This document shows positions 1-64,000 of a DNA stretch of 64,000 nucleotides, piece by piece (the first letter of the stretch is position 1; the number at the start of each line of letters is the position of its first letter). Position numbers and translations under genes: made by a program. The notes under the pieces are model-generated. The model was given only the letters and a program-made list of their open reading frames with translations. It made no database searches and was not told the DNA's origin. Origin of the DNA: Adineta vaga (Eukaryota > Animalia > Rotifera); assembly GCA_021613535.1 (NCBI GenBank), contig CP075497.1:12834001-12898000 (forward strand), read 5' to 3'.

Positions 1-403
1 GTATATGAACGTACCCTTATATGAATGGATTGGAAAATACTTTTTGAATATCTTTGAAAACAACTATGTCTATAGTTCGGTTCATTTGAACGGAGTCCAT
101 GAGCCTGAGCCTGTCTGCCGCTAATATTGGTCAGAAAGAGCATTCAATTCTGCATCGCTTCGTTAAAGAACCATTATTTCTTCGATGCAGGTCGTTCCAT
201 CGAGGATGCGATTTCTCTCTTCTAGAACCATTAATTGCTTTTAAATCAAACATTAATCAAGATTTTACGATGTATTTTCCATGCGGCCCGATTCGTATTC
301 TGTATCATGCAGATATTAGAGATTTATTCCTTTTTAGAATTTATCTGTTTATTTATTTTCAAAATATGTAGAAATACATAAGCATACATCCTAATAATTA
401 CAG

Positions 404-432
404 TATATATATATATATATAGAGAGAGAGAG
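404..432. repeat. compound (TA)n(GA)n microsatellite
   Basis: tatatatatatatatat followed directly by agagagagagag. Confidence 0.9.
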
Positions 433-984
433 ACCACAAAAAAATGATGTCACGAATTAAAGACAGTATAAGTGAAAGAAGTAATAGCTAAATCAAAGTA
501 GAGAAAGAAGGAAAATGAGAAGATAGATGGTATGCGACAGGCGGCGCCTGTAATAATATCATATATTCGTTAAATAAAGTCCGTAGGTATTCTGTTGGTA
601 TTGTTTACGATTGATAAAAAAATAATATATAAAAGTTATTGCTAAGTCAGATAATTTACATAAATTTATCTTGTAGCTTGTTCAGATAGCTCTGCTACCG
701 GAAATAAGTGCGTTATCATAGTCATTTTTATAATCTTATTTTCAGTTTTAGGAACACGAATAGAGAAACATCGATGTTTAAAACTTATGTTAGTAGCGAA
801 AATGATTATATAAAGATTAGAATAAGCGCGTGGATGATATAATATTCATAAAAATAGAGAAAAGAAATTAGAAATATATCGAATACTGACAGAAAAAAAT
901 TGATTAAATATAAATAAGTAAAAGTTTGTAATTGATCAACAGTTTTTTTCTTTCATAAAATGTCTTTAACAAATGTTGTTTGCT

Positions 985-3338
985 TTATATACAACAACAG
1001 CGAGAACCAGTAGGATTATCACACGCATCAGGATCACCACTGCCATCACCACTGCCATCACCAGGACAATTACCACTCAGAATAACATCACCGCAAGTAC
1101 TACTGCTAATAGCACAATAATCATTACAACTCTTGCCACTGAGAGTGCATTTAGTTTTATCATCACAAGTGGCCAATTTTCCTGTTGTGGTAGTTGTGGT
1201 TGTGGTTGTGGTTGTGGTTGTGGTTGTGGTGGTGGTAGTAGTTGTGATTAGTGTTGCTGTTGTCAAGGTACTAGTTACGGGTGTAACAGTACTACTGGTC
1301 GTATCTAAAGTTTAAATCAAAAGTAATACAGTAATAGATGGATGCAAAAGTCGCAATGTGAGTAAAAGAAAGAGTATTTCATCGCATTCAGGATTCATTT
1401 TACCGATTAACGACAGACTAAATGATCTAGAACTTGAGCTTATATATTGCTGCTATACTCGCGCTTGTGCTTGTCTTTTTTCATCTTGATTGTGAAAAAA
1501 TAAATATTTGAAACATAGTAGAAGGTGAATGATTTTCTAGTCAGAGATTTCTGATTATTATACAAAGAATGGCACATGTAAAACATATCCAGAAAAAGAA
1601 CAAATTTTAGGAGAGGAACAAATAACAAGATCTATTTAGATCCGAATGCGCTGATTATTCAACACTTCTGATACTGCTGACTTGCTTTGATACCTTAGAG
1701 GTGTTAGTGTGCTTTCTATATTCATTGAAATTTTCATTTCGAAACAAATCAAACTATTTCCTATACATTCTCGGAAAGCGCTAATAAACGAAAAAATGGG
1801 TCAACATTGAAATCGATAATTGTTCACATGCATTGTTGAGCTCATCTGTAAGTAGCGAAAGGACAAGTTTTTTTTGCATAAACAACGTTTGATTTATTTG
1901 ATTCTATCGCAATATATGGAATTCAAAGCGGATGATTACTTTACTAGAACCAGAAGAGAGGATTTCATTAGGAGTATGCTCTTATTCTGTCTGTCAATTC
2001 GTAGTTTATCGTCTATAAAAATTCGAGAAAACAATAGTTTATTAGAGTGTTATATATTATTGCGTTGAGCGGAAGAAAAGACTTTGTTCAATACATAAAT
2101 CAATTGGAAAATATTGTACAAGTAAAATGAGATGAAATGACATGTTTGATTGTTTTAACCACATTTCAAATGAAAAAGAAAAATACTAATTATTGTATCC
2201 AACCATTTAATTTGTTTTATATTCTACTTCTCAATCAACTATGTAAGTCTTTAGCGATTGTATTACGTAGAGAGAATCATCCCTGAGACGAGCTTTCAGG
2301 ACATACACTTGGTTCACAGAGGATGAATAATATTTTTATTTAAAGATTTTAAAAACATCAGAATAAGTGCTCTAAAAACGAAAAAACTGAAATCCTGTGC
2401 AACGCTTTCCCCTTTGAAACTATCATAAATTCTATAAGAGATACTTCTGTGGCTAAGTAATTTCTCTAGAATATATCTTTTACCTGCTGTAATTGGTTGA
2501 AATGAACAAAACAGTGTTAGAACTGTCGCAGTTGATCCATCGGCTACTATGATGACGAGAGGAAATACACTTGAACCTAATTTCAACTGTAACTGATTTT
2601 TTATATCTGATGCACATTTTTTAAAGCAGTGATCGCTCTTGCATGCCGAGTGTGGGCATTTCTTAACAAATATTGATAAATTCATGTTATTGCTTACTCC
2701 ACAACGTGGTACACTATTAAAGATAATATTTTTGAAATAGAAAGTACTGCAATTAAAAAAAATGGTGTGAAGTAACTTACCTAGTCTGTTGTTTTCTTCT
2801 TCCATTACTTCCGCCTTTGACCGATCCAACTGGTACAGCAAGTGTATTTGCTGGAAAGCCCAGTTTTTCATTGAACTGCATATAAAAAGACAGTCTGTAT
2901 GAAGTGTATATAGAAAAAAAAGTACGTTGACTTACCACTTGTCCGATGTAATCGAGATTTATTATAGCTTGACTTCTGTCAAAGACCGTTGCAGTGGAAA
3001 ACTCTAGGTTGATATATCGTGAACCTTATAAAAGATATAATGTAAATATACATAATGATAATATCAGTCTTCATACTTGTGCTATCACTTGCCAAATTGA
3101 TGTCACTACCTTTTCTTTCAAGATACACCGGTATGAGTGATAAGGCTATCACCACACCAATAATAAATAAGAGAGCCAGAAGTAAAGCAGTAACCCAACA
3201 TGGAGCCCATCTTAACCATGATCTGAAATAATAAGCATAGAAGAAAAGTCGATGTGATAATCAATCAGTAAGCTTATATGCATACTGCGACGCTATTCTT
3301 GAGTTGTTATTTGCAGCACTATCACTTTGATTTGCCAT
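985..3338 (-). CDS. 6-exon type II membrane protein (~310 aa): N-terminal TM helix, Cys-containing ectodomain, Thr-rich stalk, C-terminal 10-Cys domain
   Basis: Hand-spliced exons 3338-3286, 3222-3077, 3024-2936, 2875-2781, 2713-2484, 1304-985. All introns are GT-AG, phases are consistent, total 933 nt ending in TAA. Protein: MANQSDS...WVTALLLALLFIIGVVIALSLIPVYL...KKCPHSACKSDHCFKKC...poly-Thr...CDDKTKC...RCCCI. Confidence 0.85.
1183..1245 (-). repeat. coding (ACAACC)n repeat encoding the poly-Thr stalk
   Basis: (ggttgt)n on + strand inside the last exon of the 985-3338 gene. Confidence 0.9.
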
Positions 3339-3447
3339 CGCACCTAAGTTGAAGAAAGATTTTTTTCTAAAACTTCCAAAAAGTGTACTAAATCAATCAT
3401 TTAACTCTTTGACCTCAAATTCAAGTATTATTTTCGCTTACTGTGCA

Positions 3448-3545
3448 GAGGAATGTGCCGAGCTTGAGTCCCTCGGTCTTTGCTAGTTTCATCTTAACAC
3501 TAAAAATGGCTAGAAGCGAGAGGCGAGAGGCTCGGCATATTTCTA
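3448..3545. mobile_element. short MITE-like element with ~16-19 bp imperfect terminal inverted repeats
   Basis: Left gaggaatgtgccgagc vs right gctcggcatatttcta (reverse complement tagaaatatgccgagc). Confidence 0.45.
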
Positions 3546-6500
3546 TTTGTGAAACTCACATATATTTTTCAAAAAAAGCCTTTTCAGCACCGCCGCTTTC
3601 AGAACTAAAGTGTACAACTCACATAGTCCATATGCCATTGTAGTCAATCCGTGGTAGAGCCCCATACGGTGCGGGTGTGGATGAAGAATATCATTTTAAG
3701 CCTAATCATGCGCGTGCAATCATCGCGCTTATCTTTACCGACCGAAAAGCAAGCTAGATCTTTGTAAACCCTTCTAAACCCTGATAGCTCCTGGTAGGAT
3801 TTCCCAAGGTTTAAATAAATAAATAAAATACATAACAACATTATAGAGAAATTTTGAATTATTTTGTGATTCATTTGCGGCATGAACTCATCGAACTTCT
3901 CCCTCCTATCTTAATTTTCATTTTTTATAGAATATTTTCAGTAATATCAATAAACGTATTTCACTGTGAATATTGTTACGCACACGTAAGGACTGTTATT
4001 ACATTTAGTAGTTGTATCCTTCTCTCAATAAGTTAGTCATATCATTTCGGATCTGAAGTGTAAAAATATCTCCTAATATGCATTTGCCGTGTCCTGTCTT
4101 GCAGTATAGAGCAGGCTATGGGAGGTCGCCATATAGTAACGTCTGTATGGCATAGGACAGAGCAGAGCAAGAAGAGTGTATTGAGTTAAATATTGACTTA
4201 TGATTCTAGATGTTATGAAGCGTCAAGCATCTCGTGTAGTATGCACTAATGAAATGTATTAAGATATGAGGAACATGAAAGCAACTGATAACCGCGGAAT
4301 GATTCTGATTCTCTTCGATTATTGATCATTAAAAGTTTACTTAATAATAACTACGATAGAGAAACATTTTATTGCTGTCAATGATTGCACTTACTTTGAT
4401 ACTGAAGTAACTAATGCCTTGGATGTATTAAAAATGAAAATAATACGTCAGTATTCGTCGTTTATATACACGTTTCTTAAGGGATTCTATATCACGTTTT
4501 GCTGCGTCATGCCTCAGCGCTTTTTTTAAATTATGTATGCTCTCTTTTTACTGTTTTCATGTTCGATCTTCCATTTTCTTCTTGTTACATGCCAAAGTAC
4601 GTCGAAATATTATGATTTTGCTATTTGAAATGTAACTTGAAGAGAAAGTCGATGCATACTGATCAACAGGACAATATTTTTTACGTAGCATCCTCGATAG
4701 CCATGATATTGTATAAGATGCAGAATAGCTAGAAGAGCTTTATGCTATTTCTTCCTTTAATTCTAAACTGGAACAATATAAACATCTCATCCGATTTGAA
4801 TACTGCATCGTTCGATAGGTAGAAACAAAATTATAACTTGAGTAGAACGTTAAGCTGATTTAAAAAATGATCGAGAAATATTTCATATTATCATTCATTT
4901 CTATTTCGTCACGCATAATATACTTTCAAACAAGATAAAACTAGCAAGCAAAAAGGACAGTTAAGATCTTTTCGTTGACACTAGAGGCAAAACTAGTCAT
5001 CCACTTATCTGATAACTAATTTGTTTCGTTCTATCGATGTTTATGCATTTATTGGACAGAAACTCTTTAACCTTGAACCGTGAGAGGTAGCGACAGAACG
5101 AAAAAGGTGACTACTATACCTCAACGACTAATAGCCTACCATTTCTCTATCCTGATTCATAATTAACTGATTTTTTTTCTATCGATCATCGTTGTCGTTA
5201 CTTTTATCGCTTCGAAAATATTCTCCTTATTTTCGTCCGTTTCACGCACTTTTTGATCATAAAGATGCACTTTTATCTTTAACGTTATAAGTGTGCATTG
5301 AAGTGCATCTTGAGTATATTTCACACACATTCATTCTACAAAATAATATCAATGTCAATAGAAAGATGCGCTTACGCACCTTTTACGAATGGTTAATTTC
5401 ACGAAGAAATAGTAATTACTGAAATATTTTGCATCGCAATATTTTGATCACTTCGAAAGTCATTGGAATCGCTGTGAAGATATTATTAAACCACCGTCCA
5501 CGAATTATACAGAATTCTAAGAAGGAAACCGACCGAGGTGCTCAAAGAGCTTAGAGCCCATCTGTCTATCATTAGTACTCGGGAAAAAATAAAGGAGAAT
5601 TTCAGAACGAATTTAGACCCTAAAGACATTCTTCCCAACATATTGAATTTTTATGATATAACATGAGACAATAACAATGAAGAATTCAACAGTAATTTGT
5701 CTTGAAAGCAGTGCTATAGAAAATTTGAAACGTTTTTCCCGTTTTCCATACTACTGGTTCCATCTGGTTTGAGTTTTTAGAGTCAGATTACACTCTATTT
5801 AGAACGATCCTATTCTTTGTTCATGAGCGAAAAGAACATGTAAAATTCTTATCTGATTTTTTATGCTTATCAAAACATAATCTTTAGTAAAAAAAGGCTA
5901 TCTTAGAATAGTTTCGTTGCGGCGGGACCTAGGATATATCGGAACATTAGCAGTTCACTACAAAGCTCTTCGAAGAGCATTTCACACCTGGACTGTGATC
6001 GAAATTCAGGGGAGATCAATAAGCGGTCATCGCAGCCTAAATCGCTGTGTATCACTCAGCAGATTCAGTAACTTTTGATTAAATGCATCAGCTGCTCTTT
6101 GCCTTCATTTCATAAAATATCTTTACTTTTTGAGAAAGATAGTATAACGCGGTTAACACTTGTTTTTCAGGATCGCGAAAGTCAGATCATTTATTGGTAT
6201 CTGCAAAACTGACTCAAACCGAGGTTCTGGTAACCGTGGTAGACGGTGTTTTTCTGTAAAAATCTTTGCGTGGAGAGTGAACAATCCATATCGGATCATT
6301 AAAACATAAAGAAACGTTGACCACTGTTTTGAAGAGGATTTCGATCGGTTTCTGTGGATTTAGTAGTATAACGTGCACACAACGCAGAATTTGAGTCGAT
6401 TTGCATTGTTAATTTTCTTACGTTATTCGATGTAGTTTAACGCGCTGAATCCGAATATGTATACACTGGAAAAAAATCCGCATAATAATCAACCCTTCAA

Positions 6501-7973
6501 AGATTTAATATTCAAACCGTTAATGAACCAACAAGTTTATCAAAGATAAGAGGGTTTATGATAGATGTATAAGGGTTTGTTATTCTATGTGGCCGTGATG
6601 ATAGCACATTGAAAAAAATCAAACACGGTTGATTATTAGACAACCCCTGAACAAGGGTATTTTATTGTTCTCTTTTGCATATATTATGCTACCTAAAGTC
6701 TAAAAACGTATATCTTTCTACTTTTCGTGAAAGAACATTCTACGGTCCCATTACGCAGCCTAGTATTCTACGGACAAAGGTATATTATTCTGTGTAGAAA
6801 AGTTGATCAATATGCGTCTTAATGAAAAGGATTTGTTACCGTACGAGAAGAATTTTATTTCATGTGTTTTCCGCTAAAAAGGTTTATCACTCTCCACGTC
6901 ATGTTTACTCTTGCACCTTTCCCTTGCCAAGGATCTATCACTCTTCATGTCAGGGTTTATTCTAGTGCTCTTCGTTGTAAAAAGTTAATTATCTACGCTT
7001 GAAAATGACACAAATTTTCTTTGCTTTGCTTCTTAAAATGGTTTTTACTTTTTGTTGAATATTTATCAGTAGCGAAAGTACGTCTTATAGGTGACTAGCA
7101 GATATGTGAATATATCGAGAGAAACGTATAATACTAACTACATTCATGCTTTCAAACGTTTTGGTTATAACAAGTACTTCGATAATTTCAAGAGGATCAC
7201 TTTTATATGAAAATGTGAGTAAAAACCGCTACCGATCAACTGAGTGTAAAAAGATTCCAAAATCACGAGGCACTATCACCATCGATCGAATTGTTTAGCG
7301 ATTAGATGAAGCGCACAGTAACGATACAATAGTCACCGTCACTGTTTCATAAAGTGAAGAGAAGAAAAGAGAGCTTCGATGATAATCTTTTCTATAAAAT
7401 TGTCTTTTTATTTTTAGTATAAGTGTTTTGCCATGAATATTTATAGATATTTGTTTTTTAAAACTTCGGATGATTCATCGATATCGAATCGCTTTCATTA
7501 TCGCATCATTTTCTTCTTCTCACTTTTCATCATTATCAAACAATGAGTTGGTCTTGTGAACAAGTTATTCATTGATGTAAAACTTTCATTAATGACGATT
7601 CAATTTTATCACCTATTGAAGGTCAGTCTGTTTTTATTAATTAGATAAATATGTTGATTTTTTTTGCGTTATTTAAACCTAGTTTAGAGTATTTAATTGC
7701 ATTATATATTTTGCTGAGCGCCTGAGAAATCGGCATTTAACGACATAAACATTGAATTGTGTTTTTTTATCCTTCCTTTTTTCTTTCGACTTTTCCTTCG
7801 TTCTTGACTAGGAAAGTACCAGTGCGCGTTTAATACGAAAGAAAAGAAACGAATAGTTTTGGATGTATGCATCTTATTAACTTATATTAACTACTGTTTC
7901 TTTGTGTTTTCGTTATGCGTTTTAAGAAATAACCTTCAGATAAATAAATAAATTGAAAAATTATTTATTTAAT

Positions 7974-7995
7974 GTATATATATATATATATATAT
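7974..7995. repeat. (TA)n microsatellite
   Basis: Run of about 11 TA units. Confidence 0.9.
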
Positions 7996-8161
7996 AAATA
8001 GAGAAATATTTTCACGTTAGCCTTAAACATCTAACGTTAAAAGATCATGTCGTCATTTATCTGTCTACTTTGTTCAACGAATAGAGATTTTTCAAGTTTC
8101 TTCAAAATGTTTCGATATATAACGCTGTACCACCAAAATGATCCCAAATTCAAAAATCACC

Positions 8162-8229
8162 ATCTTCAGGTTGTGGAGTGTGGATCTGTGAGGACATATC
8201 TACTCCTTTCACACCTACACCCTCAAGTT
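8162..8229. mobile_element. copy of short dispersed hairpin element (TTGAGGGTGTGGG...CCCACACCCTCAA family)
   Basis: atcttcaggttgtggagtgtgga ... tcacacctacaccctcaagt. Confidence 0.55.
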
Positions 8230-8759
8230 TTGAACTCCTGTAAACATTTCGCCTTGTTGTTCATAGTAAGAGCATCCACATGGGTGTATCAATTCCATTC
8301 TTGGGTAGAAATCTTAACAATACCGAGAAGACTATAACTCTTTGAAAAACCATATCCTTCTAAGTATCTTAAATGTTTGAAAAATGATCAACAAAAACTG
8401 TGTCACAGCATTTTCTTTTTTATGTTTCATTTTTTATGCGAGAAGGAAAAGTGGAAAGAAAATCTTTTTTAGCATAAGAAAGCTCGTTGAAACCTGTAGA
8501 AAAGAATCGTTTGTGATATTTAATTTAAACGGTGTCTTTCGAAACAATTAACTAGGAAAATAATGCACTGCAAGTTTAGAATCTTTTCATATAACGGTGT
8601 TACGCGACCTTAAAACTCTTGTAGAGATGCGCAACTTAAATCTTAACTATTTATTTTTCTATTACTGAGAGAGCTTCATGAGTTGCATCCAGTAGCATTA
8701 AAACGAATTCTCTAGCTTTTGTAGTTCTAGAGAAAATAGAAAAGTAATCTATAAAAATG

Positions 8760-10586
8760 TCACAACGTTACGTTTGGAGAAGTCGAATAACTAGAATACC
8801 GTATAAACATATAGTCATTAAGTTCCCATCGATGAATACGAGCTCGCTTAAATGGATCGTGAAAGGATGAATAATTACGCTCTCCAATCAATGATGGATG
8901 CGTTACATCTGTAATTACTAGATTAGGAATAGCAATTCTTACAGGATATCCCAATCGAGCAAGATGTGCAAAAACAAAGTCATATGGATCATTTATATTG
9001 GTATCTAACCATGTAAGAATAGGTTCAAATGTAGTTCGATGATACATAGCGGCAAATGATCCATAGGTTTTTGTACCAACATTTCGACATGAACCTATCT
9101 CTTTTCTAGTTAAATTATCTATAGCAAACCATCCCGACTTCCATATAGTTGCTCCAAGCATGAGTACACCACCACTTTCATTATCCGGCATGTATCCACC
9201 ACATCGGTCATCATGCATAAGATTTTGTAAATATAAACCAAAATTACGATGTGGAATAGCATCATCTTCAAGTACGAGTACTCGTTCAAATTTCTTAGTA
9301 AGTGCCATTTGAAAAAAACGTGTCATTGTCAAACGAAGACCCCGCGCTCCGTTGGTTAAATTCGTTCGAATGGAACGACTTTGACCAGTTTCTGCATAGA
9401 ATGGTTTCACTGAAATACCATGCTGATAAAAGGCATCATGCAACTGCGACATATGCTCATCATGACTTGAAAGAGTGATCACAAATGCATTGAGAGACTT
9501 TAAATCGAAAGACTGTTTTATTTTTGGTGAAGGACATTCCGGTATAAGTTTCTTTTGAGGATAAAGTTCTTGTTGAATAACTGGATTAGCTACACAGCTA
9601 TTGCTAGTAAAGATATGTGGAAGAATAGGTCGTAATCCGAGAGTCATTTGTCGATGAAATTGATAGAAAAAGCGTTCTTTTTTCAAAGGATGAACCATAG
9701 CAGCTCGAAAAAACCGAGTTGGTGGTGATTCGGGAAAATCAATTTGAAGTTGTTTGCGAGCATTACGTGCTACTCGAATTGTTTTGTTCGAATTAATTAC
9801 CGTGTACATAACACGTTCAAATAAGCTTTTAGTACCTGTGCAAGCCAAACCCTGAACATAATGATATATACATCGTCCTAATTCAGTATCTGAATGTGGA
9901 GCAACAGTGGACGTTCGACAAGCATTAATATGTGGGCCAAATTTCAGAAGGGTGTAACGTGATATCATATACCCCATACCTAAACAGTAGGGAACAACCA
10001 GACCGAGCTGTTTTCGTTCATGAAGTTCACCTACTGCTGGGAAACCAATGTAACATTCGCGACATGTAAGTTGCTTTAACATTAGATCTAATTGTTCAAC
10101 ATTAACGTAAGTATCTGCATCGACTACAACAAAGTAATCGTAGTTCCATAGATGTTTTTCATAAAAATAAGACCATATTGCAAATGTCTTATTGATTGGT
10201 GGATATTCATTATCAATAACAGGTAATGAAATGATATTTTTATTGACTGAACTTTCGATTTCAACCTTATGTCGAGTTCCAACAAAGTAGAAAATATCAT
10301 ATGGTAGTTTAGGAATCCATGTATGTTGTGAAGCATTGACTAATGTTTTCATTTGTGACCATTCTGCTTGAATTCCCACAACAATTTGAAGTCGTTTTAT
10401 GTTAAAATTCGATAACGATTCCGATGTATGAGGATGATTTGAGAAATACCAATAGGAAGCATTTATTAATAGCAATATTATAATAGTGTAATAAAAAGTA
10501 TAAATCGATCGTAGTCTTTTCCACCATGTGTTTAACGTCCTTCTTAAAAATCGTTGTAAATATCGAATACTGCGTGCAAAGCCCAT
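8760..10586 (-). CDS. two-domain type II membrane glycosyltransferase: GT31/chondroitin-synthase-like N-domain plus GT25-like C-domain
   Basis: 608 aa uninterrupted ORF with N-terminal TM. DNEYPP, VVDADTYV, YCLGMGYMISR and HSDTELGRC resemble the fringe-like domain of chondroitin synthase; the second domain has VLVLEDDA (GT25-like). Confidence 0.8.
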   Translation of the reverse strand: MGFARSIRYLQRFLRRTLNTWWKRLRSIYTFYYTIIILLLINASYWYFSNHPHTSESLSNFNIKRLQIVVGIQAEWSQMKTLVNASQHTWIPKLPYDIFYFVGTRHKVEIESSVNKNIISLPVIDNEYPPINKTFAIWSYFYEKHLWNYDYFVVVDADTYVNVEQLDLMLKQLTCRECYIGFPAVGELHERKQLGLVVPYCLGMGYMISRYTLLKFGPHINACRTSTVAPHSDTELGRCIYHYVQGLACTGTKSLFERVMYTVINSNKTIRVARNARKQLQIDFPESPPTRFFRAAMVHPLKKERFFYQFHRQMTLGLRPILPHIFTSNSCVANPVIQQELYPQKKLIPECPSPKIKQSFDLKSLNAFVITLSSHDEHMSQLHDAFYQHGISVKPFYAETGQSRSIRTNLTNGARGLRLTMTRFFQMALTKKFERVLVLEDDAIPHRNFGLYLQNLMHDDRCGGYMPDNESGGVLMLGATIWKSGWFAIDNLTRKEIGSCRNVGTKTYGSFAAMYHRTTFEPILTWLDTNINDPYDFVFAHLARLGYPVRIAIPNLVITDVTHPSLIGERNYSSFHDPFKRARIHRWELNDYMFIRYSSYSTSPNVTL

Positions 10587-10879
10587 ATCATTATGATATA
10601 TGGTTTTCCAGCTCAGCTAAATTCAATAGAGAATAACAATATTACTTTTCTTATCTTTGAAAATTTTGGGTAATAATTCTACCTCGAATAAGTAATATCA
10701 ATACATTAGAATAACAAACATCTAGAACCGTCACACGTGCTTATTTGTACTGTTTACCTTAGTGTAAGCATTCATGCAAAAAGAAGGGGGAGATGAAAAT
10801 GCACATTTGTTTAATATATCGATAGCAAAGAAAAGAAACGTCGACGACTGTGCAAAAACGTTTTTAATTGCGACTTTAG

Positions 10880-12325
10880 ATGAATGATTTACTACGAAGA
10901 ATTCAAGATATTTTTTTGAACATTTATATTAGATTAAGTCATTGGCTCTGGATACTTTTATTATTCAACTTTTTAATGTTAAGTTTTTTCGATATTATTT
11001 TTATACAACAAACAAATCGTTTTAATGACGATGGTTTATCGAAAAATGAACGTAACAATTTATTTACATTATCGATTCTTGTACTAGTGACCGATGAGAA
11101 AATATTAGAAGCAGCAAAAGATACTTGGATTCTTGATTGTCCATTTGAAGTCATGTTTCGCACATCGGACAATAATTCAATGAATTCTTTGACAGTTAAT
11201 CATCAAATCCATGCGCACGATCGATATACGATGACAATAGACGTGAGATTTTACGTCATCATTGCACGATTACAACAGATAATCCTTAATGACAAACTGC
11301 ATGTTTATTGCTCAACTGCAAAGAAAAATCGAGATTGTTCATCCTTACCGAATGATATATTCATTGGTCCTCTAGAAACGCCTCGAGATTTTGAGCGCAT
11401 TCATCGTCGTCTTACAAACAGTTCTCGTCGGCCAATTCAAAATCCAAAAGGTTATAATTCATCTCTGGATCCTAATTGTGTTCATAATCCACTTATTCAA
11501 CTAGAAACATATCGCGGTTTTTACTTGCGTGAATGTCCCTCGCCGCCATTGCCTCGTACACCAATAGCACTTAGTAAACTACCGACTTACATGATTACTA
11601 TAAAAACGGCTGATGATGAAGAGATCAAATCTGTTATCGAGACTTTTCGTCTACATGGGTTGCACGTTCGTCTTTATCACGGTTTCCATAGTATTATAGA
11701 TTCGAAGCAAAACACTTCAAAATTAAGTATAGGTGAACGTAATCTGAAAGAAACCATGCGACGTTTGATTATACAATTGATTAATACACATTTTAATCAA
11801 GTACTCGTGTTTGAAGATGATGTTATACCACATAAAGATTTTGGTTCTCTTCTTGGAGATCTAATTACAACAAGCACGCCAGGACGATGTACAGCTCATA
11901 TATTAGATGGTGCAGATGCTGGTGGAATTCTCTTATTGGGAGCCACTGTATGGTCGACAGACCGTTTCGGATGGAAAATGATCGATCAGGATGTTAAAAA
12001 CAATTCTTTTGAATCTGCATGTTTCAACGTCGACCGAGTAACATACGGTGCATTTGCTGTTCTTATACATCGAACGACTTTTCAGTCTATCCTAAATTGG
12101 CTTAATGATCCTGAAAACGCACATCTCCCTTATGATCATATATTTTATCATCTTAGTCAACGAGGACACATCGTACGTGTTGTCTATCCATTTTTAGCAA
12201 TATCAAATATCACACATGTTTCGTCTGTTAATCCTCAACGTGGACCTAATCATCGAAACATCACTTGGCGAAGTAAAGTTCACCGATGGTTTCCATTGAA
12301 AGATTACAAAATTCATCATTCTTAG
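10880..12325 (+). CDS. paralog of 8760-10586: type II membrane GT25-like glycosyltransferase with collapsed N-domain
   Basis: 481 aa ORF with TM. Blocks shared with the neighbour: CVHNPLIQ..ECPSP, VLVFEDDVIPH, GGILLLGATVW, TYGAFAVLIHRTTF, PYD, VHRW. Confidence 0.8.
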   Translation: MNDLLRRIQDIFLNIYIRLSHWLWILLLFNFLMLSFFDIIFIQQTNRFNDDGLSKNERNNLFTLSILVLVTDEKILEAAKDTWILDCPFEVMFRTSDNNSMNSLTVNHQIHAHDRYTMTIDVRFYVIIARLQQIILNDKLHVYCSTAKKNRDCSSLPNDIFIGPLETPRDFERIHRRLTNSSRRPIQNPKGYNSSLDPNCVHNPLIQLETYRGFYLRECPSPPLPRTPIALSKLPTYMITIKTADDEEIKSVIETFRLHGLHVRLYHGFHSIIDSKQNTSKLSIGERNLKETMRRLIIQLINTHFNQVLVFEDDVIPHKDFGSLLGDLITTSTPGRCTAHILDGADAGGILLLGATVWSTDRFGWKMIDQDVKNNSFESACFNVDRVTYGAFAVLIHRTTFQSILNWLNDPENAHLPYDHIFYHLSQRGHIVRVVYPFLAISNITHVSSVNPQRGPNHRNITWRSKVHRWFPLKDYKIHHS

Positions 12326-12439
12326 GGTGATACATGAAACTGATCGAGGTCACTTATTTTATTTCTGTGCAAAGTATACATTAACAGAACAAAAAGAAAG
12401 TGATAACTGATATTTTCGTTTTGTATATCAATATCTTCA

Positions 12440-13576
12440 TTATGATTCAATATACACACCTTTTCGAGCAATCTTGACGATATTTGCTAATTGTTGATCA
12501 GACCAGAATGCACATGGATCTGAATCTGTCACTGGTACTGGAAGCAAATGGTTCCCTCTGACTTGTAAATCGATATTATCAAGAAACTGTAATATACCTT
12601 GATAGCGCCTACACGCTCGTGTATAAACCGATTGTTCTTGAGATGGACTAACACCTGAATAGAGACGAAGAACAAAACTTACATTCTGAAATAGATATTC
12701 AGTTGAATTTTTTGAGGTGACAAGTGGTTTTCTCTCTTGAGGTTCCCATGACGAATATTTCCAATAAAATTTTCGAACGCCTAGATATGAAAGTAATTCT
12801 TCTTTTGAACGACGTCCATATCGAATTGTGTCTAGAAACTCAATTGATGAATCATATCGAAAGATAATCTGAGGTTCTTCTAGTTTTCTCGATTTATTCA
12901 AATGAAATACTTCCTCATTGTTCATAAGTCGAATCATTGGTACGATGAAATATTGCGTTCGTGGATTACTAGCATGAAGAACGATTTGAATTTCATTAAA
13001 ACTATACTGAGATAAGAAACAATTACTATCAAATGGCATTATCCATTGAGCTTTGGTTTGCAGTTTTCCATGTCGTAGAGCAAAGTTTCTTGCACCATTA
13101 GCATTCATAATATATAAATTTTTTTTATGGTAAATTGTATCGATAAATCGAAGTTTTTCTAGTGATGAAAGTTGTCGAAAATCTTTTGAATGAAAAAATT
13201 GATCCGATGGAAATTGTGGTGGTATATAGTATGAGATATGACGATATTCTTTGAGATCAAAAGGTATTCGAATAAATGGACGTTTATATGTATTTAAAAC
13301 ATCAATTAATTTTTGTTCTACTTGTTTATTGACAATGCGATTGAGAATCCAAATTTTTGCTACACGTTCAAAGGAAGGTTCATTTTGAAGAATGAAGAGT
13401 AAATTTTCCAAGGTTTGATTAGATGAATGACGCGGAGGAAGATCATTACCGATGATACGATAAAGGACAATCCAAGCTTGAGATGATTTGTCATTCCGAA
13501 TATTCAAGTATTTCCTTGTTGTGATAATTATTACAAGAATAAGAACGACAGCTGAATATCTCGGCCAAAGTTTCAT
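12440..13576 (-). CDS. putative GT-A-fold glycosyltransferase-like type II membrane protein (YRIIGNDLPPRH family)
   Basis: 378 aa uninterrupted ORF with signal-anchor. Motifs LYRIIGNDLPPRH, MNANGARNFAL, WIMPFDSNCF, EEPQIIFR, RYGRRSK. The family assignment is from recall of fungal/bacterial proteins. Confidence 0.65.
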   Translation of the reverse strand: MKLWPRYSAVVLILVIIITTRKYLNIRNDKSSQAWIVLYRIIGNDLPPRHSSNQTLENLLFILQNEPSFERVAKIWILNRIVNKQVEQKLIDVLNTYKRPFIRIPFDLKEYRHISYYIPPQFPSDQFFHSKDFRQLSSLEKLRFIDTIYHKKNLYIMNANGARNFALRHGKLQTKAQWIMPFDSNCFLSQYSFNEIQIVLHASNPRTQYFIVPMIRLMNNEEVFHLNKSRKLEEPQIIFRYDSSIEFLDTIRYGRRSKEELLSYLGVRKFYWKYSSWEPQERKPLVTSKNSTEYLFQNVSFVLRLYSGVSPSQEQSVYTRACRRYQGILQFLDNIDLQVRGNHLLPVPVTDSDPCAFWSDQQLANIVKIARKGVYIES

Positions 13577-14801
13577 TTTTGCTATGAAGATTGATTCATT
13601 TTATCCTGCATAAACCAAAAACTTTTAACTATTGAGAAATGACATTCTCAGCTTTTGCGGCTATGTAGTATTAAGATAGGTTCCGTGAATTCACTACCCA
13701 CACCTTCAAAAAAAATTTTGACTTTTGAAGTAGAGGACGTGGGTATGGGTGGGTAAGGATGCAGGTAGGATTGATGCGCAAATATGCTACCCACACTCTC
13801 ACTCACTCCTCAAGATGGATCTTTACTTTGTATACTAGGGAGTACCTTTGGATGCTTAACTAGTATATTATGTGGGTATCCTTGATGTGACGAGGAGCTG
13901 CTTTATCTGATGAGCACTTTTCGCGGTTCAGCTGCTTATATAAAGAGAACGACGGAGAGAAAGAGAGAAACAAATAATAACATGAGATAACCATAGCGAA
14001 AAGCTACATACGCACGAATACACAGAGTGATACCATAGTGATATTACCACAGGGAATTGTAGCATAATCATTACACTTGAATCCCCTTGCGACTTGATAA
14101 GTATAGTATTAGCATCCATAAGTACTCCTACAGTATAGTAGTTGAGGAACCAATAGTACCCTCATAGTATAGGACTGGAGGACCTAGGGGTACCCCTGCA
14201 TGGTAGAAGAAGAATATATCTCTCAGTGTTCGTTCTGTAATCCAAGAATCAAAAAAAACATTTCACCCACAGATAGTCTTTTATTTCGGATTATATCGCT
14301 AAGCACTTTTCTTCATGAATATATATGTTAGTAATAACTATAAAAACTGAGAATATCTACCTAATTACTTATCGTAAAGATTAAATAGTGAAGAAAAAAT
14401 TTTTAAAATCAGTACTTGTTAATATTTTCTATATATTTGGATACCTGTAATATGAAACATTTATATGAATAATAAAGCGTTATTTCATATTACCACGATA
14501 ATTTCCATTGAATATTGAAACATCGACTTTTTTTGCGCTGTATCATATTTCTATTGTATTTCTTGCTTAAACTATCATTCCGTACGAAATACAAAAGCGC
14601 CTCTCACTATTTAAATTTATGTTCGTTGGTAGTTTGTATGCGTATCCCATATATGGAAGATTCACTTCAGTGCACATACTACCATAATCACGTAGTCAGT
14701 ATTGCAAGTTTACTGACAAAAAAATACGTAAAAAGAAGAAGAATGGTGAAAGCACATGCTTATATTATGTACAGGAGAAAGTAAGTATTTCTCTAGAAAG
14801 G

Positions 14802-14859
14802 AGAGGGTGTGGGTGTGGGTATTCTTATCTTCTGGCACCCTCACCCACACCCACACCCA
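14802..14859. mobile_element. copy of short dispersed hairpin element
   Basis: gagggtgtgggtgtgggt ... cacccacacccacaccc inverted repeat. Confidence 0.65.
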
Positions 14860-16696
14860 GTGGAAATATACTCGTATTCATGTATAGTTCTGTTTTTATT
14901 AACTCAACGAGAATAATTAACAAAATGGTTCAGTTATCTCTCATTTTAGGAGATGTCTTTTTATTTTGCATTTATCTTAACTTGAATAAATGATAATAGC
15001 TTCAACTTTTTTGAAATATTCACAGTCGAAAGCTCTATAATAGCTATGTGCACTAATACCGAAAGGAAAACGAATATGTCTTCAATGTATTCCTGTTCAT
15101 CCAATTACATCGGGACATTGCAGTACTATATAGATTGTTAATAACGATTACAAGAAAATTGATCAAACTAATCAATCATGATTTCTTTATACATTTTTTA
15201 TACGGCGTATCATGTTGTATCTTTTAAGAGCAAAATCTAGTTTCTATCATTTTCTGAAGTCAAGATATTCACCAAACAAAGAATGTTGCAAAAGTTTTGC
15301 CTCACTCAGTATCTAAGATCAAGCTTACCTGTGTATCGTATAAAACGGAACTGTAAAATATACGAGTTTACTTTGTTTGAGTGTCGAATTCCAGGTCGCG
15401 TATATAGTTGATAATAGTGACTTGTTTTTTTTTCAACACAGATTTTTGTACGAATTCACCCAAACGTGTTTTTCATATTAAATATACAGCAGCTAAAAAG
15501 ACATATTCATGATGAGTCATTAAAATTCCTTCGTTCTCTTCTAATTATCTTTATCTAAACAAACCAACGAACCATCACCTTTTCGTTATATACATGCAAA
15601 TGTAAAGTTACTCTTATGATAGACTCATTGCTATCAATGGTTTTCTTTTTTCTTCTAGTGTATTAAAAGATGTTTCGGAAGTTCTAAAACGACCTACAGT
15701 TTGTATCGTTTTTTTATTTAAACAAAATCAATTTTGTCCAAACTTTGGTAAATAGGAGGACGCACTTAGTACTATGATAGTAGAAAGTTTCAAAGCGATC
15801 CGTTTCGTTACAAAGGAGAAACTGTAGGATATGATAAGGTAGTTTTTGCCGGAATTTTATGACAGCTAAATTAGCATGAGAAGCCTGTTAAGAAAAGATA
15901 TACTATCTGATATCGATGTTAGTTTACTATAGTTGTAGAGAAGATTCTGACACTCTCTTATTATAGCACATAGATCTACACAGGTTGATCAAAGCTGAAG
16001 AAAATTAACCTTTGAAAGAATAAAGATGATTGAATTATGACAGTAAGTCTTGATAATGGAGGGAAACAACTATTTAGTATGCTCAAGAAGTGAATATACT
16101 ACTATAACCGGTCAGTGAGTCCGTCCTACTGTATACACAATAACCTTCGAAAGAAGGGACAGATAGTGGTGGGTGTGGGTGTAAGCGAGGCTCTAAGTAG
16201 GGTATCACTAGTTGTGCCAGAATGTGACTTAAAGTAGCATCTGCACCAATATCAACACGATTTTGGTAAGGAAAAGGTTGTACGTAAAAATGTAATTGTC
16301 GGCCAAAGGACCTGTCGGCAAACTGTGCGGGACCCATTTCAGATGAGTCAACAAGATGTTGGTTTATCAAATAGAAACTTGGAAGTATTCTCTATCAACC
16401 AAAAGAAATTATTCGATTTGATAAAGAAATGATGGAGATATATAATTTTCTTTTTGTCAAAGGACCTTCTGGACACCCTATATATACATGGTATGTATAC
16501 GATTTTTTTATGAATTTCATAAAGGTTGACTTAGGCAGGTTTGTGTAAGTGTCGTTCGACGTATAGGTAATTAGAACTCATATCATCTATAAACCAAAAA
16601 AATCATGGACAAATTTTTATCGTCTTTTGGAGATATATTTTTCAATTTTTTTAACCTTATTTTCTAATTACAGTATATCTAGAGTCAATCAGAGTG

Positions 16697-19012
16697 ATGG
16701 CGGTGCTTTCTTTATCAAGAATGTATCGCTATTTATATCGATATAAGACAAGCCAAATTTATAAAATTCTTCTGTTTTGCATCGTGACCTTCTATATATT
16801 TTGGAATTATCCAGTTTTTAAAAACCGAATTGATTACCATGTAGAATTCGACTTATTTACGCATAGAACTCCTTCGTATGGATTAATTCATCGGAATATT
16901 TATAACAATGATAATTGGGCTCAATATCGAGATCCAGCAACAACAACTTACGTGAAACACTATAAGCAATGGCTAAGAGCGTACAAGTATAATAAAATCG
17001 ATTCGTGTGTCAAAGATGTGATGCTGGGCATGATAGATGGTCTTGATAATGGTCGTGCTGAATCATTCTTGGACAACGCTAGAGAATCAATTCTTGTTCC
17101 ATTCGGAAAAGAGTTTATCAAAACCGTTCTATCTAATCATCGTGACGGAAATTTAATGGAAACAAATGTATCGATTTTAGGACATCCGAAGGACACCGCT
17201 TCGTTGACGAAAATTTATGTGCAAAATTGGGCATCTATGTATCCTAAAACACCCATAATTATAGTAATAGCATCTAGAATATATCCACAGAAAGTAAAAG
17301 ATGCTTTCGTGAAAATAGTAAAAAAATATCCAAATGTGCAACTTATCGATTTTCCATGTCATCCGTATTCTCGACATCATGCTTTGATATCTTTTGGTTC
17401 ACTATTTGTTCCAACACCTTATACATTGAAAATGGCATTAGATGTACTTCCTACTTACAAGGAAGATAGTTCTGGCATTTTGTCAGCCCGCTTAAAGCCT
17501 CTAATGAACGAATCAGTTGTACACTTAATTACTGACGAAGATAAGTCAGAAAAGAATAAAGAACATCATGTAAGCGCAAAACACACGGATTTAATCAAAT
17601 ATATAGGAGAATTTCAAAATAAAACGTCGACAGTGTTCGGTCTTACTTACGTATATGCAAATAAAGAGCATGAACCTGATGTCATATCTAGAACAATGTT
17701 TATCGAAGATCATGCAATATTTTCAAGAAGTGAATTTATTTCTTTAATATTTGATCCAACAGTTTCTGAAAGTGAAATGACTGCAATTGGGTTCTCCGCC
17801 ACACTATCAGCTAATATTGTACCCCTTCAATATCCTTTTGAAGAACTTGTCTATGATGTACGAACAGTAAGGAAAGGATTACCAGTATATGAATGGCACT
17901 ATATTCTGATACGAAGGACTAGTTCAGAAATTCTTACAACAACAGCACGAGCTTTATCTGCGAAGTTCGGTTTTCTTGCTCAGCCTCTTGGATACACATT
18001 CTTTTTTGCTGATCAAATTCTTATTAATGCGCGTACAAACTTTACTGATATTTCATTAATGAGTACAACAACACGAGAAGAGCGTGAAAGGTTAAAAATC
18101 TTTTTATCACTAGCACTGATGTCTACCGCAGGTTTTACACATTTCCATGTTAGCCAGGAAGATGCTCAATTCTGCACTTTGTACGAGATCTATGGAATTC
18201 TTAGTCAAAATGATTTTGCTGAAAAAATATCCACAAATGATTTCAGATTATGGAGAGCAAAGAGTGAGCCCAAAGTAGAACCAAATCAATCTGTGGATCA
18301 AAATTTGTACGAGAATTGGATTAATCCGGCTCTTCGTGATTTAGAAAGCACGTCGGTTTGGCAAAAAACTTTATTATCAAATAAATCAAATTACTTTTAT
18401 GAAGAATTGGAAACAAAAAACTATCAGGATTTCAAGATACCTAATAAAAATGATGCATGGCATCCCTATACAACAGATCCTCATTGGTTCAATATGACTT
18501 GTCCTACAATGATAAGACTCGTGGTTTCCACAAAAGCACAACATTATGAAGCAACTTTATCATTACGTACGTGGCTTAAGAATGGAGTTGCATCGGCAAT
18601 ATTCCATCGAAATTCTGATAATAAGTTAGAAGAAGAAGAAGAATATTGGATATGGATAAGATATCATACGACATATCGCTATCAGCGAGAGCAAATAGCT
18701 TTAGAAAAATCAGGAATGAGAACATGTCTCATAACAGAATCCATTGTTAATTTAGATAAAAAGCCGAACTTAACACCTAAATTAATACAATCACAATCAT
18801 GTCACTTCAAATTGCACAACAAACTACAAAATATAGCTAAACTATTGACACACAAGAAAATATTGTCATTGGAAATCTTAGGACAAGATTCACCATTAAA
18901 GGTACCATCAAAATTAACAGATATGATTTTGTTCCAATATGCACCATGCGTTGCTACCGAGATATATTCCGATATGATTTCACACTTTCACAGATTAAAC
19001 TCATTGACTTAA
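16697..19012 (+). CDS. large type II membrane protein with divergent GT2-like domain
   Basis: 771 aa from ATG 16697, uninterrupted, TM ILLFCIVTFYIFW. The segment VSILGHPKD..IIIVIA..VQLIDF..PTPYTLKMALDV..FIEDHAIF follows a GT2/GT-A motif order, with the DxD position degenerate (ALD). Confidence 0.55.
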   Translation: MAVLSLSRMYRYLYRYKTSQIYKILLFCIVTFYIFWNYPVFKNRIDYHVEFDLFTHRTPSYGLIHRNIYNNDNWAQYRDPATTTYVKHYKQWLRAYKYNKIDSCVKDVMLGMIDGLDNGRAESFLDNARESILVPFGKEFIKTVLSNHRDGNLMETNVSILGHPKDTASLTKIYVQNWASMYPKTPIIIVIASRIYPQKVKDAFVKIVKKYPNVQLIDFPCHPYSRHHALISFGSLFVPTPYTLKMALDVLPTYKEDSSGILSARLKPLMNESVVHLITDEDKSEKNKEHHVSAKHTDLIKYIGEFQNKTSTVFGLTYVYANKEHEPDVISRTMFIEDHAIFSRSEFISLIFDPTVSESEMTAIGFSATLSANIVPLQYPFEELVYDVRTVRKGLPVYEWHYILIRRTSSEILTTTARALSAKFGFLAQPLGYTFFFADQILINARTNFTDISLMSTTTREERERLKIFLSLALMSTAGFTHFHVSQEDAQFCTLYEIYGILSQNDFAEKISTNDFRLWRAKSEPKVEPNQSVDQNLYENWINPALRDLESTSVWQKTLLSNKSNYFYEELETKNYQDFKIPNKNDAWHPYTTDPHWFNMTCPTMIRLVVSTKAQHYEATLSLRTWLKNGVASAIFHRNSDNKLEEEEEYWIWIRYHTTYRYQREQIALEKSGMRTCLITESIVNLDKKPNLTPKLIQSQSCHFKLHNKLQNIAKLLTHKKILSLEILGQDSPLKVPSKLTDMILFQYAPCVATEIYSDMISHFHRLNSLT

Positions 19013-19243
19013 CTTGTATTTTGAAGACTCAAACAATGACGTTAAGCAGAACCTCTCTTTTTGTAAGCAACTCTGATTTGATATTTATCATTTCCACGCT
19101 GATATCTTCCATTCATCTGTCTATTTAATCTGTTCGTCTAATCTTTTCCTGTATCCATTCTTTTTTAACTATTGTGGTGCAGTTCCGCGTCGCTATGGCG
19201 TAGTACTCGCGATTAGAATCTTTCCGAAGTTCTATGATTACTT

Positions 19244-19957
19244 TTAACCCCCCCCCCCCCTCTCAAAACTCGATCTCAGTTCAGGTACGTTCAAATGAGC
19301 TGAAATTTGGAGCATAAATTAGGGATGAAGTGTAGATGCTGTGATAAAATTTTCAGCTCGATACCTTGATGTTTATCGTAGATGTGAACTGAACAAAGGT
19401 CAAAAGTAGCTTATTTTGTCCGCCAGATTTCTCTGTATATCTTCATTCAATATATAAATATTTCTTTTATTAGAAAGAGCATATCAAGATGCAGAGCCAA
19501 TGAGGCTTCTTTCTTTTAAAATCTTATATATAAAGCGAAAAAACTAGACAACACGTAGATACACTTAAAACCCTCTAAAAAATAGCGCGCAACTTACAAG
19601 AATGCTTTTCAATATAATAATGAAACAGTTCCGTTCAAAAAACCGACTCTCATAGGACCTGCAGCTTTTGACGCTCTTTCAAACAAAAAAACATTTGGGT
19701 TCATCTTATACTGAAATTGAGTAATGTTGGAAATATATCGTGAAAACCACATTTTGAGAAAAACGCAAAACAAGTTTTTGAAAACCATGCGTTTTTTATC
19801 CAGCGATTTGCGGAAATCATCAAAGTTTTTCATTAAAGAAGAGGTTTTACGAGAAAAATCAGATCATATCCAAGAGATCTGATGATGGGCTATCTTCCCA
19901 TGCATTTATCTCAATTTCGAAAAATTTGACGAAAATTCATGTTTTAAAGGGGCTTAA
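19244..19957. mobile_element. non-autonomous TIR DNA transposon flanked by TTAA (piggyBac/Kolobok-like)
   Basis: Left ttaa-cccccc...caaaac and right gttttaaaggggc-ttaa form imperfect inverted ends. Internal ctgaaatttgg / aaaattttcagctcg motifs; no credible ORF. Confidence 0.5.
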
Positions 19958-20270
19958 TGCAGTTGCACCTGCAGATACGTCGTATCGATCGTATCATGAA
20001 TTTAATCGCTAGAACGATTTATTAGCCAATCAGATGACGATAAACGAGAACAATTAGCACTAGATTTTGATTGGACTTTTATGTATTTAGAACGGAACCG
20101 TTGCATTTCTCACTAATCAACTGTGATATACAAACAGTCAACAAATAGTGATATCCCATCATATGGTTGTTTAGTAGTGGGGTAGCCAGGATTTGATCGA
20201 CCGTATGGCAATGCCTTACAAACATTTTAAAATCTACTATATCACCTCATAATTATCTGAGGGTTCGAAA

Positions 20271-21283
20271 CAGGGCTGCCAAACCTCCTGATTTGATCAG
20301 GAGTTTCCTGGTTTTTTACCTTTTCTCCTGATTTTTGCTTTTCCTTAGTCGAGATTTACAGACACCTTCTCGTTTATACAAATTTGGTGGAGAAAACGAG
20401 AAAATAATCAGAATTCAATAGATTTTTATTAACTATTTCTGTGTGGAATGCTTTTTCTAAATCAGTTTTTAGATACATGATGTTTTTTTGACAACAATCA
20501 GAAACAAGATGATACATGATTTAGCTGAAGTAGAATTCCAATCTATATATGAACATACTCATTTGACATCTACAGTTTTATGTTTATGTGTTTACTAAAT
20601 CGAATATACTCGGAGAAATCCGATCGTCAGAGAAATATAATCTCATTGAAAAAAGTCATCAATTTAGTAGTAATTACTTAATTACATACTTTCTGCTTTA
20701 TGTTTTGTTCTATATTAATCGAGAAATTAATATTCATTTGCTAATAATTATTCATAGAATAAATATAGAAAAGAATTTTTGCAAGAATAAACTATTTACT
20801 TGTTTAGTGATCTCATTTCGCTGATTAATCGGAAAATAAATAAAAACAAAAGAGACCATTCAACCTAATACTTGACTAAAGGATAACAGAAGATGTGAAA
20901 TCTGGATTTGACAATAGTTTGAAAAGAATAGATCCTATTGTTTTGGATAAAAAAACATCTTTCCTTCTACAAAAAAATAATAATTTTTGGTAAGGATTCA
21001 CCGACGAATAGTTGAAGTCGTGAAACTCGAATATAAGGTCAATTTTTTGCAAACTAGATGAATAAAAAAATTCAGTAATAGTGAAGAACATAGATTCTAC
21101 CAGAAACACTTGAGCAAGTTTTTAGATGAGCGTAACTTGTATAGTAAAAATTATATAAACGTTTTTGAATATCTAAAGAAAACCTCTTGATTTTTCTCCT
21201 GATTTCTAAGAAAACTTCTCCTGATAAACTCCTGATTTTTTTCAAAAAACCCTGATTTCTAAAATTTTCATTTGGCAAGCATG
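20271..21283. mobile_element. non-autonomous hAT-like element
   Basis: TIRs CAGGGCTGCCAAA ... TTTGGCAAGCATG, with clusters of the subterminal CTCCTGA(TTT) motif at both ends. No intact 8-bp TSD seen. Confidence 0.65.
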
Positions 21284-22196
21284 TTGCCATCTCCCTTCTC
21301 TCGTGTTCCAATTTTTTATCTTAATTATGGTACACTTAATTGAATAAAAATGAACAACTATAATGATAGTTAGCGGAAGAAAAGAGAACATAAGAAGTTA
21401 TACAGAATACAATTATTCGACAATTCGTAAGTAACTTTAGTTGAAAAAAAAACCATGAATATTTTTTTTTGCTAAGAATCTAGTTATATCGTAGTCAGAA
21501 GGCAAAATGTGAATATGGCTGATTGAATGATTACTTTTGTGCAAGAAACAAGAAAATATGAGTATCCTTAGTAAGTTTAATCAAAAGAAAAACATATCAT
21601 TCAAACGTAAAATGAAACAGATAGAAATTGAATAATAATATATTCATGCAAAACATGGCACTTGAATATTTTATTTTTTTCGGTGTTGAAAAATTACTCC
21701 AACTTAAAATCATCAGTCAAGCTACATGTTAATTATTTAATATATTTTTTTTAATTATTATTTTTGTCGGAAGAATTCAATAGTACATTCATTGATAATA
21801 CAAAATACCCATGGTAATCAATACTCAAATACTTTCTTTACTTTATCCGTTTGATATTCACAAACACAAAAACTTGAGTGATGGACTTGAAGAAACTTTA
21901 GAAGAAACAATACCTTTGTTCTGTTTCTCAAAATATTCATTTAATCAACTGTATAAATACAGTTCGGATTGAGTTAAAACTAAATTCAAATATTCAAACC
22001 ATTGCTATTCACTCGATAGACATGTCCATGATGAAAACTGGCTGTCGCGAAGATCACTATAATGATGGTTACAAGAGATTAGAAAATATTATGGATAGTA
22101 TTAAATTATCTGAGTCATAGTTGAAAATCTTTTCATTTTCTTTTCTCAAATCATATCAATAAAAATTCAGTTTATGGAAAAAAAACAAAATTTTAA

Positions 22197-22647
22197 TTAA
22201 AAACATTTGCAACGATCGGCAAGGCATTTACCAGTAAAGTGTCCATTGCTTTTACATTGTTCTCGACATTGTTCTGGTTCATCTGGACAGATAGAATCGT
22301 TTTCTCTTTCCATAGCGCGTAAAAGTTCATCACGAGCACGTGCTTCGAGCATTTCAGCACGAGTACGAAAGCATTGACATGTTTGCCATAAAGAACCTCC
22401 ACATTCTCCTTTTTTATAGCCACATGATTTGCACCGATCATTGCAAAGAGATCCACCACCCAAGCCTACACATGAACCTTCTGCTTCAGGACATTCCTGT
22501 CCATTGATCTTTTCTGAAATCAAAAATGAAAATGACTATAAGATGTTTTTACATTGAATCATTTAATTATCAGGAGAAATACTCACCACACATGTGCGTT
22601 CGAAGAACGATGAAAAGTAGAGTAGCAATTGTCATACGAATAACCAT
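22197..22647 (-). CDS. secreted two-domain defensin precursor (macin-like 8-Cys domain plus 6-Cys CSab domain), 125 aa
   Basis: Exon 1 22647-22587 (signal peptide MVIRMTIATLLFIVLRTHMC, donor G|GTGAGT), exon 2 22513-22197. Two CxxxC...GxC...CxC motifs. Confidence 0.9.
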
Positions 22648-23877
22648 ATTTTTGCTTTTGATAAATCGATAATTGTAATTGAGAATAGTGAATATTTTCT
22701 CTCATTTCTTAGATTTATATAAAACTTGAAATACTTATAGTTGAATAAATATTATGACAATGAAATTGTCCCTTAAATATATTCTACTCATTCATATCGC
22801 CTACATCAAATATATTGAGTGTATATCCACTTACGCAAATCTATTAGTTTACTAAAAGACCCCAACATTAGAATATATTTGTGATATCTATGTACAAGAC
22901 AAATACTTTATATCATGATATAAGCTTCTTATGTTATTAAACTGCGAATAAAGTCAAAATTAGATAAAACAATACTGATTCAGATTTTTAATTCTTAGGT
23001 GTACAAATTAGAAGGTATTGACACGGGAGATTTCACTTATCTTAAATCAATAGTCACATGAACAATCTTCGTCTGAGGTCACTATTAGTAATGAATCATC
23101 ATCGGACATGCTTAACGATCTGAGAGTGTATATTGATATTTTATTTTAAACCGAACTATAATAATGAATAGTAAAATAATTGATTATTCGAATGATACAA
23201 TAAATAATGAACACTGATCGTTTGATATAAATAAAAAAAGATTAATAAACGTAAAAGAAGTATTTTTTATTCAGAATATATATATCGTGTCCTTTATCTA
23301 TTGATAAATCTATATATTTAGCTTCTCTTCAGAATAATAATCGAATTTCTAAGTATTATCACATATTCTTCGTCTTCAACAGATAAAAGAGAAAATTTTA
23401 TTTATTTTACTCTTTATGATCTTATTAATTTATACATTTTAATAGAAACGTTTTTTCGCTCGATTTAAATGAGAATAATATTCTCCCATATTTAAAACTC
23501 GTCAATTTCATAAGATATCAGATGAGTAAGATTAAAAATCTTTTCTTCGTTCTTTAATTATCATGAAAAGCATAATCAAAATATTTGTCGACGAAAAACT
23601 TTGAATTTTCGATAAGATATTTATCCGATTTATTTCAAAAGAAAGAAAAAAAAGGAGTAAAATTTATACATTTCATAAGATATGATGAAGCCTATTGCTC
23701 GCAAGAAAAGAAAACATCTGATAAGATAATATGAAGAACTGATTTATTTTATTCTGAAGAAGAAAAAAAGAATGTATTCTCTTGTTAAATCTCAAGCTTT
23801 ATTTTTTTTATTTCTAAATTTTATAAATGAAATCATAATGAGAATATCGGATGAAAAGAAAACTATTTGAAATGGAT

Positions 23878-25535
23878 TTATTTTCCTCCAGTTGTTCCCA
23901 TGCCTAAAGCTGTTTTAAATGTATCATAAATCCACCATTGAAAACCTGTTAAAGTTCCAATCATTAATACTCGAGTGCCAAGACCTTTGGTACAAAGATT
24001 ACGAATGCCAAATTTTTTAGCAATTCGTATAATTGATTTTCCTTTATAAGCTGGTTTAGCCATTAATGAAACAAGTGAATCAGCTGGATGTGATACAATA
24101 GCACATACAATACCAGCTATATAACCCGATGCAAATGTAACGCCAAGTTGTGTACTTTGTGAATAAGTTGATTTAGGTTTTGTAAATATATTTGTATAAA
24201 AATATTGCACAACCTACAATTATGAAATTTATTTAAAGAAAAACAAGAAATACTTAACCTTATTTTATTCTATGAATTTTTTAAATATGTCAATGAAAAT
24301 TTAAATAATTCATAGATTTCCTTAATAATCAAATGTATTTATACTTGAAATAAGCAACCAGACTTACCCAATCAATACTTCAAAGTGAAATTTTTATTCT
24401 TCTTTTTTTTTAAAGTAAATTTTCCTTTAGATTTTAGTTTTTAGTTTTTAGACAAGGAAACTAACGAAAGAAATCATATGAGAATTTTTAAAGCATATGT
24501 GTGCGTGTAACGATTCATTTTCTCAATTGATTCAAGTGAAAAAATAAGCGGCATGTGTGTTGAATATTGGAAGAAAATATTCGACGATGATCTAAATAAT
24601 CTTTTCACTTAGTAATAAATGCAAAGACAATCAATCGACTTATATATATATGCATGTAATTCCTATCCATCCATTTGCACAACAATACCAACTGGTTGGA
24701 CATGATGAGATGTTAACGTCGTCACTAATTAATAATAACAGAGAAAGACGAAAAGAATTAGAATGAGAAAGAGGGGCGATTGACATTCATTGAATAAATT
24801 TCTATTAGGATTTTTTTAAGTTAAACGTAAAACGAAAGATCGAGGGAGAAATAAATTTATGCAATTACCTTTTCAAATGTGTAGAATTTAGCCACTGTGT
24901 ATGGAATTTGTCTTGACCAGAGAGGTACAATTGATCCATAAGGAAATCGTGTTGTTTGTCTATTTGTATTCATTTCAACAACAGCAGCTCCAAGACTAGT
25001 TGGAAATGTTCCTGGAACACTTGTTTGAACTTTAACTTTAACCATTTCCATTGGACAAAGAGCAATATCAGCAAGAAATTCTGCTGATGCTGCACCAGCA
25101 CACCATATCCATCCTTTATATTGTTGTGCATATTCTTGTCCAGCAATACTTGCATAAAGATCTTTGAATACTTCATAAAGACCATATTTTAATGCACCTT
25201 GAGGGATATAACCTAAAAGTGTTGGTGCCCATCCTTTCCATACAGCTCGAGCACTTTCTTCAGTTGCAATTGTTCGTAATCCACTTATTAAATGTTTATA
25301 TTTTGCTGGATTGACCTTAAAATAACTGAATAGAAATAAAATTTTCTTGAAAAAAACAACAACTAACCTGCATATTACATTTGGTTACATCAAGAGGTGT
25401 TATTCCAACATGTGTTAAACCACAAGCTAAAGCACCTCCAATAAAACATTTTCCATAATAAATGTTATCATGTGGAACAGCACCTTCTGTTCGTGGATTC
25501 CATTTTTTATTTTCGAGAAGCTTGCTATTCGGCAT
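23878..25535 (-). CDS. mitochondrial phosphate carrier (SLC25A3/PIC2/MIR1 family), 316 aa, non-metazoan-looking
   Basis: Exons 25535-25368, 25315-24869, 24213-23878, all phase 0 GT-AG. Carrier signatures PLDVTK, PMEMVK, PADSLV; LWSRQIPYT; MIGTLTGFQWWIYD. Confidence 0.95.
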
Positions 25536-26560
25536 CGAAGATCAAATTGAACAATTGAAGAAAGTGAGATTGATAAAGAGAGATTTATCTGAAATAAAAT
25601 ATATTGCTTTGTTTCTAATGCAAAAGATTCCGGTACTTTTATAGGATGATATGTCAAGGTTAAGAGTACAAACCGTCAAGTGATGTGCTCGCGTAGAAGA
25701 AGAGAAAAAAAAATTGGTCGATAGACTATAGTAGTGGCGTAGAGAATGCGTGATTTTACATGGAGAGATGCATGTACTGTGTGTATGACTCACGCATGTC
25801 AAGTGTACTTTCGTCGGTTTAATTGCCGTCGAAGAAGGAAAGAAGAAGATACGTCCTTAAATATCATTGGTACGATGATTTCCCTATTCTATCATCGAAT
25901 GAGAAGAAACCGTATACTTTTATTCGTTAAAGATGGCGATACTCATTCATATTTTTTATCTAGACAAAGAAAAATTTTATTTCTTTAAAAAAAACGAACA
26001 GATATATAAAGAAGAAATAAAATTTAGTTATACATGTTCGTTTATTTGTTTTGTAAAATCTTTTTCATTGCAAGAAAAACTTTTTTTTTGTTTTGATCAA
26101 TATGAAAAGAAAATTAGTTCCGATAAATTTTCTTGAAGAAAGCAAAATGCAGTAGTGTTAAACTTGAAACTTGAATTCAATTGAAACACAAAGTTTGAAA
26201 TAAACTATCCTATTTGAAAACTCTCTGCAGCACCCCTTTTTGTTGTCAAGAAAAAAGACAATGGTGGAATCGGCTATATCGACCTCAGCAGTAATATGAA
26301 GATCTATTTGATTGCTCTTTTTAAGGTAGAAAAATGATACGCATAGCATTTATTGCTAATTCATCAAACGTCTTCAATATCAATTAAATGTTAAATGAGT
26401 CCTCTAAATTTTACGTTATTCATTTTCCCTATAAGAAGATTATTCTTGATGAGAATCTTCTAGTATTATTTTTGCTATTTTTGCTCATTTCTAATTAATA
26501 TAATAGCTAAACTCTCTAGGATAAATTTTATTATAATTCTGTTGAAACGAAGAAGAAAAT

Positions 26561-27643
26561 TTAAACAGATTCAACAAATGAAATAGGTCCTACATTTGTT
26601 TGTGGAGTAATTTGATTAATATTTAATTTCGTTCGTCTTGTTAAACATAAAAAATGCAAGAATTGATGATAAATTTTTCGAATAAAATGTTTAACTTGAT
26701 GACGAAATCGTGATGAAATAATTAAAAATAAATAAAAATTGATCTAAAGAGTAAAAAAACAAGTGAATAAACAATTGTAGTTAGAAAAATAACGAAATAT
26801 TACTGCAAAATTTGTATATAATAAAGAATAAAATATTGCACCAATAAGAGTTGTAATTGCTAATATCATTTCATCATTATCATTTGAACGAAAATTTAAT
26901 TCATACAATGATATAATTATATAAGGGAAACCACAGATAATTAATGATAAAACTCGAATTAAAATCATTGCTGTTAATTGTTGATCAAGTCGACGTCGTT
27001 TTATTCGAATTTGTCTTCGAATTATTCGACGAACATTACGATAAGATAATAAACTAAATATAATTGTTATTAATAATGGTAAAGCATTACTTAATATTGG
27101 ATAATAAAAATAAGATAAATATTTTTTTATAAATTCATTATAAACTGTACAACCGAGTGATAATTGACGAACTTCTGAAAATATTAAATAAATTAAACCA
27201 TGAAATAATGATAAACATAGAGTTATGATTGAAAATAGATATGCTAATTTTATTGTACTCAATTGACGAAAAGAATATCGATGATTTGTTGAAAAATATT
27301 GATCTATTGTTGTAAAACATATTGTAAATAATGAACATAAACCAAAAAATTGAGAAAAACCAGAACGAATTTTACACCATTCGATTGAAAGTGTTGGATC
27401 AAAATGAAATATATTTATTAAAAAACGTGATGAACATACAAATAATAAGAAACCAAGATTTGAATACGATTCAATAATTAAATAAAAACTTGAGGGAATG
27501 TTTTGAAAAATTTTTGAATTTGTTAATATTATTATTATAGATAAATTACTTATAAAACCAAGAATTAAATTAAATAAACCAAAAATAAAACGAATATTAT
27601 TTGTTATATTACGAAGATATTCTATTGTAGAATTTATTGCCAT
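26561..27643 (-). CDS. orphan rhodopsin-like GPCR (2 exons)
   Basis: 7TM pattern, WCKIR, TIDQY. A 60-nt intron 26803-26744 restores TM7/helix 8 (TNFA|INFYLFLIISSRFR); stop at 26561. Confidence 0.85.
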
Positions 27644-28751
27644 TCTTTTTTTCTTCTTTTAAAATATATCAAATAGATTTCTTTTATGTCATCATAGAAT
27701 ATAAATGACATATTTTTTTTTAATTTCAAGATTATCAAAAAAATTCCTCAAAGCACATCAGTTTTTCAATTAAATTTGCTTCAGTAATCTAAATATTATG
27801 ATATTAATTAAATACTTTGAAACTTTACCTTGGAAATTGTTCGTTCATCTCAGAGAGAAAATGCACTACCAAATAAGAATTGAGAGTCGAGGTTATATAA
27901 GAATATTTCCGTTTAACCCATACTCACTCTCTCCTACAGTCTTATATGTAGATAATAATTAATTATCATTAATTGATATAAGTTTTACAAGTGATTTTGA
28001 TCCAAGTCTAGGTGATTATCGTGATTTTCAATTTATTCAGTCAAACACATAACAATATTGTAGAATATGGTGTTATGGGTTCAATGATATCGGTTCCATA
28101 AAATTATACACATTCAATGATGGTTTTTCATTCATCGACAAAATATTCTTAAACATGACCAATCTCGATTTTTCTTTTTGATAAATAAAAACTTAGACAA
28201 TCAAACATTATGCAGCAAGAAGCACTATTTTGTCGAACATCAAGATTTGATTCTTCACTATACTGCTTTCAAAAATAGGAAGTTTATATTATCAATACAA
28301 TTGTGATGTCATTATTCTTTTCACATGAATTCTTTCTGTATGAAATAAATAAATATTGTTTTGGGAGAACGCTAAATGATATTTTTTGCTAATCATATAG
28401 TTCATACAATGCGAAAGTATATCTTAATCTGTGATCGTTATCGGTTCTTATTTTTATCGATCAGAAATCAAATAGTTTTCTTTGTTACTATGCTCTCTTT
28501 AGGAAAATTCCAATACTATTCGAGAAAATCCGAAGACGATACGACAAGGTTTGATGCACCGATTCAGATAATGGATGCCGTTCATAACTTGTTTCATTGA
28601 CTTAACTGAGTCATTGCTGCTTATGATCGTATTATTTACGGTAGTCGTCAAATGTTATAAAGACTCAAAACAATTCGAGTGTTAACTTGAAATAATGACT
28701 GATGTTCTAAACAAATAACTTTGATGTTTTTCGCAAAAGAAAAATATTATC

Positions 28752-28806
28752 ATCTTGAGAGTGTGGGTTGAGACCAGAATATTACCCACACCCACACTCA
28801 CCCTGG
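28752..28806. mobile_element. copy of short dispersed hairpin element
   Basis: atcttgagagtgtgggt ... acccacacccacactcaccc. Confidence 0.6.
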
Positions 28807-29277
28807 GAAGCATGAGGTAGTCGTACTGAATAAAATACTTGTTTGATTCATTATATAGCTCAATGAATAGTTCTCCTCTTGCTATACCTCAAATTGAATG
28901 CTAAAGGCCTCTATCTCACAAATGTATCAACGACGCGCTTCACTTAAAGACTCATATTTTATAACGGACAATGAATTATTGAACCATAAATGCATTATAT
29001 CAATTTACTACGAAAAACACAAAGTCATTTGTGTTCGAGGGACGTTTCGACAGTATATCTTAATCTGCTTATATAAATTCTCATTTTTTTTTCTTCTCAA
29101 TCAATTATAATCTTATAATAAGTGTAAAAATTTTAAATCTATAATTTTTTTTGCTTTACGATATGCTCCATTTCTTTATTTTATTTTCAATTCACAATTC
29201 TTCTAATTGAATCTTAAGAGGAAAACTTCAAAAGTCGAATATTTTATTACTAATAAAGCAACATTAAAATAGATTTA

Positions 29278-29298
29278 GAAAGAAGAAGAAGAAGAAGA
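29278..29298. repeat. (GAA)n microsatellite
   Basis: About 7 GAA units. Confidence 0.85.
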
Positions 29299-29792
29299 AC
29301 AACATGTAGCATAACATTCTGTATTAAGATCATAAAAAATAGGAATAGCAATGACGACACTAAATACTAATGAATGATCGTCACCATTGCGCATTTTCTA
29401 ATAAAATATATTTTGAGGATATCAACGACTAAGTACATTATTAAAGTGAAGCTTCTAGTTTTGTTTTTCTTTAATATGGTACTTATTCATGCTTGGGTTG
29501 CCATGTAATAGTGAAATTAGAAAACGGAGAAAAAAAGCAAAGAAATCTCATTTGTATCTTTTATTTGAAGAATATTGAAGAACTGTTTACTTTGTTTGTA
29601 AGTAAACGAACTATATTTCTGCGCTTTAGCAATTATCTTGATTAAATTATTGTTTATTTGTCTAAAATACCAATTGATACAATCTGCTCATTTATATCGT
29701 ATCGTTGTATTAGGATCAAGAAATATTTAACAAATAAAATTTCATCAATAGGTAGATTATTCTCTCACAAAATTTAATATACTTCGTTTACA

Positions 29793-30794
29793 ATGTCTTC
29801 GAACTCAACAGAAGTAGCTCTTATTGCAAATTTAGTTGCTATTACTACACAAATCAATCGTTATCTACCAATCGGTATTTTTTTCTTTGGTATGATTGGT
29901 AATCTTCTCAATTGTTTAGCTCTTTCTCAACGAACACTTCTTTCTAATTCTTGTGCTTTATTATTTCTCGCATCATCTATTGCCAATCTGATTACATTGA
30001 TTGTTGGTGTTGGTGTTCGTTTCTTAACTGGTTGGTCTGCTGATCTAACCGAAACGAATGATCTTGTCTGTCAAATTCGTTTCTTCTTTTTATCTACTTC
30101 GAGAACTATTGCATTCTGGTTGATTTTATTAGCTGTAATGGATCGATGGCTTTTATCATCGATTAATGTTCATCGTCGACAAATGAGCACATTGAAAAAT
30201 GCTCAACGAGGCATTATTTTCATCATTATTCTCTCAAGTTTAGCATATGTTCAATATTTTTATTGTTTTGTAGCAATTCCTAAAGATTATCCAATAACAT
30301 GTTATGGCAGATCAATATTATGTCGATTAATTCACAATCTAGAATTTGCTTTGATTACCGTTCTTATTCCTTCTTTATTAATGATTACTTTTGGATTAAT
30401 GACCATTTATAATGTTCATAAATCTGCTTTACGTCGAGTTCAACCAAGTATCGCATCAGCATCAATACAAAGAAGTATTGCCAACGAAAGATCAGTACGA
30501 ATGAAGAAAATCGACCATCAACTTCTTATCATGCTTTGTGTACAAACTAGTCTCGTAATTCTCTTTTCACTTCCTCAAGCTTCTCTCAGTCTTTACACGA
30601 TTATTACTCAATACAATATCAAATCTCCACTTACGAATGCCATTAGTACTTTACTTCTCAATTTATTCATATTGCTTACTTATATGACCAATGGTATGCC
30701 ATTTTATGTATACACATTAAGTGGTGGAACAGTTTATCGTAAAGCACTTTTTGATAGACTACAAGAATTTTCTAAAATAATTCTTTGTCGATGA
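29793..30794 (+). CDS. orphan rhodopsin-like GPCR
   Basis: 333 aa; GNLLN, CQIR, MDRW, PFYVY motifs; seven hydrophobic segments. Confidence 0.9.
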   Translation: MSSNSTEVALIANLVAITTQINRYLPIGIFFFGMIGNLLNCLALSQRTLLSNSCALLFLASSIANLITLIVGVGVRFLTGWSADLTETNDLVCQIRFFFLSTSRTIAFWLILLAVMDRWLLSSINVHRRQMSTLKNAQRGIIFIIILSSLAYVQYFYCFVAIPKDYPITCYGRSILCRLIHNLEFALITVLIPSLLMITFGLMTIYNVHKSALRRVQPSIASASIQRSIANERSVRMKKIDHQLLIMLCVQTSLVILFSLPQASLSLYTIITQYNIKSPLTNAISTLLLNLFILLTYMTNGMPFYVYTLSGGTVYRKALFDRLQEFSKIILCR

Positions 30795-31229
30795 AAATTC
30801 TTCTTTTAATTGGAAAAAAAATTGTAAATAAATATTCAACTCGTTGAAAAGAATTTTAAGAATATGGGTGTGAGTGTTAATTTGATTTTCCAACTTCATA
30901 CAGATTAAACTCTCACATTTGTTTTCTTCTTTCTTTTCTCGTCCTTTCACATGAAGTATATTAGACTGATATTTTGTTTATTTACATATGTACTCTTTTC
31001 ACCTTTTATCTTTACGATTAGAATAATAAAAACGAGAAGAAAGAGAACGGAAGAAAACCTGAATATTTTTCACAAAACGTAAATTTAGTAACTTGGTAAA
31101 AGCCAAGTTGTATTCGAAGAAAACAATAATTATATAATTTGTTTCTCTTTATATTTTCACATTCATCTGTAAGCTTTTACACATGCACGGAATCGTTCGA
31201 TAGTATTTGAAATATTTATTTCAGAAATC

Positions 31230-33901
31230 ATGTCATCATTTGAATCAATTGTATTGATCTATGGATCACCTACTGATATTGTTCATGCTACATTAAGTTT
31301 TCCTGTACCATCTTTATTTGCATTTGATCTTAAATCACTTGAAAATATTGTTAATCTTTCACCACAATTAAACGAATCATGTCTCCGTCGATATTTTCTT
31401 ATTTTACTTCAACCAATAACTGAAACGATTGTTCATCAATTTCAATCAAATCATCGTATTATAAAAGTTTATAATAAACAAAATTCGATCGAACAGAATT
31501 TAAAAGAATCCAATCAAATGATAAATTCATTTAAACAATTAACACTTGATATTACAAATGATATTATTCTATTTTTAACAACTGAAGGTGAAAAACAATT
31601 GAAATTAGAACGAATATCTTTAGTCAAAGTTTATTATCAACAAGCTCGTATATTAAAAGAATGGATGATGACATTTTTTAAAGTTATAAATTCAACTTTC
31701 TTTTTTTCTTCTTTATTAATATCTTTTTTAATTCTTATTCATTTTATAGGCTGAACCATGTCATATACTTCTTATATCTTTAAATAGTACACAAGAAAAT
31801 CTTGATAATACACAACAACAATTACAAACAATATGTGAGTATAGAGAAAAGATATCGTTCGATGAAATATCATTGTGATTTATTGAAATTAGGTGAAAAT
31901 CTTGGATATAATTCACTGATAATTCGTCAATTTCATGATTATCTTCCATCGAATGAACGACATTCATCCTTATTACCTTATTCAAAATTATTATTCAACA
32001 ATGAAAATCCTGAGAAGATTTGTCAAATGATTCAAAATCTTTGTTCAATACGATTATATTTATATGGAAATGAACTGAAAATTCCGAGTGAATGGAGTAA
32101 TTTAATGATTGAAAATGAAAAAGAATTAATGGATGATGAAGATAATTGGACATGTTTTATTGAAAATGATTTGATTAGTAATGAAATCAAATGGAATTTT
32201 TCATTTTTATTTGGTAAAAAATGGCAATTCTCTCGTGTAACACCATTGGATTTAAATCAATTAAATAATGATCCGAGATTTGTCTCAGCACTTCGTCGAT
32301 CATTTTTAACATATTCTCAACGACAAATTCAAGTAACTGCCGATATATTTGATTGGTATGAGGATTGTATAAAAAGAGAAGACATTAAATTAGAAGTAAA
32401 ATCATTTTGATTATCTTTCATTTCATTTAATTTCTTTTCTTTGTTTAGCCGAAATTAAAGGATCAACAAATAATAATGAAATCGAAACGCCGTTCATGCA
32501 GAGCCAAAACAATAAAAAATCGATGTGTTTTTTCAAATATATATTCGTTTGAATATTTAACAATTGATAATGAAAAATCATCTTCATTTACATTTATATG
32601 GTTAGATGAACTAATCAATGATTCAACGGAACAATTTAAGAAAATAATTGAACCATTTCAATGGAATTTTTTTAATAATATTTCATCTTGTATCTCGTTC
32701 ATCGAAAAACAACTTCGTCAAAAATCGAATATATTCTTAATTGTGTCGGGAAAATTGGGTGAAGAATTATTTTTAACAACAGTTTTTTTAATGCAACAAA
32801 TCTTTTCGGTCTATATTTATTGTGCTCAAATTGAACCAAATTTAAAATGGAGTAAAACACATGTACAAATAAAAGGTGTTTATAATAATTTAAATCAACT
32901 TCAACGACATATTGAAAAAGATTATCAACAACTTCAAATTTCTTCATCTGATGAAAATAATCGAAGAATTTATCAAAATGATAATCAGGTATTTGAATTT
33001 TGAACGGTGTGAGTGATATATTTATATTCATCAATCCTATACACCTTCAATATCCATTTGTATCTTATATTTTATTTAGTTATTTAATCAATTGAAAGAT
33101 GATGAAAGTATATGTACAATTGGATTAACTGTGTATAATAAGGAACAAGCGTGTTTATTTTGGGGAAATCAAAGAATAATTGATACATTTTTAAGTATGC
33201 CACATTCAATTGAATCAAGAAAAGATATGATGGAAGAATTTCGTCGAATCTATGAAAATAACGAAAAAATTCTCGATGAAATTAATTTATTTGACAATAG
33301 TTATGATGATTTATTGGATAATAGTGTTGTTAATGAAGCATCTATACAATGGTATACAAAAGCTGGTTTCGTATCAAAAACAATAAATCAAATTCTTCGA
33401 ACGAATGACATTGATCGAATCTTTAAATTTCGTCATATACTTACTGATATTTATCAGTATTTGAATCTCTCATACGAACAAAGTTATTCATCGAATTCTA
33501 ATGTATCAAATGAAATATTTTATCGTGGGCAATTTATCACAAATGAAGAATTTGATTATCTAAAACAATTACGAGGATCTATTATATCAATAAACACATT
33601 GTTATCAACAACAAAATCAATGCAAATTGCTCTAATGTATGCCGGAAAATATCTCGATAATAAAGATATGGTATCAATTGTATTCATTATTGAAAAAGAT
33701 TCAGGAGTTCAAACACGTCCATTTGCAAATATTTCACATTATTCATTGTTTCCCGATGAAGAAGAAACATTATTTTCGATGGGTTGTATCTTTAAAATAG
33801 GAAATATACGTAAATTAGCAGGCGAAGATAACAATAATATTTGGACTGTTTATTTAAAGTTGATTCAACACAATTATCATGAAATCAACAATATTAATTG
33901 A
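31230..33901 (+). CDS. 5-exon ~800 aa protein with receiver-like alpha/beta modules and a C-terminal R-S-E ADP-ribosyltransferase domain
   Basis: Exons 31230-31682, 31750-31834, 31893-32395, 32449-32988, 33080-33901 give 2403 nt in frame. ART motifs WYT..INQILR, FYRGQ, LLSTT, PDEEETLF. Confidence 0.85.
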
Positions 33902-34278
33902 ACAATTTCTTCCCACAGAACATCATTAATATAAACGAGATTTTTCTTTAAAATAAACTTATTAGGGTGTCGGTATACGTGACAAAGATATAAATACATA
34001 TCCACTCTTGAAATAAATGTAAAACAGACAGTTTTATTATTAAAATATATCACATTAAAAATTCACGTCTCCTTCAAAACAATGTAAACGAAGTAATTGT
34101 ACATTTTTATATATTTTTCAAAATTGCATTGTCATGTTGATGACTCTTATAGTACGGCAAGAACGCGCACACGTGTCATAACGATGCACTTTTTCAATCG
34201 CTTATAACACATTATAGAAACGAAATACAGTTTATATATTTAAGATTATATATTGTAAATTACCAAGTTAATTTTACT

Positions 34279-35214
34279 ATGTTGACAATCGCAGTAGCTG
34301 GTCTTGGAGATTTAGCAAAATATGTTGTTGAAGAACTCACTGGTTCATCTCCACCAGTGAAAATTGTTTTACTAAGTCGAGAATCTCGTCCTTGGTTTGA
34401 TCAACAATCAAATACTATATTTCGTAAGACTGATTATTCAGTTGAATCATTGACAAAACATCTTGCTGATGTCGATGTTCTTATTTCTTTAATTCATTCG
34501 AACGATCATTTTTACAATGATGTTCATGAAGCAATGATAACTGCCTGTAAAACATCACCACGTTGTAAACGTTTCATTCCATCAGAATGTGGTGGTGACA
34601 TTGAGAAGTTTCCACAACATCCCGAATTTTATGTACCAACACATCGAGCAATTCAAAAATTATTAGAGCAACAAAATGAAATAGAATATACTCTATTTAA
34701 TCAAGGATGGTTTATGGATTATTTCATTCCTGCGAATCGATCCTATATGAAACGTATTTTACCTGTTTGGCCATTAGATTTGGAAAAAGAAACAATTAGA
34801 ATTCCTGGTACTGGTGAAGAACCAATCACATTTACTTCAGCGCGTGATGCCGGAAAAGCTCTGGCTCGTCTTGTATCATCAAATATACCATGGGAGAAAT
34901 ATATTTACATTGCTGGAGAAACAACAACCTGGAATCAAGTAGTTAAACTTATAGAAAAGATTTATCCTGATAAAAAATTACAAATTACATATAAATCACT
35001 AGACGAATTAGAGCAAGATCGTACAAAACATCTGCATGATGAAGATCCAACTGAATTATGGCTTGCTTTTATGGATTTATGGAATGCAACTGGAGCAAGT
35101 GCAGTACCGATGGATAAAGTAGAACAACAGAAAAAGAGATATTTTTCTAATATTTATTTTTCGAACATTGAAGAGTTTATCAGAGCAGCTGAAAAAGCAG
35201 ATCGTGTTATATGA
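34279..35214 (+). CDS. NmrA/isoflavone-reductase-like NAD(P)-dependent oxidoreductase (atypical SDR)
   Basis: 311 aa intronless; IAVAGLGDLA Rossmann motif, KRFIPSECG, GWFMDY, FTSARDAGKA. Confidence 0.9.
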   Translation: MLTIAVAGLGDLAKYVVEELTGSSPPVKIVLLSRESRPWFDQQSNTIFRKTDYSVESLTKHLADVDVLISLIHSNDHFYNDVHEAMITACKTSPRCKRFIPSECGGDIEKFPQHPEFYVPTHRAIQKLLEQQNEIEYTLFNQGWFMDYFIPANRSYMKRILPVWPLDLEKETIRIPGTGEEPITFTSARDAGKALARLVSSNIPWEKYIYIAGETTTWNQVVKLIEKIYPDKKLQITYKSLDELEQDRTKHLHDEDPTELWLAFMDLWNATGASAVPMDKVEQQKKRYFSNIYFSNIEEFIRAAEKADRVI

Positions 35215-36674
35215 AATAATCTTTTCAAGAACGATTGAAGTCGTGGTGAACGTATATAGGTTCGCATTAATCATATCCATCACTTACCTTTAACTACAAA
35301 TTGTTCGATGCGAATTTTTTAAACTTCGTAATAAATCTATTCTTTAGAATATACTAATGTTCATTTTCATTTTTCGTGTGCTTGAGAGATTTTAGATTTG
35401 TCATTCAGATAGTTCTTGAGGGTGTGAAATAGATATGAAAACGAAATTCAATGAAGTTTGGTGTTAGATCAGCTGTGTGTTTTTATATAAGATGAATAAT
35501 ACTTTTTTTTATATACAGAGAAAACGAATGATGAACATTGATCTATTGACAAGAAATGACTGACGATTTCTAGAGATATTTTATTACTCAATTGTGATTC
35601 GTTTTTTACTTTGACTATAGTTGCTGAGATACGATGTTGACATTAACCATCACGAAAATGCAATAATTTACTAAAACGAAGTCCCTCAATCGAACCGTTG
35701 GCTATACATTGCAGATCATAAAAAAATCTCACCAACACTATATCAGTGCATATTTTTCTCAAGTATAACTTTCTATCTCTCTTCTAGTGTAAAAAGCCTA
35801 AAAACTAAATTTGCAAGAGTACTTTTTAGAGATGTTTGCTTTTTCACTTTTCTTCCTACTCATATTCTAATCATCTATTAAATTCAATAGAAATAGATCT
35901 TTAACAAGGACATGCTAAATTGACCTCAAACCTGCTCATTAAGGAAAAGAAAAACGTACTTGTGGTGAAAGTGCATCTTTTAGAAAGAAATATTAATAAT
36001 TTTCCAATTCTTCTTTTGAAGATCTATTTTTATTAGATTACGTAGATGATTAAAAACATTGTCTTTTGAACAAATCTTCATGACAAAGCATAAAAAAATA
36101 AGAGAAATATTTATAAAAATACTGAAAGAACAAATCATTAAAGGAAAGAAGTAAAAAATTAATTTGATAAAACAATGTAAATTGAGTACGATTTATATAT
36201 TTCAATTTCGTCCCATTATTAGATTTAGAAAAGATATAAAAAAAACTGAACCGTAACTCCTAAGCACCCTTTATAATTCATGATACTCAATAGCATTGAG
36301 AACTATAATTTGTATTTCAGAAGAAATTTCACTATTTTTCTTTTAGTAGAGGAATACTTATGATATTCATTTCTTTTTATCACGTCTTATTGATTCGCTG
36401 TATTTTCTTATCTTTCCCTCATTTTTATCCACTTTCACATTAAAAGAATATGTTTCTATAAATGTTTAAATCTACTGATAAGCGGAAATACATGAAAAAA
36501 ACTTTTCTTCACTCTCCATTATGTATAGTTGAATAATTTGTTTTAATCTGAAAATCGTTAGAAAATGTCACTGCGCTTGTTTAATTGCGAAGAAAACTAA
36601 GTAAAATATAAAAAGAAAAACAACTTTCTTTTTCTTCATTTATTCATTTTAATACTTAATTCTTAATATTGAAA

Positions 36675-37697
36675 ATGTCTAATGTAAACAACACTTTTTA
36701 CAATATCACATCAACTGTATCCTCTGTATCTGTCAATACTCTTTCTCGTCCACTGAAATTTTGGTTGTATCTTGTTTTTTTGATTCCATCGATTATTTGT
36801 ACTTTATTCGTTCTCTATCATCTTCTCTTTGATCGAACTCTTCGTCATGCTTTCAATAATTATATTATTATTATTATTCTTTTTGTTGGTCTTATTGTAG
36901 AAATCACAGATATTCCATGGATGCTTGATTTTTATCGTTTCAGTATAGTTCGAGAAAAAACACTTGCATATTGTCTCATTTGGACATTTATCGATTTTAC
37001 ATATTTTGTTATGCAAAATATGCTCTTTGCTTGGGCTTCAATTGAAAGACATATTCTCATCTTTAATTCACAATGGATTGTAACAAAGAAAAATCAGATT
37101 TTAATTCATTATCTTCCTCCAATAATCATAATTCTTTATTTTCATCTATATTATGGTGTTTTTATATTCTTTTCAAGTTGTCAAAATGTTTTCGATTATA
37201 CAGTGTTCAATTGTTTCACTCCGTGTTATTTGAAAAATAGAATTGCTTCATTATGGGGCACAATAGTTCACAATATTTTATCTATTATCATTATTGCTTT
37301 TTTCAATATAGCACTTTTAATACGTGTTATTTGGCAAAAACATCGCGTTCATCAATCGATTCAATGGAAAAAGTATCGAAAGATGGCCATCCAATTATTA
37401 TCCAATTCTCTTCTTTATCTCTTTTTTGCTTTTCCTTATATGGTTTTGAAACTTCTTACTCTGTGTGGTGTACCATCGTCTGCTTTAGCCACCTATTCAC
37501 CTTACACAACTTTCTTTCTCTATTATGTTATTTTGCTTTTTCCCTTTGTTTGTGTTGTATCATTGTCAGAGCTTCGAACGAAGATTACCAAATTGTTTTT
37601 CTGGCGCCAACAACGCCGAGTCGTTAGTGTTAGACCATTAGATGCAGCACATATGAAACAAATTCAAATACCTGTAGTACCAGCTGTTGTTCATTGA
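36675..37697 (+). CDS. orphan rhodopsin-like GPCR
   Basis: ATG at 36675; seven TMs; WASIERH, FPFVC. Confidence 0.9.
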   Translation: MSNVNNTFYNITSTVSSVSVNTLSRPLKFWLYLVFLIPSIICTLFVLYHLLFDRTLRHAFNNYIIIIILFVGLIVEITDIPWMLDFYRFSIVREKTLAYCLIWTFIDFTYFVMQNMLFAWASIERHILIFNSQWIVTKKNQILIHYLPPIIIILYFHLYYGVFIFFSSCQNVFDYTVFNCFTPCYLKNRIASLWGTIVHNILSIIIIAFFNIALLIRVIWQKHRVHQSIQWKKYRKMAIQLLSNSLLYLFFAFPYMVLKLLTLCGVPSSALATYSPYTTFFLYYVILLFPFVCVVSLSELRTKITKLFFWRQQRRVVSVRPLDAAHMKQIQIPVVPAVVH

Positions 37698-37890
37698 CAT
37701 CTTTCATGTTGTAGATCAAATATAATAATAAAATTGTTCATTCTCTCAATCGAGGATAGGGTGATACGTTAAAAAACAAAGAAAGTTTGTTTATGTGTGG
37801 CAGATCAAAAGTTTAAAAAAAGAGTATGGATGTTTATACGTATATATGATTACAACATCAAAAGGTCAGTCTAACATGAGTTAGTCAAGT

Positions 37891-38874
37891 TCATTGGATG
37901 CACAAAATTCGCTTCCATGAAAGTGCTTTCTTAACTTCATTTCGAAATGTTTTCGACGCAATCAAATTGGTATAAAAACTTGTAGAGACTGGTATACTGG
38001 CAGCGAATTGAGCAAGATTTCTTGCAATGCTTTCAATTTGTATTTGTACTGGACTTTTCACATCATATTGTGTTATTTGTTGATAGAGAAGAAAGATCGC
38101 AAATGTTGAACAGAATAAACCGTAGATCGTGATATCCATCAGTAACATAAAAGCAAGTTGTCTATCTTTTGAAGCAGTAGAGTGTGTAGCATTTGTTCTA
38201 ACAGTTGCCGTTGAATGTGCATCAGTAGCATCTCCAATACGACGTGCACTACGTTGAATATTCTTTATCGACCATAATCCACATGTTATAAGTAGTGCAA
38301 GTGCCAGAATTTCTTTGATAAGTACGTAGTAACTAAGAAAGGTACGATACATACCTGGTTCAAAATAACAAAGAAAATAATTAGGAAGAATTTGTATAAT
38401 ATTTGTTAAAAATAATGCGTGAGACTGAAACAATGCCCAAAAAATGGTTCCACCGATTATACATATATAAGCCATACGAAGAGTACTTTTTTGTCGTGTA
38501 CGAGCGTTTGATGAAGTAATTAGTACTCGATCAATCGAGGCCAATACTAAATAAAATGAGCATAAACAATTGAATAAAACGGTTGTATAAAAACGTAGAC
38601 GACAAAGAATCAGATTTTGAATGCTCGCATCAATATTGTAGCCAACGTTCAATGTTGCATAAAATGGTGCAGCATAAATATATATAAAATTAGCAGCATT
38701 GTACGCAATAAAATAGATTGCACATGAATTTTTTCGTAGGATCTTTTGAGTAAATACCATTAGATTGATTATGCAACCTATACTGCCTAAAAGCAACACA
38801 ATTGGACTTACAAATCTAAACATATAATATTGTACTGAGCTTAATACAGTGAGTATATTGGCAGTTGACGACAT
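37891..38874 (-). CDS. orphan rhodopsin-like GPCR
   Basis: 327 aa; LRKNSC, CRLR, ASIDR, SKTFR. Confidence 0.9.
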   Translation of the reverse strand: MSSTANILTVLSSVQYYMFRFVSPIVLLLGSIGCIINLMVFTQKILRKNSCAIYFIAYNAANFIYIYAAPFYATLNVGYNIDASIQNLILCRLRFYTTVLFNCLCSFYLVLASIDRVLITSSNARTRQKSTLRMAYICIIGGTIFWALFQSHALFLTNIIQILPNYFLCYFEPGMYRTFLSYYVLIKEILALALLITCGLWSIKNIQRSARRIGDATDAHSTATVRTNATHSTASKDRQLAFMLLMDITIYGLFCSTFAIFLLYQQITQYDVKSPVQIQIESIARNLAQFAASIPVSTSFYTNLIASKTFRNEVKKALSWKRILCIQ

Positions 38875-39625
38875 GGATAATTCTATGACTGAATAGATGA
38901 GTAGAGAAGTAACTTTGACAGTGTCTTTTAATTAAAAGAAACTGTCGCAACTATTATTCCACCATATTATAAAAACTTAATAGAATGATAATTAAACACG
39001 CATTTAAAGAAAATCATTGGTTAAATTATAACTCTTACTTAAACAACTGTTTTTGTCGTATAGAAAATCATGAACACAAAAAATTTAACAAGTGAAGAAG
39101 TCAATTTAGATTTTATTCCAGTACATGTGTTCTTGTTCTATATCACTGGAAGAATGGACAATATCTTGTTGATTTTTGTTGAGCACGTATGATTATTATT
39201 TTTTTTAAAAGTACATTCATTTTCTTCTTGATGTCATTTTATGGAACAGTTTCTGTTAGTGATGTTAGAAAATATTGTCTGTCACTGACAAATAGAATTC
39301 TGACTGACATACTATAGATTGTCTTTCAGAAAAATGCCCTTTATTAATGGTCTTGAATAAATCGGTCCTTTGAAAAACAATCCTCTATCATTTTATAAAA
39401 TGATGCAATACTGATTGGATATTTTGGTTTGTTATGAGAAATTAACTTTTATTTTAGTTCGTATTTGCAAAACAAAAAGGAAGACCAGGCACTAACTCTT
39501 GAAGTGTGATTTCATTTTGATTGAATCAATCATACAGTTGTTTTATCCGTTCTTCGACAATTCTGGATTGATATTTTGAGGGTGTAGGTGTGGATAGCTT
39601 ATTTATACATCAATCTTACCGTTAC

Positions 39626-40210
39626 TTACTCTAGAACACCCTCATTTGCTTCTTCACTTAGTCTAATTTGTTCATCTTCAGTATTTACTTTGTGTTGGAA
39701 ATAGATGGCTAATGCTTGCATAATATTTCTTGCATCCTCTTTGACTTTATTTGAAACGGAACCTTGTTTTTCATAAAGTTCTTTGTATATTTTTTGTGTA
39801 TGTTTATGACCAAATAATAATAATTCTATATCAAGTTCATTGTATAAGAAAGGTTTCTCAATTTTGTTTCGAAAGCGTTCTGTTCGTCCAGTCCAATAGT
39901 CTTGATTGTCGATCGATGAACAAAAAATATTGATTTTTTCTAGTTGCGATGTATTTTCGAAATATGAATTTATAATTAACCAATTCATATTGTCCTCGTA
40001 AGTAAATAATGTAATATTTTTTTGATCGTTATCGTCAATGTGTTTTTGGCAGACGGTTGTGTCTGTAAAAGGATGTAGAAATCGCATAAGATAAGCATTA
40101 GGTAAGGGAATGACAATACTAATGCCTGTCATATCATAAAGTAAGAGAGACCAAAATTTAGCCAGTGGATATACAGAACAATCAAATACAATATCACTAA
40201 TAGTTTTCAT
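39626..40210 (-). CDS. uncharacterised protein (receiver-like alpha/beta module plus helical hairpin)
   Basis: 194 aa ORF; ATG directly after a tttttag acceptor-like sequence. FTDTTVCQKHI..ITLF..INIFC resembles FFNNISSCISFI..IFLI..VYIYC in the ART gene. Confidence 0.6.
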   Translation of the reverse strand: MKTISDIVFDCSVYPLAKFWSLLLYDMTGISIVIPLPNAYLMRFLHPFTDTTVCQKHIDDNDQKNITLFTYEDNMNWLIINSYFENTSQLEKINIFCSSIDNQDYWTGRTERFRNKIEKPFLYNELDIELLLFGHKHTQKIYKELYEKQGSVSNKVKEDARNIMQALAIYFQHKVNTEDEQIRLSEEANEGVLE

Positions 40211-40288
40211 CTAAAAATGAATTATAATTTTTTAAAAATGAATACACTTTTAAACAAAAAAGAGGCAAGCATAGATTATTTTGATCGT

Positions 40289-41215
40289 TTAAAATTCCAA
40301 ATCCATTTTACAAAGTTTATGTGCTTTAATAAACATCTCTTTAGCTATTCTTGCATATTTTTTATTACTGTAATTAGTACCCAATTTGTTATAATGAGTA
40401 ATAAGATCATGTATTAATCGAAAGCAAAGTTCAGAATAATTATCAATAGTTGTTTCATTATTCGATGATGATTTTCCATAACGACAGACGATTTTCATAT
40501 TTGGACGTTTTCGAAAATCATTGACAATTAAATCATCATAATCAGTATCGATAATAAGAAATATATGAGCAGAAGTTTCATGTTCGTGTAAATATTCACA
40601 ACAATCAGATAGATTATCAAACACTAAGAATGAAGAAACAATTTCATCCAACAGATTTTTTATTCTTTCTGTTTCAATGTCATTTTGTAATTTCGATTTA
40701 AGCCAAATGATTCTTGTTATTGTAGAAGTCGATATATCGATAGTAATTTCACGACGAAAAAATCTTTTATGAGTCTTCTTCAATTCGTTATGAATTTGAT
40801 TGGCTTGTTCTTCTTTTCGATTTGCTTTTAACAAATCACCAGATTCGAAATATGCCTTTGCTTCTTTGTTATAACAACGATAAATTTCATCAGCCAATAA
40901 AAAAATGAGATCTTCACCCGTAGCAAATCGTTCTTGATTATCAATTCTACTCTTATTTTCTTCCAAAATAAAAACCTTTTCAATTTGTTCATCTTTAATT
41001 TTCATTGTGGCAGCGAATTTGCTGCTGACAAAAAGAAAAGTAGTTTTCTTTGGTAGTTTATCAAAATCAATGGTTGAATTATTTACAAAATTGAGTATAG
41101 AATCTTTTGCTAACGAACACAAAGTCTCAAGCATCGCGGAAGCTAATTCACTTAAATGTATCGATAAGTCGATAAGAACAAATTGAGGAGAAATAGTGTC
41201 AGCTAAAAGAAACAT
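40289..41215 (-). CDS. uncharacterised protein with two receiver-like/helical repeats
   Basis: 308 aa ORF; IIWL..VFDNLSDCCEYL..IFLII module, with two similar helical ends (LIFLLADEIYRCY / LCFRLIHDLITHY). Confidence 0.7.
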   Translation of the reverse strand: MFLLADTISPQFVLIDLSIHLSELASAMLETLCSLAKDSILNFVNNSTIDFDKLPKKTTFLFVSSKFAATMKIKDEQIEKVFILEENKSRIDNQERFATGEDLIFLLADEIYRCYNKEAKAYFESGDLLKANRKEEQANQIHNELKKTHKRFFRREITIDISTSTITRIIWLKSKLQNDIETERIKNLLDEIVSSFLVFDNLSDCCEYLHEHETSAHIFLIIDTDYDDLIVNDFRKRPNMKIVCRYGKSSSNNETTIDNYSELCFRLIHDLITHYNKLGTNYSNKKYARIAKEMFIKAHKLCKMDLEF

Positions 41216-41287
41216 ATAATATCTTTACGATCTAAATATGATTCTATCGTAAAATTATGGAAGGATTTCAAGAAGAAACAGTAAGAT

Positions 41288-43894
41288 TTACTTACGTAAG
41301 ATAAGATTATGTTTTCGATATACACGAGTGATAAAGTGTATAAATATGGATATAATACTCATGAGAGCAATTGTAATAAATATTTTACTCATTGCTTTTA
41401 TTACAATTGTTTTTGTTTCAGTATCAAATAAATTTGTTTTCACACAATGACTTCGTCCAAACCATTTTGCTGATATTCGATCAATTTCTTCCGATTCCAT
41501 AAATGATAAAATATTAGAATTTAAGTCTGCTGTATATAACCAACCTCGTCTAATTGGTATTTGATAGAAACTATGACTAAATGCAATGCCTACAGTCATT
41601 AAATCACAATACATATTATTTACATGATATGTACTTGATATATTACTCCAAAGACTGGCATCAATATAACCGTTCATTAATCCTGTATAAACTTCATCTG
41701 GTGTCTTCAATGGATAATAATCTTTTTTACCTTGTGAGATAGAATTTAAATAATATTCTTCAATTTGAGAACCAACGAGAATTCCTATTCGATTTCGTGG
41801 TATTATACCATTTTTAATATCATCTATTCCTGATATTGTAAGTTTAGGATTTCGTATCATTAGAAATGAGATCAATCCAGCTGTATGTATAACTAATAAT
41901 ATTATTTGTAAACAAAATAAAATAGATGAAAGATATTGTCCAGCATTTGTTTTAATTTGAGAATGACTTCTACTCAACGGACGATAAATTGGATAACTAA
42001 TAACAATAAAAATTCCTATTAATGAATGTTCATCTTCATTTTTCTCATTTTTTTGTTCAACGAGCCATAATAATACATTAGTATAAGGAATAATAATTAA
42101 TAAAAGTAACCAAAGTGCCCATACAAATGGTTTCAATAAAATAAGATAATAAGATCGAATAGATTCTGTTTTTCGTACAATAATTCTATATGAAGCAGGC
42201 ATAATAGCTACTGAAAAGTCAACAATTTGATTTCGTTTTGCATTAATATCAATACTACTCATAACAATATCAAATGAATCATTTGCTACTCCACCAACTA
42301 ATTCATCATATCGTATAGTTGGTTTTGCTAACATAATAACGGGTATAAAACCCATTTTATCTTGTAAATACAAAATTAAATCTTTATAAAATCCATCAAA
42401 TTCTGTTATATCAATTATTTTATAATTCTCTATCATATTATTATATATAACAGTTGAATTTTTCAGTATTATAGATGGAGGTGATTCAATAATAGCAATT
42501 CGTAATTGTTGACCTTGAATTAATTTATGATCTATTAAAACATTTGTTGATCGATTTGGCCATAAAATATTAATAGATTGATTTTTATATTGTATCCATT
42601 TAGTTGAAGTACCATTCCATTGTAAAACAGGTATAAAATCAATCTTATTATCTGTTGTTGTATTTAATGGTTGTATATTTTTAATCACATAAGATATATT
42701 ATCAACACGATCTGATGTTTCATTAGAAAATTTCACTTGACCAGATACACCTAAAAATTTCATTGCTTTCATTATATTGTAATAATATTTTGAATTTAAA
42801 AATCGTCGATTATAACAATCAGAAACATTCATAAATTGTAAACATGTTGGTTCTATTGAACAAAGTTCTTGCAAGGATAATATTAATGACCATGTAGCAT
42901 CAAATGTAAATAATGCATAAATACTGATATTGTTAATACCTGGAAATGTATCAAATTCGTAATTTTTCCATATTTTATATACTTCATTTAATAATGTTGT
43001 ATTAACAATATCTTCTTGTGTTGGTTGAATAGTAAGAATTCCAATAAGTTTTTGTTGTTGTACTGGATTGAAATATTCCAATGGTATTGTTGTTGTTAAA
43101 ATCCAAAGAAAATCTTCACCGATTAAATTATTATTCCATGCTTTATTTAATATTGTTGTTGTTGAGATTTTATTTGCCCAAACAATAACAATACGTGATA
43201 AACTATTCAGTAAAGTCTTTTTAAAATCAATTTGAAAATTTTGTTGATTTTTATCAAATTTAATTGTTTCAAATGTTTTTATATGAATTTCGTTCAATTT
43301 TTGACGTAATAAATGCATTCCATTGTAACCATATTCATCATTTTGATATACAATGATGCATGATTTCCATTTATATTGTTGAAATAAGATTTTTATACCG
43401 TATACAGTTTTTTCATCTGATGGAGATATACGATAGAAAGCTCCAGTATCAATAGTTGATAAATCAGGACTTGTAGTCGCATATGATACATCGAGTATTC
43501 CTAATCGATATGCAAATGATGCAATATATCGTGCTTCATTTGAATATGCTGGACCTACGAAGCCAACTATGTTCGATGTTGATACTTTTTGACATGTTTG
43601 ATTAAATGTCATTATAACATCATTATCTGTTAAGATTTCTTCATAAGTCAAATATTGTCCTTGAAATGTGATATTATATTGTTGCGATAATAGAATAGCT
43701 GCTCTAAACATTGAACGACAATGAACAATCCACAAATCACTACCTGATTGTTTCTTGGATAGTTGAGGGAAAAAGCCAAGTAACTTGATATTGGATGAAG
43801 TTGTTGGCCAACTTGACTCTACTGCTATTTCTGCTTTTAATTTCCATGACAGGAATAAAAACAAAATAAGTTGTACACTTGCCAAATTTCGCAT
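41288..43894 (-). CDS. divergent ionotropic glutamate receptor-like protein (ATD + LBD + TMs)
   Basis: ATG at 43894 with signal peptide; ANF-receptor-like ATD (GFVGPAYS, SYATTSPDLS, FLGVSGQVKF); S1 INAKRNQIVDFS; M3 IHTAGLISFL; ISGIDDIK; KWFGRSHC. The exact 3' end is uncertain because of a donor-like GTAAGT at 41295. Confidence 0.9.
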   Translation of the reverse strand: MRNLASVQLILFLFLSWKLKAEIAVESSWPTTSSNIKLLGFFPQLSKKQSGSDLWIVHCRSMFRAAILLSQQYNITFQGQYLTYEEILTDNDVIMTFNQTCQKVSTSNIVGFVGPAYSNEARYIASFAYRLGILDVSYATTSPDLSTIDTGAFYRISPSDEKTVYGIKILFQQYKWKSCIIVYQNDEYGYNGMHLLRQKLNEIHIKTFETIKFDKNQQNFQIDFKKTLLNSLSRIVIVWANKISTTTILNKAWNNNLIGEDFLWILTTTIPLEYFNPVQQQKLIGILTIQPTQEDIVNTTLLNEVYKIWKNYEFDTFPGINNISIYALFTFDATWSLILSLQELCSIEPTCLQFMNVSDCYNRRFLNSKYYYNIMKAMKFLGVSGQVKFSNETSDRVDNISYVIKNIQPLNTTTDNKIDFIPVLQWNGTSTKWIQYKNQSINILWPNRSTNVLIDHKLIQGQQLRIAIIESPPSIILKNSTVIYNNMIENYKIIDITEFDGFYKDLILYLQDKMGFIPVIMLAKPTIRYDELVGGVANDSFDIVMSSIDINAKRNQIVDFSVAIMPASYRIIVRKTESIRSYYLILLKPFVWALWLLLLIIIPYTNVLLWLVEQKNEKNEDEHSLIGIFIVISYPIYRPLSRSHSQIKTNAGQYLSSILFCLQIILLVIHTAGLISFLMIRNPKLTISGIDDIKNGIIPRNRIGILVGSQIEEYYLNSISQGKKDYYPLKTPDEVYTGLMNGYIDASLWSNISSTYHVNNMYCDLMTVGIAFSHSFYQIPIRRGWLYTADLNSNILSFMESEEIDRISAKWFGRSHCVKTNLFDTETKTIVIKAMSKIFITIALMSIISIFIHFITRVYRKHNLILRK

Positions 43895-45007
43895 TTTCTT
43901 TCTTCTCGTGACAATTACGAAATACAATCGTTGGCTAAAATAGTGACAGAGAAAATTTGTTATGCTTACCGGGAGTAGGAAGTATGCAGCGATAAATGAA
44001 AACGAAAAAAAGAAAAAGAAAAAGAAGTGACGAGCTCAATTAATTAACATATTTACGTATGCGACGATGAGTAATATCGACGCCTCAGAGAATGTTGAAA
44101 TAGCAAAAGCAGCAGAAAAAAGTATATTATATGAGTACCTATTTATGTGAACAGGAAAGGAAGAGAAAAAAAATTATAAATATAGAAGAAAAACAAATCG
44201 TTTTGCAAAGAATATAACATAAGTATGTTTATCTGAAGACATATGAATTATTTATATTCGGAACAAAATTTAAAGCAAAATCTTTTATCTAAATCAAAAG
44301 TAACGTCTGTAGAATAGTGATGAAAGTATTTCGTGAGTGCAAACTAAGTTTGGAGTATTCGGTGCTATTTAAATACGAAGATACGCTGGTTTTCTCACTT
44401 GAACTTTATTATGATATTCTTAATTTATCATGAAACGAAATCTACTTTTTGATTCTTTTAAAAAAAAAATTGCGGAGAATGATTCATGATTTGATACAAA
44501 ATAAGAATGAAAAATATATTTGTTTTTTATCTTTATCAGTACAAAAGGTGCAAGTTTGAGCACAAGGTAGAAAATATTATAATAAAGATTAGTTTGCCAC
44601 AATGAAAATAACAAAATATTACTAATGAAGATTTTGCTAAATTGGTCTTTGCCAATCGAATATTGCAGATACAAATTTCCTTATGAAACATCCATAATCT
44701 TTAGTTAAATTTGTTCATGAAACGTTGTTTCATTGATCAAGTCCATCAATCAGTGAGTGGTGTCACATATCCCTCAGGATATGTGATTAGAATAATTTCG
44801 AAACACATATAAACGAAAGAAACATTGATTCATTGTGATACATATTAAACAATCGTTAAAAAACGCATCTATTGAGAGATTAGTATCGGTAGAATACCTT
44901 CTATTCATTTACACACTCATACTCGAAATGATAATCGTTATTTTTTAATGAAAACCTTTAAAAAAATTACGTGAGTATATGATATTTGTCAATCATTGTT
45001 TTGCATG

Positions 45008-45380
45008 TTAATAAAAGATGAGTCGAACTTCAGAATATCCTGTAGAACTTTGAAAGCCTCTCTTCGAAGTAACAATAAAACGATAACTTGCGAATCGTGT
45101 TAGAGGACCAGTAAGTATCTGTACTGTACCATAATTTAATCGTCCAGGATCTGGTAGAAGTCCTGAAGAACCATTATAGATTAAAACCCAGCTAGATCCA
45201 AGAGTGAGAGTAGATCCATTGAAATTACTGCCTTCAATGGTCACTGTTAATGAATCACGTGCTGTAGTCCATGAGATTATACCTATACTAAATGCTGCAA
45301 GAATCATAGATCCTGAGCGCAGTGTAAAATAGAAGCCAGTATTTTGACCACATGATACTGACATACCCAGACTAGTGTAA
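45008..45380 (-). pseudogene. 5'-truncated fragment (or orphan last exon) of a galactose-binding-like beta-sandwich domain gene
   Basis: NTGFYFT..RDSLTVTIEGSN..WVLIYNGSSGL..SYRFIVTSKRG..YSEVRL reads as a real domain. The frame is cut off upstream by the short repeat at 45385-45449, and no signal peptide or upstream exon was found. Confidence 0.5.
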
Positions 45381-45384
45381 TTGC

Positions 45385-45449
45385 GGGTGAGTGGGTTTGA
45401 GTGAGATTGGTTCTTATTGTATCACCACCCTCATCCACACTTTCAAGAT
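45385..45449. mobile_element. copy of short dispersed hairpin element
   Basis: gggtgagtgggtttgagtga ... caccctcatccacactttcaagat. Confidence 0.55.
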
Positions 45450-46160
45450 TTTGAAAAAATATTCATCCAGTTCTTTCGTTAGAATAATTAGTAGTAATAT
45501 ATATATGTTTTAAGACAGATCAAAATGATTTTAATCTATCTTACAACATCTACATCAACAGATTTTTTTTCTTTATTCTTCTTCTTCCTTTTCTCCTTTT
45601 TTCGTATCTTTATGTTTTTTCGCTTTAATTTTCTCTCTCTACCATTCATACTATTACATTGCAGCCTACTAACTTATCAATGAATCAATACTGTCATTCC
45701 GTTCTGTTGTTTTTTTTGTAATTCTAACCTTTGCTCCCATATTCCTATCTAAACATAACGGCAAAGAGCAAGTTTTTGGAAAAGAGTTGTCATATAAAAC
45801 AATCAATTAAACAACTTTTACGAGAAATGACCGAAGATTTTTTTCAAAAACAAAACGTTAATTCAAATAGATAAAAATAGCGCACTTAGATTTTACAGTC
45901 TTTTTTCTAAGTACTATAGGTTATTCAAGATCGTCAGTTTTACCAGTTTTTATTTTTCCAGCACATCCACGCACATGCCGAATACAGAAGCAGAACTGGA
46001 AAAAGATTTTTCTTTCTTTCTATTATCAACATGTCGACTCCGGCCTGTCGAGTAGCATGTTTTTCCCTTTCTATGCTCTTTTTTTTCTTCACTACTGACA
46101 TTGATTTCTTTGCAGTATACGGCAGACAGTATATTATCTCCTAGTTATTTCTCCAAGACA

Positions 46161-47719
46161 ATGAATCCTTTCAATTTGATTCAACTACCCAATGAATTAC
46201 TCTATCTTATCTTTCGTTACATGCGTAAATCGGATGTCATCTATGCTTTCTACGAGTTGGATGAACGATTTGCTACTGCTGTACAATTCTTTGTTAGCGA
46301 TTCACTTAATTTGGCAGATGTTTCGCCTCCTGTGAATATTTACATTCTCAGTAAACTCGGTTCTCAAATTCGTCGCCTGGCAATAGGTGGTCGATCGTTC
46401 AATTTTTCGATTGCTCGAGACTGCTTGATAAAATACTGTGCAAATGTGGAAAGGCTTGATATTTTTTGCACAACAACATGCCATGATGTACGTGACTACT
46501 TACAATTTGTTCATTGGGATTTGAAATCTTTTTCAATCATAGATAAGCAAGTAAGATTGAAGTCAAGAAATAATAAATTCTTTCCAAATATGTTTGTGAT
46601 GAAAGTATACACACAAAAGAATAAGTTGAATGAATAGATTTCGAATTACTTCCCAGCTAGAACTCAATAGCAATAAAAATGTTAAAAAATGTGATACTCT
46701 GCTAAGTGAAAGAATATTATAGTTAACCATTTATCTTAGAGAAACTTCACGTAGTCTAGAAAATGTGAAAAACCGTTTCGAGACTTTCGAATTTTAAACA
46801 TACACAAAACCGAACAAAGAGCAATAAAAAAGTATTTTGCCCTCGTCTAAAAATATAAAGGCTTCTTCAGATAAACTAATTCCTAGCTCTATACCTTAAA
46901 GTCTGATGAAAAACCATTGTACAGACATCGGATCTATTATAGTCCTACATTTCTAGAAGGGAGACGGCAGACGGCCGTAACATTTGCATTATCTATGAAA
47001 TAAATCAATGAATTTATGTATTCTTCAACTAGAGACAGCTTTATCCGAACATCGCTACAAATCTTTATTTGCAATCACAAATACAAGTAGCATTCGTCTA
47101 TCGTCGTTTAACATTGCATGTAACAGACTACGAAGCGAATAATATAGCTTTGCTTGACTGGCATCAGCGAAGTGTGGAAATGACTGAAGGACTGTATGAA
47201 ATCGAAAATATCTTTGGACACAAATTTATTATACCCCAACTACAAAATAGTAGAGCTTATGTTGGTGATATTGGGCCTCTTAAAAATCGTATCTTTCGTC
47301 TCGAACACGTCCGATATCGTGAATATCGTTTGCGACACTATCAATCCAACACAATTCTTTGTATTTATCACGAATCATTAAATAATGAAGCACCTCTCGT
47401 ACTCAACACTAATACAGATCAGACATTAACATTCGAAAGTGTTGGTGACAATAATAGTGAGTATTATATTTGGCCTACTCATCAGCGATCAACAAACCGA
47501 AGAAAAGTGCTCGATGTCTACAATGATCCTTATGGTCGTGCTGGACAGAATGGAGCGCAAGTCCAATTGTATAGCTTCCACGGTGGACTCAATCAACGCT
47601 TTCATCTGCGTGCTGTCGACGAAAATAGTCTTGTTTCAACAGACCAGGTCACGAAGAAGACAAAATACAGTAATTGGCTACAAGGATTGTTAAAGAGCAC
47701 TACAAGAAAATTTGATTAA
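46161..47719 (+). CDS. F-box-like protein with C-terminal ricin-B-type lectin domain (~358 aa, 2 exons)
   Basis: Exon 46161-46550 (LIQLPNELLYLIFRYM) with CAA|GTAAGA donor; exon 47033-47719 in frame (VLDVY..NGAQVQLYSFHGGLNQRF). A possible extra 5' mini-exon 46031-46051 splices to 46116. Confidence 0.8.
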
Positions 47720-48544
47720 TGTTATTCGAATTCTTCTATTTCTCTTTTATGTGTATATGTACGCGTATGTGTTTCTTTTATTCTTTTCTTTTGTTGATCG
47801 TTGGTTTTCTTCTCTTTCACTACATGATTTTCTTATATTGAGGGTGTGAATGTACGTCAGAGATGAAGATGTCACCCAGATCTTTTCTCGTAAGGCACGC
47901 ACACCGTCGTGGACCCTCCGAGGGTATGAGTCTGGATAAAGGTACAAGATTGATATATCATCCACATTCATATCCAAAACCACTCCTAAGAAGCAATAAT
48001 TGCTTCCACTTCATGCTATTTTCTTGTGTGATATTCATCAAAAGATGAATGTTTTTCAACAATTTAGTTGCTTAAAATTCTTTCATATAATTAGTTGATG
48101 TTAACACATATATAACAAAACCAAGTAGTTGAGATGTAAAGGATAGAAATACGCTACAAGTAATGCATGTTGCTGCCATCTAACTAGTTCAAGATACGCG
48201 AAAGTAAACAAAAGAATAGTTTGTGGTAATCCGCTTATAGTACAACAAGTAACGCTCATCCTTAGGATTTGCTGACCACTCTCTGAAAGAACTATAATGA
48301 TGATTAACGCATCTATATTATTTAAAAAACTCTCTTAAAGAGAAGAAACACTCGTCAAAATTTCTTTTCTTGATTTTTTGTTTTGATTTTGTTCAGCATC
48401 ATTGAAAACCTCGAGATCCAAATTTTAGCGCATCTGGTTGAACGAAAAAAAATACATCAATTTCACTGACAACCACTCCCAAAACTATTTTGAGATTTCT
48501 TAAAAAATATAGCTAAAAAGAACGCTCATAAAATTTGCAGCTTC

Positions 48545-48666
48545 TGACGGAAATTCTACTGACTGTATCCAATACAGATCCGTCACCAGGAATCCGATAG
48601 GATTTTGTCGGAACGTTGGATCCTATAAGGTCCTATCGGATCCAATATCGGATTTGTCGACCTGGG
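48545..48666. mobile_element. terminal fragment of a MITE-like element
   Basis: Dense tccga/tcgga/ggatcc motifs ending in gacctggg; locally GC-rich. Confidence 0.4.
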
Positions 48667-48857
48667 AAGAGCTTTATGAAATTATTCGTTTAATGTACTA
48701 AAAGATACGGCATCGAAAACTAAACAAAATCCTCTATTTAGATACTCTTTCTGTGGACCGATCGGTACTAGTCGAACATTAGAAATACGTAAATTTGATA
48801 AATATAATGATATTAATTGTTTCTATCTATTCTTTGAAAGAAAAAAAGGAGTGTTCC

Positions 48858-49190
48858 AAAACCTTTTCGGGTTCTGCAACATCTTCAGAACCAGAAAAAG
48901 TTCTGTATGACATATGAGAAACCAAGAAAGGTTCTCGGCAACAATTCTGAGCTAGAAAGGGTTTTGTCCGACAATTCTAAACTATGAAGAGTTCTGTTAG
49001 TTATCCCTTAAACTTCAGAACTTTAAAAAGTTCTGCGTACCAATCCGAAACCATGTAAGCTTATGAACAGGCTTGTAAGAAACCGAAATGGTTCTGCCTA
49101 TTAAATTCCGAACCCTAAACAGTTCTGTTTTATTTATTTCGAACCAAAAGGGTTCTGCCCAAAAATACTCAGTTTGAAAGGGTTCGGTCT
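48858..49190. repeat. ~30-bp-period array of degenerate GAACC-N5/6-GGTTCTG palindromes
   Basis: gttct-like cores near 48872, 48900, 48931, 48961, 48991, 49030, 49090, 49122, 49152 and 49181; a related cluster at 50955-51055. Confidence 0.7.
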
Positions 49191-52100
49191 GATAATATTG
49201 AATCAGAGATTTTTTCCTTCGACGTTACTAAATGTAAAGTTTCTTCTCTAAAATTCGCAACCTGATATAGCTGCCCCAGTGAATGTTAGAGTATCGTAAG
49301 TTTCCTCAACTGAAGAAGAGAGTCACACACTCAAAAAATGTATATACGTTCGTTTGTTCATGCAAGTCAACAACAATTTAACAACTTTCTTTTCCCTTTA
49401 GAGTCTTTTCATAACAAAAAACGGAAATGCTTTGGCCATTTCAAGTTGTCAATAACGATCTTAGGTATGAACTGAACAACTTAATTTTTTGCATCGACGA
49501 TGGTGGGAGTCCACTATCAGTATATGATTATTCCAAGCAATTTTTTAGTCATCCGAATCTGAGGGAGGTTTTTCTCTTATTACTTACATGTAACAAAATC
49601 ATGTTCATGCCAGCTACAAGTTAACAGAGAAAGACTCTAATATAGCTCAAACTAACTTATATGTTATGTCAACAATAGAGGGTAGGAGTTGATCAGCTCA
49701 AGTCCATGAATTTTGATGAAATGAACTAAAGAATTATTCAAAAGTTTATCATTTCACCGAGCACAATCTTTTGAAAATATTCTTTACAAATAAAATGATC
49801 TTTTTCAGCAGTTCATCTATTCGATTATGTAGCGATATCACGCAGTCATCAACTGATAGTATGTATGGGTATTTGTATATCCTTGAGCATAGAAGATATC
49901 TTTATATAATGAGACTAGCAGACAGGGACGGGCTGAGGATTTTATAATACTCGAAAACTTAACTTCAAAGCATGGGTCCTGCATGAAACTTATGAAAGAT
50001 GATAAGTGACCCAAATGGTGACTTTTTACTAAAAACATTTTGTGATTGAAGTTTGCGAAAAAAATTCTTTTAATTGCTACACCCAACTTTTGTTTTTGAT
50101 TTAAGCAGTACTCAGATTCTTAGAATGTTATCGGAATCTACATCGAATTTCATCCACAGATTTCAAGTCTTTCAGAAGCTATCAAGCGATATATTCAATA
50201 GGACTTGTTCAATCCCTCTTTCTATTCGGAGAGCTTTCGAAACTAAATATCAGTCCCTGATAGCAGCAGATATTGAGAAGTTCATAGCTTTTAGCGAGAA
50301 TGTTTATGTTATTATATTTAAAATGAAAAACTAAATATTGTGTTATCATTTAGGTTTGTATAGATATGTGGGTAAAAATGAGTTATTTTCAAAACAATAT
50401 GTTAAATATTTATTGTTATCATTTCGGTTCATAGCCATATCTGATTAAAGTTGAGTGATATTTTGAATTTTAGATTAAAAATTTTTTATTGTCACTTAGA
50501 TTCAGATCGAAGTCTAACGAAATGTGCGAGTTATATTTTATATAGAAAACTAAATATTTTCTTCTTTTATATTTAGATCGATCTATATTGCAGAGAAATG
50601 GTAAGTGGGATATTAGAAACAAAAGTAGAATGATTTTCTTTTTATATCTAGGTTGATTTGTACACGTATGCAAGTACTGCAAGTGCGTCTATTTATATTA
50701 CAAGGTCAAAAACAGACTGAGAAAGTGAATTAGGTTAGGGCTGAATTGAGCCAATCGGCAGCAAGCAAAAAGCGTGATTCGACTGTAGCTTAATTCACTT
50801 TTTCGGTCTATTTGAGAGCTTAACATAAACAGACGCACTTGCAACACTGGAATGTGTGTACAAATCAACCTAGATATAAAGAGAAAATAATTTTCTGAAA
50901 AACCATTTAACACATCTTTTATGTCAGACTGAACCTTATTTTTGTATAGAATAATGAAGAGTTCTGTTAGGTTTTAACAGAACCCTCTATGAGCCAGAAG
51001 CTTTTTGTGGGTTCTGAATTTTACCAGCGGGCCGAATCCCCAAAAAGGTTCTGAAAAACTCCTTTTTTATTTTCAGAGTTGGCTTTCATGCATCTAATAT
51101 CTGATGCGATGAATAAAATTTCAATAGAAGGAAAATGATTGATAAAAAATTGTTCAAAAATATTAACTGCTTCGGATTTGAATTTAAAAGATGCATATGT
51201 CAAATTAATCAACATCATGTCATATAAATTTGGTTGTGTAGGACCATACTGACGTAATAAATTTGCTGATAAATAACGAAATTATGGAACACACGATAAT
51301 AAACAAATCAATTGATTACAATATATTGAATTATCAACGAGTTAATATTCCATTGAGCTATATGAGAAATTCATAATGTATTGTGTATATTTCGGAAAGT
51401 ATAGAGACAATTGATCTCAGATTGTGTCGAAGGAAAATAATATGAAAGTGTTCCACAATAGATTTTTAATGTTGAGAGAATCTGAAATAAAACATAGTTT
51501 CTCGTAATATTAACGTAAGATACGATCAAATGAGAATTAAATAGGTTTCGAAAAAACAGTCGAGTATTCCAGAAGGTCTTCTATTGTAAACATAGATTTA
51601 CATAAATGAATAGACAACATTATTCTATAGAAGAATAAAATAATAGGGATCTATCGAAAGACGATAATGAGAAGGATATATCACATGATGCTTTAAACAA
51701 ATATTACCTTCAAAGACAATGATCAAAAAAGATTAGAACACTTATGATAATTGAATGAAAATAGAGTTGCTCTGATAAATTACTGCTTGTCTATAAATAA
51801 GAAACAAAATGAGTAGAAATATAGATGAGATTTACGAAATGTTCATTTTTTATTTTGTTCTCATTTCGTAAGCCTAAATATGGAAGTTTTTATCTCTTTT
51901 GCCATGAAAGTAGAAAAGAAAAACTTCTTCTACACAAGACATCAAGATTATTATTTGTTTTCATTAGAATTTAAAACATTGAAAAAAGAACGAACAATCA
52001 TATACTCTATAATTTTGGTCAAAATGTATATGTTTTCTGATGGAAGAGAAAGTTTTTATCTGGAAACATCAAGTATTAAAAAATAAAGAAAAAGAAAAAG

Positions 52101-53818
52101 AGTTTATTGAATTTTTTCTATGGATTCAATAATTATTTACCTAATTATGACAATGGATAATATCCGTTTACAATCGATTATTTTAAAATTTACAAGCTTG
52201 TCTTTGAATGACGTTTAATAATGTCTTCATTTTTATCTTGGTTATGATGCAACACTCGTTTGAATTCTCATTGTTTGGATGCTGTGAAATTGTTCAAAGG
52301 TTATAGGTAACTATTAATATATGAATTCGATATTTTTTACAAATATATTTAGAGCATTGCAATCAAAATTGATTAAATCAAACCAATCAAAGTTTATCAT
52401 TAATTTTGTTATCTCTTTCCGACTAATGTTAGATATTATTTGTTAATTCATGTCAGATATAATCCTATCTTTGTTAAAATACCGATATTATATGAAAGAA
52501 AATTTCCATTTAGTGTAAATATGACAATTATATACTTCATCAATATATTCATAGTCAAAAAGTCAGTGATCAATATGTCATTGGTTCAATGAAACAAATG
52601 TCATGATACATGCGTCGATGGTATATTTTAGAAGAATGTTCATCACAATCGATGAATTCAGAAAGGCAGTTCACATTGATTTCTCAAATAAACAAAATCG
52701 CCATATTAGATAAAAAAACTATTTTGGATGTACATTCAACAACTAAATGTTCATTATCATGTGTAATTATTTGAATGCATAGCATGAAAAACTTCGATAG
52801 ATCTAGTATAGTCGGTTTCATCGACACCGATGATGAATATATTCAAAAAGAAATATGTGTAAACTCAAGACAGAACGACTTTACCACTCGCGAATTAATC
52901 ATACTCTTGTAATTCTCAGAATGATAATGAATAGGAAGGGACTATAAGAACGGGTCACTATGTAAACATGAAACACTCTTTGTGTTTACAAATGCATTTC
53001 GCCGTCTTTCATTGACACTCAAGTATATCGGAAGCTGCATCCAGATGCGATTTATATCCTTAATTGTGTCTCTACACATTAGTTAGTTGAGACTGGGATA
53101 CACTCTTTTCTCTAAAACTTTCTTTTTATCTTCAAAGATGTACGAATACAAAACATCTTTCAATCATTAGACATCAAACGTCAAATCAAAGAAGCAACTA
53201 AATAAAGTTGTCAAACTCGTCATACACTTTATCTTGACGTCACCCGCAACTCTCTAACGTTACAAATATAATAACGATTTGTGAGGCACTCAGACTTTAA
53301 ACTAAACTCTCTATTATGAGAAATATTCAAAATAAAGTTCGGAAGAATATTTTGCTACGGTTTCATGCACAACAGAATGTTTAAGAAATGATTTCCCACT
53401 CGTTCCTAATAGATCAGCGATGGGAATAAGTGCAGTGGACCCATTAAAAGGCACATAAGACGCATCAACGGTCGTCCTTCTTCTTCGTAACCTTTCCACT
53501 ATTGAAACATTTTCAGACGACATTATATTAAGAGTAGACAGTTTCACAAAATATCATATGATACCCATCAAACTTCAACTAATAAATTATAGTGCATTTC
53601 TAACACGGGATCTCGCTATCTCGGACATACGCAAATCAACAACTTACATGATAAATACATCTCTTACGGTCGCAAATCAAGAGTTTAAAACAAAACACGT
53701 TATTGTACGATAAATATGACTTCGAAGCACACTGTGTATTTATTTGTCACCACATCGGTTTCCTCTGAAAAAATTCTCCAGAAAAGAGCACTAAAACACA
53801 ATGTCCCGCGAGTCCAAA

Positions 53819-56010
53819 CTACAACGTCAACCTATCTCCAAAAGCATTTCGGAGATACTTTCTTTGCTGCTCGCCGATTAGATTGCCCCGGAGATTTAGT
53901 GCGGTGAGTGTCTATAGAGAAGAGAGAGTATGGATGTGTCAATTAGGACAAGAGCGAATGAGTATTACCGTGTTTATTCGCAAGGCGTCACCAGTATGTT
54001 GTGCTCCTTGATCACCGATTTGATTGTATCGGAGATTTAGTGTGGTGAGTGTCTATAGAGAAGAGAGAGTATGGATGTGTCAATTAGGACAAGAGCGAAT
54101 GAATATTACTGTGTTTATTCGCAAGGCATCACCAATATGTTGTGCTCCTTGATGGCCGATTTGATTGCGTCCGATATCTAGCGTGGTGAGTGTCTATAGA
54201 GGAGAGAGAGCATGGATGTGTCAATTATAGGACAAGAGCGAATGAATATTACTGTGTTTATTCCCAAGGCATCACCAATATGTTGTGCTCCTTGATCACC
54301 GATTTCATTGTATCGGAGATCTAGTGCGGTGAGTGTCTATAGACGAGAGAGAGCATAGATGTGTCAATTAGGACAAGAGCGAATGAATATTACCGTGTTT
54401 GTTCGCAAGGCATCACCAATATGTTGTGCTCCTTGTTCCCCGATTTGATTGTACCGGAGGTTTAGTGTGGTGAGTGTCTATAGACGAGAGAGATAGCATA
54501 AATGTATCAATTAGGTGAAGAGCGAATGAATATTACCGTGTTTGTTCGCAAGGCATCACCAATATGTTGTGCTCCTTGATCACCGATTTGATCGAATCGG
54601 AGATTTAGTGTGGTGAGTGTCTATAGAGGAGAGAGAGCATGGATGTGTCAATTAGGACAAGAGCGAATGAGTATGACTGTGTTTATTCCCAAGGCATCAC
54701 CAATATGTTGTGCTCCTTGATCACCGATCTCATTGTATCGGAGATCTAGTGCGGTGAGTGTCTATAGACGAGAGAGAGCATATATGTGTCAATTAGGACA
54801 AGAGCGAATGAATATTACTGTGTTTGTTCGCAAGGCATCACCAATATGTTGTGCTCCTTGATGGCCGATTTGATTGCCCCGGAGATTTAGTGTGGTGAGT
54901 GTCTATAGAGGAGAGAGAGTATGGATTTGTCAATTAGGACAAGAGCGAATGAGTATTACTGTGTTTGTTCGCAAGGCATCACCAATATGTTGTGCTCCTT
55001 GATCACCGATTTGATTGCGTCCGATATCTAGCGTGGTGAGTGTCTATAGACGAGAGAGAGCATAGATGTGTCAATTAGGACAAGAGCGAATGAATATTAC
55101 TGTGTTTATTCCCAAGGCATCACCAATATGTTGTGCTCCTTGATCGCCGATTTGATTGCGTCCGAGATTTAGTGTGGTGAGTGTCTATGTATAGAATATT
55201 TCTGTCGAGAATGTGGGTAAAGCAATCGGAACTTTAGAGTTATGTTTTTGAATTAGATATAGTATTATACAAGAGGTGTGACGGTAGTGTGGGAAAGTGT
55301 TCGATCTGGGTTCATGGAATGAAAAGAGAAATCGGTGCTTGTCTGATTATTACTGAGTTAATGTTCGAATCGTCGTATGAGTATAGTGAGTATTGTACTG
55401 AAGGTAGTGATACTTGTTTATTTCGAATGGTTTTGGATTGTTATTTTTAGATTTGATTTGCGGAAGATCGTATTGAGTCGGGGCAGAATATGAAACAGTT
55501 CACTTTATTTTATTCGGTTGGTTTCGAAGATAGTTGTTGCATTGTTTAAGAGTTGCAATAGGGACATTTGTTTGAAAAGTGAAAGATGTTTCAATGCTGC
55601 GGTTTTATTCTTGTGCGGCACATGAGTGCGCGTTGAATATGATATATATTATATGTGCATAGATAGAAAAGAACAGGTGAGAGGAAGTGTTGTTTTAATA
55701 GCATGAGTCAATATTGTGTTTGGTTGACTCGTGTGAATTGCTTCGGAATTGTGAAATTTGTTTTTTCTTTGAGTAAACTGATTAAGTTAGATATTGCGAG
55801 GCTCGTGTGTGCTTGAACAGATGAGAAAATAGGTAAAGCACTTTGCAAACTTACTTGATATGGATGATAAATGTTCAGAATGTGATTAAAACGTTGGCAA
55901 ACATTTTGCATTGAGCAAAATAGTGTAAAACCAGACAGATGATCCAAAATTCGATAGACCAGTTCAATCGGTAATGTTGAAAATGTGTGCATATTCGCTT
56001 TAAATTCCAT
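53819..56010 (-). CDS. 11-exon F-box + RI-type (NLRC3-like) LRR protein, ~334 aa
   Basis: Exon 1 56010-55855 (F-box LPIELVYRILDHL..VCQRFNHI). Nine 84-nt phase-0 exons start at 55184, 55043, 54902, 54761, 54620, 54477, 54336, 54193 and 54052. Last exon 53911-53819 ends in TAG. All introns GT-AG, no stops. Confidence 0.93.
53890..55188 (-). repeat. 141-143 bp tandem array = 84-nt LRR exon + 57-59-nt intron
   Basis: gagtgtctat (acceptor junction) recurs ten times at ~141-bp spacing; the introns are nearly identical. Confidence 0.97.
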
Positions 56011-58765
56011 AAAATTTTGTTGAGAATACAAGCTATTGAATATATTCTGTTTGTTATGAAAAGAAATTCGCTTTACTGATAGTATTGTATTATTGTTATT
56101 TGAAAAAGATAATGAAATCTGATGATTTCAACAAAAGCGAATAGCTCGTTTATGCAGAAAGATGGCGTTAACGTATGTATTGAGTGGAGTTTCGTTTGAC
56201 GTGTATGATTATCAGTGTCAGTATACACTCAAGATACGTATTTTTCATCAGTAATTTTTTGAGTTTTACAAAGGAGTTCGTTTTACGAAAGGATATTTTT
56301 GCATGTGATATTCAACAAAAGTTCAATCAGAAAAGGAAATCTTTGAGGGTAGATACCGATACTCTCTACTTTTCACGCTCACGCTTCATACCCTCATAAA
56401 CTAATTTCATTCTATTAGTTCGACGTAAGGCAATTTTTATTTCAAATACGCCTATCCTTAAAGATCTTAACAAGAAAATTAATTGAATTAAAGAAAACAA
56501 AGCCGGTTCATCTTATCGTGATGTGTGAGATAAATTTTTTGTATGAACAATTGCTGGTGTATCAAATATTCTCAAAAGCAAAAGAGAACACATGAAATTA
56601 TAAACTAAGTTCGAGTCTGACTCTCACCGAGTTAACTGACACTGTTGCATGCCTATGCCATCGTATCTCTAAGATGTTCTTATATGATTTGCTTATTCCC
56701 CTACGTTTTTCATTAATTCCAATAGTGTTCAAACTAGACAAATTTAACTGTACTTTATTTTTCTCAAACCTGCTACGGGTTCGATTCTACCTATGTGTTC
56801 ATTTATTGAATTATCATCTCTAGAATGATCAATAGTTTCTATGTAAGTATTGCTAAACTTTTAATGATTTTATGAATAAATAACGACCGACTGATTGTAA
56901 TCTCATATTATATCTATCGAAAGCGCGTACTTACCTCGTACTGAAGGGTAGAGCAATATTTTGATCTTGTGCAGCCTTTAACTTTTAACCCTTGATCCTT
57001 CACATTGATCCCACCTATCTATCATCCTGCCCTTAATCTACTCTCGGTTTCCGATGTTTAAGACAGTCTTAAAAAAAATGGTTTTTCGATCTTTGACACT
57101 GACACAAAAGCGCACAGAAACTTTTTTTCCATATAACGCTCCTTTCTGTGGAAGGAATAAGGTGTGGGTGTAAGTGTTCCTTGACAGAGTACGCACATAC
57201 ATACATCCACACAAGGGGAAAAGGCCGATCCGGGATCCTCATAGTTCCTGCGATCACACAGTTCATGAAGACCAATGATAATCCAAGAGTATCTTTCAGG
57301 ATTCACGAGCGTCAGCCTTTTTGAGATGCCAGGATTTATGGAGAGCCATGAGAGTCCGAACGTTTTATAGGATTTGGGTATCCAGGATCCGCTTTTTCCC
57401 CCTTGCAGACCCACACCCTCAACTTCAACTGAAAAAACATTTCTTCAATGAACCCAGTAGCTTTATTAAAGAATTCACAGTCAGAATTTTTTTGTTTTAT
57501 GCTTAATAACAGGTTATTTTCAGTTTCGCAATAATTATAATAATTGATTAGAATTATGAAAAGCTAACATCAGATTTGAAATCCTCGACTTCGATTACTT
57601 TTGGGTAAATCATATGAAGATGATTATTAGTAAATTTTCATGAATTTTTATATTGCTCCAATCTGACTGGATTAGACAAATAAGAAATAACAATCAATTA
57701 ATTATGATTCATAGAAAAATATTTTTGAGAAAGGAACCCAAGATTCGTATTCCTCGATCTCGATTACATATGACGAATCGTTGTCTGATGACCAGGGGTA
57801 AGTTTTCATCGATTTATACGCTGCTTTCACCTGATTGGCTTGGACAAACAAACAAACTTTAAGCATTTTAACGACCCTATTTAAGAAGCATATAACTCTT
57901 TCTTTCAGAAAAGGGAAAAACGGCTATAGTAATGTGAATTAAGATAAAATGTCAAAAAAGTTTTAAGTTGAAAGATGAAATATGCAGAATTAGAATAAAA
58001 GTGACAGTAAATACTTTTGCAGAGAAATAAATCAAATTACAATATTCTTTACATTATTTTATTTGACAAGTTGACAAAGAAAAATGCGAAGAAATTTAGA
58101 ACAGAAAATAAAAGGGAAATAAGTTTACTGGTATATTAAATTTTAATTTTCTTTAAATGAATTATTCATTAAGATCTAAGTGTATCTATTAAAGTTTATT
58201 TCATCTGAAAGAGATACCAGGCAGAATTTTAATCAAACGATTTATATTCGAATCTCGTACAATCTACCGAGATTAAAGATTCCCATTCGCAAGCGACCAC
58301 CGTATTCACTACTAATACTTTAAAGCTCACATTAAATTGGTGTTCCTCGATCCAAAATACCTTCTAGTCAAGCCTTATAAAAAAATGTTAACAAAAAAAA
58401 TATTCGTTTATATGAAAAATAATGACCTTAAACCGTCTATGACGTCGTATATAGATTTCATATTTATCGACGTTGATAATATTTAAAAATCAAATAAATA
58501 TTTTGTTAATTATCTCGGAGATGGCAGAAAGAAATCTGTGTTGTATCTGTTTATAAGTAACTTATGTACGTCATATAAAAAAAGTCATTCGTTCTTTTAG
58601 CTAAGTAAAATAGAGAAGTTTAATCTTATAAAATATTGTGACGGAGGAGAAAAGAAAAGAGATTGAGAAATAATTTACTATGAACATAGAACTTTCTCTT
58701 CGGATAATAAATTATTATATAAACAAGTTCTTTTTACGTTCAATTATAAAAAATATTAAATTATT

Positions 58766-59758
58766 ATGTCTTCTCTCTCATCCATACAACAAAATATTCT
58801 CCGTTATGTATTTCCTATATCTTTAACATTAGGTAACATCGGAAATATCTTTATAATAATAATCTTTAGTCAAAAACATCATCGAAAAAATTCTTGTTCA
58901 TTATATTTATTAGTTGCTGCGATCTTTAGTATTATTGGAATTAGTTGGGGAATTGGTTCAAATATGTATTCTGCTTATTATCCACCTGATCCATTTACTC
59001 AATCACTTTTTCTTTGTCGTTTTCGAGCTTTTATTTTACAATCTTCAATCCTTATATATAAAATCATGATTTTATTAGCATGTATTGATCGTTTTGCATT
59101 AAGTTCAGCCAATGTGAGAATACGTTCTTTTAGTACACAAAAAGTAGCAATTAAAGTAATTGTTGGAAGTATTCTATTTGGTTTGTCAATATCGATACAT
59201 TTACCACTTAATCAAGACATTCAAAATAATCGATGTTTTGTAATTGGTACATATGGATTATTTTTTAGTATTTATCAAATCTGTATTTATGGTTTAATTT
59301 TGCCAATTGCACAGATCATTTTCGCTCTTCTTATTGCGAAAAATTTAAAAAGAGTTCGTGTTCGTGTACGACCTCAATTACGAGATGAGAATGAATCAGG
59401 AAATGTTCTCTCAACACGTGATGTTACTTTAATCAAACTTGTTTTAGCTGAAATTATCGTTGGTATGATTCTTACGACTTTCTATCCGATCAATAGACTT
59501 TATGCTGTTTTGGCAAGTGATGTACCAAATAGAAGTGCAGATCGTATTGCAATTGAATCATTCTTGGTTTTCATTTGTCTTAATTTTTTATTATATTTAA
59601 ATTATTGTGTTACTTTTTATCTTTATACAGTTATATCGAAAGCTTTTCGTAAAGAAACCAAACGATTTATTCTTGAAATTATCAGACAATCAGACCGAGA
59701 ACATACAAATAGTGTCCCTACCATTCTTGCTCAGCGACGAACAATGAATCCAACTTAA
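58766..59758 (+). CDS. orphan rhodopsin-like GPCR, tandem paralog A
   Basis: 330 aa; GNIGN, RKNSC, CRFR, ACIDRF, SKAFR. Confidence 0.92.
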   Translation: MSSLSSIQQNILRYVFPISLTLGNIGNIFIIIIFSQKHHRKNSCSLYLLVAAIFSIIGISWGIGSNMYSAYYPPDPFTQSLFLCRFRAFILQSSILIYKIMILLACIDRFALSSANVRIRSFSTQKVAIKVIVGSILFGLSISIHLPLNQDIQNNRCFVIGTYGLFFSIYQICIYGLILPIAQIIFALLIAKNLKRVRVRVRPQLRDENESGNVLSTRDVTLIKLVLAEIIVGMILTTFYPINRLYAVLASDVPNRSADRIAIESFLVFICLNFLLYLNYCVTFYLYTVISKAFRKETKRFILEIIRQSDREHTNSVPTILAQRRTMNPT

Positions 59759-61015
59759 TTATTAACATTTCTATTATATTCAATAAGAGTTTTTACTTTG
59801 TTTAATCAATAGAAATTTCTTAACAAAATAAATAATTATATGAGAGTGTGAATGAGGATAGAATATTTATATATATATTCATCTTATTCTCAAGATGATT
59901 AATAGTCTACATAATTTATGAAGCTAACCGCTGAAATTGACGATACAAACTTAAAGAAGGATGGAAAGCGACGAATAATAGATTTGCCGTCAGTTAAAAT
60001 ATGTGCGGAGAATAACGAAAGAAATAGATTGAATACATATAAAGGTTGAAATTATATTTGATATCTGACGATAGAAGGTAAAACACAAAAAACTATTAAA
60101 TTACTTCTAAACAAAGGAAATAAAATGGATTTTTATCATAATATTCACAACGACATTAATCAATTCAGTTCAACTACAATCTTTGATTTAATCAGCATCT
60201 TCGATACAAAATATCGATGTGTAGAATAAATCAACTGTTAATATTAGTTGAAAATATAGTCATTTTGAAACAGAACCATCTATTGTAAGATTATCTATAA
60301 TCTTATAGAAATTGAACAGCGCAAATGTATATTATTACACTACTCATATGAATGGAAAAGATCGTTTGAATTACACATCATTAATATTAATTGACGATTC
60401 TTTTTTTAAAAACTAATTCATATTATCCTGTTGTTCTTGAATACAATACAATATATAATTATGAAATTAATCAAGAAGAGAAACTTTGGGGACGTATAGT
60501 CAATACAAATTATTCAAAATGACAAAAACATCAATATCTAATGAACAAGAATCTATTATCAGAAACAAATGATCGTTTAATTACAAGATTTAAACGACAA
60601 TCTATTTCAAATGTTAATTTCAGTCAAACAACTAAATATACAGAAATTATTAAAACTAAATAATTTATTAGATTTTGTAACAGACTATATGTTAATCTAT
60701 TTCTTAGAGAAATCTGTTTATGTCATAAGCGGAATTCAATTTATCTTTAAATTAACTAATCAATAACAGATGGCATACAAAAAGTGCATTGCAAGAAGTA
60801 TAATTATACAAAAGAAAATGTGATTTCCCAGATAGATATAACCTCTAAACATACACATATTCCACAGTATTTTTTTAAATTTTGTCTATTTGGATTGTGT
60901 CCTTCGCTCGTTTACATCTTTATAGTTACGGATGATCTTTTAGAAAGAGAATAAGAAATAAACACCACCTTCAAGATGTATTTCTCTTCTTTTTTTAGTA
61001 AAGTAATTATTTATT

Positions 61016-62011
61016 ATGTCTTCTCTCTCATCTATCCAAGGAGGGATTTTACGTTATGTATTCCCTATATCTTTAACATTAGGCAACATCGGAAATATCT
61101 TTATAATAATAATCTTTAGTCAAAAACATCATCGAAAAAATTCTTGTTCATTATATTTATTAGTTGCTGCGATCTTTAGTATTATTGGAATTAGTTGGGG
61201 AATTGGTTCAAATATGTATTCTGCTTATTATCCACCAGATCCATTTACTCAATCACTTTTTCTTTGTCGTTTTCGTGGTTATATTTTACAATCCTCATCA
61301 CTTATATACAAAATAATGATTTCATTAGCATGTATTGATCGTTTTGCATTAAGTTCAGCCAATGTGAGAATACGTTCTTTTAGTACACAAAAAGTAGCAA
61401 TTAAAGTAATTGTTGGAAGTATTCTATTCGGTTTGTTAATATCAATACATTTACCACTTAATCAAAATACTCAAAATAATCGATGTTTTGTAGTTGGTAC
61501 ATATGGATTATTTTTTAGTATTTATCAAATCTGTATTTTTGGTGTAATTGTACCAATTATACAAATAATTTTCGCTCTTCTTATTGCGAAAAATTTGAAA
61601 AGAGTTCGTATTCGTGTACGACCTCAATTACGAGATGAGAATGAATCAGGAAATGTTCTCTCAACACGTGATGTTACTTTAATCAAACTTGTTTTAGCTG
61701 AAGTTATAATTGGTATTATTCTTACAACTTTCTATCCAATCAATGTACTTTATACTGTATTAGCAAGTTACGTATCGAATAAAAGTGTAGATCGTATTGC
61801 AATTGAAGGATTTTTCTCTTTTTTAATACTTATTGTTTTATTTTATTTGAATTATTGTGTTACTTTTTATATCTATATTGGTATATCAAAAGCTTTTCGT
61901 AAAGAAATCAAACAATTTATCTTTAATACTCTCAAACATTCAGAAAGACAACAAACAAATACGATTTCTACTGTAGTCGCTCAACGACGACAAAGAAATA
62001 CTGCTGTATAA
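61016..62011 (+). CDS. orphan rhodopsin-like GPCR, tandem paralog B
   Basis: 331 aa; long tracts identical to 58766-59758. Confidence 0.92.
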   Translation: MSSLSSIQGGILRYVFPISLTLGNIGNIFIIIIFSQKHHRKNSCSLYLLVAAIFSIIGISWGIGSNMYSAYYPPDPFTQSLFLCRFRGYILQSSSLIYKIMISLACIDRFALSSANVRIRSFSTQKVAIKVIVGSILFGLLISIHLPLNQNTQNNRCFVVGTYGLFFSIYQICIFGVIVPIIQIIFALLIAKNLKRVRIRVRPQLRDENESGNVLSTRDVTLIKLVLAEVIIGIILTTFYPINVLYTVLASYVSNKSVDRIAIEGFFSFLILIVLFYLNYCVTFYIYIGISKAFRKEIKQFIFNTLKHSERQQTNTISTVVAQRRQRNTAV

Positions 62012-63229
62012 TTAACATTTGAGAGATACATCTATTGATTGATAGAATATTCGACTGTAGTCTATCTACTCTATATTTTTTCTATCAAATCAATAAAACG
62101 AATATATGAAAAACATAATTCTCGTTGTAAATTTTTTTAAATCATCACATATAAAATCTTAAATTGATAAACTATGATACAGATCATCTTCATTATTACA
62201 TTATAGCATGTCGAATTTCTTTGCAATTTATTCAGCAATGATTGTGACAGTTCCTGCAGTTCTACTAATAACATTTTATAATAAGTTGTTTGTGAAGGTA
62301 TTTTTTTAATACTTTAATGACAGTATTCAAATCAAGTTTTATCTTAAATTCTATCGCATTTTATTGGTTTTTCGCACAACTTTAAATCGTAATTACATTG
62401 TCGTTTATTAAAGAAAATAGTCCATGTAACAAAGAATACTGTCATTCACATGATGAAATAATATAAATTTCATTAGTTAATTTGTTTTCACTTCATTCTT
62501 GAAAACTTCCATATATATTAATGTTGTATTTGTTGAGGGTGAGTTAATGATCGATAGATCTAACAATAGTGCTAAATTATACAACTCATGAATAAAAATA
62601 ATATGATTCATTTTTTCCATATTATTATGAATAGCATAAATGGTTTTTTTTTCCTTAGCCATATGTGATGGATGCATCTGCTCATGAATATGAAACACAT
62701 ACGAGCAGAAACATTTTCTAAGAAAAATCAACATTGATATCCTGGATTTTCTAAAGCATTCTCTCTTCGTCTATTTTAGTTAGGAAAAAAAAGACTTATA
62801 AAGCAAATAATGAAAATGATAACAGCAGTAATGTTGATAGAGTTATTTCTGAAATTGTTTTTAAAAAAGTATTGATTATTCAGTAAAAGTACAGTTTATT
62901 TAGAAACATAACAGGATGATGAATATTGTTTTTTTTCTGTCGAATATCACATCTCTGATGTTATTTATTTCATAATGAAATATTAGTTGTATACAAGAAA
63001 AAAAAATGGATGAAGTTAGTCAAAATTGTGCAGAACTTCAAGTTTAATATAAGATCATAGATATTTTGTTGTATATCAACAAGGATGAAATTTTATTTCT
63101 TTTAAAACGGAACAAACGAAGTATGTTCATGATAAAATACTTTTAACAAATTGACGTCAAAGGAAAATGTAGATATATTCATATAAATTCCCAGTATATT
63201 TTATTATTTTCTTTTTATAAAATCAAATC

Positions 63230-64000
63230 ATGTTTCATATGAAATCTGTTTTGTATTTTATTTTCTTACATTGTATTGTAGCTGTACCACAAATGAATCT
63301 TTATTTTACTGATCAAGTAAACGTCAATTTATTTGATGAGTTAGGTGTGCGATATAATTGTTTACGATTTTTTTCAAATCTCAAGCACAAAAGTGTTAGT
63401 CGAGACATCATATCGCTTTGTATGAGTGAATCATCATCAACACTCACCATTACAAATGATGAAGAAGATTCAATACAAAGATTTTCTTTTGATGATCTTG
63501 CAAAACGCAATATTACAAGTGAAGAATTATATCAATGGTCAATACCAATTGATACAATTGAACAATATCAATACTATTTACAATCAAATGACTCGTCTTT
63601 GACAAAAGAATTCATTTATAATTGTACATTACCAAGATTTGGACCAATGTGTCAATATGAATTATATTATTATCATCAAAACTATTCAACATTATTGGAA
63701 ATGATTCATGGTTATTATCAAAACGATTTACATAAGTCAAATGGTACGACGTTTTATACTCATTTGAAATGTAATCGTGGTTATGCACCTGTATGTTTAG
63801 ATTGGTCAGAAATTTGTGATGGTAAAGTTGATTGTCTTGATGGAAATTATGATGAAGAACATTGTTGGCAACTTGAACTGAATGAATGTCAAGAAAATGA
63901 ATTTAAATGTACGATTGGACAATGTATACCGAATGAATTTCTTCATGATAGATCAGGAAGTTTCGATTGTATTGATAGATCTGATGAAATAACAAGAAAG
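63230..64000 (+). CDS. 5' part of an LDL-receptor class A repeat protein with signal peptide (runs off window)
   Basis: Frame open from ATG 63230 to the window end: MFHMKSVLYFIFLHCIVA..CTLPRFGPMCQY..CLDWSEICDGKVDCLDGNYDEEHC..CQENEFKCTIGQCIP..DCIDRSDE. Absent from the ORF track, presumably because there is no stop in the window. Confidence 0.9.
   Translation, partial: MFHMKSVLYFIFLHCIVAVPQMNLYFTDQVNVNLFDELGVRYNCLRFFSNLKHKSVSRDIISLCMSESSSTLTITNDEEDSIQRFSFDDLAKRNITSEELYQWSIPIDTIEQYQYYLQSNDSSLTKEFIYNCTLPRFGPMCQYELYYYHQNYSTLLEMIHGYYQNDLHKSNGTTFYTHLKCNRGYAPVCLDWSEICDGKVDCLDGNYDEEHCWQLELNECQENEFKCTIGQCIPNEFLHDRSGSFDCIDRSDEITRK

What the first reader, a model, noticed from the sequence alone, without database searches (positions are those of the whole stretch)
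53819..56010. Apparent satellite is a hidden F-box/LRR gene built from exon+intron cassettes
Seen: the 141-bp tandem array, whose exons are absent from the ORF track, splices on the minus strand into nine 84-nt phase-0 exons, each one 28-aa RI-type LRR (consensus TLTTLNLRxNQIGDQGAQHIGDALRxNT). They lie between an F-box exon and a capping exon, and every frame and splice site is intact. Introns are about as homogeneous as exons, so the whole cassette is the unit of duplication. Known: F-box proteins are SCF substrate receptors, and one-LRR-per-exon shuffling is described for brown-algal LRR-ROCO genes. Inference: a modular receptor whose repeat number and order can change by unequal crossover or exon skipping without frameshift, i.e. 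a candidate diversifying intracellular recognition system.
Basis: partly seen in the sequence, partly recalled or inferred. Interest (0 to 1): 0.85.

Follow-up and report, generated by a model that had tools for sequence, protein, structure and literature searches.

The report
Rotifer F-box gene with LRR cassettes
The apparent 141-bp satellite is the repeat domain of an intact Adineta vaga gene that joins a ubiquitin-ligase docking (F-box) exon to nine one-exon leucine-rich repeats. It is one of at least 26 fast-diversifying copies carried on a dispersed 9.7-kb repeat, so it is a candidate germline repertoire of degradation receptors rather than a unique or self-rearranging locus.

Summary
On the minus strand, an F-box exon (55855-56010) is followed by a 670-nt intron and nine 84-nt phase-0 exons. 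Each of these encodes one 28-residue RI-type LRR, and they are separated by 57-59-nt GT..AG introns. A capping exon ends at the stop codon (53819). All frames and splice sites are intact.

The genome is Adineta vaga. The gene is one of at least 26 close paralogues with 1-23 cassettes. Each sits in a ~9.7-kb dispersed unit with sharp ends (window 57920 to ~48244), and the copies are enriched near chromosome ends.

RNA-like contigs stop exactly at the predicted exon borders and run on into the next exon, so the family is spliced as modelled. Expression of this particular copy is not shown.

Framework codons are under purifying selection (pN/pS 0.21). Repeat positions 8, 9 and 11 change 2-4.7 times faster than synonymous or intron sites. 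This copy is a recombinant: it has no differences from a chromosome-2 copy over 906 nt up to about position 55540, then diverges.

Nothing shows exon skipping or rearrangement within an animal. The scan found this family before on other DNA of this genome. I class it as a new variant of a known kind (expanded, positively selected F-box receptor families; exon-per-LRR shuffling).

The parts
57750..57920 (-). gene-5' terminus of the ~9.7-kb dispersed unit; homology to the other copies starts sharply at 57920 and flanks are unrelated; holds a short palindrome (CCCTTT..AAAGGG)
56011..57749 (-). upstream part of the unit (presumed promoter and 5'UTR); 91-99% identical to most close copies (four older ones 84-87%); no Pfam-recognisable ORF
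55855..56010 (-). exon 1, F-box (52 codons; conserved start probably Met7 at 55990-55992); donor GTAAGT at 55849-55854
   Evidence: pN/pS 0.22 among copies; RNA joint at 55855
55185..55854 (-). intron 1, 670 nt; length 666-670 in 20 of 21 copies; the read-through frame shows no coding constraint; recombination breakpoint against the chromosome-2 copy at about 55540
55101..55184 (-). LRR exon 1 (84 nt, phase 0)
54960..55043 (-). LRR exon 2
54819..54902 (-). LRR exon 3
54678..54761 (-). LRR exon 4
54537..54620 (-). LRR exon 5
54394..54477 (-). LRR exon 6 (97.9% identical, with its intron, to cassette 10 of the copy at C6:12.11 Mb)
54253..54336 (-). LRR exon 7 (99% identical to exon 4)
54110..54193 (-). 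LRR exon 8
53969..54052 (-). LRR exon 9
53819..53911 (-). capping exon: a degenerate tenth LRR plus a conserved tail, stop TAG at 53819-53821
53739..53744 (-). AATAAA, candidate polyadenylation signal 75 nt after the stop
   Evidence: read
48244..53818 (-). 3' part of the dispersed unit; homology to the other copies ends sharply at about 48244; no recognisable gene; holds a 72-nt inverted repeat and a nested ~163-nt small repeat

Best explanation
This is an intact member of a bdelloid-rotifer family of F-box proteins whose substrate-binding domain is an RI-type LRR solenoid encoded one repeat per exon. Most likely mechanism: the F-box docks on Skp1 in an SCF ubiquitin ligase, and the concave LRR face binds target proteins and marks them for degradation. 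That face carries the hypervariable positions 6, 8, 9, 11 and 14 of each 28-residue repeat. Diversity is encoded in the germline and arises in four ways: (1) copying of a ~9.7-kb transposon-like unit to new, mostly subtelomeric sites; (2) gain and loss of 141-bp exon+intron cassettes by unequal recombination, which cannot shift the frame because every exon is 84 nt and phase 0; (3) ectopic recombination or gene conversion between copies; (4) positive selection on the binding-face codons. Shown here: gene structure, family, splicing at family level, selection pattern, variation in cassette number, the recombinant nature of this copy, and the dispersed unit. Inferred: Skp1 binding, substrate degradation, and the nature of the targets (possibly foreign or selfish proteins).
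For: Structure and domains. Family: the F-box exon has 149 matches in the genome. Of these, 26 are at least 86% identical, and every one checked lies about 0.7 kb upstream of a cassette array on the same strand. Cassette counts are 1-23, the donor is GTAAGT in 21 of 21 copies, and the capping exon is full length and ends at the family's stop in 16 of 21. Splicing: RNA-like contigs of runs X17 and X18 end at 54110, 54537 and 54902 and continue into the start or end of the neighbouring exon. A contig joins 55855 (the F-box donor) to an LRR exon start with CT..AC ends, and intron 1 is empty in X18. Public gene models in A. steineri and A. ricciae join the F-box directly to 28-residue LRRs. The A. 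steineri gene has the same plan: an F-box exon, a 612-nt intron, then 84-nt exons with 49-51-nt introns. Selection: entropy is 2.1-2.95 bits at positions 8, 9 and 11 and near 0 at framework positions. pN/pS is 0.21 for framework codons and 1.8 for hypervariable codons, and intron divergence is about equal to pS. Tree-based counts put codons 8, 9 and 11 at 2.1-3.6 times the synonymous rate and 2.8-4.7 times the intron rate, significant after Bonferroni correction. The F-box exon has pN/pS 0.22. Fold: an AlphaFold model of an A. ricciae homologue gives one strand plus one helix per 28 residues at pLDDT 82-97. Its best structural matches are axonemal RI-type LRR proteins, NOD2, NLRP and ribonuclease inhibitor. 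Recombination. Dispersed unit and subtelomeric bias.
Against: No RNA contig is specific to this copy. The RNA contigs over the F-box exon carry the majority paralogue variants, and the only reference-type contig at the donor is unspliced. No RNA contig covers this copy's capping exon or 3'UTR at 95% identity. Skp1 binding is untested, and the F-box part of the model is poorly predicted (pLDDT 34-58). The hypervariable codons were chosen after seeing the data; one search tests all 28 codons to offset this. Gene conversion among cassettes inflates all change counts, though this should affect synonymous and non-synonymous counts alike. Targets are unknown.
Confidence: 0.6

Rival explanations
1. 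The gene serves the mobile unit rather than the host. It would be a cargo F-box-LRR protein that hijacks the host SCF ligase to remove host factors restricting the element, as viral and bacterial F-box proteins do.
For: It is the only recognisable gene in a 9.7-kb unit with sharp ends and unrelated flanks. There are dozens of copies, whereas 96% of canonical TE consensus sequences in this genome are present in fewer than six copies (PMC8494291). The LRR profile's best solved match is a bacterial F-box effector LRR domain, RipG4/GALA.
Against: No transposase, Rep/helicase or reverse transcriptase is present in the unit, and no target-site duplication or terminal repeat was found. The same F-box + LRR exon plan occurs in other bdelloid species, and the LRR module is also fused to other host-type domains. 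Diversifying selection across copies fits a host repertoire at least as well.
Confidence: 0.15
2. This copy is a recently made, silent duplicate. It looks intact only because too little time has passed for it to decay.
For: No copy-specific RNA contig was found. The unit is only 4-9% diverged from its relatives. Five of 21 copies already have a truncated, read-through or lost capping exon (L021, L030, L031, L032, L040), and L030 also has a stop at codon 4, upstream of the conserved start.
Against: All eleven exons, ten splice-site pairs and the stop codon are intact. Family-wide purifying selection on framework codons and on the F-box shows that most copies have been under constraint. Contigs drop rare variants, so absence of RNA evidence here is weak.
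Confidence: 0.2
3. Diversity is generated within the animal, by regulated exon skipping or somatic rearrangement of cassettes, as in lamprey VLR genes.
For: All LRR exons are symmetric and phase 0, so any subset can be skipped in frame. Two RNA joints look like skipping: exon 6 to exon 9, and exon 2 to the capping exon.
Against: Those joints have 24-nt anchors in sequence repeated about 400 times in the genome, and they may come from paralogues. No DNA evidence of rearrangement was found. Germline paralogue diversity already explains the variation.
Confidence: 0.04

Closest known systems
FBXL-type SCF substrate receptors (for example Skp2, FBXL proteins)
   Same: An N-terminal F-box is followed directly by an LRR solenoid, and Pfam F-box and LRR_6 both match.
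   Different: Classical FBXL repeats are the 26-residue cysteine-containing type (my knowledge of LRR classes). Here the repeats are 28-residue RI-type, and the structural matches are to axonemal LRR proteins, NOD2, NLRP and ribonuclease inhibitor. Other differences are the one-repeat-per-exon plan, the multicopy family and the hypervariable face.
Expanded, positively selected F-box families of Caenorhabditis (and plants)
   Same: These are large lineage-specific F-box families with strong positive selection in the substrate-recognition part, proposed to act in immunity (PMC8120010 and PMC8665587, titles and abstracts).
   Different: To my knowledge the expanded nematode families mostly use FTH/FBA-type recognition domains rather than LRR cassettes. 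No exon+intron cassette arrays and no carriage on a defined dispersed unit are described there.
Ectocarpus LRR-ROCO genes (exon shuffling)
   Same: Each LRR is encoded by one exon whose length is a multiple of three. Exon number is variable, and positive selection acts on concave-face residues (PMC3341825).
   Different: In the alga the exons are 72 nt (24 residues), of the plant-specific type, and joined to a ROC-COR GTPase. Here they are 84 nt, RI-type, joined to an F-box, with 57-nt introns duplicated along with the exons, in an animal.
Ralstonia GALA/RipG F-box-LRR type III effectors
   Same: Both have an F-box plus LRRs with a nearly identical strand-and-loop motif. The exon profile hits the RipG4 LRR domain 9j7j at E = 1.4e-27, and the A. 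ricciae homologue model aligns to it at 40% identity.
   Different: GALA repeats have a 24-residue period (spacing of the matches) against 28 here. GALA proteins are bacterial and intronless. Homology of the F-box parts was not tested, and the resemblance may reflect a shared RI-like consensus.
Ribonuclease inhibitor and NLR LRR domains
   Same: They share the same alpha/beta horseshoe fold. NOD2 aligns at TM 0.73 and rmsd 1.3 A, and RI at TM 0.74. To my knowledge their LRR exons are also modular.
   Different: There is no NACHT domain or other signalling domain. The effector end here is an F-box.
Lamprey VLR genes
   Same: They are LRR cassette collections that yield variable binding faces.
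   Different: VLRs are assembled somatically from flanking cassettes. Here all diversity seen is germline paralogue diversity.

Membership tests
F-box proteins (SCF substrate receptors) | F-box domain recognised by the family profile | tested here: met
   PF00646 scores 22.4 bits against a cut-off of 20.5, covering residues 10-46 of exon 1. The LP..E...Y.RI..D/H.. core is conserved in 42 relatives. pN/pS is 0.22.
F-box proteins (SCF substrate receptors) | Binds Skp1 | tested here: inconclusive
   Eight Skp1-domain matches exist in the genome. The complex prediction gave no verdict and counts neither for nor against binding.
RI-type (ribonuclease-inhibitor-like) LRR | 28-29-residue period with the LxxLxLxxN core, one short strand and one helix per repeat | tested here: met
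   The 28-residue period is exact in nine exons. LRR_6 matches. The homologue model shows a strand-plus-helix unit every 28 residues, and its top structural matches include NOD2, NLRP and RI. The fold was modelled on an A. ricciae relative, not on this protein.
GALA-LRR (Ralstonia RipG) | 24-residue repeat period | tested here: not met
   Matches in 9j7j are spaced 24 residues apart and align only to positions 1-18 of the 28-position profile.
Exon-shuffled LRR cassette genes (Ectocarpus ROCO type) | One LRR per symmetric phase-0 exon, variable exon number among paralogues, inactivated exons present | tested here: met
   The exons are 84 nt and phase 0. There are 1-23 cassettes per copy, with gaps or broken cassettes in L022, L028 and L039.
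Helitron transposons | 5'-TC and 3'-CTRR termini with a 3' hairpin, insertion at AT, and a Rep/helicase in autonomous copies | tested here: not met
   The termini read TTATTCCC... and ...ACTTGT. The only palindrome is at the gene-5' end. None of the 24 Helitron_like_N matches lies next to a copy of the unit's terminus. The class of the unit stays open.
Transposable element (any class) | Dispersed copies with identical sharp ends in unrelated flanks | tested here: met
   Ten 5' ends and eight 3' ends were aligned.
Transposable element (any class) | Target-site duplication or an empty site | tested here: inconclusive
   Short shared strings lie near both ends in three of four copies, but at inconsistent offsets. 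No empty site exists in this haploid assembly.
Somatically diversified LRR receptors (VLR-like) | Rearranged or alternatively assembled cassettes within one individual | not testable with these tools
   Only contigs of public runs were available, and the joints are ambiguous.

The most novel reading that the evidence does not exclude
A transposon-like unit has seeded the chromosome ends of an ancient asexual animal with dozens of F-box-LRR genes. Their cassette arrays are reshuffled by ectopic recombination and selected for new binding faces. On this reading they form a germline, ubiquitin-ligase-based repertoire for recognising foreign or selfish proteins, built on the same logic as LRR immune receptors but with direct degradation as the output.
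Probability: 0.3. Interest if true: 0.75.

Novelty: new variant of a known kind. Interest (0 to 1): 0.55.

Why it matters
Bdelloid rotifers survive without conventional sex, take up much foreign DNA and face specialised fungal parasites, yet little is known about how they recognise non-self. A family of dozens of ubiquitin-ligase receptors with a binding face evolving two to five times faster than neutral DNA is a concrete candidate for such recognition. Its repeat number ranges from 1 to 23, and its copies exchange segments between chromosomes. It also offers a clean natural example of frame-safe exon+intron cassette duplication, and a sensitive marker of ectopic recombination in an asexual genome. 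The proper gene models seem to be missing or wrong in the public A. vaga annotation: one model ends with the F-box exon, and another reads through intron 1. Re-annotation is therefore needed before expression studies.

Tried and rejected
1. Complex prediction of the F-box exon with the Skp1 exon (L051:1336-1611) gave no verdict. It is not used as evidence either way.

2. The exhaustive protein search with the 52-residue F-box exon returned mostly short ORF fragments. Only P0100, P0139, P0012 and the cluster mate P0273 were useful.

3. Helitron reading: the termini are not canonical and no Rep/helicase is adjacent.

4. No terminal inverted or long terminal repeats link the unit's two ends. The target-site duplication is unresolved.

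5. Other ORFs of the unit have no Pfam match. There are no Rfam families in 48000-58100.

6. An extended first exon, as in GenBank model ADD91459.1, is rejected. The read-through frame has pN/pS 0.68, like the other frames, and has stops in three copies. The RNA joint lies at the GTAAGT donor.

7. The 'exon-skipping' joints are rejected as evidence (24-nt anchors in repeats).

The family statistics therefore rest on 21 copies.

9. Literature searches for bdelloid or Adineta F-box/LRR work found no paper on this family.

10. The spliced protein was never joined. Exons were searched one by one by reference, so no search, fold or complex used the full-length product of this gene. The fold comes from a public A. 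ricciae relative.

Full report
OBSERVATION

The region 53874-55188 is a 141-bp tandem array (9.3 copies, 89% matches, no indels). Read on the minus strand, it resolves into nine units of AG | 84 nt | GT. All nine are open in the same frame, and each encodes a 28-residue leucine-rich repeat. The introns between them are 57 nt (seven cases) or 59 nt (two cases). They have a GTAATA-type donor, a CTAAT branch-like motif, a pyrimidine run and a TAG acceptor.

Upstream lies an exon of 52 codons (55855-56010) that passes the Pfam F-box threshold. It ends at a GTAAGT donor and is followed by a 670-nt intron. Downstream, a capping exon (53819-53911) ends in TAG, with an AATAAA 75 nt further on. Mean pairwise identity is 90.2% for exons and 91.3% for introns. 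The only corrections concern the length of exon 1 and the probable start codon (Met7), because the first ATG is GTG in 19 of 21 copies.

ORGANISM AND FAMILY

The genome has 100.8 Mb in six contigs. A protein found in the searches, I4U23_021784 of Adineta vaga, lies on a contig of 15,224,634 bases, exactly the length of contig 4. This fits the six-chromosome AV20 assembly (PMC8494291).

The cassette has more than 400 in-register matches at some twenty loci. The F-box exon has 149 matches. Of these, 26 are at least 86% identical, and every one I could check lies about 0.7 kb upstream of a cassette array on the same strand.

In 21 copies examined (this one plus L021-L040), the donor is GTAAGT in all. 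Intron 1 is 666-670 nt in 20. The array holds 1 to 23 cassettes. The capping exon is full length and ends at the family's stop in 16; it is truncated, read through or lost in L021, L030, L031, L032 and L040.

SPLICING

I laid contigs of four public runs on 53500-56300. Run X11 covers exons, introns and flanks alike and behaves as DNA.

Runs X17 and X18 behave as RNA. Their pieces end at exon borders (54110, 54537, 54902/3). The loose letters beyond those ends are the start or the end of a neighbouring exon, with no intron between. X18 has no depth over intron 1. One X18 contig joins 55855, the last base of the F-box exon, to the first base of an LRR exon, with CT..AC ends.

These contigs carry the majority paralogue variants, so they show splicing of the family, not of this copy. 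No RNA contig covers this copy's capping exon or 3'UTR.

Independent support comes from public gene models. A. steineri P0100 and P0139 and A. ricciae P0170 and P0202 join the F-box directly to 28-residue repeats. The P0100 gene has the same plan on its contig: an F-box exon, a 612-nt intron, then exons of 84 nt (one of 87 nt) with 49-51-nt introns.

An older A. vaga GenBank model (ADD91459.1, P0273) splices the LRR exons in the same way but reads through the first donor. That extension shows no coding constraint.

SELECTION

I analysed 267 LRR exons (211 distinct peptides). Entropy is near zero at the framework positions. It reaches 2.6, 2.95 and 2.1 bits at positions 8, 9 and 11, and 1.3-1.5 bits at positions 6 and 14.

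Pairwise estimates give pN/pS 0.21 for framework codons and about 1.8 for the five most variable codons. Intron divergence (0.095 within arrays, 0.155 between loci) is close to pS.

Counting changes on a tree of 188 distinct cassettes, with all 28 codons tested, gives non-synonymous rates at codons 8, 9 and 11 of 2.1-3.6 times the synonymous rate and 2.8-4.7 times the intron rate. This is significant after Bonferroni correction.

Third codon positions and introns have the same per-site entropy (0.36-0.38). First and second positions of framework codons have about half of it. The F-box exon has pN/pS 0.22.

The array is thus coding sequence under constraint, with a fast-evolving patch. The homogeneity of the introns simply reflects the youth of the duplications.

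An AlphaFold model of the A. ricciae relative P0170:1-216 gives one short strand and one helix per 28 residues at pLDDT 82-97. It places positions 4-6 in the strand and positions 8-11 in the loop that follows. Its best structural matches are axonemal RI-type LRR proteins, NOD2, NLRP proteins and ribonuclease inhibitor.

ARRAY DYNAMICS

73% of cassettes have their nearest relative in their own array, and the rest have it in another locus. This copy is a recombinant. Against the copy on contig 2 (15.72 Mb) it is 99% identical over 1.9 kb upstream, with no difference at all from 56447 to 55541. It then differs about every 10 nt from 55540 on. Its 3' part is closest to two copies on its own chromosome at 11.99 and 12.11 Mb. 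Cassettes 6 and 9 have near-twins (96.5-97.9%) in the latter copy. Repeat number, order and gene halves are therefore exchanged in the germline.

THE DISPERSED UNIT

Homology among copies does not stop at the gene. It begins sharply at window 57920 and ends sharply at about 48244, with unrelated flanks in every copy aligned. The unit is about 9.7 kb here.

Its other ORFs have no Pfam match, and it holds no Rfam family. There are no terminal inverted or direct repeats. Its termini are not the canonical Helitron ones, and none of the 24 Helitron-type Rep matches of the genome lies beside a copy of its terminus. I could not settle a target-site duplication.

Twenty of the 26 closest copies lie within 2.5 Mb of a chromosome end, against 30% expected (p about 1e-6). 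This matches the published picture of dynamic subtelomeres. According to the same paper, 96% of canonical TE consensus sequences in that genome are present in fewer than six copies (PMC8494291).

COMPARISON WITH KNOWN SYSTEMS

The architecture is that of an FBXL-type SCF receptor, but with RI-type repeats. Large, positively selected F-box families are known in Caenorhabditis. One-LRR-per-exon shuffling with positive selection on the concave face is known in Ectocarpus ROCO genes (PMC3341825).

The profile of the ten exons finds the LRR domain of the Ralstonia F-box effector RipG4 (GALA) as by far the best solved match (E = 1.4e-27). However, that protein has a 24-residue period and matches only the first 18 positions.

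In bdelloids the same LRR module is also joined to RING/B-box, U-box-kinase and ADP-ribosyltransferase domains. Similar repeats occur in Mortierella-like fungi, in Capsaspora and in intracellular bacteria. I found no paper on this rotifer family.

Earlier notes of this scan describe other copies of the same family on other pieces of this genome and reach similar conclusions. My results were obtained independently of them, except that I tested, and could not confirm, the Helitron label.

MECHANISM AND LIMITS

Shown:
- an intact gene;
- a multicopy family;
- splicing at family level;
- purifying selection on the scaffold and the F-box;
- faster-than-neutral change at three binding-face positions;
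- germline change of cassette number;
- inter-copy recombination;
- carriage on a dispersed unit.

Inferred:
- docking on Skp1;
- ubiquitination of bound targets;
- that the targets are variable (foreign or selfish) proteins.

Not shown:
- expression of this copy;
- any exon skipping;
- any diversification within an animal.

The spliced protein was never joined. Exons were handled one by one by reference, so no search, fold or complex used the full-length product. The comparison with RipG4 was descriptive only.

Noticed in passing
window 58766-59758 and 61016-62011 (+): Two intron-free tandem paralogues of 330 and 331 residues with a weak rhodopsin-type 7TM match (below the Pfam cut-off). They lie just outside the unit's 5' end.
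   Followed up: partly
window 46101-46637 (+) and 47069-47719 (+): Just beyond the unit's 3' end lie an ORF with a weak F-box-like_2 match (a different F-box family) and an ORF with a ricin-type beta-trefoil lectin domain above the cut-off.
   Followed up: partly
window about 48504-48666: A ~163-nt piece inside the unit's 3' part also occurs alone at several other loci at 93-98% identity (query positions 2834-2996). It is probably a small nested mobile element.
   Followed up: no
window 50629-50700 / 50821-50892: A 72-nt inverted repeat, 86% complementary, with 120 nt between the arms, lies inside the unit. The same region matches itself on the opposite strand in many copies.
   Followed up: no
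window about 57290-57345: A ~56-nt segment of the upstream region is present in this copy and seven others but absent from about a dozen copies (split matches 581-1155 / 1212-2490).
   Followed up: no
genome-wide: The first ~170 nt of the unit also occur at some 15 further loci at 78-92% identity, apparently without the F-box gene. One lies 5.4 kb beyond the window's end (C6:12903382). These could be older or different elements sharing the terminus.
   Followed up: partly
public proteins P0152, P0156, P0189, P0190, P0201: In bdelloids the same RI-type LRR module is annotated in fusion with B-box/RING, ADP-ribosyltransferase and kinase+U-box domains. This suggests a wider set of LRR-guided modifying enzymes, though some fusions may be gene-model artefacts.
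   Followed up: no
public A. vaga annotation: The GenBank model I4U23_021784 ends with a family F-box exon fused to unrelated upstream sequence. No properly spliced A. vaga model of the family appeared among the hits, so these genes seem to be mis-annotated or unannotated in AV20.
   Followed up: partly
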